Assembly: GCA_963716985.1 (NCBI GenBank)
Contig: OY970323.1
Coordinates: 1,664,001-1,728,000 of the forward strand
DNA: 64,000 bases
Source of the DNA: an uncultured bacterium
GTDB taxonomy: Bacteria; Chlamydiota; Chlamydiia; Chlamydiales; SM23-39
Direction of reading: 5' to 3'
Positions 1 to 64,000 of the stretch are shown one piece after another (position 1 is the first letter of the stretch; the number at the start of each line of letters is the position of its first letter). The notes under the pieces are model-generated. The model had not been told where the DNA came from and ran no database searches. It worked only from the letters and a program-made list of their open reading frames with translations. Position numbers and translations under genes: made by a program.

Positions 1-1
1 T

Positions 2-232
2 AGAGAATTTCGTGCCGATAAGGGAGGCGCTGTTGTAGCAGGGAAGGAAAAAATGATTTCCGCTCTCAAAACCCTTCGCATCATGCAGGAAATTAAAGAT
101 TCCCGCCTGAAAGAAGCCCCCTCGCTCGCCGCTTTCAAAATTTCCACTCCTGCAAAACGCGGCTTTCTTACACTTTTTGCCACCCATCCTTCTTTGGAAG
201 AGCGTATTGCAAGGTTAGAAAGTCTCGAATGA
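2..232 (+). CDS. htpX: Zinc metalloprotease HtpX, C-terminal part (partial at window edge)
   Basis: Frame from nt 2 reads REFRADKGG...LFATHPSLEERIARLESLE*, the M48/HtpX C-terminal motifs; stop overlaps the mnmA ATG (ATGA). Confidence 0.85.
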   Translation, partial: REFRADKGGAVVAGKEKMISALKTLRIMQEIKDSRLKEAPSLAAFKISTPAKRGFLTLFATHPSLEERIARLESLE

Positions 233-1326
233 AACGGAAAATTGTCGCTGTCGGCATGTCTGGTGGGGTGGATTCTTCTGTCTCTGCACTTCTCTTAAAG
301 AAAGCAGGGTTTGAAGTGTTTGGCCTTTTTATGAAAAATTGGGAAGAAAAGGATGGGAGCTGCACGAGCGCGGCAGATTTTGAAGATGTGGCAAGGGTCT
401 GCCATCTCTTAGACATCCCTTACTATACTCTGAACTTTTGCAAAGAGTATCGCGACCATGTTTTTTCTCCATTTTTAGAAGGATATCAAAAAGGTTTTAC
501 TCCCAACCCCGATATCCTCTGCAACCGCGAAATCAAATTCAACCTCTTCCTCAAAAAGGCAAAAGAGCTGGGCGCCGATTTCTTGGCAACGGGACATTAT
601 GCTCAAAAAGAAGAAAAAGAGGGGCTTTTTTCTCTTTTGAAAGGTGCAGATCTAGAGAAAGATCAAAGCTATTTCATCTACACATTAAATCAAGAAATTC
701 TCAAACATGTGCTCTTTCCCGTAGGACACTTAAAAAAAAGCCAGGTGCGCCAAATAGCAAAAGAGAGTGCTCTTCCCAATGCATCCAAAAAGGATAGCGT
801 GGGGATCTGTTTTATTGGAAAGCGGGATTTTCGCCCCTTTTTAGGGGGATTTATTGGTTTTACTCCCGGCTTTTTCGAAACGCTCGACGGAAAGGTCGTG
901 GGAAAACACGAGGGAGCCGCCCTTTTTACCATCGGGCAGAGAAAGGGCCTCGCAATCGGCGGCAAGGGAGAGGCCTGGTACGTAGTGGGCAAAGACATGT
1001 CCAGAAATGTTGTTATCGTCGCTCAAGGGGAGAATCATGCGGCCCTTTTTGCCGATCGGCTGACCGCTCATCAGCTCTCATGGGTAGAAGGAAAAGCGCC
1101 CTCCCTTCCCTTTGCCTGCAGCTCCAAAATCCGCTATCGTCAAAAGGACCAAAGCTGCACTCTTGATTGCTTCGAAGAGGGAAGAGCATCCGTCTTTTTT
1201 TCCACCCCGCAAAGAGCCATCACCCGGATGCAGTCGATCGTCTTTTACGAGGGTCAAAAATGTTTAGGCGGTGGCGCGATTCAAGAAGCCGGGCCCTCTT
1301 TCCACGTGCAGAAAAAAGAACTCTAA
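229..1326 (+). CDS. mnmA: tRNA-specific 2-thiouridylase
   Basis: SGGVDS PP-loop, PNPDILCNREIKF, ATGHYA, KDQSYF, GICFIG motifs. Confidence 0.97.
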   Translation: MKRKIVAVGMSGGVDSSVSALLLKKAGFEVFGLFMKNWEEKDGSCTSAADFEDVARVCHLLDIPYYTLNFCKEYRDHVFSPFLEGYQKGFTPNPDILCNREIKFNLFLKKAKELGADFLATGHYAQKEEKEGLFSLLKGADLEKDQSYFIYTLNQEILKHVLFPVGHLKKSQVRQIAKESALPNASKKDSVGICFIGKRDFRPFLGGFIGFTPGFFETLDGKVVGKHEGAALFTIGQRKGLAIGGKGEAWYVVGKDMSRNVVIVAQGENHAALFADRLTAHQLSWVEGKAPSLPFACSSKIRYRQKDQSCTLDCFEEGRASVFFSTPQRAITRMQSIVFYEGQKCLGGGAIQEAGPSFHVQKKEL

Positions 1327-1343
1327 AATGAGGCAAAGTTTTA

Positions 1344-2693
1344 CTAACAATTTCGGTTTTTTGCAAGCGAGCGCAATAGGTCCTTGGCATTTTCCAAAGC
1401 CACCATCTTGTCTCCCTCCATTTCAAACACTTCATCGGGCTCGATGCTTTTGCATAAGTGCTGCAAACTCTCTCTTTGCAGAATGATGAAGTCTACCTCG
1501 GACAGCGAGGAGAGCAGTTGAACAAACTGCATATCAGGCAAGGGATCTTTGATATAGATCATGAGTTCATGCTGCTCGCGCGATGATAACTCTCGAATCT
1601 TTTGAAAAAGCAACGTCGTCATCCCAAAAGTGCTATCGACGCCAAGGAGGGTCACCTTCCTGTCCAGCAATACTTGCCTTAAAGCAAAGAGATGGTCTTC
1701 ATCGAAAATCTTATTCTCTCCATGCAGCTCCAACATCCTTCTTGCTACATCGCAAAGAGAAACAGAAACACACCCCACGTGTTCTACGGAAATACCGGCG
1801 GCAATATTTGCTAGATGAACCGCATCGGCCATCTCCAACTGGTTGGCGATCGAAAAAACAGCCATGGCAAGAACGGTATCTCCGGCTCCCGTGACATCCT
1901 TGACCTCTTTGGATTTGACGGGAAAATCAAAACGTTTTCTCTTTTGATCAAAACAAGAAATTCCCTTTTCAGAACGGGTGACCATAAGAAGCTCTGCTTT
2001 CGTGATCTCAAGAAGAATATCTGCAACACTTTCTAAGGATTCTGCAGAAGAGATCTTTGCTGCCTCGTAAGCCTCGGAAAGGTTCGGCTTGATAACGGTC
2101 GCGCCTTTATACTTGGAAAAGTCGGTCCCCTTGGGATCAACAATGACCGGAATGCTTCTTCTCTTTGCCTCCCCTATCACAGTTTCGATGAGAGAACAAG
2201 ATAAAAAACCCTTCCCGTAATCGGAGAGGGCCACCACATCGATTGTTTCCAATAACTGGGGAATTTTTGCAATCACCTTCTTTTCTAAAAGCCTCCCAAG
2301 CAACATGATCTTCTCTCGATCCAAGCGCAAAAGCTGCTGGCTCGCAGCAAGAAGACGATTTTTGATCGGAGTGACGTAATCTTCTTCGATAAAAAGATGG
2401 TGCACATCGGCCCCGGCTCTCTGTAAAAAAGAGAGCAATGCCCTTCCCGCTTCATCATTTCCCCTTCTTCCGACGGCAACAACGCTAGCTCCAAGTGCAA
2501 GCAGGTTCAGAGCAACGTTACCGGCGCCTCCGGGGCTCGATTCCTCCGCTTCCACCTTGAGAACTGCCACGGGAGCTTCGGGAGAAATTCTCGATACACT
2601 TCCTTTCGTATACTGATCCAGCATGAAATCCCCGAGAAGAAGGACTCGTATTTCTTTTAATTGATTAAAAATATTGGACAACTGTTTTACCAT
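1344..2693 (-). CDS. hldE: HldE/RfaE-like heptose-7-phosphate kinase with degenerate C-terminal adenylyltransferase-like domain
   Basis: GDFMLDQY, RISPEAPV, GGAGNVA, SDYGKG, DVTGAGDT PfkB motifs; C-terminal domain lacks the GCFD..H.GH motif. Confidence 0.88.
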   Translation of the reverse strand: MVKQLSNIFNQLKEIRVLLLGDFMLDQYTKGSVSRISPEAPVAVLKVEAEESSPGGAGNVALNLLALGASVVAVGRRGNDEAGRALLSFLQRAGADVHHLFIEEDYVTPIKNRLLAASQQLLRLDREKIMLLGRLLEKKVIAKIPQLLETIDVVALSDYGKGFLSCSLIETVIGEAKRRSIPVIVDPKGTDFSKYKGATVIKPNLSEAYEAAKISSAESLESVADILLEITKAELLMVTRSEKGISCFDQKRKRFDFPVKSKEVKDVTGAGDTVLAMAVFSIANQLEMADAVHLANIAAGISVEHVGCVSVSLCDVARRMLELHGENKIFDEDHLFALRQVLLDRKVTLLGVDSTFGMTTLLFQKIRELSSREQHELMIYIKDPLPDMQFVQLLSSLSEVDFIILQRESLQHLCKSIEPDEVFEMEGDKMVALENAKDLLRSLAKNRNC

Positions 2694-3676
2694 CGTTCAC
2701 TTCTCATAAGATATTCTTGAACATATTCTTTGACCGATTCTTGGATCTCTCTTGTTTGCGCTTGCGGATGAAGAGCAAAATACTTCTGCATATCCGCGCA
2801 GGTATAATTCTGATATTGGGCGGAGATATTTTCCGGAATGTCAATGTACTCAATGTTGGCCTCTTGATTCATCGCGCCAAAAAGAGCTCGCACCAATGCA
2901 TTCCATGTAACCGCCTTTCCTCTGCCCACGTTGAATATTCCACAAAAGTCATTGTTCAAAAATCCCGCGGTCATTTGCACTGCATCTTTCACATAAATAA
3001 AATCCCGGCATTGTTCGCCATCTTTATAGGAGGAATGATTGGATTTGAACAGACGAACCCTGCCCTCTTTTTTGATTTGAAAAAACATATGGAAGATCAT
3101 CGAGGCCATGCGCTGTTTGTGATATTCGTTGGGGCCAAAAACATTAAAATACTTCAAACCGACGGCCTTCCCGAGCAATTTCTGAGAAGAAAGCCAAAGA
3201 TCGAACAGATGCTTGGAATACCCATACATGTTCAAAGGCCGCAAAGCTTCCAGTTGTGATTCATCATCGGAAAATCCCCTCTTCCCATCTCCATATGTGG
3301 CAGCGGAAGATGCGTAGATGAAGCGAATTTCGTTTTCCAAAGCATATTCTGCAAGCTTCACGGAGTAGCGATAATTATTTTCCAAAAGATAATCCGCATT
3401 GTGTTCCGTGGTATCGGAACAGGCGCCAAGATGAATGATGGCAGAAATTTCTTCTTCTCTTCCTTGCAAAAAACGAAAGAGATCTTCTTTTGAGATCAGG
3501 GCCTCAAACTTCTTGCCGACCAGGTTTTTCCATTTTTCGCCGTTTTTCAGATCATCGACAAGCAACAGGTGAAAATAGTTTTGCTCATTGAGGTATTTGA
3601 CAAGGCAAGAACCGATCAATCCGGCCGCCCCGGTGACGACAATCATCTTCTCCTCACCATTCACGTTTTGCCTCAT
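2687..3676 (-). CDS. hldD: ADP-L-glycero-D-manno-heptose 6-epimerase
   Basis: VTGAAGLIGS, HLGACSDTTE, YASSAATYG, PLNMYGYSK, YFNVFGPNEYHK; start placed at the ATGA overlap with the ispE stop. Confidence 0.93.
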   Translation of the reverse strand: MRQNVNGEEKMIVVTGAAGLIGSCLVKYLNEQNYFHLLLVDDLKNGEKWKNLVGKKFEALISKEDLFRFLQGREEEISAIIHLGACSDTTEHNADYLLENNYRYSVKLAEYALENEIRFIYASSAATYGDGKRGFSDDESQLEALRPLNMYGYSKHLFDLWLSSQKLLGKAVGLKYFNVFGPNEYHKQRMASMIFHMFFQIKKEGRVRLFKSNHSSYKDGEQCRDFIYVKDAVQMTAGFLNNDFCGIFNVGRGKAVTWNALVRALFGAMNQEANIEYIDIPENISAQYQNYTCADMQKYFALHPQAQTREIQESVKEYVQEYLMRSERW

Positions 3677-4542
3677 GTGGAACAATACCATTTCTTCTCC
3701 TCTCTTTGACAACCCTTAACGGGATGAAAAACAAACCCGGCTAGCTTTTTCTCTCTTGGCTCTCCAAAACAGAAAAAACACGAGCCGCTTCCGGTCATCA
3801 CAACCCGCTCAAATCCCATTTCCAAAAGTTTTTGCTTGACGTCCCGAAGCCTAGGCTCAACAAAAAAAGCAGCAATCTCTAAATCATTGTAATAAGTAGG
3901 GGAATCTTTCCAAAAGGATTTTAAAAGATTTTCCGGACTTTCTTGCGAAAGAAGAGCCAAATTCACAGAACGATAGACCAGTTGCGTCATCATTCCGAAA
4001 GGAGGAACGGCAAGAGTTGCAGAAAGTGAAAAGGGAATCTTTACACTTTGAATCTTTTCCCCTCTTCCGGTGCAATAGGCAGATCCAGGGGAAAAGAAAA
4101 AGGAAACATCAGAACCAATCTCTGCCCCCAAAGAAGCAAGTTCTCCCTCAGTTAACGCATTGCCGCAAAGCTCATTCAACCCCCATAGAGTAGTGGCCGC
4201 ATTGCTGCTTCCCCCCCCTAAGCCCGCCTGAATCGGGATTCTTTTTTCCAGATGGATCTTCGCAAAAAAAGAAAGCTTGGTCTTTTGTCGAAAAAGAAAA
4301 AGAGCGCGTAAAACAGAGTTGGAAGAATAGTTCTCTAATGAATGCTCGTTGGAAGTAAAGGAATCTTTCTCAGAAAGTTCTATAGAGACCTGATCAAAAA
4401 GATCAATCGCCTGATAAAGAGACGCCACCTCGTGATATCCGTCCGGCCTCTTTGCAAGAACCCGGAAGAAAAGGTTGAGTTTTGCAGGAGAGAAAAGCTT
4501 TAACGAAGCAGCGCTAAAGCTTTTCGCTAAAAGAAAGTTCAT
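3673..4542 (-). CDS. ispE: 4-diphosphocytidyl-2-C-methyl-D-erythritol kinase
   Basis: SPAKLNLF, GYHE, IPIQAGLGGGSSNAA, GSDV, MTGSGS. Confidence 0.95.
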   Translation of the reverse strand: MNFLLAKSFSAASLKLFSPAKLNLFFRVLAKRPDGYHEVASLYQAIDLFDQVSIELSEKDSFTSNEHSLENYSSNSVLRALFLFRQKTKLSFFAKIHLEKRIPIQAGLGGGSSNAATTLWGLNELCGNALTEGELASLGAEIGSDVSFFFSPGSAYCTGRGEKIQSVKIPFSLSATLAVPPFGMMTQLVYRSVNLALLSQESPENLLKSFWKDSPTYYNDLEIAAFFVEPRLRDVKQKLLEMGFERVVMTGSGSCFFCFGEPREKKLAGFVFHPVKGCQREEKKWYCST

Positions 4543-5021
4543 GCGCCTAGATGAGATGGTTCGACTTTTTCCGCTTCAGCAGCCACTTTTAAATGAATGG
4601 TTACCGTGACCCCCTCTTTGAGCTTCAATAGAACGTCATGCATGCCAAGCTCTTTGATGGGCTTCTTTAGATGAATATTCTTTTTCTCAATAGGAAACTC
4701 TCCTTCCGGAAAAAGAGAAAGAATATCTTGCGCAGATACAGAACCATACATCTTGCCTTCGGGATCTACCTTGACATGGGCCGTCAATGTAATATCTGTC
4801 AAACGGCTGGCCAATTCTTCCGCTTCTTTTTTGTCTAGCACAGCTCTATGAGCTCTTTCTTCTTTGAGCTTTTCCTGCATGCGCAGAGTATGTTTTCCGG
4901 GATGTATTCCTTTTTTTTGAGGAAGAAGGAAATTTCGAGCATAGCCGGTACGTACGGAGACAATCTCTCCGCTTCTTCCTAAATCATCAACATCTGCTAT
5001 TAGTAAAACATTCGTTCTCAT
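4539..5021 (-). CDS. rplI: 50S ribosomal protein L9
   Basis: LGRSGEIVSVRTGYARNFLLP, GKMYGSV, PIKELG. Confidence 0.97.
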   Translation of the reverse strand: MRTNVLLIADVDDLGRSGEIVSVRTGYARNFLLPQKKGIHPGKHTLRMQEKLKEERAHRAVLDKKEAEELASRLTDITLTAHVKVDPEGKMYGSVSAQDILSLFPEGEFPIEKKNIHLKKPIKELGMHDVLLKLKEGVTVTIHLKVAAEAEKVEPSHLGA

Positions 5022-5028
5022 GGCAGCC

Positions 5029-5316
5029 TCAATCTTCGGTTACGAAGGGTAGAAGAGCCATATAGCGGGCTCTTTTAATTGCCTTCTTTAAAATTTGTTG
5101 ATGAAAAAAAGATACGCCCGTAATACGCCTTGGCAAAATCTTTCCTCTTTCCGTAATGAACTGCTTCAAAGTTTCTATGTCTTTATAGTCAATCGCTTTC
5201 ACGTTGGACGCCGTAAAGGGACACTCCTTTTTCTTCTTTACAAATCCCCCTTCCGGCCCGGAAGCGGATGATGGTTTTTTAAAATCAGATGAATATGATG
5301 GTCCTTTTCCAAACAT
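5029..5316 (-). CDS. rpsR: 30S ribosomal protein S18
   Basis: [26 protein letters not shown]...[13 protein letters not shown]. Confidence 0.97.
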
Positions 5317-5321
5317 TGCCG

Positions 5322-5669
5322 TTACCTCTCCATGGGTTTGAGTGGTTTGAATTCCAAAGTCTCTAAAATCTTTTCCGTTCGCATCGTCATAAATCGAAGA
5401 AGATCTTCATGAAGCTGATAATCCTTGATCAGTTCTTTATGCTTGAGTGAGGGAAGGGAAAAATAGAGGAGATAGTAAAAGCCTTCTCTCTTGCCTCTGA
5501 TTTCATAAGCGAGGCGTCTTCTTCCTTGATCATGAGTCTTATGGATCTCGCCCCCTCTTTCGACAATGCCGTTTGTGATCTTATCCAAAGCTCTCTTTCT
5601 AGCTTCTTCACTAAGGGTTGCATTAATAATGTACATTCCCTCGTAAAGATACTTTCTTTCTTTTTTCAT
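5322..5669 (-). CDS. rpsF: 30S ribosomal protein S6
   Basis: [16 protein letters not shown]...GFYYL; native ATG at 5669. The ORF track's extra 16 N-terminal codons come from the inserted element. Confidence 0.95.
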
Positions 5670-5738
5670 CCTATTGACAGCGCGGAAACCCACTCCTTTA
5701 GGGGTGGGAGGAAGCACTGCTCCTTTGTTGTTAAGTTT

Positions 5739-5762
5739 AAAAACGGGGGGATTTCTCCCCCC
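5739..5762 (-). terminator. Intrinsic terminator-like hairpin 3' of the omega-RNA
   Basis: Minus strand GGGGGGA-GAAA-TCCCCCC-GTTTTT. Confidence 0.7.
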
Positions 5763-6017
5763 TAGCAGTTACCTGCAATCTCCGATTTCCCGGGTAAAGT
5801 TCCCCTCGCCAAAGTTATGGAGCGGTTTATATGTTAGCAGCACTGGTTTAACCCGTAAGCCTGTTTAACCACTAACCGCAGGATCCAGAACTGGGGTGGC
5901 ATTCCGGAGTGCCTATATATTCGCTCCTAACGTAGTCTCTAAATACGCAAGAGACTGAGGCTGGTCAACTTCAGGCCTGATTTCTCAAGCCTTTCCCTTC
6001 AGGGAAGGGTGGTTGAC
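5763..6017 (-). ncRNA. HEARO / omega-RNA (IscB guide RNA scaffold), orphan
   Basis: Motifs in the expected order: GTCAAC..GTTGACCAGCCTCAG, GACTACGTTAGGAGCG, ATAGGCACTCCGGAATGCCACCCCAGTTCTGGA, CTGCGG, GGTTAAACAG, CAGTGCTGC, AAACCGCTCCATAACTTTGGCGAGGGGAACTTTACC. Pairings GGAGCG/CGCTCC, AGTCTCT/AGAGACT and CCCC/GGGG are intact. The 3' limit is approximate. Confidence 0.88.
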
Positions 6018-6036
6018 TCGTCATTCCTCTTTCTAA

Positions 6037-6636
6037 CTAAATTTTTTTACGAGACCTATTGGCTCGATTCATTGCTTGCACAACTCCCTCTCTCAGCCAT
6101 AATGCAATGATCTCTACAGCCTCTTCCAAAATCCATGGAAGCGCTCTTTCCTCATCTTGGCTAAAGGGAGCCAACACATATTCCTCCAAACTTCCCTCTT
6201 CTCGCGGTCCGATGCCTAAGCGAAGCCTCGCATATGCATCACATCCTAAATGCATTTCAACACTTTGCAGACCCTTGTGGCCCCCGCACCCGCTATGTTC
6301 TTTCAGTCGAAATTCCCCAAAAGAGATATCCACATCATCCACAACCACAAGTAGCCGGCTCATCTCGATCTTAAAATAATCCATTCCACATCGGACCGCC
6401 TCCCCGCTCAAGTTCATGTAGGTCTCGGGCACGAGCAGAAAAACATTTTTTTCTTCGATTTTTCCGTTGGCTTGCAATCCCTTCAACTTGGGGGATTTTT
6501 TAAAACTCCAACCCCATTTCTTTGCAAAAGCTCCTACTGCCAGAAACCCCATATTGTGGCGCGTCTTCTCATACTCTTTTCCAGGGTTGCCAAGTCCTAT
6601 AATCAAGTAGTTAGAAGAAATCACCATCTCATGCAC
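6037..6636 (-). CDS. pth: Peptidyl-tRNA hydrolase
   Basis: LIIGLGNPG..YEKTRHNMGF, TYMNLSGEAV, GGHKGL, RLRLGIG. Confidence 0.97.
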   Translation of the reverse strand: MHEMVISSNYLIIGLGNPGKEYEKTRHNMGFLAVGAFAKKWGWSFKKSPKLKGLQANGKIEEKNVFLLVPETYMNLSGEAVRCGMDYFKIEMSRLLVVVDDVDISFGEFRLKEHSGCGGHKGLQSVEMHLGCDAYARLRLGIGPREEGSLEEYVLAPFSQDEERALPWILEEAVEIIALWLREGVVQAMNRANRSRKKI

Positions 6637-7192
6637 GCGGCTTTGTCACAAGAGCAACGACTTCTTGCATCTGTGCTAAGGACTTTACGCCTTTTGGAAG
6701 GACAATGTCTTTGACTCTTTTTGTATGTCCCAATTCTAAATGGGCCACATCGATCTGAAACGCTCCAGGAATGTCCTTTGGCAGACAGCTCACCCTAATC
6801 GATCGCATCGTCTGTCTCAAGAGTCCGCCCACCTTCACGCCAACGCAAGCCTCTTCCCCAACGCATTCGATAGGGACGGCAACTCTAACTTCCTTTTTTG
6901 GGGAAAGTTTTTCAAAATCCAGATGGATCACTTCATAACTCGTCACATCATATTGAATTTCTTTCACGATCGCCGAAAACGTTTCCTTTTCACTTTTCAA
7001 AGTAAACACGGTCGTCGACAAACGTCCCTTTTGCATCTCGTTCAAAATTTTATTAAAATCATGAGCGCTGAGCGAAATATTCTCATTTTCTTGGCCCTTA
7101 GCATAAATGATCGCTGGAATAGATCCTTGAATGCGAAGCTTTTTAATATCGCTTTTACCGGCTCTTTTTCGGTGAAATATTGCAAGTTCCAT
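6629..7192 (-). CDS. rplY: 50S ribosomal protein L25/general stress protein Ctc
   Basis: LRIQGSIPAIIY, HLDF, GVKVGG; lies between prs and pth. Confidence 0.95.
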   Translation of the reverse strand: MELAIFHRKRAGKSDIKKLRIQGSIPAIIYAKGQENENISLSAHDFNKILNEMQKGRLSTTVFTLKSEKETFSAIVKEIQYDVTSYEVIHLDFEKLSPKKEVRVAVPIECVGEEACVGVKVGGLLRQTMRSIRVSCLPKDIPGAFQIDVAHLELGHTKRVKDIVLPKGVKSLAQMQEVVALVTKPRA

Positions 7193-7280
7193 TTCTTCTC
7201 CTGCTCTGTTTACTTTACATCGAATGGATTATTTTAAACGTCAGCGCCCTTTTGCGAAAGCAAAAAAGATCTTTTTTTCT

Positions 7281-8222
7281 TCAAAGCTGCCCTCTTTGAT
7301 ACAGAGAGGAAAGAGATTTTGCCTGCACAATGCATTCAATGGCCCCCGCAAACATCGACCCAACCGATAGAATTTCCACATTTTTCGAATGATTTTTATA
7401 TGGGATCGTATTGGTGGTAATAAATTTTTCTATGTCTCGCGACATTTGAGGATTGTCAGAAAAAGGACCGTGAACCACAGCCGCCGCAATCCTTTGCGCC
7501 CCCCTTTTTCTGCATATTTCTGCTGATAATGAAAGAGTTGCACCCGTCGACCAGATATCATCTACAATCACGGCATCTTTGCCCTCCACGTCCCCGATCA
7601 AGGCATTCATCTCCACGCGTTTTTCGTCCAACCGTCTTTTGTCTATGATCGCCACATCCCAGCCAAGCCATTCGGCAACTCTCATAGAAAGTTTTTTACT
7701 CCCCACGTCGGGCGCAACAATCACCCCCTTCCGGAAAGACAATTTTTGAATCCCTTCAGCCAAAAAAGGCAAAGCATGCAGATGGTCGAGTGGAATATCA
7801 AAAAAACCTTGAATCTGATCGGAGTGCAAATCCATCGTCATCACCCTGGTACATCCCGCCCTTTGCAAGAGATCGGCCACCAGTTTTGCTGTAATCGGAA
7901 CACGCCCCTTGTCCTTGCGATCCTGTCTGCCATATCCATAGTAAGGGATCACTGCAACAATGGTTCTTGCCGATGCCCTTTTGAGGGCATCAATCATGAT
8001 GAGCAGCTCCATGAAATAATGGTTGGGCCGCAAAGCAATGGTCTGGATCACGAACACATCTTTATTGCGAACGCTTTCCAGAATCTGTATGCCCGTTTCT
8101 TTGTCGGGATAGGTTTTGATCTGCACTTTTCCAAGGGATTTCCCTAAGACAGCGGCGATTTCCTCAGCCAATGAGGAATGGGAAGAGAGAGAAAAAAGAA
8201 CCGTAGACTCGTTTTGAGTCAT
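7281..8222 (-). CDS. prs: Ribose-phosphate pyrophosphokinase
   Basis: [42 protein letters not shown]. Confidence 0.95.
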
Positions 8223-8240
8223 AAAAACCGCAAGGGAAAT

Positions 8241-8312
8241 TTGGGGTGGAAGGATTCGAACCTCCGCATGGCGGGACCAAAACCCGCTGCCTTACCGCTT
8301 GGCGACACCCCA
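8241..8312 (-). tRNA. tRNA-Gln (anticodon TTG)
   Basis: Minus strand TGGGGTGTCGCCAAGCGGTAAGGCAGCGGGTTTTGGTCCCGCCATGCGGAGGTTCGAATCCTTCCACCCCAA forms a cloverleaf with a GGTTCGAATCC T-loop. Confidence 0.96.
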
Positions 8313-8461
8313 ATTTTTATTAAACGGAAACGATAAAATTGTACCTATTCTAACAGGGCACGAGAATTATTTCAAGGATCTCCTCGCTAGTCAAGGCTTT
8401 AGGGATTGCGCAAAAAGGACCTTTCTGTTTTTACTACAAAAAGAAGGAAGAGGAGATTTTT

Positions 8462-9907
8462 ATGCGCATCGTCCATGTAGCGACCGAAATGGCCGCCATT
8501 GCAAAAGTGGGGGGCTTGGCCGATGTTTTGCATGGGCTTTCCACACAGCTCGTCCACGAGGGGCACGAGGTCACCGTGATCCTCCCCAAATATAAGGCAA
8601 TCCCCTACAAAGGCTTAAAAGCCCTCGAAGTTTTCAAAACATTTGAAAAGGGATCTCTTTATGAAAATTCGGTCTGGGAGGGACATTTAGGAAAAATCAA
8701 GCTTCTTTTCATCGAACCCCACCATCCCGCCGAGTATTTTGAGCGCGACGAGATCTATGGATACGAGGATGACCTTTTACGCTTCATCTATTTTAGCAAA
8801 TGCGCCGCCGACTATTTATCGCAAAAGAGCAAAGAGTTCGACCTCCTCCATTTGCATGACTGGCATCCTTCCCTAATCGCTCTTCTTGCACGCAACCACT
8901 TTCCTTCTTTAAAAACAGCGAAAATCATCCTCACCATACACAACATTGCCTATCAGGGAAAATGCCGGCCCATCGATCTGGATCATGTGGGGATTCAAGG
9001 GGGCAGCTATCTATCGTATGACAAACTCCAAGACCCAATTTCCCCTCATCTGCTCAACCTCCTCAAAGGCGCAATTGTTTATTCCGATCTCATCACAACC
9101 GTTTCTCCCACCTATGCCAAAGAAATTTTAGTTGAAGGACATGGGCTGGAAAAAACCCTTGCCTTCTACCAGAAAAAACTCCATGGCATTCTCAACGGCA
9201 TTGACACTTCCATCTGGAACCCCGAGGAGGATCGCTACCTTGCGGCTACCTATTCCTCTTCCGACTCTCTGAACAAAATCCTCAAAGCCAAAGAAAAAAA
9301 CAAGCGAGCGCTTCGTAAAGAGTTGCGCCTCAAAGAAGGCCCTATGCCCCTGGTTTCCAGCATTGGCAGGCTTGCTCCACAAAAAGGGCCCGAACTCATT
9401 CGAGATGCCCTTCTCCATACGCTCAAGCAGGGAGGGCAATTTGTCTTGCTCGGAGCTCCTACCAACCCCGAGATCCAAGAGGAGTTTTTCTCTCTCAGAG
9501 AAAAGCTCAAAGGCAACCCCAACGTCTCCTTCTGCTTTGATTTTAGCGAAAAGCTTTCCCACCTTCTCTATGGAGCTAGCGATTTTCTCGTCATTCCCTC
9601 CCGATTTGAGCCTTGCGGCCTTACCCAGATGATCGCCCATCGTTACGGCACCATCCCCATCGTTCGAAAAACGGGAGGTTTGGCCGATACGGTCTTTGAT
9701 GTACAGGAGGCGAAAATGCCCGAAGAAAGTAGAAATGGCTTTGTTTTTGAAGAATTTTCTCAAAATAAAATCCAACAAACCTTGGATCGCGCCCTTACGG
9801 CTCCCGATCGCTGGCAACATCTGGTGGGAAAGATCATGCTGCAAGATTATTCCTGGAAAACATCCTGCGGAAAATATCTAGAGCTTTACCGAAAGCTCAT
9901 GGGATAA
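8462..9907 (+). CDS. glgA: Glycogen synthase
   Basis: KVGGLADV, HLHDWH, TIHNIAYQG, GILNGID, PSRFEPCGLTQM, TGGLADTV. Confidence 0.97.
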   Translation: MRIVHVATEMAAIAKVGGLADVLHGLSTQLVHEGHEVTVILPKYKAIPYKGLKALEVFKTFEKGSLYENSVWEGHLGKIKLLFIEPHHPAEYFERDEIYGYEDDLLRFIYFSKCAADYLSQKSKEFDLLHLHDWHPSLIALLARNHFPSLKTAKIILTIHNIAYQGKCRPIDLDHVGIQGGSYLSYDKLQDPISPHLLNLLKGAIVYSDLITTVSPTYAKEILVEGHGLEKTLAFYQKKLHGILNGIDTSIWNPEEDRYLAATYSSSDSLNKILKAKEKNKRALRKELRLKEGPMPLVSSIGRLAPQKGPELIRDALLHTLKQGGQFVLLGAPTNPEIQEEFFSLREKLKGNPNVSFCFDFSEKLSHLLYGASDFLVIPSRFEPCGLTQMIAHRYGTIPIVRKTGGLADTVFDVQEAKMPEESRNGFVFEEFSQNKIQQTLDRALTAPDRWQHLVGKIMLQDYSWKTSCGKYLELYRKLMG

Positions 9908-10484
9908 ACACCTTTTTCAAATAGCTCCGATTTGCGTAAAGATAATCGAGCGCGGAAAAAACGCTATAGAAAGCAGCGACTGCCACGGCATAGAAGCTCC
10001 ATCTTCTCAAAGAGTCGAGAGAAAGGACATCCAGAGTAAACGCAACCATTGCAAAAACGATGAGAAAATTGACCCCTATCTGCAGGATCGTTTTGATCTT
10101 GCCGCTCTTCCTTGCGGCTAAGGCAAATCCCTTCAGAGCGCAGATGGTTCTGAGCGTGCTAATGATAAATTCCCGATAAATAAAAACAAATACAAGCAAA
10201 AGGGGAATCGAGACCCATCCTTGCGTAAACGTGAAGAAAATAATAATGTTAGTGATGCTATCGGCCATAGGATCGAGAACCTTGCCAAGGTCGCTCACCT
10301 CATTTCTTTTTCTTGCGATAAAACCATCCACAAGATCGCTCAGCGCACAGATCACCAAAATGATGAGCAGCACATAAGGCATCCAAAAACGGCTCACTCC
10401 CAGTTGTGCATATTCCAAATAAACCAAAGGAAAAAACGGGATGATGAGTATGCGCAAAAAAGTAAAATAATGAGCGATATACAT
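9897..10484 (-). CDS. pgsA: CDP-diacylglycerol--glycerol-3-phosphate 3-phosphatidyltransferase
   Basis: SDLVDGFIARKRNEVSDLGKVLDPMAD CDP-alcohol phosphotransferase motif, GKIKT. Confidence 0.93.
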   Translation of the reverse strand: MYIAHYFTFLRILIIPFFPLVYLEYAQLGVSRFWMPYVLLIILVICALSDLVDGFIARKRNEVSDLGKVLDPMADSITNIIIFFTFTQGWVSIPLLLVFVFIYREFIISTLRTICALKGFALAARKSGKIKTILQIGVNFLIVFAMVAFTLDVLSLDSLRRWSFYAVAVAAFYSVFSALDYLYANRSYLKKVFIP

Positions 10485-10877
10485 GAAACGACCTAAAAAT
10501 ACTCTTAAAGACAAGATTAATGGATCGAAAAAAATTTCACAAGGAGAAGCGTTTGGAAAAAAAACTTATTCTTCCGTTCGATCCATTTGCGAATAGAGAC
10601 GCTGCAAATAACTCTTCCGAGATTCTGTTTCATGAATGAATCGAACCCACTCTGCATTCGCAAGGATCCGCTGCCCCAAGCCTGCAACAACCAGCCCTCC
10701 GCCCATCCTCTTTTCTGAGGGCTCTCTTTGCACCCGGTTGAAAGAACTGTTAGAAATAGGACGTGGCATAGATTTTCTCCCAAAAATTCCCATTATTCTA
10801 AGCGAAAAAACCCAAATGCAGCAAGGAAGAAATTCTTGCCCTCTTCGATGACAAACTTTTCCGCAAAGACACTTACC

Positions 10878-11275
10878 TCAATGTTTGCAACCATAGCATC
10901 GATCGCCCGCATCTCCCCAAGGCCCGGGACAATATATCCTTTCTCATTGAGAACAGGATCGATGGCAGCCGCAAAAATTTGAATGTCGGGATCGAGCTCT
11001 ACAATTTTCTCGATTCCCTCTTTTGCCGCAATTGCCGAGACTAAAATAATTTTTTTAGGAGCCTGTTTTTTGATGACCCGGATCGCATTCAAAAAAGAGC
11101 CCCCCGTTGCCAGCATGGTATCTGCAATCACAACAACCTTACCCTTCACGTCGGGCATAGCCATGTAACTTGTTGTGGCGCACAGGGTTTCTTCATTTCG
11201 GCACATGGCAAAAAAACCCACTTCGGCATCGGGAAAAACTTTCTGCATGCCAAAAAGAAGGTCAAGCTCTTCGAA
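10878..11275 (-). pseudogene. upp: Uracil phosphoribosyltransferase remnant (5'-truncated, frameshifted)
   Basis: DTMLATGGS, AAIDPVLNEKGYIVPGLG. The conserved DAGDRCYG tail is in another frame (2 extra nt near 10915), and the N-terminal third including the ILRAG motif is missing. Confidence 0.8.
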
Positions 11276-12044
11276 AAAAAGCCTGTTTGACCGATTTACA
11301 CCACCAGTCAATGAGATGAAAATGATTTTGAAAAAAGAGCCAAAGAAAGGCTTTTAACAGGCCAAAATGGTGATAAAGAATACGCATCGTTTCCCATTCT
11401 ACTCCTAAGAATTCTTTCGCATACATCCTTCGGAAGACATAATCCACGAGAATCCGGGGAAGGAAAAGCACTTTTCTCTTCTTATTTTTCAAAAGGCGGC
11501 ACAAGAGTTCAAAATCTTCCCGATACAGATAATGCTTGTTAAATCCATGAACTTCTTCCAAAATGCTGCGCAAAAAAAAGATGGATTGAAGACGTGTGGG
11601 CATCATGCCTTTTTTTAAAAAATCCAATAAAAGCGGACGGCAGACAACCTCGCCGGCCTTTTCTTCTTCCCGAGCCAGATATCCGCTTGCGATCAGTTGG
11701 GGAAAATCATTTTCCTCGATCTTCTTTTTGAGCTCTAAAAGAACATGTTTGGAAAGAAGCACATCCCCCGGTAAAAGAAACTGGACATATCTTCCTCTTG
11801 CAAAACCAAGCCCCTTGTTCATCAAGCGCGCATGCTCGCGCACATAAGAAGGGTGAATTTTTACGATTTGCTCCATTGATCCCTTCAGCATCTCAAGATC
11901 GTTTTCGGAAAGGCCGTGTTCGATGAGTATGATCTCAAAATCTTGGCATGTCTGCTCGCGCAGGCTATCGAGCGTTACGGAAACAAGATGGTAAGAATCG
12001 GGAATGATCAGAACGACGGAAAAAAAAGGGGCTTCAATTTTCAT
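11262..12044 (-). CDS. Glycosyltransferase family 2 protein
   Basis: FSVVLI, TLDSLREQTCQDFEIILI, MNKGLGFARGRYVQFL..GD, GFNKHYLYREDFEL. Confidence 0.85.
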   Translation of the reverse strand: MKIEAPFFSVVLIIPDSYHLVSVTLDSLREQTCQDFEIILIEHGLSENDLEMLKGSMEQIVKIHPSYVREHARLMNKGLGFARGRYVQFLLPGDVLLSKHVLLELKKKIEENDFPQLIASGYLAREEEKAGEVVCRPLLLDFLKKGMMPTRLQSIFFLRSILEEVHGFNKHYLYREDFELLCRLLKNKKRKVLFLPRILVDYVFRRMYAKEFLGVEWETMRILYHHFGLLKAFLWLFFQNHFHLIDWWCKSVKQAFFRRA

Positions 12045-12233
12045 GCATTTCCTCTAAAAAAAAGAGGATAGATCTCTTTTCCTTTTCCGGTCAACCAGCT
12101 TTGAGAAGAAGAAATAAGGTTTGAGAAAAAACCCTCTCTTTTTTGATTTCTGCCCGAACACCGGAGGAAGAGGAAAAGCCTCATATAAGAAAAAAGCCAG
12201 TTGCGATAGACTAAGGCAAAAATCAAGGTCATT

Positions 12234-13628
12234 ATGGCTAAAATCGATTCCTTAAAGCCCATTGTAGCTCTTTGCAAAAGAAGGGGTTTTGTCTATCCCG
12301 GATCCGAAATCTACGGAGGCTTTGCCAACACTTATTCTTATGGCCCTTATGGAGCCGAGCTCAAGAAGAACATCAAAGACCTCTGGTGGCAAACTTTTAT
12401 TCATGAACGAGAAGACATGGTCGGCATTGACGGGCCCATTCTTTTGCACCCTCTTGCCTGGAAAGCTTCCGGCCATTTGGAAGGGTTTAACGATGCTCTG
12501 ATCGACTGCAAGGAGTGCAAAAGCAGATTTCGCGTGGATCATCTCATTGAAGATGCCCTCCACCAAGAAGTGGCAGGAATGTCCTTGGGAGACATGACGC
12601 TTTTGATTAGGGAAAAACAGATCCCCTGTCCCAAATGCGGATCAAAAAACTTTACCGACGCCAGGTATTTCAACCTCATGTTCCAAACCCCCATGAGCAA
12701 AACGGGGGGAGAAGAAGTTGCCTACCTCCGCCCTGAAACGGCGCAGGCCATCTTTTTAGATTACAAAAACGTGATCGATACCATGCGCGTGAAAATCCCC
12801 TTTGGGATCGGTCAAATCGGAAAAGCCTTCCGTAATGAAATCACCCCGGGAAATTTCATCTTCCGCGTGATCGAATTCGAACAAATGGAAATCGAATATT
12901 TCATCGAAGAAAAAGAGTGGAAAAAAACCTTCGAAGAGTGGCTTGCCGCTATGCACAATTGGTGCAAACTCATTGGACTCGACCCGCAAAAAGTCCATGA
13001 AAAAGAACATGGCAAGGAAGAGCTCTCCCACTATTCCAAGAGAACCGTGGATCTGGTCTATGATTTTCCCTTCGGAAGAAGCGAACTTTATGGCCTTGCC
13101 TATCGCACAGACTTTGATCTGAAGCGCCATAGCGAATTTTCCAAGGTCCCTCTTGAATATGTAAATCTCGAAACTAAACAGCGCTTCATTCCTCACGTTG
13201 TGGAACCTACCTTTGGCGTCGATCGCACCATTTTGGCGCTCCTCTGCAACGCCTATGAAGAAGAAACACTGGAAAATGGCGAGATGCGCTCCGTTCTGCA
13301 TTTTTCTCCTAGAATCGCTCCCGTAAAATGCGGTATTTTCCCGCTCATGAAAAAAGAGCCTCTCGTGGAAAAAGCAAGAGAGATTTATCGAACGCTCAAA
13401 AAACATTGGAATGTGGAGTATGATGAGGGTGGTGCGATTGGCAGAAGATATCGCCGCCAAGACGAGCTGGGCACTCCCTATTGTATCACCGTAGATTTTG
13501 TAACATTAGAAGATCAAACGGTGACCCTACGGGACCGAGACACCCTCAAACAAAAACGCGTTCCTATTCAGGAAATTGTCTCGTTTCTTAGAGAGCACTT
13601 GAATCTTGATTCACTCTCAAAGCTGTAA
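12234..13628 (+). CDS. glyQS: Glycine--tRNA ligase, homodimeric (alpha2) type
   Basis: KRRGFVYPGSEIYGG, YLRPETAQ, IGKAFRNEITPGNFIFR..EFEQMEIE, SHYSKRT, IGRRYRRQDE.GTP. Confidence 0.96.
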   Translation: MAKIDSLKPIVALCKRRGFVYPGSEIYGGFANTYSYGPYGAELKKNIKDLWWQTFIHEREDMVGIDGPILLHPLAWKASGHLEGFNDALIDCKECKSRFRVDHLIEDALHQEVAGMSLGDMTLLIREKQIPCPKCGSKNFTDARYFNLMFQTPMSKTGGEEVAYLRPETAQAIFLDYKNVIDTMRVKIPFGIGQIGKAFRNEITPGNFIFRVIEFEQMEIEYFIEEKEWKKTFEEWLAAMHNWCKLIGLDPQKVHEKEHGKEELSHYSKRTVDLVYDFPFGRSELYGLAYRTDFDLKRHSEFSKVPLEYVNLETKQRFIPHVVEPTFGVDRTILALLCNAYEEETLENGEMRSVLHFSPRIAPVKCGIFPLMKKEPLVEKAREIYRTLKKHWNVEYDEGGAIGRRYRRQDELGTPYCITVDFVTLEDQTVTLRDRDTLKQKRVPIQEIVSFLREHLNLDSLSKL

Positions 13629-13631
13629 TAG

Positions 13632-13669
13632 GAGAAGACAGGGTGTCCATTCGGATGTCCTGTCTTCTC
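13632..13669 (+). terminator. Strong hairpin downstream of glyQS
   Basis: GAGAAGACAGG...CCTGTCTTCTC 11-bp perfect outer stem between convergent genes; no clear U-tract. Confidence 0.5.
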
Positions 13670-13778
13670 GCACCACTTTAATAGAAACTTTACGGAAAAC
13701 GGGAACCGGTGTGAGAATGATGAAAATGGCCCTTCCGGCGACGGCACCCATGACTCCAAAGTCACTCCTAAAGATCGC

Positions 13779-14906
13779 TTAAGTCACATATTCAAGGTAA
13801 TTGTCAGGCGTGATTACTTGAAAAGCTGCATTTGAATAATTCTCTGTCCAAACAGAGGGCGCTTTATTTTTTTTCTTCGGAGACCATTTGACTTCGAAAG
13901 CTGACAATTGATTCTCTATCTCTTCAATAAAATCAATTTCTTGTCCGTCATAGGTTCTCCAAAAATATCGATTTCCATAAAATCTTGTATAAGAATTTTT
14001 TTTTAGCCTTTCGATAAAGATGAAATTTTCCCATAACCGGCCTACATCATCTCTCATTTCTAGTTGGTTAAATTGAGCCAATACCGCGTTGCGAATTCCT
14101 AGGTCAAAAAAGTAATATTTGTGTTTACTTGTGATTTCCTTTCTCAGATTGCGGCTAAAACCACTTAACTTGCAAATAACGAAGGATTTTTCTAATAAAT
14201 CTAAATATTTGCCTACGGTTTTAACATCAATATGCAGCTGCGTAGCAAGTTCGTTATGAGAAACTAGCTGCCCAATTTGGAAAGCCAGCAATTTAATAAG
14301 ATTCAAGAGGACTTCGGATTTTTTGATTTTCTCAAGAGCCAGAACATCCTTAAGCAAATATGAATCGACAAGCTCGTTTAAAATGCTAATCTTTTCCTCT
14401 CGTTTTTTTTCCATCATCACTTTGGGGTATCCGCCGAAAAGCAAAAACTCTTCCAGGTTTTCCTTTAATTCATAGGGATTATAGATTTTTAATAGTTCCA
14501 GTTGAGCAAGTGGATAAAGAGTGAGCGTTGTCTTCCGCCCGGTTAATGGTTCTCCAACTGCTTGAGACAGATCAAATGAAGAAGATCCCGTTGCAATGAT
14601 CGATAAATTGGGTACCCGGTCGACAAGAATTTTTAGAGCCATTCCTATGTTGGGTATCTGCTGTGCCTCGTCAATTGCGATGAGATCGTATCCGGCCGCG
14701 TATGCCAGAATTTTTTCAAAATCTTGCGACCCTAGAAGATTTTGCGTACGGATGTTATCGCCGGAATCCAGCTTATATTTCAGATTTGTTTGACTCAAAA
14801 AGTGTTCCAAAAGAGTGGTTTTCCCGACTTGCCTAGGACCGTAAATGATGAGCACCTGGTTAGTTTTAATAAACTCTCCTAGGTTTTCATAGTATCTAGG
14901 CAGCAT
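13779..14906 (-). CDS. AAA+ ATPase (AAA_14 / DUF4143 family)
   Basis: GPRQVGKTT Walker A, IDEAQ Walker B, TGSSSF, LTGR, GGYP, YFFDLG, LWEN, YFWRT..GQEIDFI...EVK. Confidence 0.9.
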   Translation of the reverse strand: MLPRYYENLGEFIKTNQVLIIYGPRQVGKTTLLEHFLSQTNLKYKLDSGDNIRTQNLLGSQDFEKILAYAAGYDLIAIDEAQQIPNIGMALKILVDRVPNLSIIATGSSSFDLSQAVGEPLTGRKTTLTLYPLAQLELLKIYNPYELKENLEEFLLFGGYPKVMMEKKREEKISILNELVDSYLLKDVLALEKIKKSEVLLNLIKLLAFQIGQLVSHNELATQLHIDVKTVGKYLDLLEKSFVICKLSGFSRNLRKEITSKHKYYFFDLGIRNAVLAQFNQLEMRDDVGRLWENFIFIERLKKNSYTRFYGNRYFWRTYDGQEIDFIEEIENQLSAFEVKWSPKKKNKAPSVWTENYSNAAFQVITPDNYLEYVT

Positions 14907-14940
14907 AACAAACACCCCTGTAAATTTTATTCTCTCAAAA

Positions 14941-15027
14941 ATCCATAATTTAGTCAAAAAATTTGGATCTGCAATCCCAATTTTAGTCTAAAAATTGGGA
15001 ATGTTGATCCATAATTTCTGATCAAAA
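14941..15027. repeat. Three imperfect palindromic units with 33-bp period
   Basis: Units start at 14941 (ATCCATAATTTAGTCAAAAAATTTGGAT), 14974 (ATCCCAATTTTAGTCTAAAAATTGGGAA) and 15007 (ATCCATAATTT...). Confidence 0.7.
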
Positions 15028-15075
15028 TGACACATCTCATTGGAAATCAACTTGTTGCGAAATTTCTGCATTTTT

Positions 15076-15255
15076 AAACTGAGACAACGCTTACAAGGAT
15101 GTCAGGAATCCAGCAAAGGCTGGTAAACATCCTCAGTCTGCAGGATGAAGCTCCGACCACTGTTTTAGGGTGACAGCGTATCGCAAAAAAAATGACCCAA
15201 ACATAGTTATGAGAGGATGTTTTCATTTTTGTATTCCGTAACTAGGAAAGTCGGG
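15076..15255 (+). mobile_element. Isolated right-end fragment of the IS1634-family element, inverted relative to the full copy
   Basis: Near-identical reverse complement of about 15868-16045 (transposase 3' end plus TIR ...TAACTAGGAAAGTCGGG), followed by CTAG. Confidence 0.9.
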
Positions 15256-15368
15256 CTAGAACAGATAGCGCTGAAACTGTTGGATTTTTCTTTTAGAAAA
15301 TCAAATTCTTTTGAAAACATCTCAAGAAAAACTTATAAGAAAACTAAGAGAGTTGTTTTGGGGGGAAA

Positions 15369-15867
15369 ATGACAAGGCTTTTTATTTTTCTTATTTCTTA
15401 TTTGAGCTGTTGTGCACTCAATGCTGCGTCCGTTACTTGGACTGGGACTTCCAACGTCTATCTGAATGATCCTGCTAACTGGCTTCCGGACATCCCAGAT
15501 GCAACGACCGATGCTTACTTCGATACCACTTCTCCCATCAGGCATGATCTATCAATGACGGGTACCGGTAACACCGTATTTGCTCGCTCGGTCAATATTT
15601 CTGGATATGACTACACCTTCGCAATGTCTTTAGGCAATAAGTTATTTGTAGGGGCTAGAGGTGTTACCATTGCTTCTCCACACCTTGGAACTTTTTATGT
15701 AACTGGAACCGGTAATTATACTTTTGCTAACTGTTCTCTATCCACTGCGCAATTTTCAAGCTCTGGTGGGAATGGATCGATCGTATTGACCGACGTTTCT
15801 GGTGCAAATGCTCAGGTATCTTTGTCCGGTGGCCTGGCGTTGGCTGTTAATGGAAATGTTTCCCTAG
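15369..15867 (+). pseudogene. Autotransporter 5' part (signal peptide and start of passenger), interrupted by IS
   Basis: Signal-like MTRLFIFLISYLSCCALNA, then TWTG...NDPANW; rejoins 17849 in frame after removing the IS and one CTAG. Confidence 0.85.
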
Positions 15868-17844
15868 CCCGACTTTCCTAGTTACGAAATACAAAAATGA
15901 AAACATTCCCCCACAACTATGTTTGGGTCAATTTTTTTTGCGATACGCTGTCACCCTAAAACAGTTGAGCCTTATCTTGCAGCCTGAGGATGTTTACCAG
16001 CTTTTGCTGGATTCCTGACATCCTTGTAAGCGTTGTCTCTGTTTTATCTTTGGTTCCTTTGTGTTTGGCTAATTCGTAAGTATTTACAACCTCATTGATT
16101 CTTCCCAGCTCAGTCTCCAGCCGTTTGTATGATATATTGATTCCGGCTGCTGCAACTCTTCGCTGTAGCGTTTGCCGAAGAAGTAGCGCAATGGAACAGT
16201 ATAAGGCGTGCACCTTAATATGAGCGTCTATCCAGTGATAAAGCGGCCACCAGGTCCCGGTAGCGCGATCCTTGGTTTTCTTGAATATGCCTTCCACCAA
16301 GTATTGGCTGCGATAAGCTTTGATAATCCTATCTGTATCCCATTCGTGCCTTGTCGTTACGATAATAGTCTTACCAAGATAAGTATCCTCCAGCTTTGCG
16401 AGGGCCTCTCTATCAATATGATATTGCAAAAATGGCACTCCTGTCGTGTCATCTAACGTTACCTCAGTTACTATTACACGGGAAAGAAACTGTCTGTGCA
16501 GTTTGTCCTTGCACTGATTCTCGATACTGGTCTTGGTGGGCTTTTTTCCCTTCGTCACGAGGCCATTCCGCCGATCATTCAATTTCTTTTGCAACTCTTG
16601 CAGCCCATCTATAGCGTGCGTGATATCGTTTTGTAATGTTTTGCGCTGAGTATCAAATAATTCCGGATTGTAGGTGGTTATTGTGGTGAGAAGTATGCCG
16701 CTCACGCGCTTCTTCTTTCGTAGGGCTTTGTTTCCAAGAAGATCTTTGTCCTGACAGGGTCGCAATACTCCGCTACTGTTAGAGATAGCGGCTAACTCTG
16801 TGTGCTCGCCAAGCTTGACCGAACCTACAAAATGAAGCTTCGCCAATTTCAAGAGTTTAAAGTTGTCTTTCGAATTATTTCCCTTGTCAAAGATTATCGT
16901 TACTTCCGGCTTGCGTGACACTCCAAAGGTGATTTTCAGGAACTTGTCGAATCTACCAATAACATCCAGAAACTCCTTAGCGTCGTTCCGGTTACCCTCA
17001 TATACATCATAGTAAAGAGGTATTTGACCGTCGGCGGCGCAAAAGAGTGAATAGCTGACCTGGCGTAGATTGTCCTGGCCCTGCTTATTCTTGCCTCGCT
17101 TGGCAATAGAGCATCGTTCATTGAATGTGTCGATAAAAGTATAGTAGTTGGTGCCGTCATAAGAAATTGATGCCGGATCGATGTTTTCTCTGGTAATGAC
17201 ACCCTTAAGAATGGTCGTCCAGATCTGTAGGCATTCTTCGTGACCAAACCGTCGCATATGATCCCAGAATCTCTGAGAACAGAGGCTATCGGCAGAAGCT
17301 TGGGGAACATATCGCACAAGTGCAGTTTCACGGAACCACTGCCACATTGAATTTTTGCTGCTGGCCTGAATCGCTCTATTGAGTGCTGCAATGAGTATAT
17401 ACTGTCCAATCGTCAGTCCTTGTGATCGTTTCATGCAAATATTATCGATAATCGCAATGACCTCGGCCCGTCGAGCTTCAAGCCACAGAGCGGTTATAAT
17501 GCCCCACTGGAATACCTGTGCAAACAATGGCTTGCGTCCCGAGCCCTCCACCGCTCTTAGAATATCCTCTGCCTTCCCTAAATACTTTTGCCACACCCGA
17601 CGTGGCTTCCCATCAACTCTACGCCATTCGCAGGCGTAATAGTACTTATGACCATTTATTACCTTAGCTTCCACCTGAGCCATACGACTCCTATTCTTAT
17701 AGGATTTCTATTTTAGGGGGACACCATACTGGAAAGTCAAGGTAAAAAATTTAGGGTGACAATATTAGTCGCAAAAAAATGCCCTCAGATAATCCTGTAA
17801 GGGCAAATTAGGATGAATGAGTTTGTCTAACTAGGAAAGTCGGG
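15868..17844 (-). mobile_element. IS1634-family insertion sequence, complete
   Basis: Perfect 17-bp TIR CCCGACTTTCCTAGTTA, shared subterminal motif TAGGGTGACA..TCGCAAAAAAA, CTAG duplicated at 15864-15867 and 17845-17848. Confidence 0.92.
15956..17683 (-). CDS. IS1634-family DDE transposase
   Basis: YDGTNYYTF, RGKNKQ..LRQV, YEGNRND, IFDKGNNS, YRSQYLVEGIF, P.YHW...IKVH. Confidence 0.88.
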   Translation of the reverse strand: MAQVEAKVINGHKYYYACEWRRVDGKPRRVWQKYLGKAEDILRAVEGSGRKPLFAQVFQWGIITALWLEARRAEVIAIIDNICMKRSQGLTIGQYILIAALNRAIQASSKNSMWQWFRETALVRYVPQASADSLCSQRFWDHMRRFGHEECLQIWTTILKGVITRENIDPASISYDGTNYYTFIDTFNERCSIAKRGKNKQGQDNLRQVSYSLFCAADGQIPLYYDVYEGNRNDAKEFLDVIGRFDKFLKITFGVSRKPEVTIIFDKGNNSKDNFKLLKLAKLHFVGSVKLGEHTELAAISNSSGVLRPCQDKDLLGNKALRKKKRVSGILLTTITTYNPELFDTQRKTLQNDITHAIDGLQELQKKLNDRRNGLVTKGKKPTKTSIENQCKDKLHRQFLSRVIVTEVTLDDTTGVPFLQYHIDREALAKLEDTYLGKTIIVTTRHEWDTDRIIKAYRSQYLVEGIFKKTKDRATGTWWPLYHWIDAHIKVHALYCSIALLLRQTLQRRVAAAGINISYKRLETELGRINEVVNTYELAKHKGTKDKTETTLTRMSGIQQKLVNILRLQDKAQLF

Positions 17845-17848
17845 CTAG

Positions 17849-20448
17849 GCTATCTAAACAGCAGTAGCAGCTCTGACTCCATAGTGTTAGCAAGTGGGGG
17901 AAGCATTCTCACCGTTGGAAACCTCAATAATAATGCAATCATTGTAGGGTCCATTAGTGAGACGACATCAGCTTCGGGTCAATTAACCAAAGTGGGTAGC
18001 GGGAGTTTATCTCTTACGAATACAACTAATTCTTATACTGGCGGGACCAATATCAACGGAGGAACCCTGCAAATCTCCGCTGCGGGCAACATGCCAAGTA
18101 TCGGAGCCATCACGTTTAATGGGGGAGATGTTCTGGATACAATGACAGGTGGTTTTCCGACCCCTTTATTGATTCCTAATGACATGCATTTAATCACCAA
18201 CGGAAAGATCAAGGTGGATACCAACACAACAACTTTGAGTGGGTCTATCTCCCTAGCCGGCTCACTTACAAAAACGGGAACCGGAACTTTGGTGCTTTCC
18301 GGTTCGAATAGTTATAGCGGGGGCACAAATATCAACGGGGGAACCCTGCAAGTCCCAGCTGCTAACGTTATTCCAAGCGGAACCATCACATTCACCGGCC
18401 CATCGACCCTGGCCCTAGATACAGGGTTGGGCGGCTTTGCCATTCCTAACGCTATCACTTTAACTGCAAATGGATCGGTCGATGTGAATACCGGCAACGC
18501 AGGAATTTTGAGTGGGCAAATCACCGGAGTTGGCTTTTCTCTTACAAAAACGGGAAATGGAACTTTGGCCCTTTCCAATAACACGAATAACTATAGCGGG
18601 GGCACAAATATCAACGGGGGAACCCTGCAAGTCTCAGCTGCTAACGTTATTCCAAATACCGGAACGATCACGTTCACCGGCCCATCGACCCTGGACACAC
18701 TGGCGGGCGGCTTTGCCATTCCTAACGCGATCACTTTAACCGCAAATGGCACCGTCAACGTAAATAGCGACACAACAACTTTGAACGGGGCAATCGATGG
18801 AGCCGGCTCTCTTACAAAAACGGGAAATGGAACTTTGTCTCTTTTCGGCACAAATACCTATTTTGGCTCGACAACCATCTCGAACGGAAGGCTCAACGCG
18901 AACAGCACGATTCACTCTCCGGCAGCAGGTGTTGTTGTAAATTCCGGAGCAACTCTTGGAGGAACGGGTACCATCACGGCGAATACCGTAACCATAAATG
19001 GGACTCTGAACCCCGGCAACTCTATAGGAACTCTAAATGTTGTAGGTCCCGTTACTTTGAACTCCTCGTCCAACTACCTGGTAGAGTTCGATGCTGCCAA
19101 TTGCGATCTTTTAAACGTGGCAGGGTCTGTTACGATTCAGCCGGGAGCCTCTGTTACACTGCAAGATGATCAATTTATTGCCAATCCTACCGTTTACCCG
19201 ATTATTACAGCAACAAGCCCTATCTCGGGCACATTTACAACGCTCAATAACTCCTATCTTTTTCTAACGGCCCAGCTCTCTTATTCCGTTGCCGACCAGG
19301 TACTTTTAATATTAAACAGAAAAAGCTTTGCTTCTGGCCTTCCTAGCAATGCTCCATTCAATGCTCTCTCTGTAGGTCTTGCCCTAGATCAGGTAAATCC
19401 CTTTAGCGGCAGCGACCTTGGCAACATCGTAAGTGATTTGATGCTAGCAACAAGCCAAAATGAGTTGATCCACGATCTTTTACAGATGCAGCCCTCCCAG
19501 CTCAAAGCTCTTGGCGTTTCTGCCACCAATACAACAATGCAAATGCATGCGATGATTGCCAATCATGCAGATTCCTATTTCAAGACTCCCTGTTCGTTGA
19601 GCGATAGAAAAAAGTGGGAAGTTTGGATCGATGCATTGGGAAATTTTTCTCATCAATCGCAGTTAAGGGGAGAATATGGATTTCATGATAAGACGGGCAG
19701 CTTTTTAATCGGGATCGATGCTTGCCCGATAAAAAATCTCTGTATTGGCATAGCTACTGCCTATACCTTCACTCATCTGGAATGGAACCGAAATCCATCT
19801 AAGGCAGATATCCAAAACGGCTACGGCATTCTTTATGCCAGCTGGTATTGTAGCCATTTCTTTGTCACATCCTCGCTCACCGGATCTTATGAACATACCA
19901 ATGCAAATCGCAGCATTGTCCTCTACACAAGCGATCTCAGCCGCACGGCCAACAGCTCTTTTTCGGGAGTGCAAGGGAGCGGTTTTTTCGAAATCGGAGG
20001 CATTTTTCGGCAAAACAAGTTTCAATTCATGCCTTTCGCCTCTCTCCATTATTGCTACCTACATCAAGACCATTTTAATGAAAAAGGAGCCATGGGCCTG
20101 AACTTGCAAGTGAAGGAAGCGAATGCAGACCTTCTTCGCAGCGAGGCGGGATTAAAAGTTTCTTATTGCCGCCGGACCAAAGATCGCGAATGGATCCCCA
20201 AACTTGGCGTTTCGGTGATTGAGGACAGCCGTTTTAAAGGCAAATATGGCCATGCAGAGTTTGCAGAAAATCAGGGCGTCTTTTTTACCGTCAAAGGACT
20301 GCGTCCTCAACATATGCTTATTTCTCCCAAAGCAAGCGTTCAGTTAAAGAAGGGCGAACATCTTTCCTGGATTTTGTCCTATGACGGGTTATTTGGAGGA
20401 AAATTCCATGACAATCGCACCGATTTTTCCATGAACTATTCCTTCTAA
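17849..20448 (+). pseudogene. Autotransporter 3' part: passenger with repeated LTKxGxGTLxL..N.YxGGTNINGGTL units plus C-terminal beta-barrel
   Basis: Four passenger-associated transport repeats, NPGNSIGTL, barrel ending ...FSMNYSF; separated from its signal peptide by the IS. Confidence 0.88.
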
Positions 20449-20477
20449 TGTTTCAGGAAAAAATGCGTTAAATAAAA

Positions 20478-22253
20478 TCAGCTTGTCTTGGAGATTTTCG
20501 GGCGATTTTTTTTGATCTCGTCGAACTCTTTGGCCAAAAGAAGAGCTTCTTCGTGAGAACATAGAGCGCTTTGAATCTTTTGGCGCACGGCTTCACGACG
20601 GCTCATCCATTCGCGGTCTGATATCTTCTGCAATGTATGGGTAAAAAACTCTTCTGCTTTCTCAGGATAGACTTTTTTGGACAAGCACTCGGAGAGAAAA
20701 AGCTGATCTTCCGCATTTTTCAGCTCAATGGTCAAGGAGAGAAGATCAAGCGAGCGCTTTTGTTGGAACGCTTCAATGTAAAGAGCAAAAAGTCGTTTGC
20801 AGCTAGGGGTGCGAAAATGCTCTTCCTTTAGGTATTGAATCGCAAGCTCTATGAGCTGTTTTTTTTCCTCTCCCAAAAAAAAGAGAAGGCGCAAAAGATC
20901 GGATTCAAGCACTCGGTCGGGATCAAACTCCCCCGTCGTCACGTGATCCATTTTCTTTAAAAAGAGGTGGGGCGCCGCCTCTTCGTTCTGAAGGAGCATC
21001 GCCTCGGGCATTTGGGTCAAATGCGCCAGTTTCTTTAGACTTTCATGCACCATCAGCGGCAGGTCCCATTCGCGGATCTTTTTGGCAAGAAATTGCACCA
21101 TCTCGGCTTTTGCAGCGGGAGAGCCCATGTTGGTGGTTTTTGCATATTTTCCTACAAGAAAGGTCAGATAGTCCAAGCTATTATCTAGGTAGCTTTGCCA
21201 CGCCTCCGGCCCCTCGTCTCGCAGGATGAGATCGGGATCTTTTTTCTCCGGCAGCGCAAGAACAAACACCTCGATTGCTTTTTTCTGAAAGAGATTGCCT
21301 ACCTTGGCAGCAGCCTCCTGTCCGGCACTATCGCCATCAAAGGCAAGATAGACGCGGCTCACACCTAAATGGATCAGCTCTTCTGCATGTTCTTGGGTGA
21401 AAGCAGTTCCCTGCGAGGCGATCGTATCGTTAAATCCTGCATGGATCAAACGCATGGCATCGATCTGTCCTTCGACAATAATCGCCTGCCGCTCCTTCGC
21501 AATCCTTCTGCGGGAATAGTTCAAGCCGAAAAGAATTTTCGATTTTTTAAAAAGCAGTGTTTCGGAAGTGTTGATGTATTTCGGACCAAAAGTCTCTTCT
21601 TGAAATTTTCGTGCGGTGAATCCCACTACAGCACCCATCGCGTCCCGAATGGGAATCAAGATGCGCTCTTGAAAAAAATCTCTTCCCGAAGGATGGACAA
21701 GGCCTGCTTCTTCTAAAAGCTCGCGCCTCACTTTTTGTAGGGCCATCGTTCGTTGAAAAAGAGAGGGATCTTTCGGTGCATATCCGATTTGGAAGGCCGT
21801 TAAAAATTCCAGATCGATTCCCCGCTCAAAGAGATAGGAAAGGGCCGGCCTTGCCTCTTCGCTATGAAGGAGAAGAAAATGAAAAAAAACAAGAGCTTTT
21901 TCATTGACCTCTTTGAGAGCGGTTTTTTTTTGCGCTTCCTCATCCTTTTGGCCCTGCACCATTTCCAGAGAAACCTGAAACCTCTCCGCTAAATATTCCA
22001 CCGATTCCAAAAAACTCATCTTTTGATGATTCATAAGAAAGTGGATCGCGTCGCCATGCGCGCCGCATCCATAGCAATGATAATGATCATCTCCTCTCTG
22101 GATCATGAAGGAGGGCGTCCTCTCCTCGTGAAAGGGACAGCAAGCTTTAAAAAAAGCTCCAGCCTTGGAAAATGGGACATAGGGAGAGAGCACCTCGACC
22201 AGATCGATCCGCTGTCGAAGACGCTCTAAGCTCTCTTTTGTAAAAATGGGCAT
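20478..22253 (-). CDS. dnaG: DNA primase
   Basis: CPFHEERTPSF..CYGC zinc finger, KYINTSET, VEGQID, FDGDSAG, KDPD. Confidence 0.97.
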   Translation of the reverse strand: MPIFTKESLERLRQRIDLVEVLSPYVPFSKAGAFFKACCPFHEERTPSFMIQRGDDHYHCYGCGAHGDAIHFLMNHQKMSFLESVEYLAERFQVSLEMVQGQKDEEAQKKTALKEVNEKALVFFHFLLLHSEEARPALSYLFERGIDLEFLTAFQIGYAPKDPSLFQRTMALQKVRRELLEEAGLVHPSGRDFFQERILIPIRDAMGAVVGFTARKFQEETFGPKYINTSETLLFKKSKILFGLNYSRRRIAKERQAIIVEGQIDAMRLIHAGFNDTIASQGTAFTQEHAEELIHLGVSRVYLAFDGDSAGQEAAAKVGNLFQKKAIEVFVLALPEKKDPDLILRDEGPEAWQSYLDNSLDYLTFLVGKYAKTTNMGSPAAKAEMVQFLAKKIREWDLPLMVHESLKKLAHLTQMPEAMLLQNEEAAPHLFLKKMDHVTTGEFDPDRVLESDLLRLLFFLGEEKKQLIELAIQYLKEEHFRTPSCKRLFALYIEAFQQKRSLDLLSLTIELKNAEDQLFLSECLSKKVYPEKAEEFFTHTLQKISDREWMSRREAVRQKIQSALCSHEEALLLAKEFDEIKKNRPKISKTS

Positions 22254-22259
22254 AAAAAC

Positions 22260-23036
22260 CTAAAAGCTCTTGTGAACATAGGACGCTCGCCTATAGGTTA
22301 TTCTTTGCCATCCATGATTTTTCATAAAGCTATAAACTCTCTTTTCAAACACATCGCCTCTCGGGAAATGCGCTGCATCTTCTCGTAATTCCCCATAGAT
22401 GGGTCGTTGAAAATCTTTTGCCAAAACTAAAAACATCTGATCGGAAAAACCGCTTTTCGACACAAAGAAGTCCCCATCTTTAGTACAGCTCTCTTTTTCC
22501 GCTTCTTCATATCGCTCATTCCAGGTCAAGTTGGCGACCTTATATTTTTTGACCTTCTCCATCTTTTCCAGAGCCGGCTCGATCCATAAAGCTTTTTGAT
22601 CCAAAGTAACGTCTCCCGTCATGTAGAGAAGATAATCGCTTTGGCAAAAGTAGATGGCGCTTAAAGGGGCGAGAGCATTGTAATAAATCCAGGAGGGGGT
22701 CACATCTTTGTAATGACCGGCATCGCTCCCCATCCGAAAGTCCGATTGTTGGAGTTGAAAAAAATCCAAAATCTTTTTTTCATTTGGCCGGGACAAGTAG
22801 ATATGAGTGAGAATTCCTCTCTGTTGCAACTTTCGTGCATGAGAAAGCACTCGTTCTTCATCGCTTACGTTGTTGATAATCAAGATCTTTTCTTGAAAAG
22901 AAAACCCATGATTTTCGATCATTTTTTTGGCCAAATACTCTTCATCCAACAGAATTTTTTCCCAGTCTGCTTCCCAGCAAGAGGTGGCAAAAGAGACGCT
23001 TTTTGAATTTTTTTCTTTTCGAAAAAAACTCCACAT
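22260..23036 (-). CDS. Hypothetical protein
   Basis: 258-aa ORF directly upstream of and co-oriented with dnaG; no motif recognised with certainty. Confidence 0.75.
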   Translation of the reverse strand: MWSFFRKEKNSKSVSFATSCWEADWEKILLDEEYLAKKMIENHGFSFQEKILIINNVSDEERVLSHARKLQQRGILTHIYLSRPNEKKILDFFQLQQSDFRMGSDAGHYKDVTPSWIYYNALAPLSAIYFCQSDYLLYMTGDVTLDQKALWIEPALEKMEKVKKYKVANLTWNERYEEAEKESCTKDGDFFVSKSGFSDQMFLVLAKDFQRPIYGELREDAAHFPRGDVFEKRVYSFMKNHGWQRITYRRASYVHKSF

Positions 23037-23106
23037 AGAAAACTTCCTTTAGGAGTATTTTAACATGCGCTACTCTCAAAAGCAAAAAAAGGTTTTTTTT
23101 CAGGCC

Positions 23107-25704
23107 ATGGAAACCACCACAACTCCCTTGATGCAGCAGTGGCAGTCTTGCAAAACCCAGGCAAAAGATGCCCTTCTTCTCTTTCGTCTGGGCGACTTTT
23201 ACGAAGCTTTTTATGAAGATGCCAAACTGCTTTCCAAAGAGCTCAGCTTAACGCTCACGCACAGACAAGACTCTCCGATGTGCGGAGTGCCTTTCCATGC
23301 GGTCGACCATTATATCGACAAGCTCATCGCGAAAGGATTTAAAATCGCTATCGCCGAACAGATGGAAGATCCCAAGAAAGGAAAAGCCCTCGTCAGGCGT
23401 GATATCGTCCGCATCATCACTCCGGGAACGATTGTCGAATCGCGCCTTCTTTCGGAAAAAAACAATAATTTTTTCCTCTCATTAAGTCAGATCGGAAAAA
23501 CCTTTGGGCTTGCGATCATCGATCTGACAACGGCCGAGTTTCGCGTATTGGAAATAGAGGAAGAGAAAGATCTTTTGACCGAGCTTTTGCGCTGGAAGCC
23601 CTCCGAATTGATCGTCTCGAAAAAATTTGTGCAAAGCCACCCTTCGTTTTTTTCTGAGCTTTCCTACGCCTTTGCCTTTCTATTGAATACGAAAGAAGAG
23701 TTCCATTTCGATTTGAGGATGACTACAGAAACTCTTATTTCTCATTTTCAGCTGCAAACCTTGGATGGGCTTGGCCTCGGAGGCATGAACGCTGCCATCG
23801 AAGCTGCCGGCGCCCTTTTATCCCACCTTTCGGAAGAGCTCCACGTCAACCTCTCTCACATCCGCCATCTCCAGATAGAAGAAGTCTCTTCCTATATGTC
23901 GCTCGATTACTCCTGCATGAAAAATCTCGAGCTCTTCGACTCTCTCTCCTCCGACAAAAAAAACACCTTGATCCATTTTCTCGACCAGACAGCCACTCCA
24001 ATGGGAGGAAGAAAACTTCGCCAGTGGCTCCACTCTCCTCTTCTTTCCATAGAGGATATTAGAAAAAGAGAAGATGCCATCGAAGAACTTTTGCAAAAAG
24101 AAGATCTCCTCGGCTCGCTCCCCTCGCTTCTCGATCCGATCAAAGATTTGGAAAGACTCAACATGAAAATCTGCAGCCGCATGGAATCTCCAAGGGATAT
24201 GACCTCTCTTCGCACTTCTTTAGAAGCGCTGCCCGGATTAAAAAAGGCCCTCTCCTCGCTCTGCTCTTCGCTTGTTCGGCAAGGAGTGGAAAAGCTTTTC
24301 GATCTCACCCCTCTTACAGAAATGATGAAAAAAATGCTGGCAGACCTTCCTCCTCTTCGCCTGTCCGAAGGGGATGTGATCCGCGACGGCGCCGATGCCC
24401 GCTTGGACGAGCTGCGCCTCATTTGCCGCGACAGCCGCAGTTGGATCGCCTCTTATCAAAACCAACTCCGGGAAGAAACCTCTATCAAGAATTTGAAAGT
24501 AGGATTTACGAAGATTTTTGGCTATTTCATCGAAGTGAGCCGCGGACAAACGGATAAGATCCCCCCCTCCTTTCAAAGAAGGCAAACGCTCTCTACGGCA
24601 GAGCGCTACTGCACGGAAGAACTGAAATCCTTCGAACAAAAAATCCTCACGTCTGAGGAAAGAAGCCTTGCCCTCGAGTCCTCGATTTATCAGCAGATTC
24701 GAGAAAAGGTTGCTAAGCATTTCGAAGAAATCTCTCAAATAGCCAGCGCTATCTCTTTGATCGATGCTCTTTTTGCTTTGGCGCTCATCGCCAAAAAGCA
24801 TCATTATACGCGGCCCATTGTAGACGAAGGCCATCTTCTGCAAATCAAAAATGGCCGCCACCCCATCATCGAGTCTTGCCTTGCTTCTTCAAAGTTCATC
24901 CCCAACGACACCCTGATGGACGGCGAAGAGAATCAGCTCTTTTTAATCACAGGTCCTAACATGGCGGGAAAATCCACCTACATCCGCCAGGTCGCGCTCA
25001 TTGTCATTCTTGCCCAGATAGGATCTTTTGTCCCGGCTGCATTTGCCCATGTCGGGATTGTCGACAAACTTTTTTCCAGAATCGGCGCTACCGACGACAT
25101 CGCCAAGGGACAATCCACATTCATGGTAGAAATGACCGAAACCGCCAATATACTCAATAACGCCACATCAAGGTCTCTTGTCCTGCTTGACGAGGTAGGA
25201 AGAGGAACCAGCACCTACGATGGAATTTCCATTGCTTGGGCGGTTGCGGAATTTCTTTTAACCACACCGGGAAAAAAAGCAAAAACCCTTTTTGCAACCC
25301 ATTATTGGGAACTCACCCATCTGGAGGGAAACATTCCGGGTGCCGTCAACTATAACGTCGCAGTGGAGGAAACATCTTCGGGCATTGTCTTTCTTCGCAA
25401 GATTGTGCGCGGGGGGACGGACAAAAGCTATGGCCTCCACGTAGCGAAATTGGCAGGAATCCCTCCAACCGCCCTCAAACGAGCCGAAGCTATGCTCGCA
25501 ACTCTGGAAAAACAGTCCAGCCGTCCACAGAAATTCGATTGCAAAAAAACAAAAAACGAGGAACAGCTCTCCCTTTTTTCTCCCGACGCTTTTTTCTTGT
25601 CCGAACTCAAAGAAACAATCAAGCGGATCGACTTAGATCGCACATCCCCCATCCAAGCCCATCAGAAACTCTTGGAGCTCCAACAAAAAGTTTCCCAACT
25701 TTGA
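23107..25704 (+). CDS. mutS: DNA mismatch repair protein MutS
   Basis: TPLMQQW, FRLGDFYE, GPNMAGKSTY, QSTFMVEM, DEVGRGTS, SYGLHVA. Confidence 0.98.
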   Translation: METTTTPLMQQWQSCKTQAKDALLLFRLGDFYEAFYEDAKLLSKELSLTLTHRQDSPMCGVPFHAVDHYIDKLIAKGFKIAIAEQMEDPKKGKALVRRDIVRIITPGTIVESRLLSEKNNNFFLSLSQIGKTFGLAIIDLTTAEFRVLEIEEEKDLLTELLRWKPSELIVSKKFVQSHPSFFSELSYAFAFLLNTKEEFHFDLRMTTETLISHFQLQTLDGLGLGGMNAAIEAAGALLSHLSEELHVNLSHIRHLQIEEVSSYMSLDYSCMKNLELFDSLSSDKKNTLIHFLDQTATPMGGRKLRQWLHSPLLSIEDIRKREDAIEELLQKEDLLGSLPSLLDPIKDLERLNMKICSRMESPRDMTSLRTSLEALPGLKKALSSLCSSLVRQGVEKLFDLTPLTEMMKKMLADLPPLRLSEGDVIRDGADARLDELRLICRDSRSWIASYQNQLREETSIKNLKVGFTKIFGYFIEVSRGQTDKIPPSFQRRQTLSTAERYCTEELKSFEQKILTSEERSLALESSIYQQIREKVAKHFEEISQIASAISLIDALFALALIAKKHHYTRPIVDEGHLLQIKNGRHPIIESCLASSKFIPNDTLMDGEENQLFLITGPNMAGKSTYIRQVALIVILAQIGSFVPAAFAHVGIVDKLFSRIGATDDIAKGQSTFMVEMTETANILNNATSRSLVLLDEVGRGTSTYDGISIAWAVAEFLLTTPGKKAKTLFATHYWELTHLEGNIPGAVNYNVAVEETSSGIVFLRKIVRGGTDKSYGLHVAKLAGIPPTALKRAEAMLATLEKQSSRPQKFDCKKTKNEEQLSLFSPDAFFLSELKETIKRIDLDRTSPIQAHQKLLELQQKVSQL

Positions 25705-25737
25705 TCTCTATGCTATACAAAACTTGAAAGGCATGAT

Positions 25738-27531
25738 ATGAACCACCATTTTCCTCTCTCTTCTTATCCGAAAGAGACGGGCATCTATCTCATGAAGGAT
25801 GCGCGCGGGAATGTTCTCTATGTTGGCAAAGCGAAAAATATTCAGAGTCGGTTAAAGCAATATTTTTCCAACACCGATCTCAGGCCCCAGATTACCCCCC
25901 TCCTTGCCCAAGTAACCTCTATCGAAACACTCATCGTCCCAACGGAAAAAGAGGCCCTTCTCCTCGAAAACAACCTCATCAAAAAATACCAACCCAAATA
26001 TAACATCCTTCTTAAAGATGATAAAACCTATGTTTCTCTTCTATTGACAAAACACACCTATCCGCGCCTAACCATCATTCGTCTTCATAAAAACCAAAAA
26101 ACAAAGGGCGAGCTCTTTGGACCCTACACAAGTGCAAAAGCCGCAAGAGAAGTTTTCGACCTTGTTTTGCACCTCTTTCCATTGCGGCAATGCTCGGATC
26201 CGGAACTGATCAATCGAACCCGTCCCTGTATCCTCTATGAAATGAAAAAATGCCTCGCCCCCTGCACGAAAAAATGCACGGAAAAAGAATATGATGCGAA
26301 AGTTGCAGAGGTAGCCTCCTTTCTCAAAGGGCAGAACAAAAACCTTCTACGATCCCTAAAAAAAGAGATGAAAATCGCATCTGAAAAGCTTCAATTTGAA
26401 AAGGCGCACCTCCTTTTACAGAAAATACGCATGATCGAGCATATTTTGGCCTCTCAGCATGTACAAACACACACACGAGAAAGCATTGATGTTCTGGGAC
26501 TTTATCAAGAGGGAAGTTCCTTTCTCATTGCCAAACTCTTGTATCGCGAAGGAAAGCTCATTGCATCGGAGCATTTTAGCTTTTCTAACATCCTCTCTAA
26601 GTCCGATGAACTTTTAGAATCGTTTCTATTGCAGCATTACCAGAAAGACCTTCCTAAAAAAATTCTCCTGCCCCTTTCCATTTTCCACAAGAAAGAGATC
26701 GAAGAGATCTTCCTTGCACAAAATCAGATCATCCAGATCCTTACTCCTCAAAAAGGACCTAAGAAAGAACTCATCTCCATTGCCAATCAAAATGCGAAAA
26801 GCCTTTTTGAGGGAGAAAAGAACCTCCTTTGCCATTACGAAAAACTCCTTCTATCTTTACAAGAAGAGCTCTCTTTGACCCATTTCCCAAAAAAAATACT
26901 CTGTTTCGACGTTGCCCATATGCAGGGGAAAGAGGTTGTCGGCGGAATGGTCACATACATCGACGGAAAAAGAGAGAAAAAGCAGACCAAGATTTTTTCC
27001 ATTAAAATCGATGAAAAAGGAGATATCCCTTCCCTTCGCCACATCCTTTTACGCGCCCTTTCCAAAGAAAAAGAGCTGCCCGATCTATTGCTCCTCGACG
27101 GAGGCAGAGCCCAGCTCAATGCAGCCCTTGACGTGCTCAAAGAACTAAACATCATCTCCATCGATGCGATCGCGATTGCTAAAGAAGAGGGACGGCATGA
27201 CCAAGGATTAAGAGCAGAAAAAATCTACCTTGCGAATCAAAAAGATCCTCTTTTTCTACCCGTTCGATCGCCCCTGCTTTTCTTTTTGCAAAAAATTCGG
27301 GACGAAACTCACCGACTGGCCATCTCCTTCCATCGAAAAACGCGGCAAAAAAAATGGACCGCCACTCTTCTTGATGAAATCAAGGGAATCGGACCGATCA
27401 AAAAAAGACGGCTTCTTTCCCATTTCAAAAGCATCGAAAATCTGAAAAAAGCACCATTCGAAGAGCTGCAATCCATTCAAGGGCTGACAAAAAAAGACTT
27501 AAGAGTCTTAACAAATTTGTTCAAAAAATAA
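25738..27531 (+). CDS. uvrC: Excinuclease ABC subunit C
   Basis: GIY..YVGKAKN GIY-YIG, KDDKTY, PDLLLLDGG..QL, IRDETHR, HhH GIG. Confidence 0.97.
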   Translation: MNHHFPLSSYPKETGIYLMKDARGNVLYVGKAKNIQSRLKQYFSNTDLRPQITPLLAQVTSIETLIVPTEKEALLLENNLIKKYQPKYNILLKDDKTYVSLLLTKHTYPRLTIIRLHKNQKTKGELFGPYTSAKAAREVFDLVLHLFPLRQCSDPELINRTRPCILYEMKKCLAPCTKKCTEKEYDAKVAEVASFLKGQNKNLLRSLKKEMKIASEKLQFEKAHLLLQKIRMIEHILASQHVQTHTRESIDVLGLYQEGSSFLIAKLLYREGKLIASEHFSFSNILSKSDELLESFLLQHYQKDLPKKILLPLSIFHKKEIEEIFLAQNQIIQILTPQKGPKKELISIANQNAKSLFEGEKNLLCHYEKLLLSLQEELSLTHFPKKILCFDVAHMQGKEVVGGMVTYIDGKREKKQTKIFSIKIDEKGDIPSLRHILLRALSKEKELPDLLLLDGGRAQLNAALDVLKELNIISIDAIAIAKEEGRHDQGLRAEKIYLANQKDPLFLPVRSPLLFFLQKIRDETHRLAISFHRKTRQKKWTATLLDEIKGIGPIKKRRLLSHFKSIENLKKAPFEELQSIQGLTKKDLRVLTNLFKK

Positions 27532-27575
27532 CGTCAGGGAATTTCTGAGTGGGATCAAAAGCAAACTTCTTAAGA

Positions 27576-27615
27576 CAAAAAAAAGGCTTAAAGTGCATTT
27601 TACTTTAAGCCTTTT
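27576..27615. terminator. Bidirectional intrinsic terminator between uvrC and porin 1
   Basis: AAAAAAAGGCTTAAAGT-GCATTTT-ACTTTAAGCCTTTT. Confidence 0.8.
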
Positions 27616-27630
27616 GAATTTTTTCAACTG

Positions 27631-28803
27631 TTAGAAGCTCAAATCAGAACGGAACGTTATACCCTGGATCTCTATTGGAAATTGAACTTCTCGATTGATA
27701 TCAAAATGTGCCTGATTCCACCAATAATTTAATTCCCAACCAAGATTGAATCCCCAATACATGCTTTCTTTGTTGAAGCAGATGCCCCAATCCATTCCTA
27801 AGATCAATTGGACATTTGGAGCAAACGCATTCTCAGAACTGCGCATAACGCCAGTTTCTTGAAGAGGTCCCGCAACAGAAGTCGAAAAATAATGCTCGGC
27901 TATTTTCAATTTTCCATAAAGAAGCGATCCGGTAATGAGTCCTGTAAAACCAAAGTTATGAGGAAATGTCCACTTCCCATCTATTCCAATTCTTGGACCA
28001 AAGCCCCAAAAATCATTCGAAATGTGATAGGAATCATAACGATTGAGAACGGCAACCGTCTGGCCAAAATGAGTATTCATGGATTGATCCAAAGAGGCAA
28101 AACGCAATCCCAAAATGGGTTGCAAGGCAAGCGCCTTTGTAATGTAAAAATCTCTTGCCAGTTGAAGATCTCCTACATTATGGTTCAATCTCCATTTGGC
28201 AGAGAGTGTTCTAAAAACTCCCGCAGGTGCATTGAATATGTAGGCTGCATTTGGCTGAATGCCAAGATTGACAGTCGATAACCCGACAGTATATGTCGCA
28301 AAATCACGTGCAATAAGGCTTTTACAGCCATCCAATCGAATCCATGTATAAATTCCTTGAACATTCCAATGATCATATCCGGAATTATATCCGGCCCCTA
28401 CACGAATTCCGGGGCTCCAATCAAAATGCACTTCATCCGGTTTTAGATTCGTATATACTTGTGCACTTGGTGTTTGATAGGGAGACCTATATTCAAAGGC
28501 AACAGTCCATCCATGATTAAATGCCTTCCAGTAAAGAAGGCTAATATCCGTAAAGTATCCTACACTTCCTGCACATCCAAATGCAGGTGGATTATTTCCA
28601 CCAAGAACATCGGAAACTTTCTTTTCAGAAATCTGATCCAACTTTCGTTCCACACATTCTAATCTTCTCGAAATTTCACTGGCAGCCGGCCGGCCAAAAG
28701 CTTGAGACAAAGATGGAGCATCTCCTTCCTTTTGCTCTGCAAAACCAGAGCTCATCAAAAGAACCCCTCCAAGGGTCCAAATAAATTTAGAACTTATACC
28801 CAT
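27631..28803 (-). CDS. MOMP-like / Lpg1974-family outer membrane beta-barrel protein (paralogue 1)
   Basis: Signal peptide, short coiled coil, LLYWKA, PGIRVGAGY, GFGPRIG, GWELNYWWNQ, C-terminal F. Confidence 0.8.
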   Translation of the reverse strand: MGISSKFIWTLGGVLLMSSGFAEQKEGDAPSLSQAFGRPAASEISRRLECVERKLDQISEKKVSDVLGGNNPPAFGCAGSVGYFTDISLLYWKAFNHGWTVAFEYRSPYQTPSAQVYTNLKPDEVHFDWSPGIRVGAGYNSGYDHWNVQGIYTWIRLDGCKSLIARDFATYTVGLSTVNLGIQPNAAYIFNAPAGVFRTLSAKWRLNHNVGDLQLARDFYITKALALQPILGLRFASLDQSMNTHFGQTVAVLNRYDSYHISNDFWGFGPRIGIDGKWTFPHNFGFTGLITGSLLYGKLKIAEHYFSTSVAGPLQETGVMRSSENAFAPNVQLILGMDWGICFNKESMYWGFNLGWELNYWWNQAHFDINREVQFPIEIQGITFRSDLSF

Positions 28804-29139
28804 GCCAAAACTCCTCTACATGCTTTTTCCCTATTCTAATCAGATTTTCTTTAAAAAATATATTAATATCATTGAATTTGATAAAAATTTTATATCTTTC
28901 TCCATTCTGACTAGCGCTAGTCGTTAATTTTCAATGACTTGCAAATTGCCTTGCACACCTTGAAATCCGTGCATTTGTTTGTCTGATAGCTCTGGAGTAA
29001 TATTTTCCACGGAAGGAGTGATTTTGGCCTTCCCGGAAATAAAGGAGAAATTCTCCGGTTGAACAGCCACTCATCCGGCCGAGGCATTTGGTAGATTGGG
29101 ATGCATGCAAAGGCCCCCATCTCCTGCTCTCCCAAAAAC

Positions 29140-29172
29140 AAAAAAGGCCTAAGGAACCCCCTTAGGCCTTTT
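29140..29172 (-). terminator. Intrinsic terminator of porin 2
   Basis: AAAAAAGGCCTAAGG-loop-CCTTAGGCCTTTT, paralogous to the 27576 hairpin. Confidence 0.75.
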
Positions 29173-29195
29173 GGAATTTTACAACTGTGCAACGG

Positions 29196-30377
29196 TTAAA
29201 AATGCAAATCGGATCGCAATGTGATCCCTTGCATTTCTATTGCAGCCTGAGATTGTCGGTTGAAATCAAAATGGAACTGATTCCACCAATAGTTAAACTC
29301 CCAACCAAGATTCAATCCCAAATACATTTTTTCCTTATTGAGATACATACCCCAATCCAATCCCAAAGCCAATTGGACGCTTGGAGCAAGCATATACTTA
29401 CTGCTTTTCTCAAAGCCAATTTCTTCAAAAGGAGCGAAGGTGGTAGGAAGTGTCCCATAAAGATGTTGATGAACCGTTGTTTGACCATATAATAGACATC
29501 CTGCGATGAGCCCCGTAAAACCTACGTTATGAGGAAGCGTCCATTTCCCATCCATTCCAATTCTAGGACCAAGGCCCCAAAAACGATTTGCAATGTGATA
29601 GGCAATATAACGACTTAAAGTGTTAACGAGATTTTCCCCAAAATGAGCATTTAAGGATTGATCCAAAGAAGCAAAACGCACTCCCAAGAGCGGCTGCCAT
29701 GCAAGCGCCTTTGTAATGTAAAAATCTCTTGCGAATTGAAGATCTCCAACATTATGGCTCAAGCTCCAATGAAGGGCTAAGGTTTTAAAAGTACCCAAAG
29801 CCCGATTAAGCGTAAAGGCTTGCTCTGGTAGAATACCGACAAAGATAGAACCAAAAGGACCGGCAACAATTCCATAATCTTTTGCGCCGAAGTCCCCATG
29901 GCCCTTTAATCGAATCCAAGTGTAGATTCCTTGGACATTCCATGCATCGTAGCCTGAATGATAACCAAAGCCTACGCGAACGCCGGGACGCCAATCAAAA
30001 TGCAATGCATCGTCAATAGCATTCGTATAAAAATTTCCACTTGGGGTGAATACCGGAAATCTAATTTCGGAGGCAACTTGTATGCCATTATCAGATGCTC
30101 TCCAATAAAGAAAACTCACATTTGTGAAAAACCCCGTATTTCCACGACAGGTAAAAACCGGAGGATTATTTCCGCCAAGGACGTCCGATACTTTTGTTTC
30201 GGAAATCTGATCTACCTTTCGTTCCACAACTTCTAGTCTTTTCGAAGACGAACTCGTGTTCATGCTTCCAAAAGGAGGATCTGGAAATGCAAATTCCTCA
30301 TCTTTTTGCGCTCCAAAAACTGAGCTCATCAAAAGAACCCCTCCAAGGGTCCATACAATTTTAGAACTAATGCCCAT
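29196..30377 (-). CDS. MOMP-like / Lpg1974-family outer membrane protein (paralogue 2)
   Basis: Same motif series as paralogue 1 (FLYWRA, PGVRVGFGY, GLGPRIG, GWEFNYWWNQ). Confidence 0.8.
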   Translation of the reverse strand: MGISSKIVWTLGGVLLMSSVFGAQKDEEFAFPDPPFGSMNTSSSSKRLEVVERKVDQISETKVSDVLGGNNPPVFTCRGNTGFFTNVSFLYWRASDNGIQVASEIRFPVFTPSGNFYTNAIDDALHFDWRPGVRVGFGYHSGYDAWNVQGIYTWIRLKGHGDFGAKDYGIVAGPFGSIFVGILPEQAFTLNRALGTFKTLALHWSLSHNVGDLQFARDFYITKALAWQPLLGVRFASLDQSLNAHFGENLVNTLSRYIAYHIANRFWGLGPRIGMDGKWTLPHNVGFTGLIAGCLLYGQTTVHQHLYGTLPTTFAPFEEIGFEKSSKYMLAPSVQLALGLDWGMYLNKEKMYLGLNLGWEFNYWWNQFHFDFNRQSQAAIEMQGITLRSDLHF

Positions 30378-30436
30378 GTAAAACTCCTCTAAATGCTTCT
30401 ATGTTCAATTTATCCGATTTCCTTCTTCCAAAATTC

Positions 30437-31606
30437 TTAGAAATGCAGGTCTGTTCTCAACGTCAAACCTTGAATTTCAAAGTGTTGCGGCCATTGGTGT
30501 GGGTACTTTGGAATGGGTTGCCACCAATAATTAAACTCCCATCCTAAATTGAGACCCCAGTAGATACGCTCTTTATCAAAAGACATTCCCCAGTCCAAAC
30601 CTAAAGCTGCCTGTGCGTTTGGCACGATCGTACGGGAAGAATGATGTCGTTGCGCAGTCGCTTCAAAAGAAGCTCCCGTCCCGAGAGGCGGTTCAAACCA
30701 ATGGGCCTCTTTCTTCAACTTTCCATAAAGAAGCGCACCAGACACAAGCCCTGTCACACCCAAATTATAAGGAAGAGTCCACTTTCCATCCACGCCAATA
30801 CGGGGGCCAGCACCACTAAAACTCGTGCTCAAGGCAAACTTGTAGGCCCAAGGATTAAAATTACTTAGAAAATGCGCTCCATTTGCGATGAAATAGGCTG
30901 CTCCTTTTTGTTTCAAAAAAGCCATGCGGGCACCTAAGAGAGGTTGTAGAGCCAATGCTTTGGTAATGAAAAACCCCCTGCCAAACTGGATATCTCCCAC
31001 ATTATAGTTCATTCTCCAATGAGCAGCTGCGACTTGGAAATATCCGCTAGCCGCTAAATCAGAATTACTTTGTAAAAATGGTGTGTTAATAAAGAACCCA
31101 ATGCCTCCGGCAGGACTCCAATCATTTGAAATGCCGGACCGCGATCCGGTCAATCGGTTCCACGTATAGATTCCCTGTACGTTCCAGGCATCATATCCCG
31201 AAGTATATCCGAGAGCATAACGAACACCCGGCGACCCGTGAAATTTTACGGAACGCAACTTTGAAACCTGCTTTGGAGCTATCTGAAATACCTGATTGGT
31301 ATAATAAAACCCTTCAACAGCTGCCTTCCAATATAAAAAACTGAGTTGGGTAAATACACCCTTCTTTCCCCCGATGCATCCAAGAGCATAAGGATTTTTA
31401 ATGCCAAGACTTTTAGAAACTTTCGTTTCTGAAATCTCATCTGTCTTTTTTTCTGCAGCCTCTAATCGTTTCCCGACATCAGCCGATTGCGACTTGCCAA
31501 ATGATGGCGACGGAGAAACAAAAAAACTATCTTTGTTCCCTGCAAAAAGCGAACTCATTAAGCAAATGCTCCCAAGGGCCCATGCGATTCTAGAACTTAT
31601 GCTCAT
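30437..31606 (-). CDS. MOMP-like / Lpg1974-family outer membrane protein (paralogue 3)
   Basis: FLYWKA, PGVRYALGY, GAGPRIG, GWEFNYWW, ends LRTDLHF; start at MSISSR after GGAGG. Confidence 0.8.
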   Translation of the reverse strand: MSISSRIAWALGSICLMSSLFAGNKDSFFVSPSPSFGKSQSADVGKRLEAAEKKTDEISETKVSKSLGIKNPYALGCIGGKKGVFTQLSFLYWKAAVEGFYYTNQVFQIAPKQVSKLRSVKFHGSPGVRYALGYTSGYDAWNVQGIYTWNRLTGSRSGISNDWSPAGGIGFFINTPFLQSNSDLAASGYFQVAAAHWRMNYNVGDIQFGRGFFITKALALQPLLGARMAFLKQKGAAYFIANGAHFLSNFNPWAYKFALSTSFSGAGPRIGVDGKWTLPYNLGVTGLVSGALLYGKLKKEAHWFEPPLGTGASFEATAQRHHSSRTIVPNAQAALGLDWGMSFDKERIYWGLNLGWEFNYWWQPIPKYPHQWPQHFEIQGLTLRTDLHF

Positions 31607-31929
31607 GCGAACTTCCTCCATTAATAACTGAATGTTTATCTTAATCAAAATTCATTTATACACAAATATTTATTTTTCCAAAAAAAATTACGTTTTGACG
31701 CGCATTTTTTGGCTCCTCCTTAAAAAGGAAACCATCCTCTTCTCCCATTCAGCCCGAAAATAGGACCGCACGCCGAGCCATCTTTTTTGAAAGACGACGA
31801 GAGTCTTTAGCTTTTAAAAAATGCAGCAGTCAAGAAAAAGGACCCCGCGAAAACCCGGAAAAAAATACAAAACCGGGTGAAGGGAGAGAAAAAAGCAGAA
31901 ACAGGAATGCTTGGCCCTCGAGCAAAAAG

Positions 31930-32421
31930 TCAGAGAGCGGAGGGAAGAATCGTGAGATAAAAGGTTCTCTGATAGTCAAATTGGCGGGACAGAAACTCTT
32001 TGATCTCTTTCTTGAACTCTTGCAGAAAGCGATCCTCTTTATCTAAAAGTTGCCCATTTTTCAAATGCACCACAATTTCCAGCCGCTGCTTTTTTCTTCG
32101 GAAGACTTCAATTGCGATCTTTTTCTCTGGATGCTTCTTCTCGCAAAAATGCAAAATAGCCTCTTGAATCAGAGAAAGGCTTACCTCATAAGAACTGATT
32201 TTAAACGTCAAAGCAGAGCCAGAGACGAGAGAAAAATGACCCAAAACAAAAAATATTCCAAATACCATCAAGCCAAGTCCAAGAAGAGAAAAAAGAGGCA
32301 GATGGGAAAAAAACAGGGAGGTCAATTGCTGAGAAAAAGGAAGGGAGAAAAAAAGAAGGCCTAATGTCAAAACAAAAAGGGAAAGAAAAAGATGAAATGC
32401 ATGGGAAATGTTTCTCATCAA
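31930..32421 (-). CDS. Membrane protein with two N-terminal TM helices (AmaP-like partner of Asp23)
   Basis: Two hydrophobic segments; overlaps the stop of the Asp23-family gene. Confidence 0.65.
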   Translation of the reverse strand: MMRNISHAFHLFLSLFVLTLGLLFFSLPFSQQLTSLFFSHLPLFSLLGLGLMVFGIFFVLGHFSLVSGSALTFKISSYEVSLSLIQEAILHFCEKKHPEKKIAIEVFRRKKQRLEIVVHLKNGQLLDKEDRFLQEFKKEIKEFLSRQFDYQRTFYLTILPSAL

Positions 32422-32885
32422 AACCCATCGCCGTAAGGAATGGAGGGCGCCTCCGTTTTTTCCACCACCTCCGGAACCGGCTTCATTCCCGAGAGAAACA
32501 AGCCTTTGAAAATCACGTGAACGCGAGATACGTGAAGGCCCGTCAAGCTGCTTATCTCTTCAACAATCTTATTTTGAATCTCCTCAGCCTTTTCGGGGAT
32601 CGAAATCCCATAGAGAATATTCACTTCTACATCAATAGAAACCGAATGCTGTTTAAGATCCTGCTCAATCGAAATTCCCTTCATGCAATCCATCCCCTCC
32701 CTTCCCAGGAGATTGTCGATCAGAGTGCCTCCCAATAGAGAAACGCCATCGATCTTTGCGATACATTGCAGGATAATCGACTGAAAGACCTTGCTTTCGA
32801 TATCTCGGGAAAAAAGGGTCTCGGGAAGTTCTAGCTCCCTTTGATCCATTTCTTTTAAAGGATTTTTTCGCAGCTTGTTCATCAT
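32418..32885 (-). CDS. Asp23/Gls24-family envelope stress protein
   Basis: IDVEVNILYGISIPEKAEEIQNKI..EISSLTGLHVSRVHV. Confidence 0.88.
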   Translation of the reverse strand: MMNKLRKNPLKEMDQRELELPETLFSRDIESKVFQSIILQCIAKIDGVSLLGGTLIDNLLGREGMDCMKGISIEQDLKQHSVSIDVEVNILYGISIPEKAEEIQNKIVEEISSLTGLHVSRVHVIFKGLFLSGMKPVPEVVEKTEAPSIPYGDGF

Positions 32886-33015
32886 AAAAGGTCGATTCCG
32901 CTTTTAACAAAATTATATCCGATTGGTGATTTTTTGCAAAATCTAGGAAAATCTTTTTTTTCTCTTTCAAGAATCTATCTAAGTTATTTAAAATACGAAT
33001 GAAAGGGAAATTTTT

Positions 33016-33453
33016 ATGAACTTTTTTCTCCAATTATTTATTGCTTCTGCTCTTTTTGGAGCTTCTTGCAGCTATTTAGCTTATAAAAAGCAAAAAAATC
33101 CGTACGTATGGTTCGCTGTCGGTTTTTGCTTAGGGATTTTTGGACTTATTTTTCTCTTTTTTCAAATATTGGCTCACCCCAAACAAAAAATTTCCATGAC
33201 AAGGCAGAGGGCGGAAAAGAAAAAAGAGGGGGAAAGCTCTCTCCATTCGCTCTCTTCCTATTCGGACATGACGTGGTATTACGTAGATGCAAAAAATCAA
33301 CAAATGGGACCCATCAGCCACAACTTGTTGAAGGAAAAAATACAAAATGGAACGATTTCCATTTCCTCTCTTGTTTGGAACGAAAACCTTCCTGAATGGA
33401 AAAAACTTCAAGAACTCTTAAACAAGAAAGAACCTTCTACCAACTCGCTTTAA
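33016..33453 (+). CDS. Membrane protein with GYF_2 (DUF4339) domain
   Basis: Two TM helices, then WYY...QQMGPIS...[11 protein letters not shown]. Confidence 0.8.
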
Positions 33454-33742
33454 CGATGCCCGGAATAAATCCTTGACGGGCAAGTTCTCTAAAACAAAGG
33501 CGAGAAAGTTTGAATTTTCGAAGATATCCTCGGCTTCTTCCTGTCATCAGACAACGATTTCTTCTTCTCACGGAGGAAGAATTTCTTGGCATTTTATTGA
33601 GCAGGTTCACAGCAGTCATGCGCTCTTCATCGCTCTTTCCCATGTCTAAAATGATCTTTTTAAGATCCTGTCGCTTTTCCCATTTGGCCTGAGACATGCG
33701 CGCTCTTTTCTTTTCTCTTGCAACGGATGATTTCTTTGCCAT
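33437..33742 (-). CDS. rpsN: 30S ribosomal protein S14 (zinc-free long type)
   Basis: [48 protein letters not shown]. Confidence 0.97.
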
Positions 33743-33754
33743 AGCTCCTCAAAA

Positions 33755-33892
33755 TTATTTTTTTCGTCCGGGTCCCTTTTGTCTCTGCTTGCGGTTGGGA
33801 TCCTTTTTGTTAATTACGTAAATACGTCCTTTGCGTCGGACAATCTTATCGCCTTTGGAAAAATCGGCTCTCACGGAAGATTTGACTTTCAT
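33755..33892 (-). CDS. rpmJ: 50S ribosomal protein L36 (zinc-free type)
   Basis: MKVKSSV...[22 protein letters not shown]. Confidence 0.95.
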
Positions 33893-34028
33893 TTCTATCC
33901 TCGGTAAATGTAAACCTAACTTTATACTGAAAAAAGCCATTTCTTTTCAACGATTTCCTTCTTGAAGAATTTATCCCCTATAGGTTATCTTTACTGCTAT
34001 CAAAAACATTTTAAAACGGGATGTAATC

Positions 34029-34163
34029 ATGAAGCGAACCTACCAACCGAGCAAAAGACGGCGCAAGAAAACACTTGGATTTAGAGTCAAAATGAGAACC
34101 GCAAATGGCCGAAAAGTCATTGCAAGGCGAAGAAGGGTAAAAAGAAAAAGACTCTGCGTGTGA
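34029..34163 (+). CDS. rpmH: 50S ribosomal protein L34 (not in ORF track)
   Basis: Manual translation: [44 protein letters not shown]. Confidence 0.96.
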
Positions 34164-34498
34164 AAAAGAGATTTTCTAAGAAAAGCCGCCTACTAAAATC
34201 CTATCAATTTCAACGGGTTATTCGGAAAGGAAGGTCCTTTTCAGGCAGATATATTGTGGCTCACCTTTTTTTTGGCAATTCTCTTCAACCCAAGCTTGGG
34301 CTGACCGTTTCGAAGCATTTTGGGAAAGCAGCGAAACGAAGCCGTTTCAAGCGTCTTGTTCGGGAAGCCTTTCGTACATCGCTCCCCCAGCTTCCTCCTT
34401 CTCTGGAAATGCACATTAAGCCAAGACAGAATCTTCTTGGAGTGAAGATGCAGGAAATTCAACAAGAACTTATTTCCTCACTGCAGCATGTCTCATAA
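34160..34498 (+). CDS. rnpA: Ribonuclease P protein component
   Basis: [39 protein letters not shown]; follows rpmH. Confidence 0.93.
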
Positions 34499-36461
34499 TT
34501 CGTCACTCAATCCCGAGCAGCTGCGCGCCGTTTTATCAAAAAAAGGGCGGATACTCGTGCTTGCCGGAGCGGGAAGCGGGAAAACGCGCGTCATCGCTCA
34601 TCGTATTGCGCATCTCATCCGTGAGGGAGTTTCCCCAAAAGCTATATTAGGATTAACCTTCACCAACAAAGCAGCCCTGGAAATGCAGGAGCGCATCGCG
34701 TCCATGGTGGGAAAAGAGAAAAGCAAAGAAATTACCCTCTCCACCTTTCATAGCTTTTGCATGAAAGTGCTGCGCAAGGAGATCCATCACTTAGGCTACT
34801 CCCCTCACTTCAGTCTTTACGATGAGCGCGATCTAGAGCGCTTGATACGAAGATCGGCCAAAGATCTCTTTGCACCGGAAGATCTGGCTTTAAGCAAAAT
34901 ATCAGCCGCCATTTTCTCAGCCAAAAGCAAAGGGTTAAACGCCGCCGCTCTTCCATCGATCGGAAGCCAAGAAGAGGACCTTCTTTTCCGAGAAATTTAT
35001 CTTCAGCTCACCACCGCTCTTCGCGCTTATAACGCCGTTGATTTCGACCATCTGCTGCTCTTAACGCTGCAACTTTTCGAAGAACACGCAGAAATTCTCG
35101 ACCTCTATCGCTTGCGATTGGAACACATCTTAATCGATGAATACCAGGACACAAATCCCGTCCAATTTCGCATCGCAGAGCTTTTGTCTTCCCACCACAA
35201 ACGTCTCTTCGTCGTTGGAGATGATGATCAATCCATTTATGGATGGAGAGGCGCAGAGGTGCGCCATATTCTGAACTACGATGCCGAAGAGATCATCAAA
35301 CTCGAACAAAATTATCGCTCCACCCCGACTATTTTAGACGCCGCCAACCAGGTCATTGCAAAAAACGAACATCGCCATAAAAAGAATCTTTGGACCTCCA
35401 AACCAAGGGGAGAAAAAATTACCCTCTTTCATGCACCGACAGAGGCCGAAGAAGCGGATGGAGTTGTTCAAAGAATTCTTGCTTTGAAAGAAAGCCACCG
35501 CCTCCGGTGGAAAGAGATCGCCATCCTCTATCGATCCCATGCGCAATCGAGAAATTTGGAAATTGCTCTGATGCAAAAAAATTGGCAAAACGAAGGAAAA
35601 TGGATGCGCGGCATTCCCTATGAGATCTGGGGAGGGGTGGAATTTGCAGAAAGGGGAGAGGTCAAAGATCTTCTCTCTTATCTTCGCTCAATCGTCAATC
35701 CTTATGATCAAGAAGCCCTCTTGCGCATACTCAACGTTCCAAGGCGCGGAATATCCACTCAAACGCTCGAGCAGCTGCAGGACATCTCTCATACGGAAAA
35801 AATCCCCCTTTGGCCTCTCTTAAAAAAAATCGCCAGCGGAGAGAAAGCCCTCTTACTGCAGCCAAGGACGCAAAAGGGAATTGTCTCCTTTGTGCAAACA
35901 ATCCAAGAAGCTCAAGAGCGATTTTCAAAAAAGCCCCTCTCCCCGTCGCTGGAGTGGTTTGTGGAAGCGATCCACTACCAAAAAGCCATCGAAGAAGAGG
36001 TGAAAAGCGAGCAGGCGCGTCTTTGGAAATGGGAAAACGTCCAAGAATGCATCAACGCTCTTGCCGTTTTTGAAGAAGAAGAAAAGGAGGCCTCTCTGCA
36101 GGATTTCATTGCGACCCTGCTCTTAAACAACGATGCTTTAGCCGGAAAAAAGGAAAGAAGGAGAGAAGCCGTCCAACTGATGACCTTCCATGGCGCCAAG
36201 GGGCTCGAATTTCGCGCCTGCTTTTTAGTGGGGCTTGAAGATCATATTCTTCCCCATGAGAAGAGCCTGAAAGAGGCGGGAGTGGAAGAAGAACGAAGGC
36301 TCTTCTACGTAGCCCTAACAAGAGCGATGGATTTTTTAACGCTCAGCATGTCGCGCTCTCGAAGGAGGGGGGAAAAGCAGATCCCCACCCATCCTTCGCG
36401 TTTTCTTTTAGATGTTCCCAAAGACCTGCTCCACATCATTTCCTGGAAAACTCTTGGTTAG
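34488..36461 (+). CDS. UvrD/Rep/PcrA superfamily I helicase
   Basis: AGAGSGKT, TFTNKAA, DEYQDTN, VGDDDQSIYGWRGA, QNYRST, HGAKGLEF, EERRLFYVALTRA. Confidence 0.95.
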   Translation: MSHNSSLNPEQLRAVLSKKGRILVLAGAGSGKTRVIAHRIAHLIREGVSPKAILGLTFTNKAALEMQERIASMVGKEKSKEITLSTFHSFCMKVLRKEIHHLGYSPHFSLYDERDLERLIRRSAKDLFAPEDLALSKISAAIFSAKSKGLNAAALPSIGSQEEDLLFREIYLQLTTALRAYNAVDFDHLLLLTLQLFEEHAEILDLYRLRLEHILIDEYQDTNPVQFRIAELLSSHHKRLFVVGDDDQSIYGWRGAEVRHILNYDAEEIIKLEQNYRSTPTILDAANQVIAKNEHRHKKNLWTSKPRGEKITLFHAPTEAEEADGVVQRILALKESHRLRWKEIAILYRSHAQSRNLEIALMQKNWQNEGKWMRGIPYEIWGGVEFAERGEVKDLLSYLRSIVNPYDQEALLRILNVPRRGISTQTLEQLQDISHTEKIPLWPLLKKIASGEKALLLQPRTQKGIVSFVQTIQEAQERFSKKPLSPSLEWFVEAIHYQKAIEEEVKSEQARLWKWENVQECINALAVFEEEEKEASLQDFIATLLLNNDALAGKKERRREAVQLMTFHGAKGLEFRACFLVGLEDHILPHEKSLKEAGVEEERRLFYVALTRAMDFLTLSMSRSRRRGEKQIPTHPSRFLLDVPKDLLHIISWKTLG

Positions 36462-37428
36462 GCGATTTTTCTTTGAGATAGCGGATCGTCTGAGCCAACT
36501 CCTTTTTGATTGGAGAGGGCGCAAAGCGATAGGCATTTCTTGCATAAAAAAGAGCCATCTTCTCCTCTCCTCGCTGAGAGAGAAACTGTGAAATGGTCAT
36601 CTGGAGAAGCCAGAGATGTTGTTTCTCCCCTTTTCCAAAAAGATCCATATAACGAACCAAAGGGGCAATGGCCGTTTCGGGACCGGTTTTCTTGGAATTT
36701 TCATAAAAATCTAAAAAAGCCAACTGCAGATGCAGCCCTAAATGATTATGGGGGTCCAGGTTTTCGATTTCTCGTCGCTTTTCCAAAACGAGCGCCAAAT
36801 CCCTCTCCTCCTGCTGCAAAAGCAGAGCATAATGATCCAAAAGAGCGGAAAAAAAACGACCCGAATAAAAGAGTGGCCAATTTTTCTTCAAAGCACACTC
36901 CCGGGTGTTTTGAGAAAAAAGCTGATCCCCATTCTGCTTCTTCCTCTTTTTAAACGCCTCCCCCGTGTCCGCAGATTGAGTGAGAAGTTTCTTCATTTCC
37001 GAAGCATATTTCTTCCCGGAAAAAGGAAGGTAGCTGATTTGAGAAATCATCTCCTTTTGGAGGTCGAGAAGAACCACCATCGGCACTTTTTCCACGCGAA
37101 AAAAAGAGGATTCATTTTCGGACTTTTCGGCATCTAAACGAACAAAAACGAAGAGATCCTGCATCTCCTGCATAAATCCCCTATCTTCCAAAATTTCTCT
37201 TTGCATCTTCAAACACCAAGGAGAATTTTTTTTCTCAAAATAGAGAAAGATGTGCTTTTTCTCTTTTGCGGCCATGCCCAAAGCCTCCTCCAAACTTCTT
37301 CTCCAATCAATCGGCCTGTCTTGAGCAAGGACAGACGGCAACGCTGGAAACAGATGGAGAAAAGCTGCTGCCTTAAATTGAAGAAAAAGGACAAAAAGAA
37401 TTAAGATCAAGGGGATGATCTTTTTCAT
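36436..37428 (-). CDS. Exported thioredoxin-fold protein with SXXC instead of CXXC
   Basis: Signal peptide, W....EEAL..A.KEKK.IFLYF...SPWC.KM..EI, FVFVRLD, cis-Pro VP; helical C-terminus. Confidence 0.7.
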   Translation of the reverse strand: MKKIIPLILILFVLFLQFKAAAFLHLFPALPSVLAQDRPIDWRRSLEEALGMAAKEKKHIFLYFEKKNSPWCLKMQREILEDRGFMQEMQDLFVFVRLDAEKSENESSFFRVEKVPMVVLLDLQKEMISQISYLPFSGKKYASEMKKLLTQSADTGEAFKKRKKQNGDQLFSQNTRECALKKNWPLFYSGRFFSALLDHYALLLQQEERDLALVLEKRREIENLDPHNHLGLHLQLAFLDFYENSKKTGPETAIAPLVRYMDLFGKGEKQHLWLLQMTISQFLSQRGEEKMALFYARNAYRFAPSPIKKELAQTIRYLKEKSPNQEFSRK

Positions 37429-37482
37429 CGATGAACCGGTTTTATTTTCTGTTTACTCTCTTTAACAATTTTTTCAAACAAA

Positions 37483-37953
37483 ATGGCACACCTCCCCACC
37501 CTGATCTTACGCCACCGGAAAGAAAACCGAAAAAAATGCTCCCTAACACCTCTGGAAAAACTTCCCCGCTTTATTTTCTTGACCTATCCTAAAGATCCTC
37601 TGATCGATCTCTCTTCCTATCTTCTTCTCTCTCTGGAGGGAGAGCCTCTCACAGAGCAAGACAAAGGGAAGGGAATTTGCCTCATCGATGCCACCTGGCG
37701 CTATGCAAGCCTGATGCAAGAATGGTTGCTTTCTCAACAAAAAATCCCTCTTCGCTCGCTGCCGAGTTGCGCAAGCAGCGCCTACCCCCGCAAACAAACC
37801 GCCTGTGCGGATCCTGATCGGGGCCTTGCCTCCATCGAAGCACTTTTTCTTGCCTTCCGGATCTTAAAAATGGAAAACAAAAATCTTCTCGACCGGTACT
37901 ATTGGCAAGAAGATTTTTTACAAAAAAATGCCGCACTCTTAAAGAACCTTTAA
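37483..37953 (+). CDS. Tsr3/DTW-like putative RNA aminocarboxypropyltransferase
   Basis: ENRKKCS, IDATW, RSLP, LASIEAL motifs resemble the Tsr3 (DUF367)/DTW families. Confidence 0.6.
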   Translation: MAHLPTLILRHRKENRKKCSLTPLEKLPRFIFLTYPKDPLIDLSSYLLLSLEGEPLTEQDKGKGICLIDATWRYASLMQEWLLSQQKIPLRSLPSCASSAYPRKQTACADPDRGLASIEALFLAFRILKMENKNLLDRYYWQEDFLQKNAALLKNL

Positions 37954-38549
37954 TGGCACAAACAGAGGCCTTTTTTCTCTTTTGCCTTTTGGAAAGCCTC
38001 GACATAGCAGCGATAACAGACGGGAAAGTAGAGCTCTTCCGCTCCCAGCTGGATACTTGGCCCCTCTCGGGTTGCAATGCCGTTGACATGCTTCAAATTG
38101 AAAATGGATTTTTTGTTGCAGAAATAACAGGTCGACTTGACCTCTTCGATCGAATCTGCGAGCTCCATGAGGCGCCTGGATCCTTCAAAAAGAAAGGATT
38201 TGAAATCCGTACGCAGCCCATAGCAAATGACGGGAATTTCCATTTCTAAAGAGATTTCTCGCAGCTGGTCGATGATCGAAGCGCTAACAAATTGTGCTTC
38301 ATCCACTAAAATGCAGCTAATGCCCTCCAGCTTTTCTCTGGGGATACTCGTCTCTTTCCCCACCAGAAGATCGGCATCCATCTCCAATCCCGCCCGCGAT
38401 CGCACCTTTTCTTTTCCAAAACGGACATCCATCTCCGGCTTGATCAAAAAAACTTCTTTTCCCTGCTGTCGATAATTATGACAAACTGCTAGTAGATTCA
38501 ACGTTTTTGCGCTTCCAACGGTTCCATAACGAAAATAGAGCTTGGCCAT
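37950..38549 (-). CDS. tdk: Thymidine kinase
   Basis: MAKLYFRYG, VDEAQF, YGLRTDF...FEGS, C..C and CYRC zinc ligands. Confidence 0.93.
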   Translation of the reverse strand: MAKLYFRYGTVGSAKTLNLLAVCHNYRQQGKEVFLIKPEMDVRFGKEKVRSRAGLEMDADLLVGKETSIPREKLEGISCILVDEAQFVSASIIDQLREISLEMEIPVICYGLRTDFKSFLFEGSRRLMELADSIEEVKSTCYFCNKKSIFNLKHVNGIATREGPSIQLGAEELYFPVCYRCYVEAFQKAKEKKGLCLCH

Positions 38550-38735
38550 ACAACACCTCCTGCCTTTCAAAAGAGTAATACAGGAAGCTCTTTTTGAAAA
38601 TCTTCTTTTGAGAAAAAATCTTCTCTTCCGGCGCAGAAATTTTTAAAAAAAAGACTCCTTCGCCATTTTTTCCGCATTCATCTTCACCAGGTCGTTCAAA
38701 CGCTCAAAAGGAAAAGTTCTCTGATCGTTTTTTCT

Positions 38736-38993
38736 CTATTTTTTACACTTGTCGACACAGCGATTATAGAGATAACCCAGAAGCCATCCGAAAAGGGCGC
38801 CTTCAATAAAGCCCCAAAAAGCTCCAATCATACCGCCAATCAAAGAAGGCCCAAATCCCGGATAGAAAGAAGCAATGAGCTGCAGCCCCTCAAGGCCCCA
38901 TCCCCAAAAAAAGCCTAAAAGTGCATAGCTCAACATAAAAATTGCATTGGCAAGACCGAGCGAGACAGCCAAAGCTTTGACATGAAATTTCAT
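38736..38993 (-). CDS. Small glycine-rich membrane protein (holin-like family possible)
   Basis: 85 aa, hydrophobic, YPG..PS..G...G..WGF..G...G.L...LYN pattern; preceded by AAAGGAG. Confidence 0.65.
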   Translation of the reverse strand: MKFHVKALAVSLGLANAIFMLSYALLGFFWGWGLEGLQLIASFYPGFGPSLIGGMIGAFWGFIEGALFGWLLGYLYNRCVDKCKK

Positions 38994-39357
38994 GACCCTC
39001 TCCTTTCAATTAGAATCAAACAATAACCGCAGACTATAAAAAATGATTTAATCATGCAATATTTTTTAAAAAACAAACTATACATATAAAAATCGACAAT
39101 AAATGTTGATCTGCATGGCTTTTAATTAATTTATGGCTGTTTTGAGTTAATTTTTACTCGTTTTAGCAAGTCGGTCGTTTTCCCGAACGCAGCTTCATGC
39201 AACCGGAAAGATGCAAAAAAATCATGGATTCTTATAAAAATTAAGAGAAAATAATCTGCATTGGACTATACTTAGTTTGATTTTCCATTTGTAGACAAAA
39301 CGCGCAAATGGGAAAAGAGGCCTTAATCACTTAAAAAACCGCGAACTTGTCGAATTT

Positions 39358-40572
39358 GTGCAGCCAAACATCTATTCCTTTCAAGAGCATTTGATCCCCC
39401 CCGAGAAGATCGACTCTCATGCCTTCTACGTGATCGAAAAACTGAGAAATGCAGGTTTTTTGGCCTATCTTGTCGGAGGAAGCGTTCGCGACCTTCTTCT
39501 AAACGTGCGTCCCAAAGATTTTGACATCTCTACCTCGGCCAAACCCGAAGAGATCAAGCACCTTTTTCGAGGAAACTGCATTTTGATCGGCAGAAGATTC
39601 CGACTCGCCCACGTGCGCTTCGGAAAAAAAGTCTTAGAAGTTTCTACTTTCCGAGCGGGAGATATCGAATCCGAAGCTCTCGTCCTTCGAGACAACATCT
39701 GGGGCTCCCCGCAAGAAGATGCTCTACGGCGCGACTTTACCATCAACGGACTCTTTTATGATCCACAAAGCCAGAACGTTATTGATTATGTCAATGGCTT
39801 TGATGATGCCAAAAAGAAAATATTGCGCACCATCGGCAACCCTCGGCTCCGTTTCATCCAAGACCCCGTACGCATGATCCGCCTGCTCAAATTTCATGCC
39901 CGATTTGGATTTGCAATCGATGCGGAAACGCAAGCTGCTTTAAGTGAATGCAGAGAGGAGATCAAAAAAAGCTCTCCTGCAAGAATTTTCGAAGAGCTTT
40001 TGCGGATGCTGGAATCGGGCCATTCAAAACAATTCTTCCATCTTTTGCAAAACCAAGGACTTTTATCCCTTCTTTTGCCCAAACTCTCTCTTGTTGTCGA
40101 AAGGGAAAAAACCATCTACGATTATTTACATCAAGCCGATCTTTTAACCAGCAAACATTTTCCCCGCCTTCCCGACAGATCCATTCTTCTCTCATGCCTG
40201 CTCTTCTCCTCTTTGGATAAGAAAATCCACCACCTCACGCAAAAAAGCCCAAAGCTTCATCTGGGCATCATCGCGGAGGAGGCGAAAGAAATGATCCATG
40301 ATTTTTTCCTCCCCCTTTTCCAACTCTCCCGCAACATGAAAGGAATGGTTGTCTCAATCCTCACCCACCAATTTCGTTTGACTCCCCCCTTCGAGATAAA
40401 AAACAGACGCGTGCGCATTCCCTCCGACCCTGCATTTTCTCTCGCACTTCAATTCTTCAATATCCGCTGCATGCTCAATGAACAGCTCCTCCCTACCTTC
40501 ACCCTCTGGAATGAACATCTCATGAGATTTCATAAAATGCACTCGCAAGAAAAAATCGTCCGGCGCCGATGA
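39358..40572 (+). CDS. pcnB: Poly(A) polymerase I
   Basis: VGGSVRDLLL..PKDFD, LIGRRFRLAHVRFG signature, RRDFTIN, DPVRMIR. Confidence 0.95.
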   Translation: MQPNIYSFQEHLIPPEKIDSHAFYVIEKLRNAGFLAYLVGGSVRDLLLNVRPKDFDISTSAKPEEIKHLFRGNCILIGRRFRLAHVRFGKKVLEVSTFRAGDIESEALVLRDNIWGSPQEDALRRDFTINGLFYDPQSQNVIDYVNGFDDAKKKILRTIGNPRLRFIQDPVRMIRLLKFHARFGFAIDAETQAALSECREEIKKSSPARIFEELLRMLESGHSKQFFHLLQNQGLLSLLLPKLSLVVEREKTIYDYLHQADLLTSKHFPRLPDRSILLSCLLFSSLDKKIHHLTQKSPKLHLGIIAEEAKEMIHDFFLPLFQLSRNMKGMVVSILTHQFRLTPPFEIKNRRVRIPSDPAFSLALQFFNIRCMLNEQLLPTFTLWNEHLMRFHKMHSQEKIVRRR

Positions 40573-41342
40573 AAATCAAAGCGCTCAGCCTTCCCCTTCC
40601 GTCCCCTTTACATTTCTTCTATACGGGGCCCGACATCTCCGAAGGAGAGCTACCTGCATTTGTCTATTTTGGCGGCTCGGGAAAGGACTCCCTCTGTCTT
40701 GCCCCTTTCAACGGACCCACTCCTTTTTTAAAAGATCAAGCCCTTCGCGTCATCTCCTGCGATCTGCCCTTTCACTCATCTCCTCCCTATGACGCGGCCA
40801 TTTTGCTTTGGGCAGAAGAGATGAAAAAAGGCAACGATTGCATCTCTCCTTTTTTAGATCAAGTGGTGGAGAGCATCCATCTTTGCATCGATCGAAAGAT
40901 CATCAATCCAAAAAAATTGGCCGTGGGCGGACTTTCAAGAGGCGGCTGGATCGCCTCTCTTGTAGCAGCTAAAGAGCCTCTTTTCTCCCATATTTTATCC
41001 TTCGCTCCCCTGATCGATCCTCTCTATTTAGAAACGTTTCGGGGCCTTGAAAAAAGCCCCATACTCTCCTCTTTGAATCTTTTTTCCCACATCGAAAAAC
41101 TCTTCTTACGCCATATACGCTTTTACATCGGCAATCGCGATCACCGCGTGAGCACAAAAATCGCATTTTCCTTTTTGGAAGATCTGACCGATGCAGCTTT
41201 TGCACACAACATCCGCTCGCCTCCAATCGAAATGATCATGACCCCATCCATCGGAATGCTAGGACATGGGACGCCTCAGACCTCCTTTCAAGAAGGCGCC
41301 CTCTGGCTCGTCCAACAATTTCTACATCGAGAACACTCATGA
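40569..41342 (+). CDS. Alpha/beta hydrolase
   Basis: GLSRGG nucleophile elbow, GNRD, GH near the C-terminus. Confidence 0.8.
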   Translation: MKIKALSLPLPSPLHFFYTGPDISEGELPAFVYFGGSGKDSLCLAPFNGPTPFLKDQALRVISCDLPFHSSPPYDAAILLWAEEMKKGNDCISPFLDQVVESIHLCIDRKIINPKKLAVGGLSRGGWIASLVAAKEPLFSHILSFAPLIDPLYLETFRGLEKSPILSSLNLFSHIEKLFLRHIRFYIGNRDHRVSTKIAFSFLEDLTDAAFAHNIRSPPIEMIMTPSIGMLGHGTPQTSFQEGALWLVQQFLHREHS

Positions 41343-42523
41343 GCACATCTGATCTTTTTGTCTTTGCGGGAGAGGCAAGCGGAGATCTTTATGGAAAAGA
41401 GCTCGTTCGCTCCCTCAAAAAAGAAAATAAAACCCTTCGCATCTTTGGAGTTGCAGGTCCTTTGATGCGGCAAGAGGGGGTTGAGACGCTTCTTGAGATG
41501 GAAGAGTTTCAGGTGATTGGCTTTTTCGATGTGCTTATCTGTTTGCCAAAGCTCATCAAAAAGTTTTATTTTTTAAGAAGAGAAATACTCAAAAGAAACC
41601 CGTCAATCGCGCTCTTTATCGACTATCCCGGTTTTTGCCTTCGCCAAGAGCGCAGTTTACGAAAAAAAGGATATCAGGGCACCATCGTTCACGCGATTGC
41701 TCCCACCGTTTGGGCATGGGGGAAAAAACGGATCTCTTTAATAGAAAAAAACGTGGATATCCTCTTAACGCTCTTTCCTTTTGAAAAGGAGCTTTTCCCA
41801 ACAAGCTCTTTGCAAGTGGAATATGTGGGCCACCCCTTGGAAAAAAAAATTCCTCCTCAAGGACGCAAAAAAACGGGACAAAAAAAATTCATCGGGATAT
41901 TTCCGGGCAGCCGCAAAAAAGAGATCTTGAGAAACATTCCCTTTCAACTCGATGCAATACGCCATCTTTTTCAAAAAGATCCGTCTCTTTCCTTCTACAT
42001 TTCACTCGCACATCCGGAATGCTCCCCTCTCATTTTTTCACTCGCAGCAGATCTCAAAAAAGAGCTGAAAGAGCATCTGCTTTTTCTCTCTTTGGACGAG
42101 AAGGAACAGATGATGGGGAAAACCCTTTTTGCAATCGCCAAGTCGGGAACGATCACGCTAGAGCTCGCACTTCATGAGATCCCCTGCATTGTGATCTATG
42201 CCATTACGGCTTTAGATCTTTTTTTGGTCCGCTATCTATTGCGCATCAATCTTCCCCATTACTGCATCGTGAACATCCTCATGAAAAAAGAGATCTTTCC
42301 TGAGCTCTACGGACCCAATCTCACGCACAAAAATCTTCATTTTCAGGCCGAAGAATTTTTACAAAAAAAAGATCTTCTCCAAGAAAAAGTCAAAGAGTGC
42401 CGAACAATGCGGCTTCATCTAACAAAAGAAAACGAACCTCAAGATGCGGCTCAAGCGATTCTTTCTCTATCACGAAAATCCAAGCTCAGTCATTTTTCTT
42501 GTGATAAACAAACCCAGCGATAA
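41339..42523 (+). CDS. lpxB: Lipid-A-disaccharide synthase
   Basis: AGEASGDLYG, IDYPGF, PTVWAW, FPFE, VGHP, PGSR, SGTITLE. Confidence 0.96.
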   Translation: MSTSDLFVFAGEASGDLYGKELVRSLKKENKTLRIFGVAGPLMRQEGVETLLEMEEFQVIGFFDVLICLPKLIKKFYFLRREILKRNPSIALFIDYPGFCLRQERSLRKKGYQGTIVHAIAPTVWAWGKKRISLIEKNVDILLTLFPFEKELFPTSSLQVEYVGHPLEKKIPPQGRKKTGQKKFIGIFPGSRKKEILRNIPFQLDAIRHLFQKDPSLSFYISLAHPECSPLIFSLAADLKKELKEHLLFLSLDEKEQMMGKTLFAIAKSGTITLELALHEIPCIVIYAITALDLFLVRYLLRINLPHYCIVNILMKKEIFPELYGPNLTHKNLHFQAEEFLQKKDLLQEKVKECRTMRLHLTKENEPQDAAQAILSLSRKSKLSHFSCDKQTQR

Positions 42524-42854
42524 TCGAAGAAAGAGGAAAAGAACATACCAACAACTTGATTCCCAAATCTCTTGAAATTGGGAAAAGAAAGGACAAAACT
42601 GCCAATATTGGCCAAACCAATACGCGTATCAATAAAGATAAAGAAGTTCTGTTGTTCTCCACCTCTATTTTTTTATCTACAATTGACTTTTCTCTCATAG
42701 CATATATAAATAATGAGAGAGTTACTAATCCTAAACATGCAATTGCAATTACATTCAGTTTTGAAATTTCTTTTTTAAATGGTTGCGCATCATCAGTAAA
42801 GATAGAAGGAGTATCAAAAATCGATCTTGCAACAGAGCTTAAGCTTGGCAACAT
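42486..42854 (-). CDS. Hypothetical membrane protein (Inc-like)
   Basis: AT-rich 122-aa ORF with three hydrophobic segments; start codon uncertain. Confidence 0.55.
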   Translation of the reverse strand: MLPSLSSVARSIFDTPSIFTDDAQPFKKEISKLNVIAIACLGLVTLSLFIYAMREKSIVDKKIEVENNRTSLSLLIRVLVWPILAVLSFLFPISRDLGIKLLVCSFPLSSIIAGFVYHKKND

Positions 42855-42965
42855 ACAAATTCCTCTTTTTGTGTAATTTTTTTTGAAGCGTTTGCATAAA
42901 ACATAAAAAGCATCATCTCATGTTTAAGGCCTGAAGCCGCTTTTCACTTTGTTCAGCTGAATATC

Positions 42966-43361
42966 TCAATAAACTGCTGCATAAACTGCTAACGACAAAA
43001 AAGACAAACCAATCACGGCGCTAATTCTCTCTAACCAAAAATCTCGATAACATACAGATGAATATAAATCTTTTCCACAGGTGAAAGATCTGCTTATTCC
43101 AAAAGCAACAAATCCAATAACACCAAAAGCAGCAAAACCCAAATTGAGTAAAATTTTACCGACCTTTCCCATTGTTTCATTCGCTGCGTCCGAGCGGGCT
43201 GTCTCCCACCTCCAAGAGACATAAGTTTTACAACCCAAAACTCCCAAAACCGCTCCCCAAGGCCCCCCTGTCAAAAAACCAAATGTAGCCCCTCCAGCAA
43301 CACCTATGCATGTTTCAATTGTTTCTCCAAAAAATCCTAAAGTTGGTTGCGCAGCGCTCAT
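42966..43361 (-). CDS. Hypothetical membrane protein (glycine-zipper/Inc-like)
   Basis: 131 aa after AGGAGG; GVAGGATFGFLTGGPWGAVLG plus two further TM segments. Confidence 0.65.
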   Translation of the reverse strand: MSAAQPTLGFFGETIETCIGVAGGATFGFLTGGPWGAVLGVLGCKTYVSWRWETARSDAANETMGKVGKILLNLGFAAFGVIGFVAFGISRSFTCGKDLYSSVCYRDFWLERISAVIGLSFLSLAVYAAVY

Positions 43362-43501
43362 TTTTTACCCTCCTGATAAAAAATAAAAGGAATTTTAGGC
43401 ATACTAACTATTTTAATCAATCTCAGTTTTTTAGATGAAAAAGGCTTTTTCGTAAGTGTTCACGCGATGTTGTCAACTTCAGGGGGCCTTGTCCCTTATA
43501 C

Positions 43502-43671
43502 CTGATCGTTACCCATAAGTCCTATTTTCATCCGGGAAAACGTATTACGCACCCGGTTTTACGAGAAAAACAGGGGTGGCGGCTGATGTAAAAATATCGA
43601 TCGTTTTGACGTTTCATGTGTCTAGATCGAAGTCGTTGAACATAGGTCTCAAACTTATGGATAACGATTAG
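43502..43671. mobile_element. 170-bp MITE with 20-bp imperfect TIRs
   Basis: CTGATCGTTACCCATAAGTC ... AACTTATGGATAACGATTAG, flanked by CCCTTATAC / CCCTTATAT direct repeats. Confidence 0.8.
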
Positions 43672-43709
43672 CCCTTATATACCAACAAAGGACGCAGTCT
43701 TTTGGAAAT

Positions 43710-43860
43710 CTAACTTTGGGTTTCCAAAGGGAATACCTTTTGAGGATCGAGTAAGAGGGGGTTTTAAAGCCCTCGTCAGTCAGTCGAAAACTGACCGAAA
43801 AGGCGAACAAAGCCGAGCTTTCATCTACACCACAAGGCTGGTGATGTTCCGCTCATCTTG
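43710..43860 (-). mobile_element. Probable IS200/IS605 end remnant (hairpin cluster)
   Basis: Minus strand TTTAT|CAAGATGAGCGGAACATCACCAGCCTTGTGGTGTAGATGAAAGCTC resembles IS605 left ends and is followed by several short hairpins. Confidence 0.45.
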
Positions 43861-43944
43861 ATAAAAAAAGTCAAAGAAAACTTTCAGAGTGGATTAAAAT
43901 GAGATTTTATCATAAATTTAAACCACTTTTGCAATGAGTTTTCT

Positions 43945-44403
43945 ATGGCATCTGTTTTCAAAATTTCTCTAGACTCCCTCAAAGAGGGAGAGCAGCTGCT
44001 CATCAACGAAACACTCTCTTGCGATTTTTTGGATGTTCACGAAGAGGATCTTCGGTTCCGAGAGACGGTTTTGGTGCAAGGGAAAGCCTCCCGAGCAGAC
44101 AATCATATCTTGTTGGATATCAACGTTCAATGCATAGCCCTTCTCCCCTGTGCTATCTGTAATGAATGGACGGAGTTTCCGCTCTCCTTGGAGCATCTTC
44201 AGATCGTAGAAGAAATAAAAGAATCAAGGGATCGTTTTTTCGACTGCACGGAAAATCTACGCGAGCTCATTCTTCTGGATGTGCCCCAATTTACCGAATG
44301 CCACAGCGGCTCTTGCCCAGAAAGAAAAAATATGGAATGCTATTGCAAACAATCAACGGAAAAGAAAATTCCAGAGTATTTTCCTTTCGAACAGTTAAAA
44401 TAA
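43945..44403 (+). CDS. YceD/DUF177-family protein
   Basis: LPCAICNE, LRELILLDVP...C...C; directly upstream of rpmF. Confidence 0.85.
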   Translation: MASVFKISLDSLKEGEQLLINETLSCDFLDVHEEDLRFRETVLVQGKASRADNHILLDINVQCIALLPCAICNEWTEFPLSLEHLQIVEEIKESRDRFFDCTENLRELILLDVPQFTECHSGSCPERKNMECYCKQSTEKKIPEYFPFEQLK

Positions 44404-44421
44404 ATTTTTAAGGAGTAAAAA

Positions 44422-44613
44422 ATGGCAGTCCCACGTAACCGCCACTCGAATGCGAGAAAGAATTCCAAACGATCGCATATGGCAAAAAAACCAAAAACTA
44501 CGACCAGATGTCCCAATTGCAAAAATCCGATCCTTCCCCATCGCCTCTGTCCCTCTTGCGGATATTATGCCAATCGCGCCATCCTCCCTTCTCATGAATC
44601 AAAAGAATCGTAA
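44422..44613 (+). CDS. rpmF: 50S ribosomal protein L32
   Basis: MAVPRNRHSNARKNSKRSH..CPNC...LPHRLCPSCGYY. Confidence 0.97.
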   Translation: MAVPRNRHSNARKNSKRSHMAKKPKTTTRCPNCKNPILPHRLCPSCGYYANRAILPSHESKES

Positions 44614-45550
44614 GATCGGGATCGATCTTTTGGGAGGCGAAAAACCTCCCGACGAGCTTTTTTCTGCTTTTGTGGAATGGAACTGTCGGCTCAACAAAGA
44701 GATTTCCTTTCTTCTTTTGGCAAGAGAGGAGCAATGCGCGTCTTTTAAAAAATTTGCAACCCCTTCTCTTTCATTTTTCCCCGTAAAGGAAACCATCGGC
44801 CTGGAGGAAAACCCTCTGTTTGCCATCCGCAAAAAGAAAGAGTCTTCGATTGCCCTGGGGATGCGTCTTCTCAAGGAAAAGAAAATCGACGCACTTGTTT
44901 CCTTAGGGAATACGGGAGCTCTTGTCGCTTCTGCTTCCATGGAACTGCCCATGAAGCAAGCGCACCGGCCCGCCCTGATGGCCCTGCTGCCCACCAAAAA
45001 GTCTCCGTTTGCCCTGATTGACGTCGGGGCTAATGTGTCCGTGAAAGCGCGCGAGCTGAAAGAGTTCGCTCTCATGGGGTCTGCTCTTCAAAAATTCCAA
45101 GGAGTTGACCGTCCAAGGGTGGGCCTTCTCAACATCGGATCTGAAGCCGTCAAAGGAACCAAAGAGATCCAAGAAGCGTTTCGAGAAATCGAAAAGATTT
45201 CTCAAGAAAAGGAGTTTTCCTTTGCCGGGAACATAGAGGCAAAAGAAGTTTTTGAGGGAGGCGTAGATGTCCTTGTCGCGGATGGTTTTGCCGGGAACGT
45301 TCTTTTAAAAACCGCAGAAGGTTTTTCTTCCCTCGTGATGGATTTATTAAAAAAACACCCCGCGTTTTCAGAGGTCCAAAAATTTCTTTCCTACGCAGAA
45401 TATGGAGGAGCTCTTCTTCTGGGAGTGGAGGGACTGGTCATCAAGTGCCATAGCTACTCCTCTCCAAACGCTTTTCTTTCGGCAATCCAAATGGCCATAA
45501 AATGGAGTCAAAGGGACTTTCCCTCCTTTTTAAGAGAGTATTTATCTTAA
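44594..45550 (+). CDS. plsX: Phosphate acyltransferase PlsX
   Basis: IGIDLLGGE, GNTGAL, DVGANV, GLLNIGSE..KG, GNIE, DGFAGNV.LK, YGGALLLG, KCH. Confidence 0.95.
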   Translation: MNQKNRKIGIDLLGGEKPPDELFSAFVEWNCRLNKEISFLLLAREEQCASFKKFATPSLSFFPVKETIGLEENPLFAIRKKKESSIALGMRLLKEKKIDALVSLGNTGALVASASMELPMKQAHRPALMALLPTKKSPFALIDVGANVSVKARELKEFALMGSALQKFQGVDRPRVGLLNIGSEAVKGTKEIQEAFREIEKISQEKEFSFAGNIEAKEVFEGGVDVLVADGFAGNVLLKTAEGFSSLVMDLLKKHPAFSEVQKFLSYAEYGGALLLGVEGLVIKCHSYSSPNAFLSAIQMAIKWSQRDFPSFLREYLS

Positions 45551-45621
45551 AGAAAAGTTTTTTCCTAGAAAATGATTCTAAATTTGTTATGATAAAAGAT
45601 TGACAATTTACCGGTTTTTTT

Positions 45622-47166
45622 ATGCAAGAAATCCTTCTTAACATCGAGTCCAAAGAAATTCGCTACGCCTACCTCAAACACGGCAAGCTAGAGGATGTGA
45701 TCGTCGAAAGAAAAAAATCACGTCAGATCACTGGAAATATCTACCGTGGAAAGGTCACCAATATCCTGCACAATATCCAATCCGCCTTCATCGACATTAA
45801 CGAAGAAGAAAATGGATTCATCCATATCAGCGACATTCTGGAAAACACAAGAAAATTCGAAGAAATGTTTGACATGGACTTCGACCTCGACCAACGTCCG
45901 GAAAAAAAACAAAGCAGTGGCACGACAAGCGGAGATATCAATAAAATCTTAAAACCCAATCAACCCGTATTAGTGCAGGTGGTCAAAGAACCCATCGGCA
46001 CGAAAGGAGCCAGGCTGACTTCCAATATTTCTATTGCCGGCCGCTATCTCGTCTTTCTGCCCAATACTCCTCACCGGGGAGTTTCTCGAAAAATCGAAGA
46101 TCGAACAAGCCGCGAGCGTTTGAAAAAAATGATCCGTTCCTTCGAAATGCCGGGAGATATGGGGCTCATCTGCCGCACGTCGAGCGTGCATGCAACTCCC
46201 GAAATGCTCATCGCCGAAGCGACAGATCTCTTGCATACCTGGCAAACGGTGGTCGAAAAATTCCACGAGTCTACAGGGCCTACTTGCCTTTATGAAGAAT
46301 CCGATCTCATTAAAAGAGCCGTGCTCACATCGGTGGATAAAAAATATGAACGTCTTCTTGTGGATGATTACGCCGTCTTCCAACGCTGCAAACGGATCTA
46401 TCAAAAGTATGAACTAGAACATCCCTTAAAAATCGAATTCTATCGCGATAAGATTCCCATGTTCGAGCGTTTCAACGTTGAAAGAGAGATCGAAAAAGCC
46501 ATGAAGAGAAAAATCTGGCTTCCGAGCGGCGGATATCTATTTTTCGACAAAACAGAAGCCATGTACACGATTGACGTAAACTCCGGAAAGAGCGGTTCTT
46601 CTTCCTCAAGCGGAAACGTGGAAGAGTCGCTCGTTCGCATCAACCTGGAAGCGGCAGAAGAAATTGCAAGGCAGCTGCGTCTGCGCAACATTGGAGGGCT
46701 CATCATTTGCGACTTCATCGACATGCGCTATCGAAAAAATCAAAAACGCGTATTGGAAAGGCTCAGGGAAAACATGAAAGAAGACTCTGCCAAATGCACG
46801 ATTTTGGGGATGAGCGAATTTGGCCTGGTCGAAATGACAAGACAGAGAAACAGGGAATCTCTTATGCAGACCATTTTGACTGCCTGCCCCTATTGCAACG
46901 GTCTTGGATCGATCAAAAGCGCGGAGAGTATTTCCATCGAAATTGAGCGATCTTTGAAGAGGCTTCTTCATTCGCAAGAGGATTTAGAGGTCAAGGTCGT
47001 TGTCCACCCGGACATGCGGCGCTATCTGCAAATCGACGATCATGACTATTTGCAAACGCTTTTGAAAAAAAACCGCTGCCGTCTGGAATTTGAAACGAAC
47101 GATTCGATTCACTTAAATGATTTTACCCTCTTCTCCAAACAACTCAACCAAAAGATAGATGCCTAA
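45622..47166 (+). CDS. rng: Ribonuclease E/G family
   Basis: GNIYRGKV, VQVVKEPIGTKGARLT, IDVNSG, RQLRLRNIGGLIICDFIDM, GLVEMTRQR, CPYCNG. Confidence 0.95.
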   Translation: MQEILLNIESKEIRYAYLKHGKLEDVIVERKKSRQITGNIYRGKVTNILHNIQSAFIDINEEENGFIHISDILENTRKFEEMFDMDFDLDQRPEKKQSSGTTSGDINKILKPNQPVLVQVVKEPIGTKGARLTSNISIAGRYLVFLPNTPHRGVSRKIEDRTSRERLKKMIRSFEMPGDMGLICRTSSVHATPEMLIAEATDLLHTWQTVVEKFHESTGPTCLYEESDLIKRAVLTSVDKKYERLLVDDYAVFQRCKRIYQKYELEHPLKIEFYRDKIPMFERFNVEREIEKAMKRKIWLPSGGYLFFDKTEAMYTIDVNSGKSGSSSSSGNVEESLVRINLEAAEEIARQLRLRNIGGLIICDFIDMRYRKNQKRVLERLRENMKEDSAKCTILGMSEFGLVEMTRQRNRESLMQTILTACPYCNGLGSIKSAESISIEIERSLKRLLHSQEDLEVKVVVHPDMRRYLQIDDHDYLQTLLKKNRCRLEFETNDSIHLNDFTLFSKQLNQKIDA

Positions 47167-48196
47167 CATTCAAGAGAAAGAATTATTCGAATTGTTGGAC
47201 CGTTCCCTGAAAAAAGGAGTACTGCCGGGAAAAACCCATCGCATTCTTCTGGAATTTTATGACTGCTACAAAAAGGCTGCGCTCATGGCCGGCTCTAGCG
47301 AAAAAATTTTCATCCCTCTTTTTTTTACCTACGTCCAGCTCATCATCGAACAGTTCCACTCCCCTTTTTCCTTCTCCCCTTATCATGAAAAAATTCGCTC
47401 TCCGTTTGATTATTATCGCTTTGGGCTCGATTTCCTTCGGCCCATTGTGGACCTGCACCGCTCCACACTACTTGGAGACCGCTCTTTGAATGAGATCTCC
47501 TCCTATCTCAAGAAAGGGGAAAACGTCGTCTTTTTCGCCAACCACCAGGTAGAGCCCGATCCGCAAATCATGAGCCTTCTCTTGGAAAAAAAATATCCAA
47601 CGCTTGCCGAAGAGATTATTTTTGTTGCCGGAGAGCGCGTGCTGATCGATCCCTTGGCAATCCCCTTAAGCATGGGGCGCAACCTCTTATGCATCTATTC
47701 GAAAAAACATATCGACTACCCCCCCGAGTGCAAACTCCAAAAGCAGCTCCATAACAAGCGCACGATGAAAAAAATGAGCGCTCTTCTCTCCGAGGGAGGA
47801 AAGGCGATTTTCGTAGCACCGAGCGGAGGAAGAGACCGCCCCGATGAATCGGGCAAGATTGAAGTCGCTCCCTTTGACCCCAGCAGCATCGAGATGTTTT
47901 ATTTGATGGCAGAAAAAGCCAAAAAGCCGACGCATTTCTATCCTTTGGCGCTACTCACCTATGATATTTTACCGCCGCCCCCCTCTCTCGAAAGGGAAAC
48001 GGGAGAGAGAAGGATCACCCAATATGCCCCGGCCCATATGGCTGTGGGCAAAGAAATCGATATGGCCTCATTTCCCGGAAATGAGGGCCAAAATAAAGAG
48101 ATTAAAAGAAAAAACCGCGCCGATTATATTTATTCTCTTGTCGTAAAAGATTACAAAAAACTTTGTTCTAAAAATAAAAAAAGGGCCCCTTTATGA
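47159..48196 (+). CDS. plsB: Glycerol-3-phosphate acyltransferase, plastid (ATS1)-like chlamydial type
   Basis: PFDYYRFG, NHQVEPDP, AGERV..DPL..P.SMGRNLLCIYSKKH, APSGGRDRP. Confidence 0.9.
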   Translation: MPNIQEKELFELLDRSLKKGVLPGKTHRILLEFYDCYKKAALMAGSSEKIFIPLFFTYVQLIIEQFHSPFSFSPYHEKIRSPFDYYRFGLDFLRPIVDLHRSTLLGDRSLNEISSYLKKGENVVFFANHQVEPDPQIMSLLLEKKYPTLAEEIIFVAGERVLIDPLAIPLSMGRNLLCIYSKKHIDYPPECKLQKQLHNKRTMKKMSALLSEGGKAIFVAPSGGRDRPDESGKIEVAPFDPSSIEMFYLMAEKAKKPTHFYPLALLTYDILPPPPSLERETGERRITQYAPAHMAVGKEIDMASFPGNEGQNKEIKRKNRADYIYSLVVKDYKKLCSKNKKRAPL

Positions 48197-51183
48197 AAAT
48201 CCCACTTTCCTTATTCTGCCTTCTTGCAAGTACTGCAACCTTTGCAGAAGAAACGCAAACAACAACAGATGCGAGAGAACAGGCGATTGTCCTGCAAGAA
48301 AAAAAAGAAGCTCTGAACTATCTTCCCATAAAGGACGAGTCCGACCTTTCCATTCTTTCTCCCTCTTTGCAAGATCGAAAAACAGCCAAGCTGAAGCTTC
48401 CAAACGGGCTTAGCGTCTATTTAATTTCCGATCCAGAGGCCACTCAAGACGCTGCAGCCCTTGGCGTTCGTGTCGGATCCTGGAATGATCCGAAAACCTA
48501 TCCCGGTATGGCCCATTTTTTGGAACACATGCTATTTCAAGGGACAAAAGCCTATCCCAATTCTTCCGAGTACATGCGTTTTATCTGGGATCACGGAGGC
48601 TGCCCCAATGCCTTTACCGCCAATGATCGGACCGTCTACATGTTCTCCATCAATCCCTCCTCTTTCCTCGAAGCACTGGACCGCTTCTCCCATTTTTTTA
48701 TCGATCCGCTCTTTCATCCGGCCCAAATTGAAAACGAGCTTTTTGCCGTCGATCAAGAATTTGGAAAGAACATCGAAAACGATAATTGGAGGCTCTATCA
48801 AATCTCCAAGGAAACGGGAAATCCCGCCCATCCCAACGCTCTTTTTTCGACAGGCAATTCGAAAACCTTGCGAGGGATTCCACAAGAAGAGATGAAAAAG
48901 TGGTATGAAACCTTCTATAGCTCCAATCTGATGGACCTCGTCGTCTATTCTTCGCTTCCATTAGAAACGCTGCAAGAGCAAGTGGTGGAAAAATTTCAAA
49001 GGATTCCGAATCGAAATGCTCTTGCTTTCTTTTCATCGGAGCCTCTAACCTCCGCGCAGCAAAGGGGCCACTTCATCTACGTATCGCCCATCCAAAAAAT
49101 CGAGCGCCTAACCCTTCAATGGGAACTTCCCCAATCTCTTGCCAAAGATGAGAGCAAATCTGCTGCGCTCATTGCCTATGCGATCACAAGAGGCTCTTCT
49201 AAAAGTCTTTTGGAATATCTAAAAAAAGAGGGCCTTGCAGAAAACCTTTCAGCCCAAAGCGAAGAGATCGGCTCTTTATACCATCTTTTTTCCATCGATA
49301 TCGACCTAACCGATAAGGGCGTCGAAAACCTTACGAAGGTCATCCAGACCACCTTTGAAACTCTCGCACTTCTGAAAGAATCGCCGCTTCCCTTTTATCT
49401 CTTCGATGAAATGAAGCTTATGCGGGAAATTAACTACCGGTATCAGGAGAGGGAAGACCCCTTTGTTTTTGTCAAAAACCACGCGTCCCAACTCTTAGAC
49501 GAAGAGCTCTCCACCTACCCTCGAAAAACGCTCTTTCCTTCGCATTATGACAAAGAGCGCATCGCGCAAGTGTTGACCTCTCTATCTCCACAAGAGTGCC
49601 AAGTTTACGTCTGCGCAGACCCCAAGCTAACCCATGTAGCGCCGCAAGAGAAAGAAGAGTGGCTTGGCGGTGAATATACCATTGCAGAAATCTCTCAAGA
49701 AACACTCTCTTCTTGGGAAAACGCCCATCCCAATCCTGAAATCCAGCTCCCATTGCCCAATGCTTTTATTCCTACCCACCTCAGTATCGTGAACCATTCT
49801 CAAGAAACAAAAGATCTGCCGCCCGCCAAGCTGATCGATTCGGAAATGGGAAAGGTTTTTTTCAACGAACGCGATCCTTTCCAAACGCCGACGGTCGCGT
49901 GGGATATCCATATGAAAAGTCCGCTCTTGGACGCAAGCGCATCATCTTTTGCCCATTCGGATCTTTTTTTAAACATGCTCGAAGACAAATTACAGCCTCT
50001 ACTGTCAAACGCAACGAGTGCCGGATTGGACCTTAGGCTTTGCCGCAACCATTATCGCATCGAACTTTCCCTCAATGGCTATAGCGAAAAAGCCCCTCTT
50101 TTTCTCAAAGAAGTTCTCCAATCTCTTAAAAATGCCTCCTTTTCCCAAGAAGATTTTGACAGATCCTTTGTCGCATTGAAAAGGTTCTATGAAAACTGCG
50201 CGCACGACATGCCCATGATGCAAGCAAAAGAGCTGCAAAACTCTTTTCTTTCCCCCTCTAACATCACGAGCGCGGAAAAAGCAAAGGCGCTGCAAGATCT
50301 GTCGCTGGAAAAACTCATTGAATTTCAAAAAAAGCTCACGGAGAGTCTCTACTTAGAAGTCTTCTTTGCCGGAAACATGACAAAAAGCGATGCCGCATCT
50401 GCCTGGAGCTCCATCACCGAGACCCTGCACTTTTCTCCTTTCCCTCCCTCTCAGCACTTGCAAAAACAGGTATTGCTGCTCCCCTCTGCAGGCAAACCCC
50501 TTGAGCTTGTGCAGACCACAGAAGCTCTGGGAAGCGGTGTGGTCCTAACGCTTGGGCAAGGAGACTTTTCCTTCTCCGCAAGATCTGCCCAGCAAATCCT
50601 CGCATCTGCCCTCAAGGAAGCCTTCTTTACAGCTCTCAGGTCCAAACAAAAAACGGCCTATATTGCCAAAAGCTGGGAAGAAGAAATCGAAAGACAACTA
50701 TTTCATTCCTTTGCCGTTCAATCCAGTTCTCATGACGTTTCCGATCTAATCCATCGGTTTGAATTTTTCATCGAAGATTTTGCTCAGAACGTCACGACTT
50801 ATATTCCTGAAGGTCGTTTTTCCGCGCTGAAACAGGATCTCATCACCCAGCTCTCCAATCCTCCGAAAAACCTCCAAGAGATGCTCCTGCGCAAGTCCAC
50901 TCTTGCCTTTGACTATCAAGAGGATTTTCAGTGGATCGAAAAACGCACGGAGGCTTTAAAAGAGCTGTCCTATAAGGATTTTCTCACCTTTGTCCAAACA
51001 ACCTTTTCCTATCGCAACAATGGAAGGCTCGCAGTCTTGTATCAAGGCAAGCTTCTTCAGGAAGAAAACGTTTCTTATGCTCCCATTTCCGTCGAAGATC
51101 TGCTGAAAAAAAGCCGCTACATTACGGCAAAAGGAGAAAAAGAGGATCTTCCTTTTGAAGAAGAGACAGCCACTGAGAAGTGA
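48193..51183 (+). CDS. ptr: Insulinase/pitrilysin-family (M16A) secreted protease
   Basis: Signal peptide, GMAHFLEHMLFQGT (HXXEH), NAFT, FSTGN. Confidence 0.93.
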   Translation: MKIPLSLFCLLASTATFAEETQTTTDAREQAIVLQEKKEALNYLPIKDESDLSILSPSLQDRKTAKLKLPNGLSVYLISDPEATQDAAALGVRVGSWNDPKTYPGMAHFLEHMLFQGTKAYPNSSEYMRFIWDHGGCPNAFTANDRTVYMFSINPSSFLEALDRFSHFFIDPLFHPAQIENELFAVDQEFGKNIENDNWRLYQISKETGNPAHPNALFSTGNSKTLRGIPQEEMKKWYETFYSSNLMDLVVYSSLPLETLQEQVVEKFQRIPNRNALAFFSSEPLTSAQQRGHFIYVSPIQKIERLTLQWELPQSLAKDESKSAALIAYAITRGSSKSLLEYLKKEGLAENLSAQSEEIGSLYHLFSIDIDLTDKGVENLTKVIQTTFETLALLKESPLPFYLFDEMKLMREINYRYQEREDPFVFVKNHASQLLDEELSTYPRKTLFPSHYDKERIAQVLTSLSPQECQVYVCADPKLTHVAPQEKEEWLGGEYTIAEISQETLSSWENAHPNPEIQLPLPNAFIPTHLSIVNHSQETKDLPPAKLIDSEMGKVFFNERDPFQTPTVAWDIHMKSPLLDASASSFAHSDLFLNMLEDKLQPLLSNATSAGLDLRLCRNHYRIELSLNGYSEKAPLFLKEVLQSLKNASFSQEDFDRSFVALKRFYENCAHDMPMMQAKELQNSFLSPSNITSAEKAKALQDLSLEKLIEFQKKLTESLYLEVFFAGNMTKSDAASAWSSITETLHFSPFPPSQHLQKQVLLLPSAGKPLELVQTTEALGSGVVLTLGQGDFSFSARSAQQILASALKEAFFTALRSKQKTAYIAKSWEEEIERQLFHSFAVQSSSHDVSDLIHRFEFFIEDFAQNVTTYIPEGRFSALKQDLITQLSNPPKNLQEMLLRKSTLAFDYQEDFQWIEKRTEALKELSYKDFLTFVQTTFSYRNNGRLAVLYQGKLLQEENVSYAPISVEDLLKKSRYITAKGEKEDLPFEEETATEK

Positions 51184-51287
51184 GAGATAGCCTCTGATTT
51201 TTTTTGATTGGGTTGGATGTGCCGATTTTCTTTTCGATTTTTCCCAAAAGTCTTTCACGATCTAACCGATCTTTTTTTTCTCTCTTA

Positions 51288-51503
51288 ATGAAAAAGTTGT
51301 TCTCGTTTTTAGCAGTATTCATGAGTAGTTTTTTGTTTGCGCAGCAATTTCCTGCCCCAGGAGCATTTACCATTCAAGGAGAAGCAATTTATCTGCTTCC
51401 AAATGTAGGATCTACTTTCATTCAAAACGAAAATCCGTTTTGCTTTTGGGCGAGGGAGGTTCAATACAAGGTCAAAAGTCAGGCTTTACGTGTCAAACTC
51501 TAG
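51288..51503 (+). pseudogene. Truncated outer-membrane protein 5' fragment
   Basis: Signal peptide MKKLFSFLAVFMSSFLFA, then G.F.IQGEAIYLLP resembling the first barrel strand of Lpg1974-like porins; breaks off after about 45 codons. Confidence 0.5.
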
Positions 51504-51526
51504 AAAGACTATTCTGGTTCATCCGA

Positions 51527-51561
51527 GAACATAAGTCTACAGACTTATGGGTAACGATTAG
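51527..51561. repeat. Solitary TIR of the 43502-43671 MITE family
   Basis: GAACATAAGTCTACAGACTTATGGGTAACGATTAG matches GAACATAGGTCTCAAACTTATGGATAACGATTAG (43638-43671). Confidence 0.8.
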
Positions 51562-53680
51562 CGCTAACACAGGTGGAAAAAAGGCCCCAAATAGCCGCTG
51601 TGATTAAGTAGCTCACCTTTTCCGAAAGGATAGGAACTCTCCATCCGGACCTGTGAAGAGACAAAGCGCCATGCTTGATGATATGTTTGCCCATCAGCAT
51701 GAAGTAGATCATTCCGGCCCTTCCGGCCCAGCCGGAGGGAATCATGAGACCTGCAAGTTTTTTCAGTCCGAACGTTGCCCCCGTATATGCGAGAGATGTC
51801 ATTCCGCCGACAATGCGCGGAGATAAAAAGTTGAGCGCAAGAAAAAGAAGCGCGGACAGAACCATTCGTTCCTCAGGCGTTCGGTCGGCAAAACGGGCGA
51901 GAAGTTTTTGTCGCAAGAAAGGAGCGCAAAGATTCGCGGTTATCAACGTTACAATCTGGAGAAAAGAGGAGGGCAATAGCACTTTGGTCGCGAATGGAAT
52001 CAAGGTTCCGGCTGCTTGAGGAATCAGGCGGCCGATTGCATAGGGGACAATGGCGCCGATCAAGGGGAGCGCGAGCCATTTAATTTTGTCCTGTAAGAGT
52101 GTACCTGCAATGGATTCTCCAATCAGGCTTTTTAGAAGATTAACTGTTTGCGGGTCTCGGGAATTGCGGGCGAGAGCGCCTCCGAAAATGCCCCCGAGAA
52201 CAGATGCACTCCAAACGATCGGAGCCATTCCGGAACAATAGGCGGCTGCCAGAGAGGCGATCCCGACTTTTATGAAAGTTGGATGATCCTCGATCCAGGG
52301 AATTGTTTGTAATACGGGATCGAGCTTATTTAATTGCTTGGGAGCGAAAGCGGCGATGGCAAGCGATAGGGCGACCGTTGTCGGGGCGAAGATCGAGGTG
52401 AGTCCTGCGGTGGCAAGGCCTGCGGCGGCGATCATCGCAATTTTTCTTATATTGGGCCTGATCCTATGAAGGAGGGAGGGATCTTCCGGCGTTGATGAAG
52501 AGAGAAGAGCGTGGTTGATCGCTTCAATATTTCTAGAGGCTAAATATCCTGCGCCAACAGCGGCCACAGCCGTAATGGGGGAGAAGAGGAGGGATGCTTC
52601 TGCGGTAAGCGATGCAGCAGCAATATTTTGGATGGTTAGATATTGTTTCCAGCGTCCCCAGCCGCTTTCCTCCTGCGGCAGGATTTCCGTTTTCCAGCGC
52701 TCATGGAGTTGATTCTTTAAAAGGTCATTTGCGAGCAACTCCTCGCAAAGGGGTTTGTCGCTCGGATGGCTTTCTAAGTGTTTTTGCACGATCGCATGGA
52801 CCTCGGCCTCCTCGAAAGCCGCCATTAGCGCGTCCTCGGTTTCGGGGTTTGCAAGAAATTGCGTTAAAGCAGCTACTTTGGGCCCTAGAAGAGGTTGCTT
52901 CGCAGGATCCTTGCGGATCTGCTGTTCTAGGTTGGCTTTTTTTGCTTGGAGAGTCTGGAGAAAGGGGGCCAGCTGTTTTTGCGCTGCGGCTTGCTGATAA
53001 TTTTGGGCGAACTTGAGAAAATCCTGTCGAAGACGTGCTTTGAAAGACTCAAAATCTCTCAAGGAAGATTGGGCCAGCGGCTTTTTAAGGCACCAATCTC
53101 TGACGAGGGGAAGAGAGATGTTTTGCGTGTCTAACTGTGCTGAAATTCCAAGAGAAGGAATGGAAAGGATGCAGGGTTTTTGAGCAGGTCTGTTTGGGAT
53201 TGCGGGCGCTTCTTGGAATGAGCCGAGCAGTTCCGGAATGAGGTCTTTTAATGTTTGATATTGCAAGACTCCATATTTTCTAGGGCTTACGCATTGGCCT
53301 GGGCGTTCAGGATCATAGCGCACAAGCGTTTCATCGGAGACATCCCATCTTTTCGCGGTATGTCTGTCTATGACCTCGACGCGGCCGCCGAGAGCGGAAA
53401 TTTCAAATTGACAGGGGCTGGCCAATAGTGTTTGCAATTCCGTGTCGTGGAGATATTTCCCTGTATGCTTGAGTGTGAAAACCACATCGTCCATAAAAGA
53501 GCGTAATTTCTCTCTGGGCACGGGATATTGATCGACGGTGCGGATCGGCATGCCATCTTCATCGACCGGTCTTACTTGAAGATCAAGCCATCGGCTCTGG
53601 CTCGGGGACCAGAAACGTCCGCAGGAGGCCGCAGATGCGAGCGGAAAACTACCCGTTGAAGAAGCTGCTCCGGTGGTCAT
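51545..53680 (-). CDS. Hypothetical 711-aa protein with soluble/coiled-coil N-half and multi-hydrophobic C-half
   Basis: Long open frame, Ser/Thr/Ala-rich N-terminus, many TM-like segments after residue 350; stop codon lies within the TIR. Confidence 0.8.
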   Translation of the reverse strand: MTTGAASSTGSFPLASAASCGRFWSPSQSRWLDLQVRPVDEDGMPIRTVDQYPVPREKLRSFMDDVVFTLKHTGKYLHDTELQTLLASPCQFEISALGGRVEVIDRHTAKRWDVSDETLVRYDPERPGQCVSPRKYGVLQYQTLKDLIPELLGSFQEAPAIPNRPAQKPCILSIPSLGISAQLDTQNISLPLVRDWCLKKPLAQSSLRDFESFKARLRQDFLKFAQNYQQAAAQKQLAPFLQTLQAKKANLEQQIRKDPAKQPLLGPKVAALTQFLANPETEDALMAAFEEAEVHAIVQKHLESHPSDKPLCEELLANDLLKNQLHERWKTEILPQEESGWGRWKQYLTIQNIAAASLTAEASLLFSPITAVAAVGAGYLASRNIEAINHALLSSSTPEDPSLLHRIRPNIRKIAMIAAAGLATAGLTSIFAPTTVALSLAIAAFAPKQLNKLDPVLQTIPWIEDHPTFIKVGIASLAAAYCSGMAPIVWSASVLGGIFGGALARNSRDPQTVNLLKSLIGESIAGTLLQDKIKWLALPLIGAIVPYAIGRLIPQAAGTLIPFATKVLLPSSFLQIVTLITANLCAPFLRQKLLARFADRTPEERMVLSALLFLALNFLSPRIVGGMTSLAYTGATFGLKKLAGLMIPSGWAGRAGMIYFMLMGKHIIKHGALSLHRSGWRVPILSEKVSYLITAAIWGLFSTCVSANRYP

Positions 53681-53705
53681 AATAATTCCTTTTTTTTGTT
53701 ATATT

Positions 53706-53910
53706 GAGGGAGTTGCAAAACTCTGAGGAAGTCGGGATTTTTTTAAGCTAAGAACAAAAAAATTTTAAATAACCACGCCTTGCTCTATAGAGTAATCGCT
53801 AAAAAACAACAACGAGCAAGGCAACGACTAATTCTTTCCTAAACTTTATATCATGTGGCTTACATCAAATTCAACGAACTTTTTTTCCCGATCTAGAAGC
53901 AGTTATCATG
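53706..53910 (+). mobile_element. Possible IS1182/IS5-like left-end stub
   Basis: GAGGGAGTTGCAAAACTC terminal-like motif followed by a degenerate frame QIQRTFFPDLEAVI reminiscent of transposase N-termini. Confidence 0.3.
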
Positions 53911-54309
53911 CATCGGATGTTGATAGAGGAAAAAGAATTTATATGGGGAGAACCGCCCAGTAAAGCAGCGTAAACCGTTCTTCACTTGAGCAATATTGGT
54001 GGATCGCATTGGAGCGGTCGAGATAGAGAGCAAAAATTATGAGTCAACATACAGGAACACCGAAGAAGTGGGCAAATACGTTGCAAAGTTGGCACATAGA
54101 TGCCGTTCTCGACATTGTATTGTCCATTTCATTCGGATTTCATGGTGGGGCGAGGAGAGAAAATGTACTCCTCAAAAAAAGATCCCGGAGAGAACGGTGG
54201 ATTCTTCCTGTTGTTTAGACAAAAATGAAAACTTTTTATCCCGGCATCTGTGCTCGTTTTTTATCCGGTCCCCAAGACTTCGCTCACAAGTGAGGAACCG
54301 GATGAACCA

Positions 54310-55032
54310 CTATTCTTCCATCTTCATGTTGTGATAGACGGCATCGACATCCTCTAGCTTTTCGAGCCATTCGATGAGTTTGATGTTTGCCTCCTGATCT
54401 TCTTTGGAGCATTCCACCAAGTTTTTGGGGATCATCTCTAAAGAAGACCCGTCGCAAATGATTTCATTTTTTTCGATCGCTTCTTTGACTTTATAGAGAC
54501 TTTCTGGAGCTGTTGTAATCATGAAGCGGTCGTCGGTTACCTCGAAATCTTCAGCGCCTCCGTCGCTCACCAGAAGAAAAAGCTCATCTTCCCGCGCATG
54601 TTTTTTTAAGACCTCTAAAACTCCCTTGCGATCGAAATTGTAGCTCACGGAACCGGGAGTTGCAATCGTACCGCCGCATTTATTTGTCGCAATGCGGATC
54701 TCGGAGGCAATGCGATTTTTATTATCCGTCATCACATCGACGATGATCCCCACGCCTCCATACCCATAAAGCTCATAGGTCATTTCGCTAAAATCGCTCT
54801 GATCGGGGCTGGATGCTTTTTTGATATTGCGTTCGATATTTTCGTTTGGAAAGTTGGCCGTTTTTGCTTTTTGAATCACCCGCGCCAGCTTCACATTGGA
54901 CGTGCGATCTGCTCCCCCCTGTTTGACGGCGCTGATGATCTCTTTGGCCAAGCGGGAAAACTCTTTGCCCTTTTTCTGATCGGACTTTTCTTTTCGATGC
55001 TTGATGTTGGCCCATTTGCTATGACCTGACAT
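54310..55032 (-). CDS. yebC: YebC/PmpR-family protein
   Basis: MSGHSKWANIKHRK, YELYGYGGV, TDNKNR, EDVDAVYHN. Confidence 0.96.
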   Translation of the reverse strand: MSGHSKWANIKHRKEKSDQKKGKEFSRLAKEIISAVKQGGADRTSNVKLARVIQKAKTANFPNENIERNIKKASSPDQSDFSEMTYELYGYGGVGIIVDVMTDNKNRIASEIRIATNKCGGTIATPGSVSYNFDRKGVLEVLKKHAREDELFLLVSDGGAEDFEVTDDRFMITTAPESLYKVKEAIEKNEIICDGSSLEMIPKNLVECSKEDQEANIKLIEWLEKLEDVDAVYHNMKMEE

Positions 55033-55089
55033 AGAATTGCCCCTTTCATTTTTCCACTAAACATTTTGCACGAGAAGGGAAAATTATCC

Positions 55090-55584
55090 CTAGAGAATCT
55101 TTTGCATAAAGTATTTGCCTCGATACATACCGCCATCCTTCGTAAAATGTTTTTGAAAGCCGCACGTGACAAACCCCAATCTTTTATAGAGAGAAATCGC
55201 CGGATTGCCCTCGTAAACCTCAAGACATAACATTTCGAGAAAAAATCTCTCTTTTGCAAGCTTCATCAGCTCGGTTAAGAGCTCTGTTCCGACCCCTTTG
55301 CCGCGAAGCTCTCTTGAGACAATGATGGCAAAAAGAGCTTGATGGCCCAATTTTCGAAAGGGCTGCAAATAGAGGTTCGCAAGACCGCAGGGAACATCCT
55401 CATAGACGGCCGTTAACACCGCCTGAAACTTGGCATATCCCATACAGATCGTTGCCGCATCCTCTATTTCGCGCGCATCGCTCATGGGAAACCAGCGCAA
55501 AATTTCCGGATCCGCCATCCACTCGACGAGATATTTTTTATCTTCTTCAACGGCAAAACGAATCTTTAATTGTTCTTTTTCCAC
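55090..55584 (-). CDS. GNAT acetyltransferase
   Basis: RGKGVGTELL, LEVYEGNPAISLYKRLGF. Confidence 0.9.
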   Translation of the reverse strand: MEKEQLKIRFAVEEDKKYLVEWMADPEILRWFPMSDAREIEDAATICMGYAKFQAVLTAVYEDVPCGLANLYLQPFRKLGHQALFAIIVSRELRGKGVGTELLTELMKLAKERFFLEMLCLEVYEGNPAISLYKRLGFVTCGFQKHFTKDGGMYRGKYFMQKIL

Positions 55585-55591
55585 AAGCCCT

Positions 55592-56089
55592 TCAAAATGT
55601 ATGTTCCATTAAAATTCTTGCCAGATACCGGCCCTCATCTTTCACAAATCGTTCTTGATAGACAATTTGTTCAAAAGAAGATTTGTTGAGAATGGAGAGA
55701 AGAGGGCACCCTTCATAAATCTCAGCATAAACACTTTCAAAACGAAAATAGTTTGCAGCAAGATTTAACAGATTTTTGACCATGGACGTGCCGATTCCCT
55801 TCCCTCTCATTTCGGGATCGACAACGAGATACATACTGCACTGATGAGCCACTTTTTTATAGGGCAAAAGAAAAAGCGTTCCTATTGCAACCGGCTTTGC
55901 TAAAACCGTTGCAGTCAAACTCGATCGGAAACGGGAAAATCCAATCCAATTCTTTGCAAAATCCTCGATTTCTTTAGCCGTCGACACGGGAAACCAGACA
56001 TGAGTTTCCGGATCGCTCAGCCACGAATGGAGAGCTGACCCGTCCTCCATTTGACTATAACGTATATCAAACGAAATCTCTTCTTGCAT
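55592..56089 (-). CDS. GNAT acetyltransferase (tandem paralogue)
   Basis: VDPEMRGKGIGT; aligns with the neighbour (WFP.S.A.EIED, L.L.P..K..HQ). Confidence 0.88.
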   Translation of the reverse strand: MQEEISFDIRYSQMEDGSALHSWLSDPETHVWFPVSTAKEIEDFAKNWIGFSRFRSSLTATVLAKPVAIGTLFLLPYKKVAHQCSMYLVVDPEMRGKGIGTSMVKNLLNLAANYFRFESVYAEIYEGCPLLSILNKSSFEQIVYQERFVKDEGRYLARILMEHTF

Positions 56090-57175
56090 TATCCGAATTC
56101 CTTCAAGTAAGAGGCCACAAAATCTTCTATCTCTCCGTCCATCACTGCCTGGATATTACCCGATTCCCATTTCGTGCGGGTATCTTTGACCAAAGTATAG
56201 GGTTGAAAGACATAATTACGAATCTGCGAGCCCCAAGCAATCTCTTTTTTCTCTCCGCCCATTTGTTGCAGAGACTGTTCTCTCTCAAGGACCTCTTTCT
56301 CATAGAGCTTGGACTTGAGCATTTTCATGCAGGTTTCTTTGTTCTGCACCTGGCTTCTTTCGCTCTGCGAAGAGACCACCATTCCCGTCGGCAAATGGGT
56401 GATGCGAACGGCCGAGTCGGTCCGGTTGACATGTTGTCCGCCCGCTCCGGAAGCGCGGAAGGTGTCGATGCGCAGATCCTCCGGCTTTATCTCCACTACA
56501 ATTTCTTCATCGATAATTGGAGTCACGTCCACCGATGCAAAACTCGTATGCCGCCGCGCATTGCTGTCAAAAGGAGAAATGCGCACCAAGCGGTGCACCC
56601 CTTTTTCCGACTTGCAAAGGCCATAAGCATAATCTCCCTCAAAACGAAACGTGATGCTCTTCACACCCGCAATCTCTCCATCAAGCCGGTCGATGAGCTG
56701 CACCTTCCATCCCTTTCTTTGCGCATAGCGCTGATACATTCTTCCCAGCATTTCTGCCCAATCGCAAGCCTCCGTTCCTCCGGCTCCGGCATTGATGCTC
56801 AAATAGCAGCTATTGCGATCCATCTCCTTAGAAAGCATTTTGCGCAGTTCTAAATCGATCAGTTTTTCTTCGATGGCCAAAAATTCTTTTTTCAACTCTT
56901 CTAGAAACGCAAGATCCTTTGCAGCCTCAGCTTCCGGGTAAATTTCCTTTAATGCGTGAAAACGGGTAGACACTTCTTGAAAAGCCAGAGTCCAAGACTT
57001 TAGCTCATTGCACTCTTTTACGATCTTTTGAGCAGCAACGGAATCCTCCCAAAAATGGGGATCTTCCATCTTTTCTTCGAGACGTTTGACCTCCGCTTCT
57101 TTCGAAGCCAGGTCAAAGAAACCTCCACATTTGAGCAATTCTTTTTTCGATATCGGCTAATTTCTCTTGAGACAT
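56089..57175 (-). CDS. prfB: Peptide chain release factor 2, programmed +1 frameshift
   Basis: ATG 57175 ...TGG AGG TTT CTT TGA C; downstream frame has SPF and GGQ motifs. Confidence 0.96.
57112..57126 (-). promoter_or_regulatory. prfB frameshift signal (internal SD plus CTT TGA C)
   Basis: GGAGG-TTT-CTTTGAC on the minus strand. Confidence 0.93.
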
Positions 57176-57339
57176 AATAATTCCTTTTCCACGAAAATAT
57201 GAAATTCTCATCTTTTTAGCAACAGAGATCTTCGCAAATTTCCTGACTCTTTCTTTCTTAAATTTTTCAGAAATCTCTCTACTTTGTCTTCTCTTTCTTC
57301 ACCAATGGTAACGTCTTGAATTGAATTTACAGAAACAAT

Positions 57340-57965
57340 CTTACACCACCTCCGTGGGAGCCTAAAGGGGAAGTTCCTTTAGACTACCCGACTTTAAAAT
57401 CCCGCATTAGAAGCCCCATCGGCGATCGCATCATAAGACGGAAGGGCTATTCGTTTAATTTCGTCCAGTTGGTAGCTTAAGCCGCCTGCTTTTCCATGCC
57501 ATTTTTTGCCCGTCTCTTGTGATTTTTTCTGGGTCTCGGCAATTCCACCTTATCTAATAACCATGTGAACAGATCTCGAGGTTTTTGTTCGAAAAACCTT
57601 TCTGCCGCAGTAGTGCCATCCGCTCGTCGTATAAAAAAATTGTGCAACACTGTTAAGACCGTGAGTGTATGTGCAGTCAATCGCCGAAATGCATGGAATT
57701 TTAATGACAACTGGCCATTTCTACCCTCCACACATGAGCTCGATCGTTGAAAAATTTGGGCGCATTCCAAGGCTCTACGCCACCATTCTACCTGCATAGA
57801 GCAATTTATTCCGCCCCATAACAGATTCTGTTTGAGGCCTTCTTCCAATTTGCGTAAAGTTGTCTTTATCGCTTCTTTTCGGACCTTCTTTTTAGTTCTT
57901 TGCAAACAGAGCTTTAAGTACTCTATCGCAACAAGCTTCTCGAATAACTGCCCATGCCACTCATC
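57340..57965 (-). mobile_element. 3' remnant of a DUF6399-like transposase element
   Basis: FQRSSSCVEGRNGQLSL...LTVLHNFFIRRADGTTAAERFF...DLF (57477-57965); 5' part cut off at the IS630 end; outer end tentatively at CTTACACC 57340. Confidence 0.7.
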
Positions 57966-57975
57966 TAGTGCTCTG

Positions 57976-58098
57976 TCACCCTTTAATTTTAGGATAAATT
58001 GACTTGAGCTTATGCCGTGCATCACCAATAGTAAATTGCCATTCAACTCCTCGTTGCTTTGCATTTGTTTTGGTTGCCCATGCTTCGGTTTGTGTACG
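57976..58098 (-). pseudogene. IS630 transposase C-terminal piece, split off by IS66
   Basis: RTQTEAWATKTNAKQRGVEWQFTIGDARHKLKSIYPKIKG*; in frame with orfB after removing IS66 and one GTGTACG. Confidence 0.88.
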
Positions 58099-58174
58099 GT
58101 AAGCGTCTAATCTAGCCATCTTTTTTGTTTTCCTTCGTCATGGCACTCTGGTTTTTCTTAACCAAAGGAGTGTT

Positions 58175-58489
58175 ATGCCAAGACCGTTCCCAGAAGAAAA
58201 AAGACGCATCTGGCAAGAAAAAGTGCAAACGCAACGCATTAGCGGATTAAGCATGGCGCGTTGGTGTCGTGAGCAGCAGGTAAATTACAATTCTTTCCTG
58301 TATTGGGATAAGCGCTTCCCTGAAAAATCTCAGATAACACGCGACTCTTTTCAAGAGCTCTATGAAGAAACTAAGACGGACCCAGGCGTTGCTATCGAAT
58401 GTCAGGGAATGAAAGTTGTTCTATTAAAATCATTCGACCCAGTCGTTTTGGCTCAATGTCTACAAGTTCTCAAGGCACTGCCATGCTAA
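58175..58489 (+). CDS. tnpA: IS66 accessory protein TnpA
   Basis: W...V..QR.SGLS.ARWCRE..V...SF.YW. Confidence 0.85.
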   Translation: MPRPFPEEKRRIWQEKVQTQRISGLSMARWCREQQVNYNSFLYWDKRFPEKSQITRDSFQELYEETKTDPGVAIECQGMKVVLLKSFDPVVLAQCLQVLKALPC

Positions 58490-58799
58490 GTCTGCCTGCA
58501 AACGCCCGCCTGTTTTTGTGTCGCGCGCCTGTCAGTATGCGCAAGAGCTTTGAAGGTCTGAGCATTCTCGTCGAACAATTGTTCCCCGGAGAGCTCTTTT
58601 TATTTTTCTAAGCCGACGCAAGGATCATATGAAGGTTCTCTACTGGGATGGTGATGGGTTTGTCATTTTTTATAAGCGCTTGGAAAAAGGTTCTTTTATT
58701 CCTCGGGAAGGAATGACATCAACGCTGCCAAGACGTGAATTTTTGATGCTTTTGGAAGGAGTCGTTCCTAAACGATTACAATCTCGGTTTTCTCTATGA
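58483..58799 (+). pseudogene. tnpB: IS66 accessory protein TnpB, frameshifted
   Basis: PVSMRKSFEGL in one frame; FIFLSRRKDHMKVLYWDGDGFVIFYKRLEKG in another after a short deletion near 58597. Confidence 0.85.
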
Positions 58800-58865
58800 A
58801 AATAATTCGACTTTTCGTGTATTTTTCTCTTCTTTTTTTAAGGGGGTTTTGCTATCATTTTCTCT

Positions 58866-60404
58866 ATGAAAACAACACAAATTCTAGATCCTGCACAACT
58901 TCAAAACCAGATCGAAATTCTGCGAGTTGAAAATCTCGATTTGTGCAATACAGTGGCTTATCTCACACAACAACTCGACTGGTTCAAGCGCCAAATCTTC
59001 GGTAAAAAATCAGAGCGCATTATCTCAGATCTCAATGGAGAACAGCTACTGCTTGAAGGTCTCGATGCAAAAGATCTGCAGAGCAAAGAAGAAACTCAAA
59101 CAGTCCCTGCTCATCAACGTCGTAAACCTAAGCGCAATGGCCAAGATGCGATCACTTTGGATCCCAACCTTCCCGTTAAAACCATTGTTCTCGATGTTCC
59201 CGAAGAGCAAAAAGTCTGTCAGGAAACAGGAACTCCTCTCGTCAAGATCGGTGAAGAGGTTACTCACAAATTAGCTCACGAGCCGGGGAGCTATTATATC
59301 AAAGAAACCATCCGTCCCAAATATGCCCACCCTCAAAAACCTGAAGACGGCGTTCTGACAGCCTTGTTACCCGACAGCATACTCTCTAAATGCCAAGCTG
59401 ATGACAGTCTTCTCGCAGAAATTGTTACCCAAAAATTCGTTGATCATCTCCCTCTGTATCGCATCACCGAAATACTGGGTCGTCAAGGGGTTGGCATCAG
59501 CCGTAAGCTTCTCTCCCAATGGGTGATTCGCTGCGGTATGGCTCTCAAACCCCTCTATGAAGTCATGGTTTGCCAGATTCTTGAGAGCGAAAATGTTTTC
59601 ATCGATGAAAGCCCAGTCAAATTACAAGCAAAAGACCAGTGCGATACAGCCTATATGTGGGTGATTGTCGGAGGAATCTCTTCAAATCCTGCCTACAGGG
59701 TCTATGATTTTCGAACGAACCGCCGTCATGAGAACGTCCTCGATATTCTTCAGGGATATCGCGGGTTTTTGCACTCAGATAAATATGGCGCCTACCAACG
59801 GTTGGCCGAGAAGAAGGTGATCACATGGTGTCCTTGTTGGAGCCATATTCGAAGAAAATTCTTCGATGCTGAATCGGGAGATTTACCATTTCGCGATTGG
59901 GTTCTTCGAAAAATCCGATATCTCTTCATGTTGGAGAAAGTCGCCTGGGCCCGGACACCTGAAGAGCGCCTGCAGATCCGCCAAGAAAAAGAAATTCCAA
60001 TTATCGATGAGTTGATCGAGAAGATCAAAACACGACTTATGGACGGGAAGCTCTTGCCCAAATCAAAATTTCGCGAGGCGCTTGGGTATTTTTGCGGCCT
60101 GATTCCCTATTTAAAAAATTACACCAAGCACGCTTTTGCTCGTCTTGATAATAATGTAGCCGAAAGGGCCGTTCGTCCTCTCGCTATTGGCCGAAAAAAC
60201 TGGCTCTTTTTCGGGAGTGAAGATGGCGGCGAAGCCGCTGCAATTTTACTCTCATTAGTACAAACTTGCCGAGGGTTGCAGATAAATCCAAGAGAATATC
60301 TAGAAGATGTGTTCCGGAGACAGATAGGGCACGCCGCTCAGAAGCTCGAGGAACTCTTGCCTGATCGATGGTTTGCCGCTCGTCAACAGTCGAAAAAGCA
60401 ATAG
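58866..60404 (+). CDS. tnpC: IS66 DDE transposase TnpC
   Basis: FGKKSER, KFVDHLPLYR, IDES, LHSDKY, CWSHIRRKF, DNNVAERAVRP.AIGRKNWLFFGS, ELLP. Confidence 0.95.
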   Translation: MKTTQILDPAQLQNQIEILRVENLDLCNTVAYLTQQLDWFKRQIFGKKSERIISDLNGEQLLLEGLDAKDLQSKEETQTVPAHQRRKPKRNGQDAITLDPNLPVKTIVLDVPEEQKVCQETGTPLVKIGEEVTHKLAHEPGSYYIKETIRPKYAHPQKPEDGVLTALLPDSILSKCQADDSLLAEIVTQKFVDHLPLYRITEILGRQGVGISRKLLSQWVIRCGMALKPLYEVMVCQILESENVFIDESPVKLQAKDQCDTAYMWVIVGGISSNPAYRVYDFRTNRRHENVLDILQGYRGFLHSDKYGAYQRLAEKKVITWCPCWSHIRRKFFDAESGDLPFRDWVLRKIRYLFMLEKVAWARTPEERLQIRQEKEIPIIDELIEKIKTRLMDGKLLPKSKFREALGYFCGLIPYLKNYTKHAFARLDNNVAERAVRPLAIGRKNWLFFGSEDGGEAAAILLSLVQTCRGLQINPREYLEDVFRRQIGHAAQKLEELLPDRWFAARQQSKKQ

Positions 60405-60466
60405 CTGATCTTCAATGATCAGCTATTGGCTCTATTCATCTTTTCAATCCTGGCTTTTCACAACTA

Positions 60467-60775
60467 CTAACATTGGGTTTTTCGCAGTGCTGATAAGCAA
60501 TTTTTCAAGATGGCAAGATCGAAGCATTCATCGAGATGAATGCGAACGCCCCGATATTCGATGGAGACTCCGGGTGTCGTAGGTGCATTAGGTTTCTTGC
60601 AAGACGATCGGCGTATCGAAGTTTTTGAGGAAAGGCAATCTTTCCAATAAACAAATGTACTATGAGCAATTTGATGTTTTCGACACCAGCTTGTAGCATT
60701 AAGACCGCTGTTTCTTTGTTGGCGAATGTTTTCTGTCCATTCGGCTAGTTTTTCTGATGAAATAGGTTCGAACAT
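60467..60775 (-). CDS. Second, inverted IS66 TnpA-like gene
   Basis: W...IRQQRNSGL....WCRKHQI..STF.YW...PGVSIEY.G; aligns with 58175-58489. Confidence 0.8.
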   Translation of the reverse strand: MFEPISSEKLAEWTENIRQQRNSGLNATSWCRKHQIAHSTFVYWKDCLSSKTSIRRSSCKKPNAPTTPGVSIEYRGVRIHLDECFDLAILKNCLSALRKTQC

Positions 60776-60852
60776 AGAGACTCCTTGGTTTAAAAAGACA
60801 AAGAGTGCCATGACTCAGAAATAGGAAAAAGATGGGTAGATTAGACGGTTAC

Positions 60853-61444
60853 GTGTACGTAACGTTTCAATATCCCCAAGACGCCTATTTTTTAAACATT
60901 GACGCGTCATTGAGCTAAGTTCATTCTCCGATATATTTAGCCAACTCCCATGTTTTGGCGTATAACGAAATTCAAGTCGCTTAACGATTTCACGCGCTTT
61001 TTCAACGGGAAATGCTTCATAAAATGCACCTCGTGTATGAGTGTTCAAATTATCACAAACAAGAATGACTTTTTTTGCATCGACGTACTTTGTTCGCAGT
61101 AGTTCGTCCATCTCAAACGCCCAATCAATTTTTGTGCGCTGAGGACGAATAGCGACTTTTCTCCATCCGGACAATGGTTCAACAAACATAAAAATACAAG
61201 CCGTTCCCGCCCGCTCATATTCATAGTCTGTGCGTTGAGAATGATTTTTGGTTGCTGCAATCGAAGGCCGTGTTTCCTTCAATAACTGAACGGGTTGTTC
61301 ATCCATACACACCACTGGTATAGATTCGTTATAAGGCATGGCATAAGTATCCAACACATCCTCCATGGCCGCAACGAATTCACTGTCAGATTCAGGTGGA
61401 ATTACCCAATACTGAATTTTGCGTTTGGTCATCCCGTTTTTTTT
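60853..61444 (-). pseudogene. IS630 transposase orfB (DDE), interrupted by IS66
   Basis: VCMDEQP, DYEYERAG, VCDNLNTH, TPKHGSWLN.SE.E; A8 slippery run at 61437-61444 links orfA to orfB by -1 shift. Confidence 0.88.
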
Positions 61445-62067
61445 AATGTACGTCGCACTGTTTCATAACTAATTGCATCAACAATTTCAAGCTCTACCAA
61501 TTGCTCGGCCAAAAGTCGCAATGACCAACTTCCAAATCCATCCGGTGCTGAACCTAAGCGCATCGCAATCAGTTTGGCCTCTTGCTCTCCACTGAGCAGC
61601 TTCTTGCGTGGTGGGTCCTTTCGTTTCTTTCCATTAACCTAAAAACGGCAGTTGAACCGCTCCGCATGACCTGAAAATTGTAAATTTCTCTCTCAGAAAT
61701 AAATTCTATCTTGAACTTTCACGCCCACCCAATAGGTGAGTGGATAAATTTGAGCAATAACATTGATTTTTAGAGGAGAATCGCGAAAGTTTTGATTGTG
61801 CGGAGCGGTTCAACTGCCGTTTTTAGGATTAAGGGCGGTCTCAAAACCCTCTGTTACTAAACATTCACGAGTGTTCTCAACCGTTTGTCTACGGCAACAA
61901 AATGCATCGGCAATTTTTTGATCAGTCCAATTTGGACCATCTATATCGGCCTTCAATAAAACTTGTGCTCGACGAACTCTTTGCGATGTTCCTTTGAATT
62001 TTTTGACCACCTCTTCGAGTATGTTTCGTTCTTCTACCGAAAGGCGTACGATGTATTTTTTCTTCAT
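61429..62067 (-). pseudogene. IS630 orfA (HTH), interrupted by MITE
   Basis: MKKKYIVRLS..RRAQVLLKAD..., resuming GKKRKDPPRKKLLSGEQEAKLIA..WSLRLLA..ISYETVRRTLKK after the MITE. Confidence 0.88.
61638..61827. mobile_element. 190-bp MITE with perfect 29-bp TIRs
   Basis: CCTAAAAACGGCAGTTGAACCGCTCCGCA and its exact reverse complement; ATTAA duplicated at 61633-61637 and 61828-61832. Confidence 0.93.
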
Positions 62068-62474
62068 AATGACAACCTCTTATACCTGTAAAATTGCATA
62101 AGACGTTATCAAAATTTTCAATACTTATAATCCTAAATTTTAATTATGACAGAGCACTACCGTGTTTTTAAGATACCCACAGCAATTGGTGGCTTTTCCA
62201 CATAAATAGTCTTCGAGATAATCTAGCGATTTTTTTTCTGCTTTGCCCCAAGTAATCTCTCCTATTGTCATAAGAACTCCTTGCAAAGTGAAATTGATTT
62301 TTTTTGAAAAAGCATTTATCAATTTGAGAATATTTGCAATTCAAAATTTGGGAAAAAAGGCGACATTACAACTTTGCGCCTACACTTCTTAATTTTTTCT
62401 TTACATCAAGACATCGGCGCTTTAGTATTTTTTGCAGATTTTTATCAGAATAATTTTTTTTGGAGGTTTTTTTT

Positions 62475-62909
62475 ATGCTTTCACATATATCACCATCTCC
62501 CGCCTCTCAGCATCTCTTTGCGACGGGAAGCCTTTCCGAAGTGGGACACACTTTCATGAAAGTTGTCCAAAAAGCTGTAGAGATTTTTTCAATCATCGCA
62601 AAGGATATTTGGAGCGTTTCGTGCAGAGCCGTTTCTTTGTTCTTCCATTGGATTGCCGTTGGGTTTTCCTATGTTAGACAATGGTCTATGATCGGCTGGA
62701 AACACTCTTCTGCTTTTGCTGTAAAAGCTTTCTGGTCTTCCGTTCATGCCAGCCATATCGGCCTTACCTATCTGAAAGACTTTGTTCGCATCTACCGCAC
62801 CGAGATCACTTTTACGGGCATCGGAGTTGTTGCCACAATCATCCTGACAAATCTTTTCGGACTTTTGCCCGATGATGCGGCTCGCTTCAAAACCAAAAAA
62901 GCTACTTAA
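62475..62909 (+). CDS. Hypothetical protein with C-terminal TM segment
   Basis: ORF after GGAGG, followed by the hairpin GCAACAAGG..CCTTGTTGCTTTT (62950-62982). Confidence 0.65.
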   Translation: MLSHISPSPASQHLFATGSLSEVGHTFMKVVQKAVEIFSIIAKDIWSVSCRAVSLFFHWIAVGFSYVRQWSMIGWKHSSAFAVKAFWSSVHASHIGLTYLKDFVRIYRTEITFTGIGVVATIILTNLFGLLPDDAARFKTKKAT

Positions 62910-63089
62910 GAGAAGTGGCGACTTTCAATAATTTTATATTCATAACTAGGCAACAAGGCCTTGAACGACCTTGTTGCTTTTTCAGAAAAACCCGTCTTTT
63001 CCAAACATTTGCTTTGACTATAATACCCTCCTAGCGATAAAAGTGAAATTTAGCGTATTATTTACTTTGACCTCAAAGGAGAATGAGTC

Positions 63090-63347
63090 ATGATAAAACA
63101 AAAACAATCCAAATTCATGCAGCCAATGAAAGTCAGCGAAGAGTTGGCAGCAATTGTTGGCAAAGGCCCTATGCCACGAACAGAAGTTACAAAAAAATTA
63201 TGGGCCTATATCAAATCCCACAACCTCCAAGACAAAAAAAATAAGAGAAACATCAATCCGGATGAAAAGCTCGCAAAAGTTTTTGGCGGAAAAAGTTCGA
63301 TTAACATGTTTGAAATGACAAAGAAAGTCAATAAACACCTTTCCTAA
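63090..63347 (+). CDS. Stand-alone SWIB/MDM2-domain protein
   Basis: SEELAAIVG...PRTEVTKKLWAYIK.HNLQD..NKRNI.PDEKL..VFG....MFEM.K....HL. Confidence 0.93.
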   Translation: MIKQKQSKFMQPMKVSEELAAIVGKGPMPRTEVTKKLWAYIKSHNLQDKKNKRNINPDEKLAKVFGGKSSINMFEMTKKVNKHLS

Positions 63348-63366
63348 GTTATCAAAAAAGTTTTTT

Positions 63367-63405
63367 AAAAAAACCCAAAACAAATCCTTGTTTTTGGGTT
63401 TTTTT
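63367..63405 (+). terminator. Intrinsic terminator after the SWIB gene
   Basis: AAAAAAACCCAAAACAA...TTGTTTTTGGGTTTTTTT. Confidence 0.75.
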
Positions 63406-63450
63406 ATTTGTTAAAATGTCCCATCTTTTAATCATTCTTAAAAAAAAATT

Positions 63451-64000
63451 ATGACGACCCAAATCCCATTCGTTTCGCTCATTCTTCTCGGCGGCGGGAA
63501 GGGAAGCCGCATGGGATCACTCTCCCCAAAGCAGTTTCTCCCTCTTAAGGGAAAACCCTTGTTTCTGCACAGTTTTGAGTCGTTTCAAAAACTATCTTTC
63601 CTCTCGGAAATCATCATCGTCTGCCCAAAGGAGCACCGCTCTCTCTTTTCCCCTGGAAAACAAGAGCTGCTATTCGCAGAGCCCGGCGAAAGAAGACAGG
63701 ACTCTCTTTTTCGCGGCGCGCACAAGCTCTCTCCTCTTTCCCAAATAACTTTCATCCATGATGCGGCACGCCCCTTTGTCGAAGAAAAAGCCCTTTTAGA
63801 CCTGTTGGCCGAGGCAGAGGAAAACGGAGCCGCAACACTCGCCCTGCCCGTCACCTATACAATCAAAGAGTGCACCCTTGAGAGAGACGTTGTAAAAACT
63901 CTGAAAAGGGAAAACCTTTGGGAAATCCAAACCCCGCAGGCCATCAAAACCGCTCTTTTAAAAGAGGCGATTGTTTCTGCTCAAAAAAACCAGTGGGACG
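63451..64000 (+). CDS. ispD: 2-C-methyl-D-erythritol 4-phosphate cytidylyltransferase (partial at window edge)
   Basis: Manual translation: ILLGGGKGSRMG...PKQFL, GERRQDS, IHDAARP, IQTPQ. Confidence 0.92.
   Translation, partial: MTTQIPFVSLILLGGGKGSRMGSLSPKQFLPLKGKPLFLHSFESFQKLSFLSEIIIVCPKEHRSLFSPGKQELLFAEPGERRQDSLFRGAHKLSPLSQITFIHDAARPFVEEKALLDLLAEAEENGAATLALPVTYTIKECTLERDVVKTLKRENLWEIQTPQAIKTALLKEAIVSAQKNQWD

Follow-up and report, generated by a model that had tools for sequence, protein, structure and literature searches.

The gene for ribosomal protein S6 (rpsF) of a chlamydia-like bacterium, whose genome is a single contig of 2.07 Mb, is entered exactly between its Shine-Dalgarno sequence and its ATG by a 348-nt element of IscB type (ISC, IS200/IS605), and the family to which this element belongs lands on ATGA start codons beyond what its target motif alone would lead one to expect. 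The best explanation, which we consider probable, is that a gene-less ISC derivative sits on rpsF with a guide that, together with ATGA, would match its own empty site. An earlier note on this DNA had proposed this interpretation from the sequence of the window (the whole stretch of 64,000 nt that was analysed), and the comparisons described below support it, as far as sequence can speak to such a mechanism.

The element at rpsF and the empty site in relatives

In the part of the window concerned, the gene order is ctc, pth, rpsF, rpsR, rplI, all on the minus strand (Table 1). The pth stop codon TAG (6039-6037) is followed by host DNA holding the rpsF Shine-Dalgarno sequence AGAGGA at 6025-6030 and 7 nt more, after which the element begins with GTCAAC at 6017 and, read on the minus strand, finishes with CAATAGG at 5670, directly before the rpsF ATG (5669-5667) and the A at 5666. 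These bounds were set by 10 other omegaRNA copies and 23 copies of the far end; the 10 other RNA copies start at or near the same GTCA (GCCA in one case), beside unrelated upstream DNA. Because the two junctions share no repeated bases, the insertion made no target duplication, and both boundaries and flanks confirm the claim that positions 5670-6017 split the Shine-Dalgarno sequence from the ATG. The gene behind the element is well identified, with the Pfam Ribosomal_S6 match spanning residues 9-97 on profile positions 2-90, and its product is 83% identical to the ortholog in a genome of the same genus (G001), with the same start and a pN/pS of 0.15.

Table 1. Features of the pth-rpsF locus (positions in the window)
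Feature	Position	Strand	Basis or remark
rpsF (ribosomal protein S6), 115 aa, then rpsR and rplI	5322..5669	-	Pfam Ribosomal_S6, E 2e-24
ATGA, element target motif and predicted TAM	5666..5669	-	rpsF start codon and next base
Whole element, 348 nt, protein-gene-free, IscB-type (ISC) IS200/IS605	5670..6017	-	bounds from other copies
Left end (transposase convention), former iscB 3' end	5670..5725	-	alignment A2, pair counts, 82 relatives, fold
Intrinsic terminator, 7-bp G/C stem, GAAA loop, GTTTTT tail	5739..5762	-	terminator scan and fold
Pair of small hairpins beyond the 3' end of the Rfam model	5763..5793	-	fold; kept in all copies
OmegaRNA scaffold, Rfam HEARO RF02033	5794..6017	-	142.8 bits (cut-off 83), E 4e-31
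Guide-side flank, 19 nt of host DNA directly 5' of the omegaRNA scaffold	6018..6036	-	sequence
pth (peptidyl-tRNA hydrolase) ORF	6037..6636	-	co-oriented, upstream; ends 19 nt from the element; name by gene order

The RNA matches the full HEARO model (positions 1-211 of 211), which bears out its assignment as an IscB omegaRNA, and it is the sole such RNA in the window and the top-scoring of the 11 matches in the genome. The hairpin at about 5990-6009, the first of the RNA, serves at the same time as that of the transposon right end (transposase convention). The RF02033 model has been described as omitting downstream elements of the omegaRNA (Meers 2023, 10.1101/2023.03.14.532601), and the two small hairpins that follow it here, identical in sequence in copies 1-5, 7, 9 and 10, are probably the 3' part of the molecule. 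Beyond them the predicted fold runs through a terminator-like hairpin and a long two-tier hairpin to a last 7 nt (CAATAGG), which separate the helix of the left end from the rpsF ATG. The terminator, which the earlier note does not mention, is found in the gene-less copies and is missing from the two iscB-bearing ones, and its stem varies with matching changes on both sides in copies 6, 8, s558371 and s1002778. The left end is composed of an outer helix, in which 5714-5720 are paired with 5677-5683, and an inner hairpin (5689-5708) whose loop holds a relic iscB stop codon TAA (5698-5700), and it carries a GGAG inside AAGGAG (5720-5725).

Subterminal hairpins are therefore present at both ends of the element (about 5990-6009 and 5689-5708), and terminal inverted repeats are absent. 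The distance from the cleavage point to the far-end hairpin is 19 nt, and about 10 nt follow the near-end hairpin, both in agreement with the hairpin-to-cleavage distances of IS608. Since the stretch 5670-6017 has no iscB ORF of its own, the rpsF copy ranks as a derivative that is non-autonomous, and falls short of full ISC membership; in retaining both transposon ends while the protein gene is absent, it is PATE-like.

A scan for sigma-70-type promoters over positions 5300-6700 gave 0 sites, with 1.2 expected. The terminator should cut rpsF-rpsR-rplI off from pth and, with no promoter-like site there, the operon would need read-through, processing or a promoter of unrecognised type. The operon set apart from pth in this manner includes the gene for S18.

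The state of the site in relatives was one of the checks that the earlier note had proposed, and what they show is the element-free order of pth, Shine-Dalgarno sequence and ATG. In G001, a 14-nt spacer separates the pth TAG from the rpsF ATGAAA; it includes AGAGG, which stands 9 nt ahead of the ATG, and the element is absent; the spacer letters differ from the flank seen here, so that G001 shows the architecture and not a letter-exact empty site. The comparison was extended to 27 metagenome loci encoding close relatives of S6, the best at 74% identity and no closer than G001, where all 22 readable rpsF junctions are compact and 21 of the 22 start with ATGA, and where neither the element RNA nor its end was found at any of the 27. 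Compact, element-free junctions in G001 and in the metagenomes mark the rpsF element as an insertion in this lineage. An ancestral arrangement, or mere chance, at the pth-rpsF junction was also considered and is ruled out by the empty sites.

A transposon family on ATGA start codons

Two of the omegaRNA copies of this genome (2 and 4) have behind the RNA an ORF of 442 aa, in which Pfam recognises RRXRR and HNH domains. The two IscB proteins match solved IscB structures (E 1e-26 to 1e-37); with OgeuIscB and other IscB complexes (PDB 7UTN, 7XHT, 9K2Z, 9K30) the system has in common the sequence match, the RRXRR and HNH domains and an RNA that fits HEARO, although the sequence relatedness of the solved proteins to those of this genome is modest. 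The two iscB copies differ at 45 nucleotides with a pN/pS of 0.21, indicating that the IscB protein has been under selection, and in both the TAA that closes the iscB frame is located in the far-end hairpin's loop, which identifies the far end as the former 3' end of iscB. Six further copies (1, 3, 5, 6, 8 and 9) are gene-less and about 350 nt long, of the rpsF type, while copy 10 has an internal deletion and copies 7 and 11 have lost the far end. A profile of the far end found 23 copies in the genome, 9 attached to an omegaRNA and 14 standing as solo ends of roughly 65 nt; the hairpin end of the rpsF copy measures 68 nt. Complete pairs of ends number nine, and two copies are without a left end. 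Element copies at different loci are 83-86% identical.

A Y1 transposase with ends like those of the IscB elements was not found in the genome. Two identical, intact IS200-type tnpA genes are present, each with a group II intron directly after its ATG, and a third Y1 gene (tnpA), which is frameshifted, adjoins an intact tnpB. As candidates for the cognate transposase these were rejected, the ends of the IS200-type TnpA and those of the IS605 remnant being unlike the ends of the IscB elements.

In this genome, 22 of the 23 far ends adjoin ATGA directly, mostly as ATGAAA (the exception is at 1490447), and 20 of these 22 open an ORF of at least 79 aa at that very ATG; one end stands 4 nt ahead of a gene for tRNA-Glu. 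For S6, Cdd1, RuvC, a GT2 glycosyltransferase, an SDR protein and an SDF symporter, the Pfam domain starts within residues 2-17, so that these ATGs are true start codons. The expectation was taken from a crude gene call (1,748 ORFs, with rough gene starts), in which start codons account for 3.6% of the ATGA sites overall and for 21-32% of those ATGA, ATGAA or ATGAAA sites that lie outside genes or at starts. Under the lenient null formed by the latter sites, 16 of the 18 ends counted for this test lie on start codons (P 1e-7 to 1e-9, a value that rests on the rough gene starts). The ORF upstream of copies 4 and 5 today extends 19 nt into the element, as expected if the ATGA had been the stop/start overlap of coupled genes.

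Two further regularities were examined and rejected. A bias in replication strand, suggested by 13 lagging-strand host genes among 18 (P 0.04), is not significant once four later ends, placed by hand, are added (13 of 22). That the end might extend host genes in frame at their N terminus is no feature of the family, because only some copies have an open frame there and others have a closed one.

Of 61 genomes of the same taxonomic family, 27 have matches to a covariance model built on the end, and the family-wide counts given here cover 104 ends from these 27. The relatives' set comprises 81 distinct ends from 26 other genomes, collected from BLAST matches and from 60 of roughly 100 model matches. 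Here too the prediction that other copies would end at ATGA start codons was realised, as 68 of the 81 adjoin ATGA and 52 of those 68 open ORFs that are at least 75 aa long or run to the edge of the fetched DNA. Seven of the 81 adjoin ATAA, none of them opening an ORF, and six fit neither pattern. The upstream class could be assigned to 53 of the relatives' ends, of which 35 are solo, 14 stand after an omegaRNA and 4 after iscB, the class being given by nhmmer and tblastn, which may miss diverged RNAs, and solo meaning that at least 400 nt were checked; among the ATGA-flanked solo ends, 25 of 28 open long ORFs. G001 holds only one end, and that one is degenerate. The SDR ortholog of G001 has the same ATGAAA start with an AAAGGGA of its own 6 nt upstream, and the end is absent.

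Elements of this kind have a known background. ISC elements were described with 5'-GT(CA) ends, subterminal hairpins, no target duplication and, in several families, an N|ATGA target, examples being ISC1-1_MA, ISC2-1_HM and ISC2-1_MS (Kapitonov, Makarova and Koonin 2016, PMC4810608). Judged by its sequence, the rpsF element is a gene-less member of this N|ATGA ISC group: with the transposons described there it shares the IS200/IS605 superfamily, the GT(CA) 5' end, insertion 5' of ATGA and a mostly non-autonomous state. It differs from those examples in that the rpsF copy has lost iscB and gained a terminator, in its chlamydia-like host, and in that most of the ATGA sites used are start codons, a phrase with 0 occurrences in that article (Kapitonov 2016, PMC4810608). 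A literature search did not find start-codon landing of IscB elements, or its strength, described before; nor did it find a dedicated terminator in guide-only IscB copies or solo ends abundant as gene leaders across a bacterial family. Landing on start codons beyond motif expectation points to retention either by transcription or by tolerance.

The left end as a candidate ribosome-binding site

How a gene could tolerate the loss of its Shine-Dalgarno sequence from the vicinity of the ATG may be answered by the left end itself. As a tentative addition to the explanation given above, the left end could act as a replacement ribosome-binding site, in which an mRNA helix ending 7-9 nt before the host ATG would bring GGAG into start-codon range. 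Such a role would explain both the tolerated insertions at start codons and the persistence of solo ends as leaders (14 in this genome and at least 35 in the 26 related genomes), and we would give that account somewhat less than an even chance. The organism does use Shine-Dalgarno sequences, given the fact that Shine-Dalgarno 4-mers peak five-fold at -15 to -6 genome-wide, and in linear sequence the genes behind an end lack one in that range, since AATAGG, the last bases of the end, abuts the ATG. A hairpin is thought to bring a distant Shine-Dalgarno sequence near the AUG in genes 38 and 25 of phage T4; in comparison, the hairpin here is a transposon end of about 47 nt and its function is hypothetical.

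Several observations favor this role. GGAG or GAGG occurs in 64 of the 68 ATGA-type ends and in none of the 7 ATAA-type ends, which keep the helices, although the ATAA-type ends come from three genomes only. The outer helix is part of the minimum-energy fold in most of the 22 leaders folded, and one solo end that has no inner hairpin retains GGAG, outer helix and spacing. Both helices, outer and inner, covary. In alignment A2, 11 of 15 pairs change on both sides, which 0 of 500 shuffles reach, and pairing amounts to 86.6% compared with 32-46% in slid controls; the model-fitted alignment A3 has two-sided changes in 292 cells against 89 in shuffles. The long ORFs behind 25 of the 28 ATGA-flanked solo ends in relatives agree with a working leader, and the genes behind ends are conserved, with pN/pS of 0.15-0.26 against G001 (rpsF, SDR, ruvC). 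Moreover, the start of ruvC in G000 has apparently shifted, and now lies at the ATG adjoining the end.

Much of this could also follow from the transposon's own needs, since a Y1 transposase likewise requires helices and fixed spacing, and covariation does not separate an RNA function from a DNA function. In the inner hairpin the mismatches, 24 A.C against 8 G.T, point away from the mRNA strand and to base pairs on the strand opposite (the transposase strand), and for the outer helix this comparison of strands gives a weak result (7 to 3, with the terminal pair left out). In solo ends, moreover, the loop TAAA shows the same conservation as GGAG, and conservation may thus mean only that these ends are young. 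On this balance we regard the left end as a possible, and not the favored, candidate for a portable translation-initiation module, in which GGAG would be joined to the host ATG through a transposon-end helix, so that the guide RNA borrows the promoter of the gene while the gene is still translated. It is likewise conceivable, at a similarly cautious level, that after decay of the element the end of roughly 65 nt stays behind as a working 5' leader of housekeeping genes.

Predicted homing at rpsF and its meaning

The favored explanation for the rpsF element itself, that of a gene-less ISC derivative whose guide and ATGA match its own empty site, can be set out as a series of steps. A derivative with both ends, an omegaRNA and its own terminator inserted, in the manner of its family, directly 5' of ATGA. 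As the target was the rpsF start codon plus one base, the element now separates the host Shine-Dalgarno sequence from the gene, and as the guide is taken from the host DNA immediately 5' of the scaffold, transcription from pth would yield a guide for the rpsF ribosome-binding region; the pth transcript would, in other words, carry the guide of the element. In the genome this guide would find its target only in the element-free junction, once rejoined and with ATGA behind it. A Y1 transposase, if acting, would excise the element, IscB from an intact copy would load the rpsF omegaRNA and cut the empty site, and recombination with the sister chromosome would put the element back at rpsF. We infer that the guide is transcribed and loaded in trans, that cleavage occurs where ATGA serves as TAM, and that the element is still mobile; a preference of this IscB for ATGA is likewise predicted, in this case from the insertion sites, and the two intact iscB genes could supply the protein in trans.

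The guides are in keeping with such a cycle. The last 16 nt of the flank at rpsF are unique in the genome, and so are the 16-nt guides of all other copies except the A-rich guide of copy 4, and a search of the genome with all omegaRNA guides gave no match at up to one mismatch that is followed by ATGA, so that only a vacated site would be cut. The claim that the predicted guide is the Shine-Dalgarno flank of rpsF, and that it would match only the excised site with its ATGA, is upheld to this extent. The gene upstream is co-oriented for 8 of the 11 omegaRNA copies.

This homing logic is a published mechanism, applied here to the rpsF site. In the IscB and TnpB elements of Geobacillus, as reported by Meers (2023, 10.1101/2023.03.14.532601), the IscB scaffold comes from the transposon's right end with the guide encoded beyond it, transcription has to begin outside the element, and iscB is oriented in line with the gene upstream; the donor joint is cut by the nuclease and recombination restores the element, and gene-less PATE-like copies exist that depend on the nuclease in trans. 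The elements described here are alike in the right-end scaffold, the guide outside it and the orientation of the upstream gene, features read here from the sequence. They are unlike the Geobacillus elements in that the target is a start codon, the gene-less copies have a dedicated terminator, and solo left ends outnumber complete elements.

An unlikely alternative is that the family is by now immobile in this genome, that the match of guide and TAM to the empty site is a historical by-product, and that the rpsF copy is tolerated with no homing today. The failure to find a Y1 transposase with matching ends, together with a frameshifted tnpA, would fit such a fossil, as would the number of decayed pieces (14 solo ends and 2 copies without a left end, against 9 complete pairs) and the single degenerate end in G001; a transposase acting in trans on dissimilar ends is possible, and this weakens the first point. 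The iscB copies themselves are intact with a pN/pS of 0.21, the rpsF copy has the best HEARO score of the genome, the terminator and the end helices stay paired through two-sided changes, and the presence of 83-86% identical copies at different loci indicates long-lasting transposition, all of which argue against a fossil. That the host has domesticated the element, keeping a terminator-bearing omegaRNA to uncouple rpsF-rpsR-rplI from pth or an RNA that serves the host, is very improbable. In its favor is the strong terminator-like hairpin now lying between genes that are 14 nt apart in G001; against it, the same module also stands before unrelated genes and a tRNA gene, the site is empty in G001 and at all 27 metagenome loci, and the rpsF guide is without any other target in the genome.

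Taken as a mobile or once mobile gene-less ISC derivative, the rpsF element is a natural case of an RNA-guided transposon choosing a safe and well-transcribed home. ATGA is the commonest start-codon context and also the classic stop/start overlap of coupled genes, and insertion at a start ATGA leaves the reading frame intact and places the guide inside the host transcript. For annotation, the ends of these elements mark true start codons, and two IscB genes with nine natural guides make up a compact candidate system with an ATGA TAM. If the end does supply a ribosome-binding site, its design could be copied in insertion cassettes that spare the entered gene from silencing, and many genes in these bacteria would be translated from leaders derived from a transposon.

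Start codons of host genes behind IscB-family ends

One stand-alone left end of the IscB family (locus L039) has lost its inner hairpin and retains AAGGAG, the outer helix and an 8-nt spacer up to ATGATC, a motif which here opens a 475-aa ORF. At another solo end, the ORF of ruvC begins at the adjoining ATG (L033:601), which lies 27 nt upstream of the position matching the ruvC start codon in the same-genus genome G001 (L060), and comparison of the two loci found no ATG at the equivalent position of the present genome, G000. Behind HEARO omegaRNA copy 10, reading of adk (adenylate kinase) from the ATG adjoining the end gives the protein a 23-residue hydrophobic N-terminal extension. Since its Pfam domain begins only at residue 34, an internal Met may be the real start of this gene.

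Coordinates of the features discussed (G000:C1, contig OY970323.1 of this genome; L, fetched loci)
Feature	Position	Remark
Solo end	L039:602-669 = G000:C1:1786751-1786818	inner hairpin deleted
adk behind copy 10	L010:1930-2664	adenylate kinase
Copy 3	L003:1296-1444 = G000:C1 ~1919143-1919291	gene-less; ends at ATGA
Host-ORF run-in, copies 4 and 5	G000:C1:166141-166159 and 1491365-1491383	19 nt each
IS200-type elements (L024, L025)	G000:C1 ~755320-757981 and ~1967700-1970733	outside window; 99.96% identity to each other
IS605-type remnant (L026, L027, L062)	G000:C1:55054-57000	frameshifted tnpA, divergent from open tnpB frame
~102-nt repeat, example sites	G000:C1 758460-758562; window ~57965-58017 and 62123-62159
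ATAA-type ends	L104, L105, L108, L113, L119 (G069); L114 (G055); L121 (G011)	n=7, three genomes

ATGA at a tRNA pair and at possible gene overlaps

The ATGA rule holds even without a protein start, because copy 3 ends at an ATGA only 4 nt short of a gene pair of tRNA-Glu and tRNA-Lys. The host ORF upstream of copy 4, and likewise the one upstream of copy 5, now extends 19 nt into the element and stops at a TAA in the first omegaRNA hairpin loop, adding six residues to the host protein. This run-in fits an insertion at a site where two coupled genes shared an ATGA as overlapping stop and start.

Other mobile elements and repeats

Two IS200-type elements each carry a group II intron directly after the tnpA start codon, with a 5′ end of GTGCG, an intron ORF of ~457 aa and a domain V-like 3′ part; splicing would be needed for an intact transposase. 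The last ~264 nt of this intron occur at three further places in the genome. An IS605-type remnant, whose tnpB frame is open over 401 aa, has an end hairpin unlike that of the IscB family. A repeat of ~102 nt, present in ~30 near-identical copies in the genome, is unrelated to the IscB family.

ATAA-type ends in relatives

In a sub-group of ends from three relatives, ATAA(A) takes the place of ATGA directly after the end. At these seven loci GGAG is absent before the outer helix, and no copy (0/7) has an ORF start beside it. The sub-group offers a naturally occurring comparison with those copies of this end that abut ATGA.

Follow-up and report, generated by a model that had tools for sequence, protein, structure and literature searches.

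An orphan omega-RNA element derived from an IscB-type IS200/IS605 transposon at the rpsF start codon of a chlamydial genome

INTRODUCTION

HEARO RNA is reported to go back to work of Weinberg and colleagues in 2009. Transposons of the ISC type are described as having 5'-GTCA termini and subterminal imperfect hairpins, inserting at N|ATGA without target duplication, with matching unoccupied sites in the genomes of relatives (Kapitonov et al. 2016, PMC4810608). Altae-Tran et al. 2021, as cited by Hirano et al. 2022 (PMC9581776), reported omega-RNAs that stand alone and are functional together with IscB, and the latter source gives NTGA-type TAMs for the related IsrB. According to passages of Meers et al. 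2023 (10.1101/2023.03.14.532601), the canonical right end (RE) of the transposon delimits the HEARO region that precedes iscB, the guide is the 5' flank of that region, iscB loci are biased towards a co-oriented upstream gene, and protein-less PATE-like elements encode omega-RNAs and need nucleases in trans. The same source proposes, as a model, that nuclease cleavage at the vacated donor site leads to re-copying of the element.

Here we describe a 348-nt element between pth and rpsF of an uncultured bacterium (Chlamydiota; Chlamydiia; Chlamydiales; SM23-39), which as regards both identity and origin almost certainly derives from an IscB-type IS200/IS605 (ISC) transposon and is non-autonomous, with no protein gene of its own. 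All coordinates are positions in the analysed stretch of 64,000 nt (the window), which corresponds to positions 1,664,001–1,728,000 of OY970323.1 (GCA_963716985.1), forward strand, within a single-contig genome of 2.07 Mb.

RESULTS

Gene order and element boundaries

The minus strand carries, in order, prs, rplY/ctc, pth, a 367-nt spacer, rpsF, rpsR and rplI. The location that an earlier, model-generated reading of this DNA (the first-pass annotation) had given, within pth-rpsF-rpsR-rplI, is confirmed by Pfam-type domain matches of the flanking genes: pth at 6037..6636 (minus strand; Pept_tRNA_hydro, 203 bits), which is co-oriented, ends 19 nt upstream of the element and is the likely source of read-through, and rpsF, encoding ribosomal protein S6, at 5322..5669 (minus strand; Ribosomal_S6, 85.9 bits), whose start codon abuts the element. 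That annotation had taken the pth-rpsF spacer to be 348 bp, which is the length of the element, whereas the whole spacer (5670–6036) is 367 nt and includes 19 nt of native spacer. Its coordinates for the unit, 5670–6017, turned out to be the exact element boundaries when copies were aligned with their flanks: all copies diverge upstream of GTCAAC, and the boundaries are identical in all of them (start GTCAAC, end ..ATAGG|ATGA). The flanks of the rpsF element, GACGA|...|ATGAA, show no target duplication. In the nomenclature of Meers et al., which is followed here, the canonical RE is the end with the omega-RNA, at 6017, and the left end (LE) is that adjoining ATGA, at 5670.

The ATGA at 5666..5669 (minus strand) serves as target site and presumably as TAM, and it is also the native rpsF start codon. 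Directly 5' of the element, the native pth-rpsF spacer supplies a putative 16-nt guide (6018..6033, minus strand) that holds the displaced native Shine-Dalgarno sequence AGAGGA; the guide position is taken from the description by Meers et al. (10.1101/2023.03.14.532601) and the length of 16 nt is an assumption. Open frames of at least 40 aa within 5670–6017 are limited to two of 64 and 79 aa on the opposite strand, neither with a Pfam family at E up to 1, so the absence of a nuclease or transposase frame holds. An iscB gene directly downstream of the omega-RNA, absent from the rpsF element, is present for 2 of the 11 copies in the genome.

The omega-RNA scaffold

An Rfam scan of 5000–6700 run at permissive settings gave a single strong match, to HEARO (RF02033), on the minus strand at 5794..6017 (142.8 bits, the gathering score being 83; E 2.4e-31; covering positions 1–211 of the 211 in the model), with its 5' end at the canonical RE. 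At gathering thresholds the whole 64-kb window contained HEARO and one tRNA and no other family. The omega-RNA identity proposed from the letters alone is thereby upheld, the covariance match being significant, full-length and on the expected minus strand. The Rfam model is without the downstream structural elements (Meers et al. 2023, 10.1101/2023.03.14.532601); beyond it a 3' extension (5763..5793, minus strand), common to both iscB-linked copies, comprises two GNRA-loop hairpins, CCGG-GAAA-UCGG, predicted by RNAalifold, and GCAG-GUAA-CUGC, read by eye. In the rpsF element the former stays paired through a G.U wobble.

Over nine copies, RNAalifold finds pairing retained through two-sided changes at 17 of 63 predicted pairs, and the omega-RNA of the rpsF element carries three consecutive compensatory pairs. 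It is 83–84% identical to the iscB-linked omega-RNAs, with differences that keep the pairings, and it attains the top covariance score of the 11 genome copies, above both iscB-linked ones. Since the substitutions preserve pairings and the covariance score is the best, the comparison favours constraint at the RNA level, at least until recently. Among the subfamily-A copies (defined below) with a full-length omega-RNA it is also the most diverged (79–84% identity), and for this reason binding by the resident IscB may have been lost.

Transposon ends and the hairpin/T-run module

Folded as plus-strand DNA, the LE consists of 19 nt followed by a hairpin and the RE of a hairpin followed by 8 nt, a geometry that we take to be of the IS608 type. 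As anticipated in the first-pass annotation, IS200/IS605-type hairpins are found at both ends, and both are subterminal: an imperfect one at 5689–5708 and the right-end hairpin at 5990–6009. There are no terminal inverted repeats; internal ones lie at 5990–5998/6001–6009 and 5745–5751/5756–5762. Single-sequence folds of the ends are no better than those of shuffles (z about -0.8), so that support for the end structures comes from their conservation across copies.

The iscB-distal end, i.e. the canonical LE (5670..5726, minus strand), is recognised by nhmmer (E 1.6e-16) and by a covariance model (91.8 bits). On the minus strand it comprises AAAGGAG at 5720–5726 (GGAG at 5720–5723), an outer clamp stem pairing 5714–5719 with 5678–5683, as indicated by folding and covariation, the imperfect TnpA-type hairpin at 5689–5708, seen in DNA and RNA folds, and then an 8-nt tail. 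AAAGGAG had been interpreted as the leftover ribosome-binding site of a lost iscB. This interpretation does not hold: in both full elements of the genome the motif lies inside the LE, where it encodes K-R-S shortly before the end of the iscB frame, and in neither does an AAAGGAG-type motif occur where iscB starts, after the omega-RNA. It therefore belongs to the iscB-distal transposon end.

The position of iscB is taken in the rpsF element by a hairpin/T-run module of about 35 nt. A GC hairpin (7-bp stem with six GC pairs) followed by GTTTTT runs from 5762 to 5739 (5739..5762, minus strand); its predicted layout is that of an intrinsic terminator, and a terminator scan matched 5762..5745. This is followed by an A/U-rich linker, AAACUUAACAAC (5727..5738, minus strand), part of a TTTAAC-type motif common to the mini-elements described below. 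The hairpin and T-run occur in 6/6 mini-elements with differing stem sequences and in 0/2 full elements, and are thus specific to the former.

Full, mini and decayed elements in the genome

HEARO matches number 11 in the genome, nine of them above the gathering score, and the same search found none in 14 control genomes; the further copies for which the first-pass annotation had advised a search are present, ten besides that of the rpsF element. Two of the 11 belong to full elements (C1:166141-167768 and C1:1818584-1820215), in which the omega-RNA is followed by iscB. Both iscB frames are intact (open frames of 464 aa, iscB of 442 aa), contain RRXRR (234–237 bits) and HNH domains, match solved IscB structures (E 5e-39 to 6e-25) and show, by eye, the RuvC and HNH motifs IDPGS, VETV, EIDH..N and DHWIDA. 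Each frame enters the terminal hairpin, and its stop codon is a TAA in the hairpin loop. These two intact genes with their linked omega-RNAs bear out the expectation that iscB would be encoded elsewhere. Among 80 relatives listed, the closest named ones of these IscB proteins come from Rhabdochlamydiaceae and Chlamydiia MAGs.

Six mini-elements, that of rpsF included, consist of an omega-RNA, the GC hairpin and T-run, the linker and the last ~57–70 nt of a full element, and the same layout is found in another genus (G008) and another family (G029). Such recurrence, together with the differing stems of all six, indicates an established lineage and not a single deletion. Decay forms are also seen: in copy c1222 an internal deletion has left the opening codons of iscB and its final ~70 nt, and c21 and c1049 have decayed further. 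The omega-RNAs fall into subfamily A, with the rpsF copy and both iscB-linked ones, and subfamily B (c389, c35), which shares 45–49% identity with A and for which the genome has no cognate iscB. The orphans c1491, c1003 and c21 are 90–95% identical to the iscB-linked omega-RNAs.

Insertion at the rpsF start codon

rpsF was present in all 31 genomes searched. In the 19 loci of relatives that were examined pth lies directly upstream of rpsF, with a gap of at most about 230 nt, and none of these 19 junctions contains the 348-nt insert. A genome of the same genus (G001, 99% complete) has no HEARO match and displays the empty site: the pth stop TAG, agaggtgcaacagg, then ATGAAAACA, so that 14 nt separate the pth stop from the ATGAAA of rpsF. 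The counterpart in the window reads TAG, ttagaaagaggaatgacga, 348 nt, then ATGAAAAAAG. It follows from this empty site that ATGAA is native to rpsF and that the element lies between the Shine-Dalgarno sequence and the start codon. The element was inserted at N|ATGA, between the native Shine-Dalgarno sequence and the rpsF ATG, after the split from the sister species.

With the rpsF site, G001 offers three clean empty sites, the other two being at the genes for an SDF symporter and SctL/FliH; at RuvC its empty site is ambiguous, as the N-termini differ. HEARO was found in 7 of 41 genomes in the sample of relatives (the present genome, G000, counted), and in none of the relatives' genomes carrying matches does one lie at the rpsF locus. 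A short motif, unrelated to the insert, is conserved upstream of rpsF in several relatives, and an Rfam scan of these leaders gave two weak microRNA-family matches, both below gathering scores.

Most left ends in the genome precede start codons

A profile search of the genome with the LE (nhmmer, E below 0.01) yielded 21 copies, nine in omega-RNA elements and 12 as solo ends. The LE is followed by ATGA in 19 of the 21 and by ATGAA in 17; in 18 the ATG opens a frame of at least 79 codons on the same strand. The remaining three are a tRNA site, a site with ATGG that opens 16 codons, and a weak match. Pfam names 15 of the 18 genes: S6, secretin, autotransporter, FKBP, GT2, PP2C, adenylate kinase, SDF, YbbR, RuvC, FliH/SctL, Cdd1, SDR, methyltransferase and a weak V-ATPase-E/HrpE-like match. 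Their domains often begin within the first 2–17 residues, which marks the ATG after the LE as the genuine start codon. Adenylate kinase differs, as its domain begins at residue 34 and translation may actually start from an internal ATG. Across the genome as a whole, a frame of 79 codons or more follows 23% of ATGAA sites. If the null is drawn generously, from start-like or non-coding ATGAA sites and no others (fraction 0.495), the observed 18 of 21 corresponds to P = 6e-4, a value to be read with the crudeness of the null and the non-independence of the copies in mind. It is the ATGA target that exposes the start codons of essential genes to insertion.

An LE covariance model from which the ATG was left out matched in 18 of the 41 sample genomes, compared with seven with HEARO, and the ends persist in genomes without any HEARO match. 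Among the 26 of 54 matches in relatives that were inspected (those given loci, L203 left out), 17 directly precede ATGA and a further three lie no more than 5 nt from an ATG; frames of 79 codons or more follow at 12, and frames of only 2–23 codons at six. The genes that follow resemble, by eye at their N-termini, MetG, GpsA, an epimerase and an SctL orthologue. The last, in another family, is an independent hit at the gene that also bears copy c389. Nineteen full-length IscB loci from several phyla, drawn from the 80 named relatives listed, were also viewed by eye: eight have an ATGA opening at least 93 codons just beyond the iscB-distal end (the end itself being unrecognised in one, L080), three have ATGA frames of at most 10 codons, and in eight no ATGA was found or the locus ended.

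Structure of the left end as a possible leader

The LE outer stem is 95% paired over 20 copies, five of its six pairs are changed on both sides, and for the LE structure as a whole 0 of 500 shuffles reach the observed values. Across 41 copies from 14 genomes, the stem takes 10 different, perfectly complementary forms; GGAG stands directly 5' of it in 39 of the 41, and its 3' end lies 8–10 nt before the element end in 38. As RNA, the clamp stem reaches a mean pair probability of 0.65 or more at 16 of the 18 junctions and ends 8–10 nt before the ATG in 15, and the RNA centroid fold of the rpsF-element end is exactly clamp stem plus hairpin.

None of the 18 genes fed by an LE has an SD-like 4-mer at -20..-4, and 17 have GGAG at -54..-57; these junctions share one sequence and are not independent. 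The 16S tail has the usual CCUCC. Genome-wide, an SD-like 4-mer accompanies 42% of crude gene starts and occurs in 20% of control windows, which indicates that SD-independent initiation is common here. The predicted probability that the GGAG is unpaired is 0.07–0.50. A strand comparison meant to tell selection on RNA from selection on DNA in the clamp stem gave six G.U against four A.C (41 copies, three rows misparsed), counts that favour neither clearly.

Expression and mobility

A consensus scan of 5500–6800 found no sigma-70-like promoter, outward promoters included. Co-oriented frames lie at most 100 nt upstream of 8 of the 11 omega-RNA copies in a crude ORF scan, a ninth, the 84-codon frame at c35, being doubtful; this agrees with the bias reported by Meers et al. 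for iscB loci. Downstream of copy c1919, tRNA-Glu and tRNA-Lys follow at a distance of 4 nt. As essential genes stand directly downstream, we infer that the GC hairpin is leaky, or that it stabilises a 3' end following processing in the A/U-rich linker.

The first-pass annotation had TnpA and IscB encoded elsewhere. This stands for IscB, with its two intact genes. Y1 tnpA genes are present, as two identical IS200-type units and one broken tnpA, but inspection of all three found no ends resembling those of the IscB elements: the hairpins of the IS200 units (GCAGCCC..GGGCTGC) differ from the IscB-element ends. An 8-nt identity, TCAATAGG, between the tnpA units and the IscB-element ends is on the wrong strand and was taken as chance. 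In both intact tnpA units a group II intron appears to follow right after the ATG.

For none of the eleven 16-nt flanks, that of rpsF included, does the genome contain another exact copy; some have near matches, differing at no more than two positions, and among those listed none directly precedes ATGA. A regulatory, CRISPRi-like role at other loci is therefore unsupported, and homing to the element's own site fits these flanks better than regulation elsewhere.

DISCUSSION

Our results are probably best explained by an ISC-derived orphan omega-RNA unit that is transcribed by read-through and served by IscB in trans. The guide-RNA-only, mobile-type unit with IscB elsewhere that the first-pass annotation had put forward is supported in its main lines by the HEARO match, the further copies, the iscB genes and the empty site. 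The element would be transcribed by read-through from pth, having no promoter of its own, and the RNA would take about 16 nt of the flanking spacer as 5' guide and have its 3' end, or a point of processing or stabilisation, at the GC hairpin. IscB from the two intact elements would load this RNA in trans, and the complex would recognise only the vacated site, where the guide match adjoins the ATGA TAM; should a Y1 transposase cut the element out, such recognition would promote its re-copying. rpsF, rpsR and rplI are presumably still expressed through the element, in which case the hairpin would be no tight terminator.

How far this explanation reaches is best judged against its rivals. That the insert is an ancestral ribosomal protein leader, a riboswitch-like regulator of the rpsF operon resembling HEARO, is suggested by its position 5' of a ribosomal protein operon and by the short conserved motif upstream of rpsF in several relatives. 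This motif, however, is unrelated to the insert and belongs to no Rfam family, all 19 junctions of relatives lack the insert and have gaps under about 230 nt, an equivalent unit precedes unrelated genes at other copies, and two genome copies are linked to iscB. The first-pass annotation had named conservation of the spacer in distant Chlamydiae as the finding that would speak for such a leader; the relatives' junctions and the G001 site speak for insertion instead. The empty site and the multi-copy distribution refute the leader reading, to which we attach next to no probability. A fossil is harder to dismiss, although we regard it as unlikely. The omega-RNA would then exist only within the pth-rpsF message, used by no IscB, and be kept since its removal would damage rpsF expression. 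Its identity of 83–84% to the iscB-linked omega-RNAs is below the 90–95% of c1491, c1003 and c21, no transposase with matching ends was found in the genome, and c1222, c21, c1049 and the 12 solo ends form a decay series in the same genome. Against inertness, the substitutions preserve the RNA pairings and the covariance score is the best of the 11 copies. An active unit has its own difficulties, in that a terminator-like hairpin upstream of essential genes is awkward unless leaky, the copy is the most diverged full-length member of subfamily A, and the end hairpins of the resident tnpA units differ. We give about even chances that the RNA is still used by IscB today.

A further rival, compatible with either the IscB-guide or the fossil reading, is a host-domesticated leader, in which the LE would supply the ribosome-binding site of rpsF, its GGAG being brought to within 8–10 nt of the AUG by the clamp stem, and the hairpin/T-run would tune read-through from pth. 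The domesticated structured RNA named as an alternative in the first-pass annotation found no support of its own; the leader just outlined is possible, if less probable than its absence. It would account for a native Shine-Dalgarno sequence displaced by 348 nt, for end-fed genes that have GGAG at -54..-57 (17/18) and no SD-like 4-mer at -20..-4 (0/18), for a clamp stem with pair probability of at least 0.65 in 16/18 that stops 8–10 nt short of the ATG in 15/18, for GGAG in 39/41 copies from 14 genomes beside a stem with 10 complementary forms, and for the survival of ends in genomes without a HEARO match. However, SD-independent initiation is common here (42% against 20% in controls), the GGAG is predicted to be unpaired with a probability of only 0.07–0.50, stem and GGAG could serve the transposase on DNA instead, the strand counts (G.U 6, A.C 4) separating neither reading from the other, and all 18 junctions share one sequence and are not independent. 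Extended to the whole family, the idea would be that IscB-family N|ATGA transposons land on start codons with a plug-in translation-initiation end that keeps the gene expressed, that decayed ends stay behind as 5' UTRs, and that mini-elements of omega-RNA plus hairpin are separate, lasting guide-RNA-only parasites of IscB; we put this forward as a tentative proposal that may well prove wrong. If true, decayed ends of ~70 nt would be the working 5' UTR of rpsF and of 17 other host genes, and the occurrence of ends in 18 of 41 genomes of the order, including those without omega-RNA or IscB, would be explained.

Returning to the ISC-derived orphan unit, the rpsF element is a well-resolved natural example of an orphan omega-RNA, with exact boundaries, an empty site, in-genome IscB and a conserved mini-design. 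These elements strike the start codons of essential genes and yet are tolerated. Should the LE supply a ribosome-binding site, this would be a built-in cost reduction for a selfish element and a new source of 5' UTRs for the host, and the compact guide RNA with its 3' hairpin module might find use in expressing omega-RNAs if this reading of the module is true. The kind of element is already known, since the rpsF unit fits published descriptions of ISC transposons, stand-alone omega-RNAs and PATE-like elements. A literature search covering titles and the beginnings of abstracts returned no paper on IscB in a Chlamydia-related lineage or on insertion at start codons.

In its 5'-GTCA terminus, ATGA target, lack of duplication, hairpins and empty sites the rpsF element is like the ISC transposons (PMC4810608), but those described there carry iscB, which it does not; the term 'start codon' is absent from that paper (Kapitonov et al. 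2016). With the stand-alone omega-RNAs, as presented in PMC9581776, it shares the lack of an adjacent iscB and the presence of IscB elsewhere in the genome, and it differs in that the RNA, a candidate partner of IscB, sits inside a defined 348-nt unit with both ends and a hairpin/T-run. PATE-like elements, in the passages of Meers et al. devoted to them, likewise have both ends, no protein gene, a dependence on transposase and nuclease in trans, a guide from the flank and a co-oriented upstream gene; their omega-RNA nuclease in trans is TnpB, whereas the rpsF element is of the IscB type, and the terminator-like module and start-codon adjacency are features of the rpsF element that are absent from those passages. 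Compared with HEARO RF02033, the match is full-length, many copies are likewise found per genome and there is no difference at the RNA level, except that the rpsF copy has no associated HNH frame. In phage T4 genes 38 and 25 the ribosome-binding site is split, SD and AUG being joined by an intervening hairpin. The LE is similar in that GGAG stands directly 5' of a stable stem that ends 8–10 nt short of the AUG, and differs in that the hypothetical module here would be a transposon end delivered to many genes. Stand-alone omega-RNAs, protein-less IS200/605 derivatives and the ATGA target are thus already published and the rpsF element is a further example of them, while its start-codon adjacency and the GGAG-clamp module are aspects that may be new.

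Insertion sites

ATGA, the target that the iscB-distal transposon end abuts, is the classic stop/start overlap of coupled genes, and insertion there would therefore extend the C-terminus of the upstream protein by a short stretch derived from the omega-RNA end. In four copies from the genome that holds the window (full166, c1491, c21 and c389 of G000), a co-oriented upstream open frame reaches or enters the element. For the mini-element c1919 (L003:1212-1377, corresponding to about 1919059-1919224 of the single G000 contig, C1), the ATGA target has no start-codon role; tRNA-Glu(UUC) begins 4 nt downstream of the element end and is followed by tRNA-Lys(UUU), with a terminator-like hairpin preceding the tRNA genes.

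In G032 (locus L200), which belongs to a different family, a copy of the iscB-distal end abuts the start codon of the orthologous SctL/FliH gene; this copy was compared with C1:389019 of G000. The SctL/FliH site is empty in the same-genus genome G001 and in the relatives G004, G005 and G012. It looks as if the same start codon was entered independently in G032 and G000.

Orphan omega-RNAs and related loci

The copy c1222 (G000 C1:1222537-1222965) retains the first codons of iscB together with its last ∼70 nt, lacks the hairpin/T-run module, and scores 66.7 bits against HEARO, the Rfam family of the IscB omega-RNA, because of a ∼25-nt deletion. It represents a separate, internal-deletion path to an orphan omega-RNA. 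A 103-residue frame with a weak RRXRR match (16.5 bits, G000 C1:1505980-1506102) may be a third, decayed iscB.

Two further omega-RNAs, at G000 C1:389116-389379 (minus strand) and 35378-35648 (plus strand), form a second subfamily with 70% internal identity and 45-49% identity to the iscB-linked subfamily, with whose mini-elements it shares its layout. The G000 genome has no cognate iscB for this second subfamily.

Two identical IS200-type units, at G000 C1:755320-757990 and around C1:1970077 (loci L015 and L016), carry a tnpA that appears to be split by a group II intron immediately past the start codon. GTGCG directly follows an ATG in these units, and the intron of both contains an RT/maturase ORF, with an Rfam Intron_gpII score (38.9 bits) slightly below the cut-off of 40. 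A tmRNA gene adjoins one of the two units.

Immediately 5' of rpsF, seven relatives (L029, L030, L031, L033, L034, L035 and L037) share a conserved ∼23-nt motif (CCATCGACTCCGAGCATTGGAG-like) that is absent from G000 and G001. No Rfam family matched at the three of these seven loci scanned (L030, L031 and L034), and the motif may be a so far unrecognised rpsF leader.

Copies of the iscB-distal end are present, and HEARO matches absent, in G001, G002, G003, G004, G017, G024, G026 (16 copies by itself), G028, G032, G034, G036 and G038. In these relatives the ends could be fossils, or could be common to TnpB-type elements.
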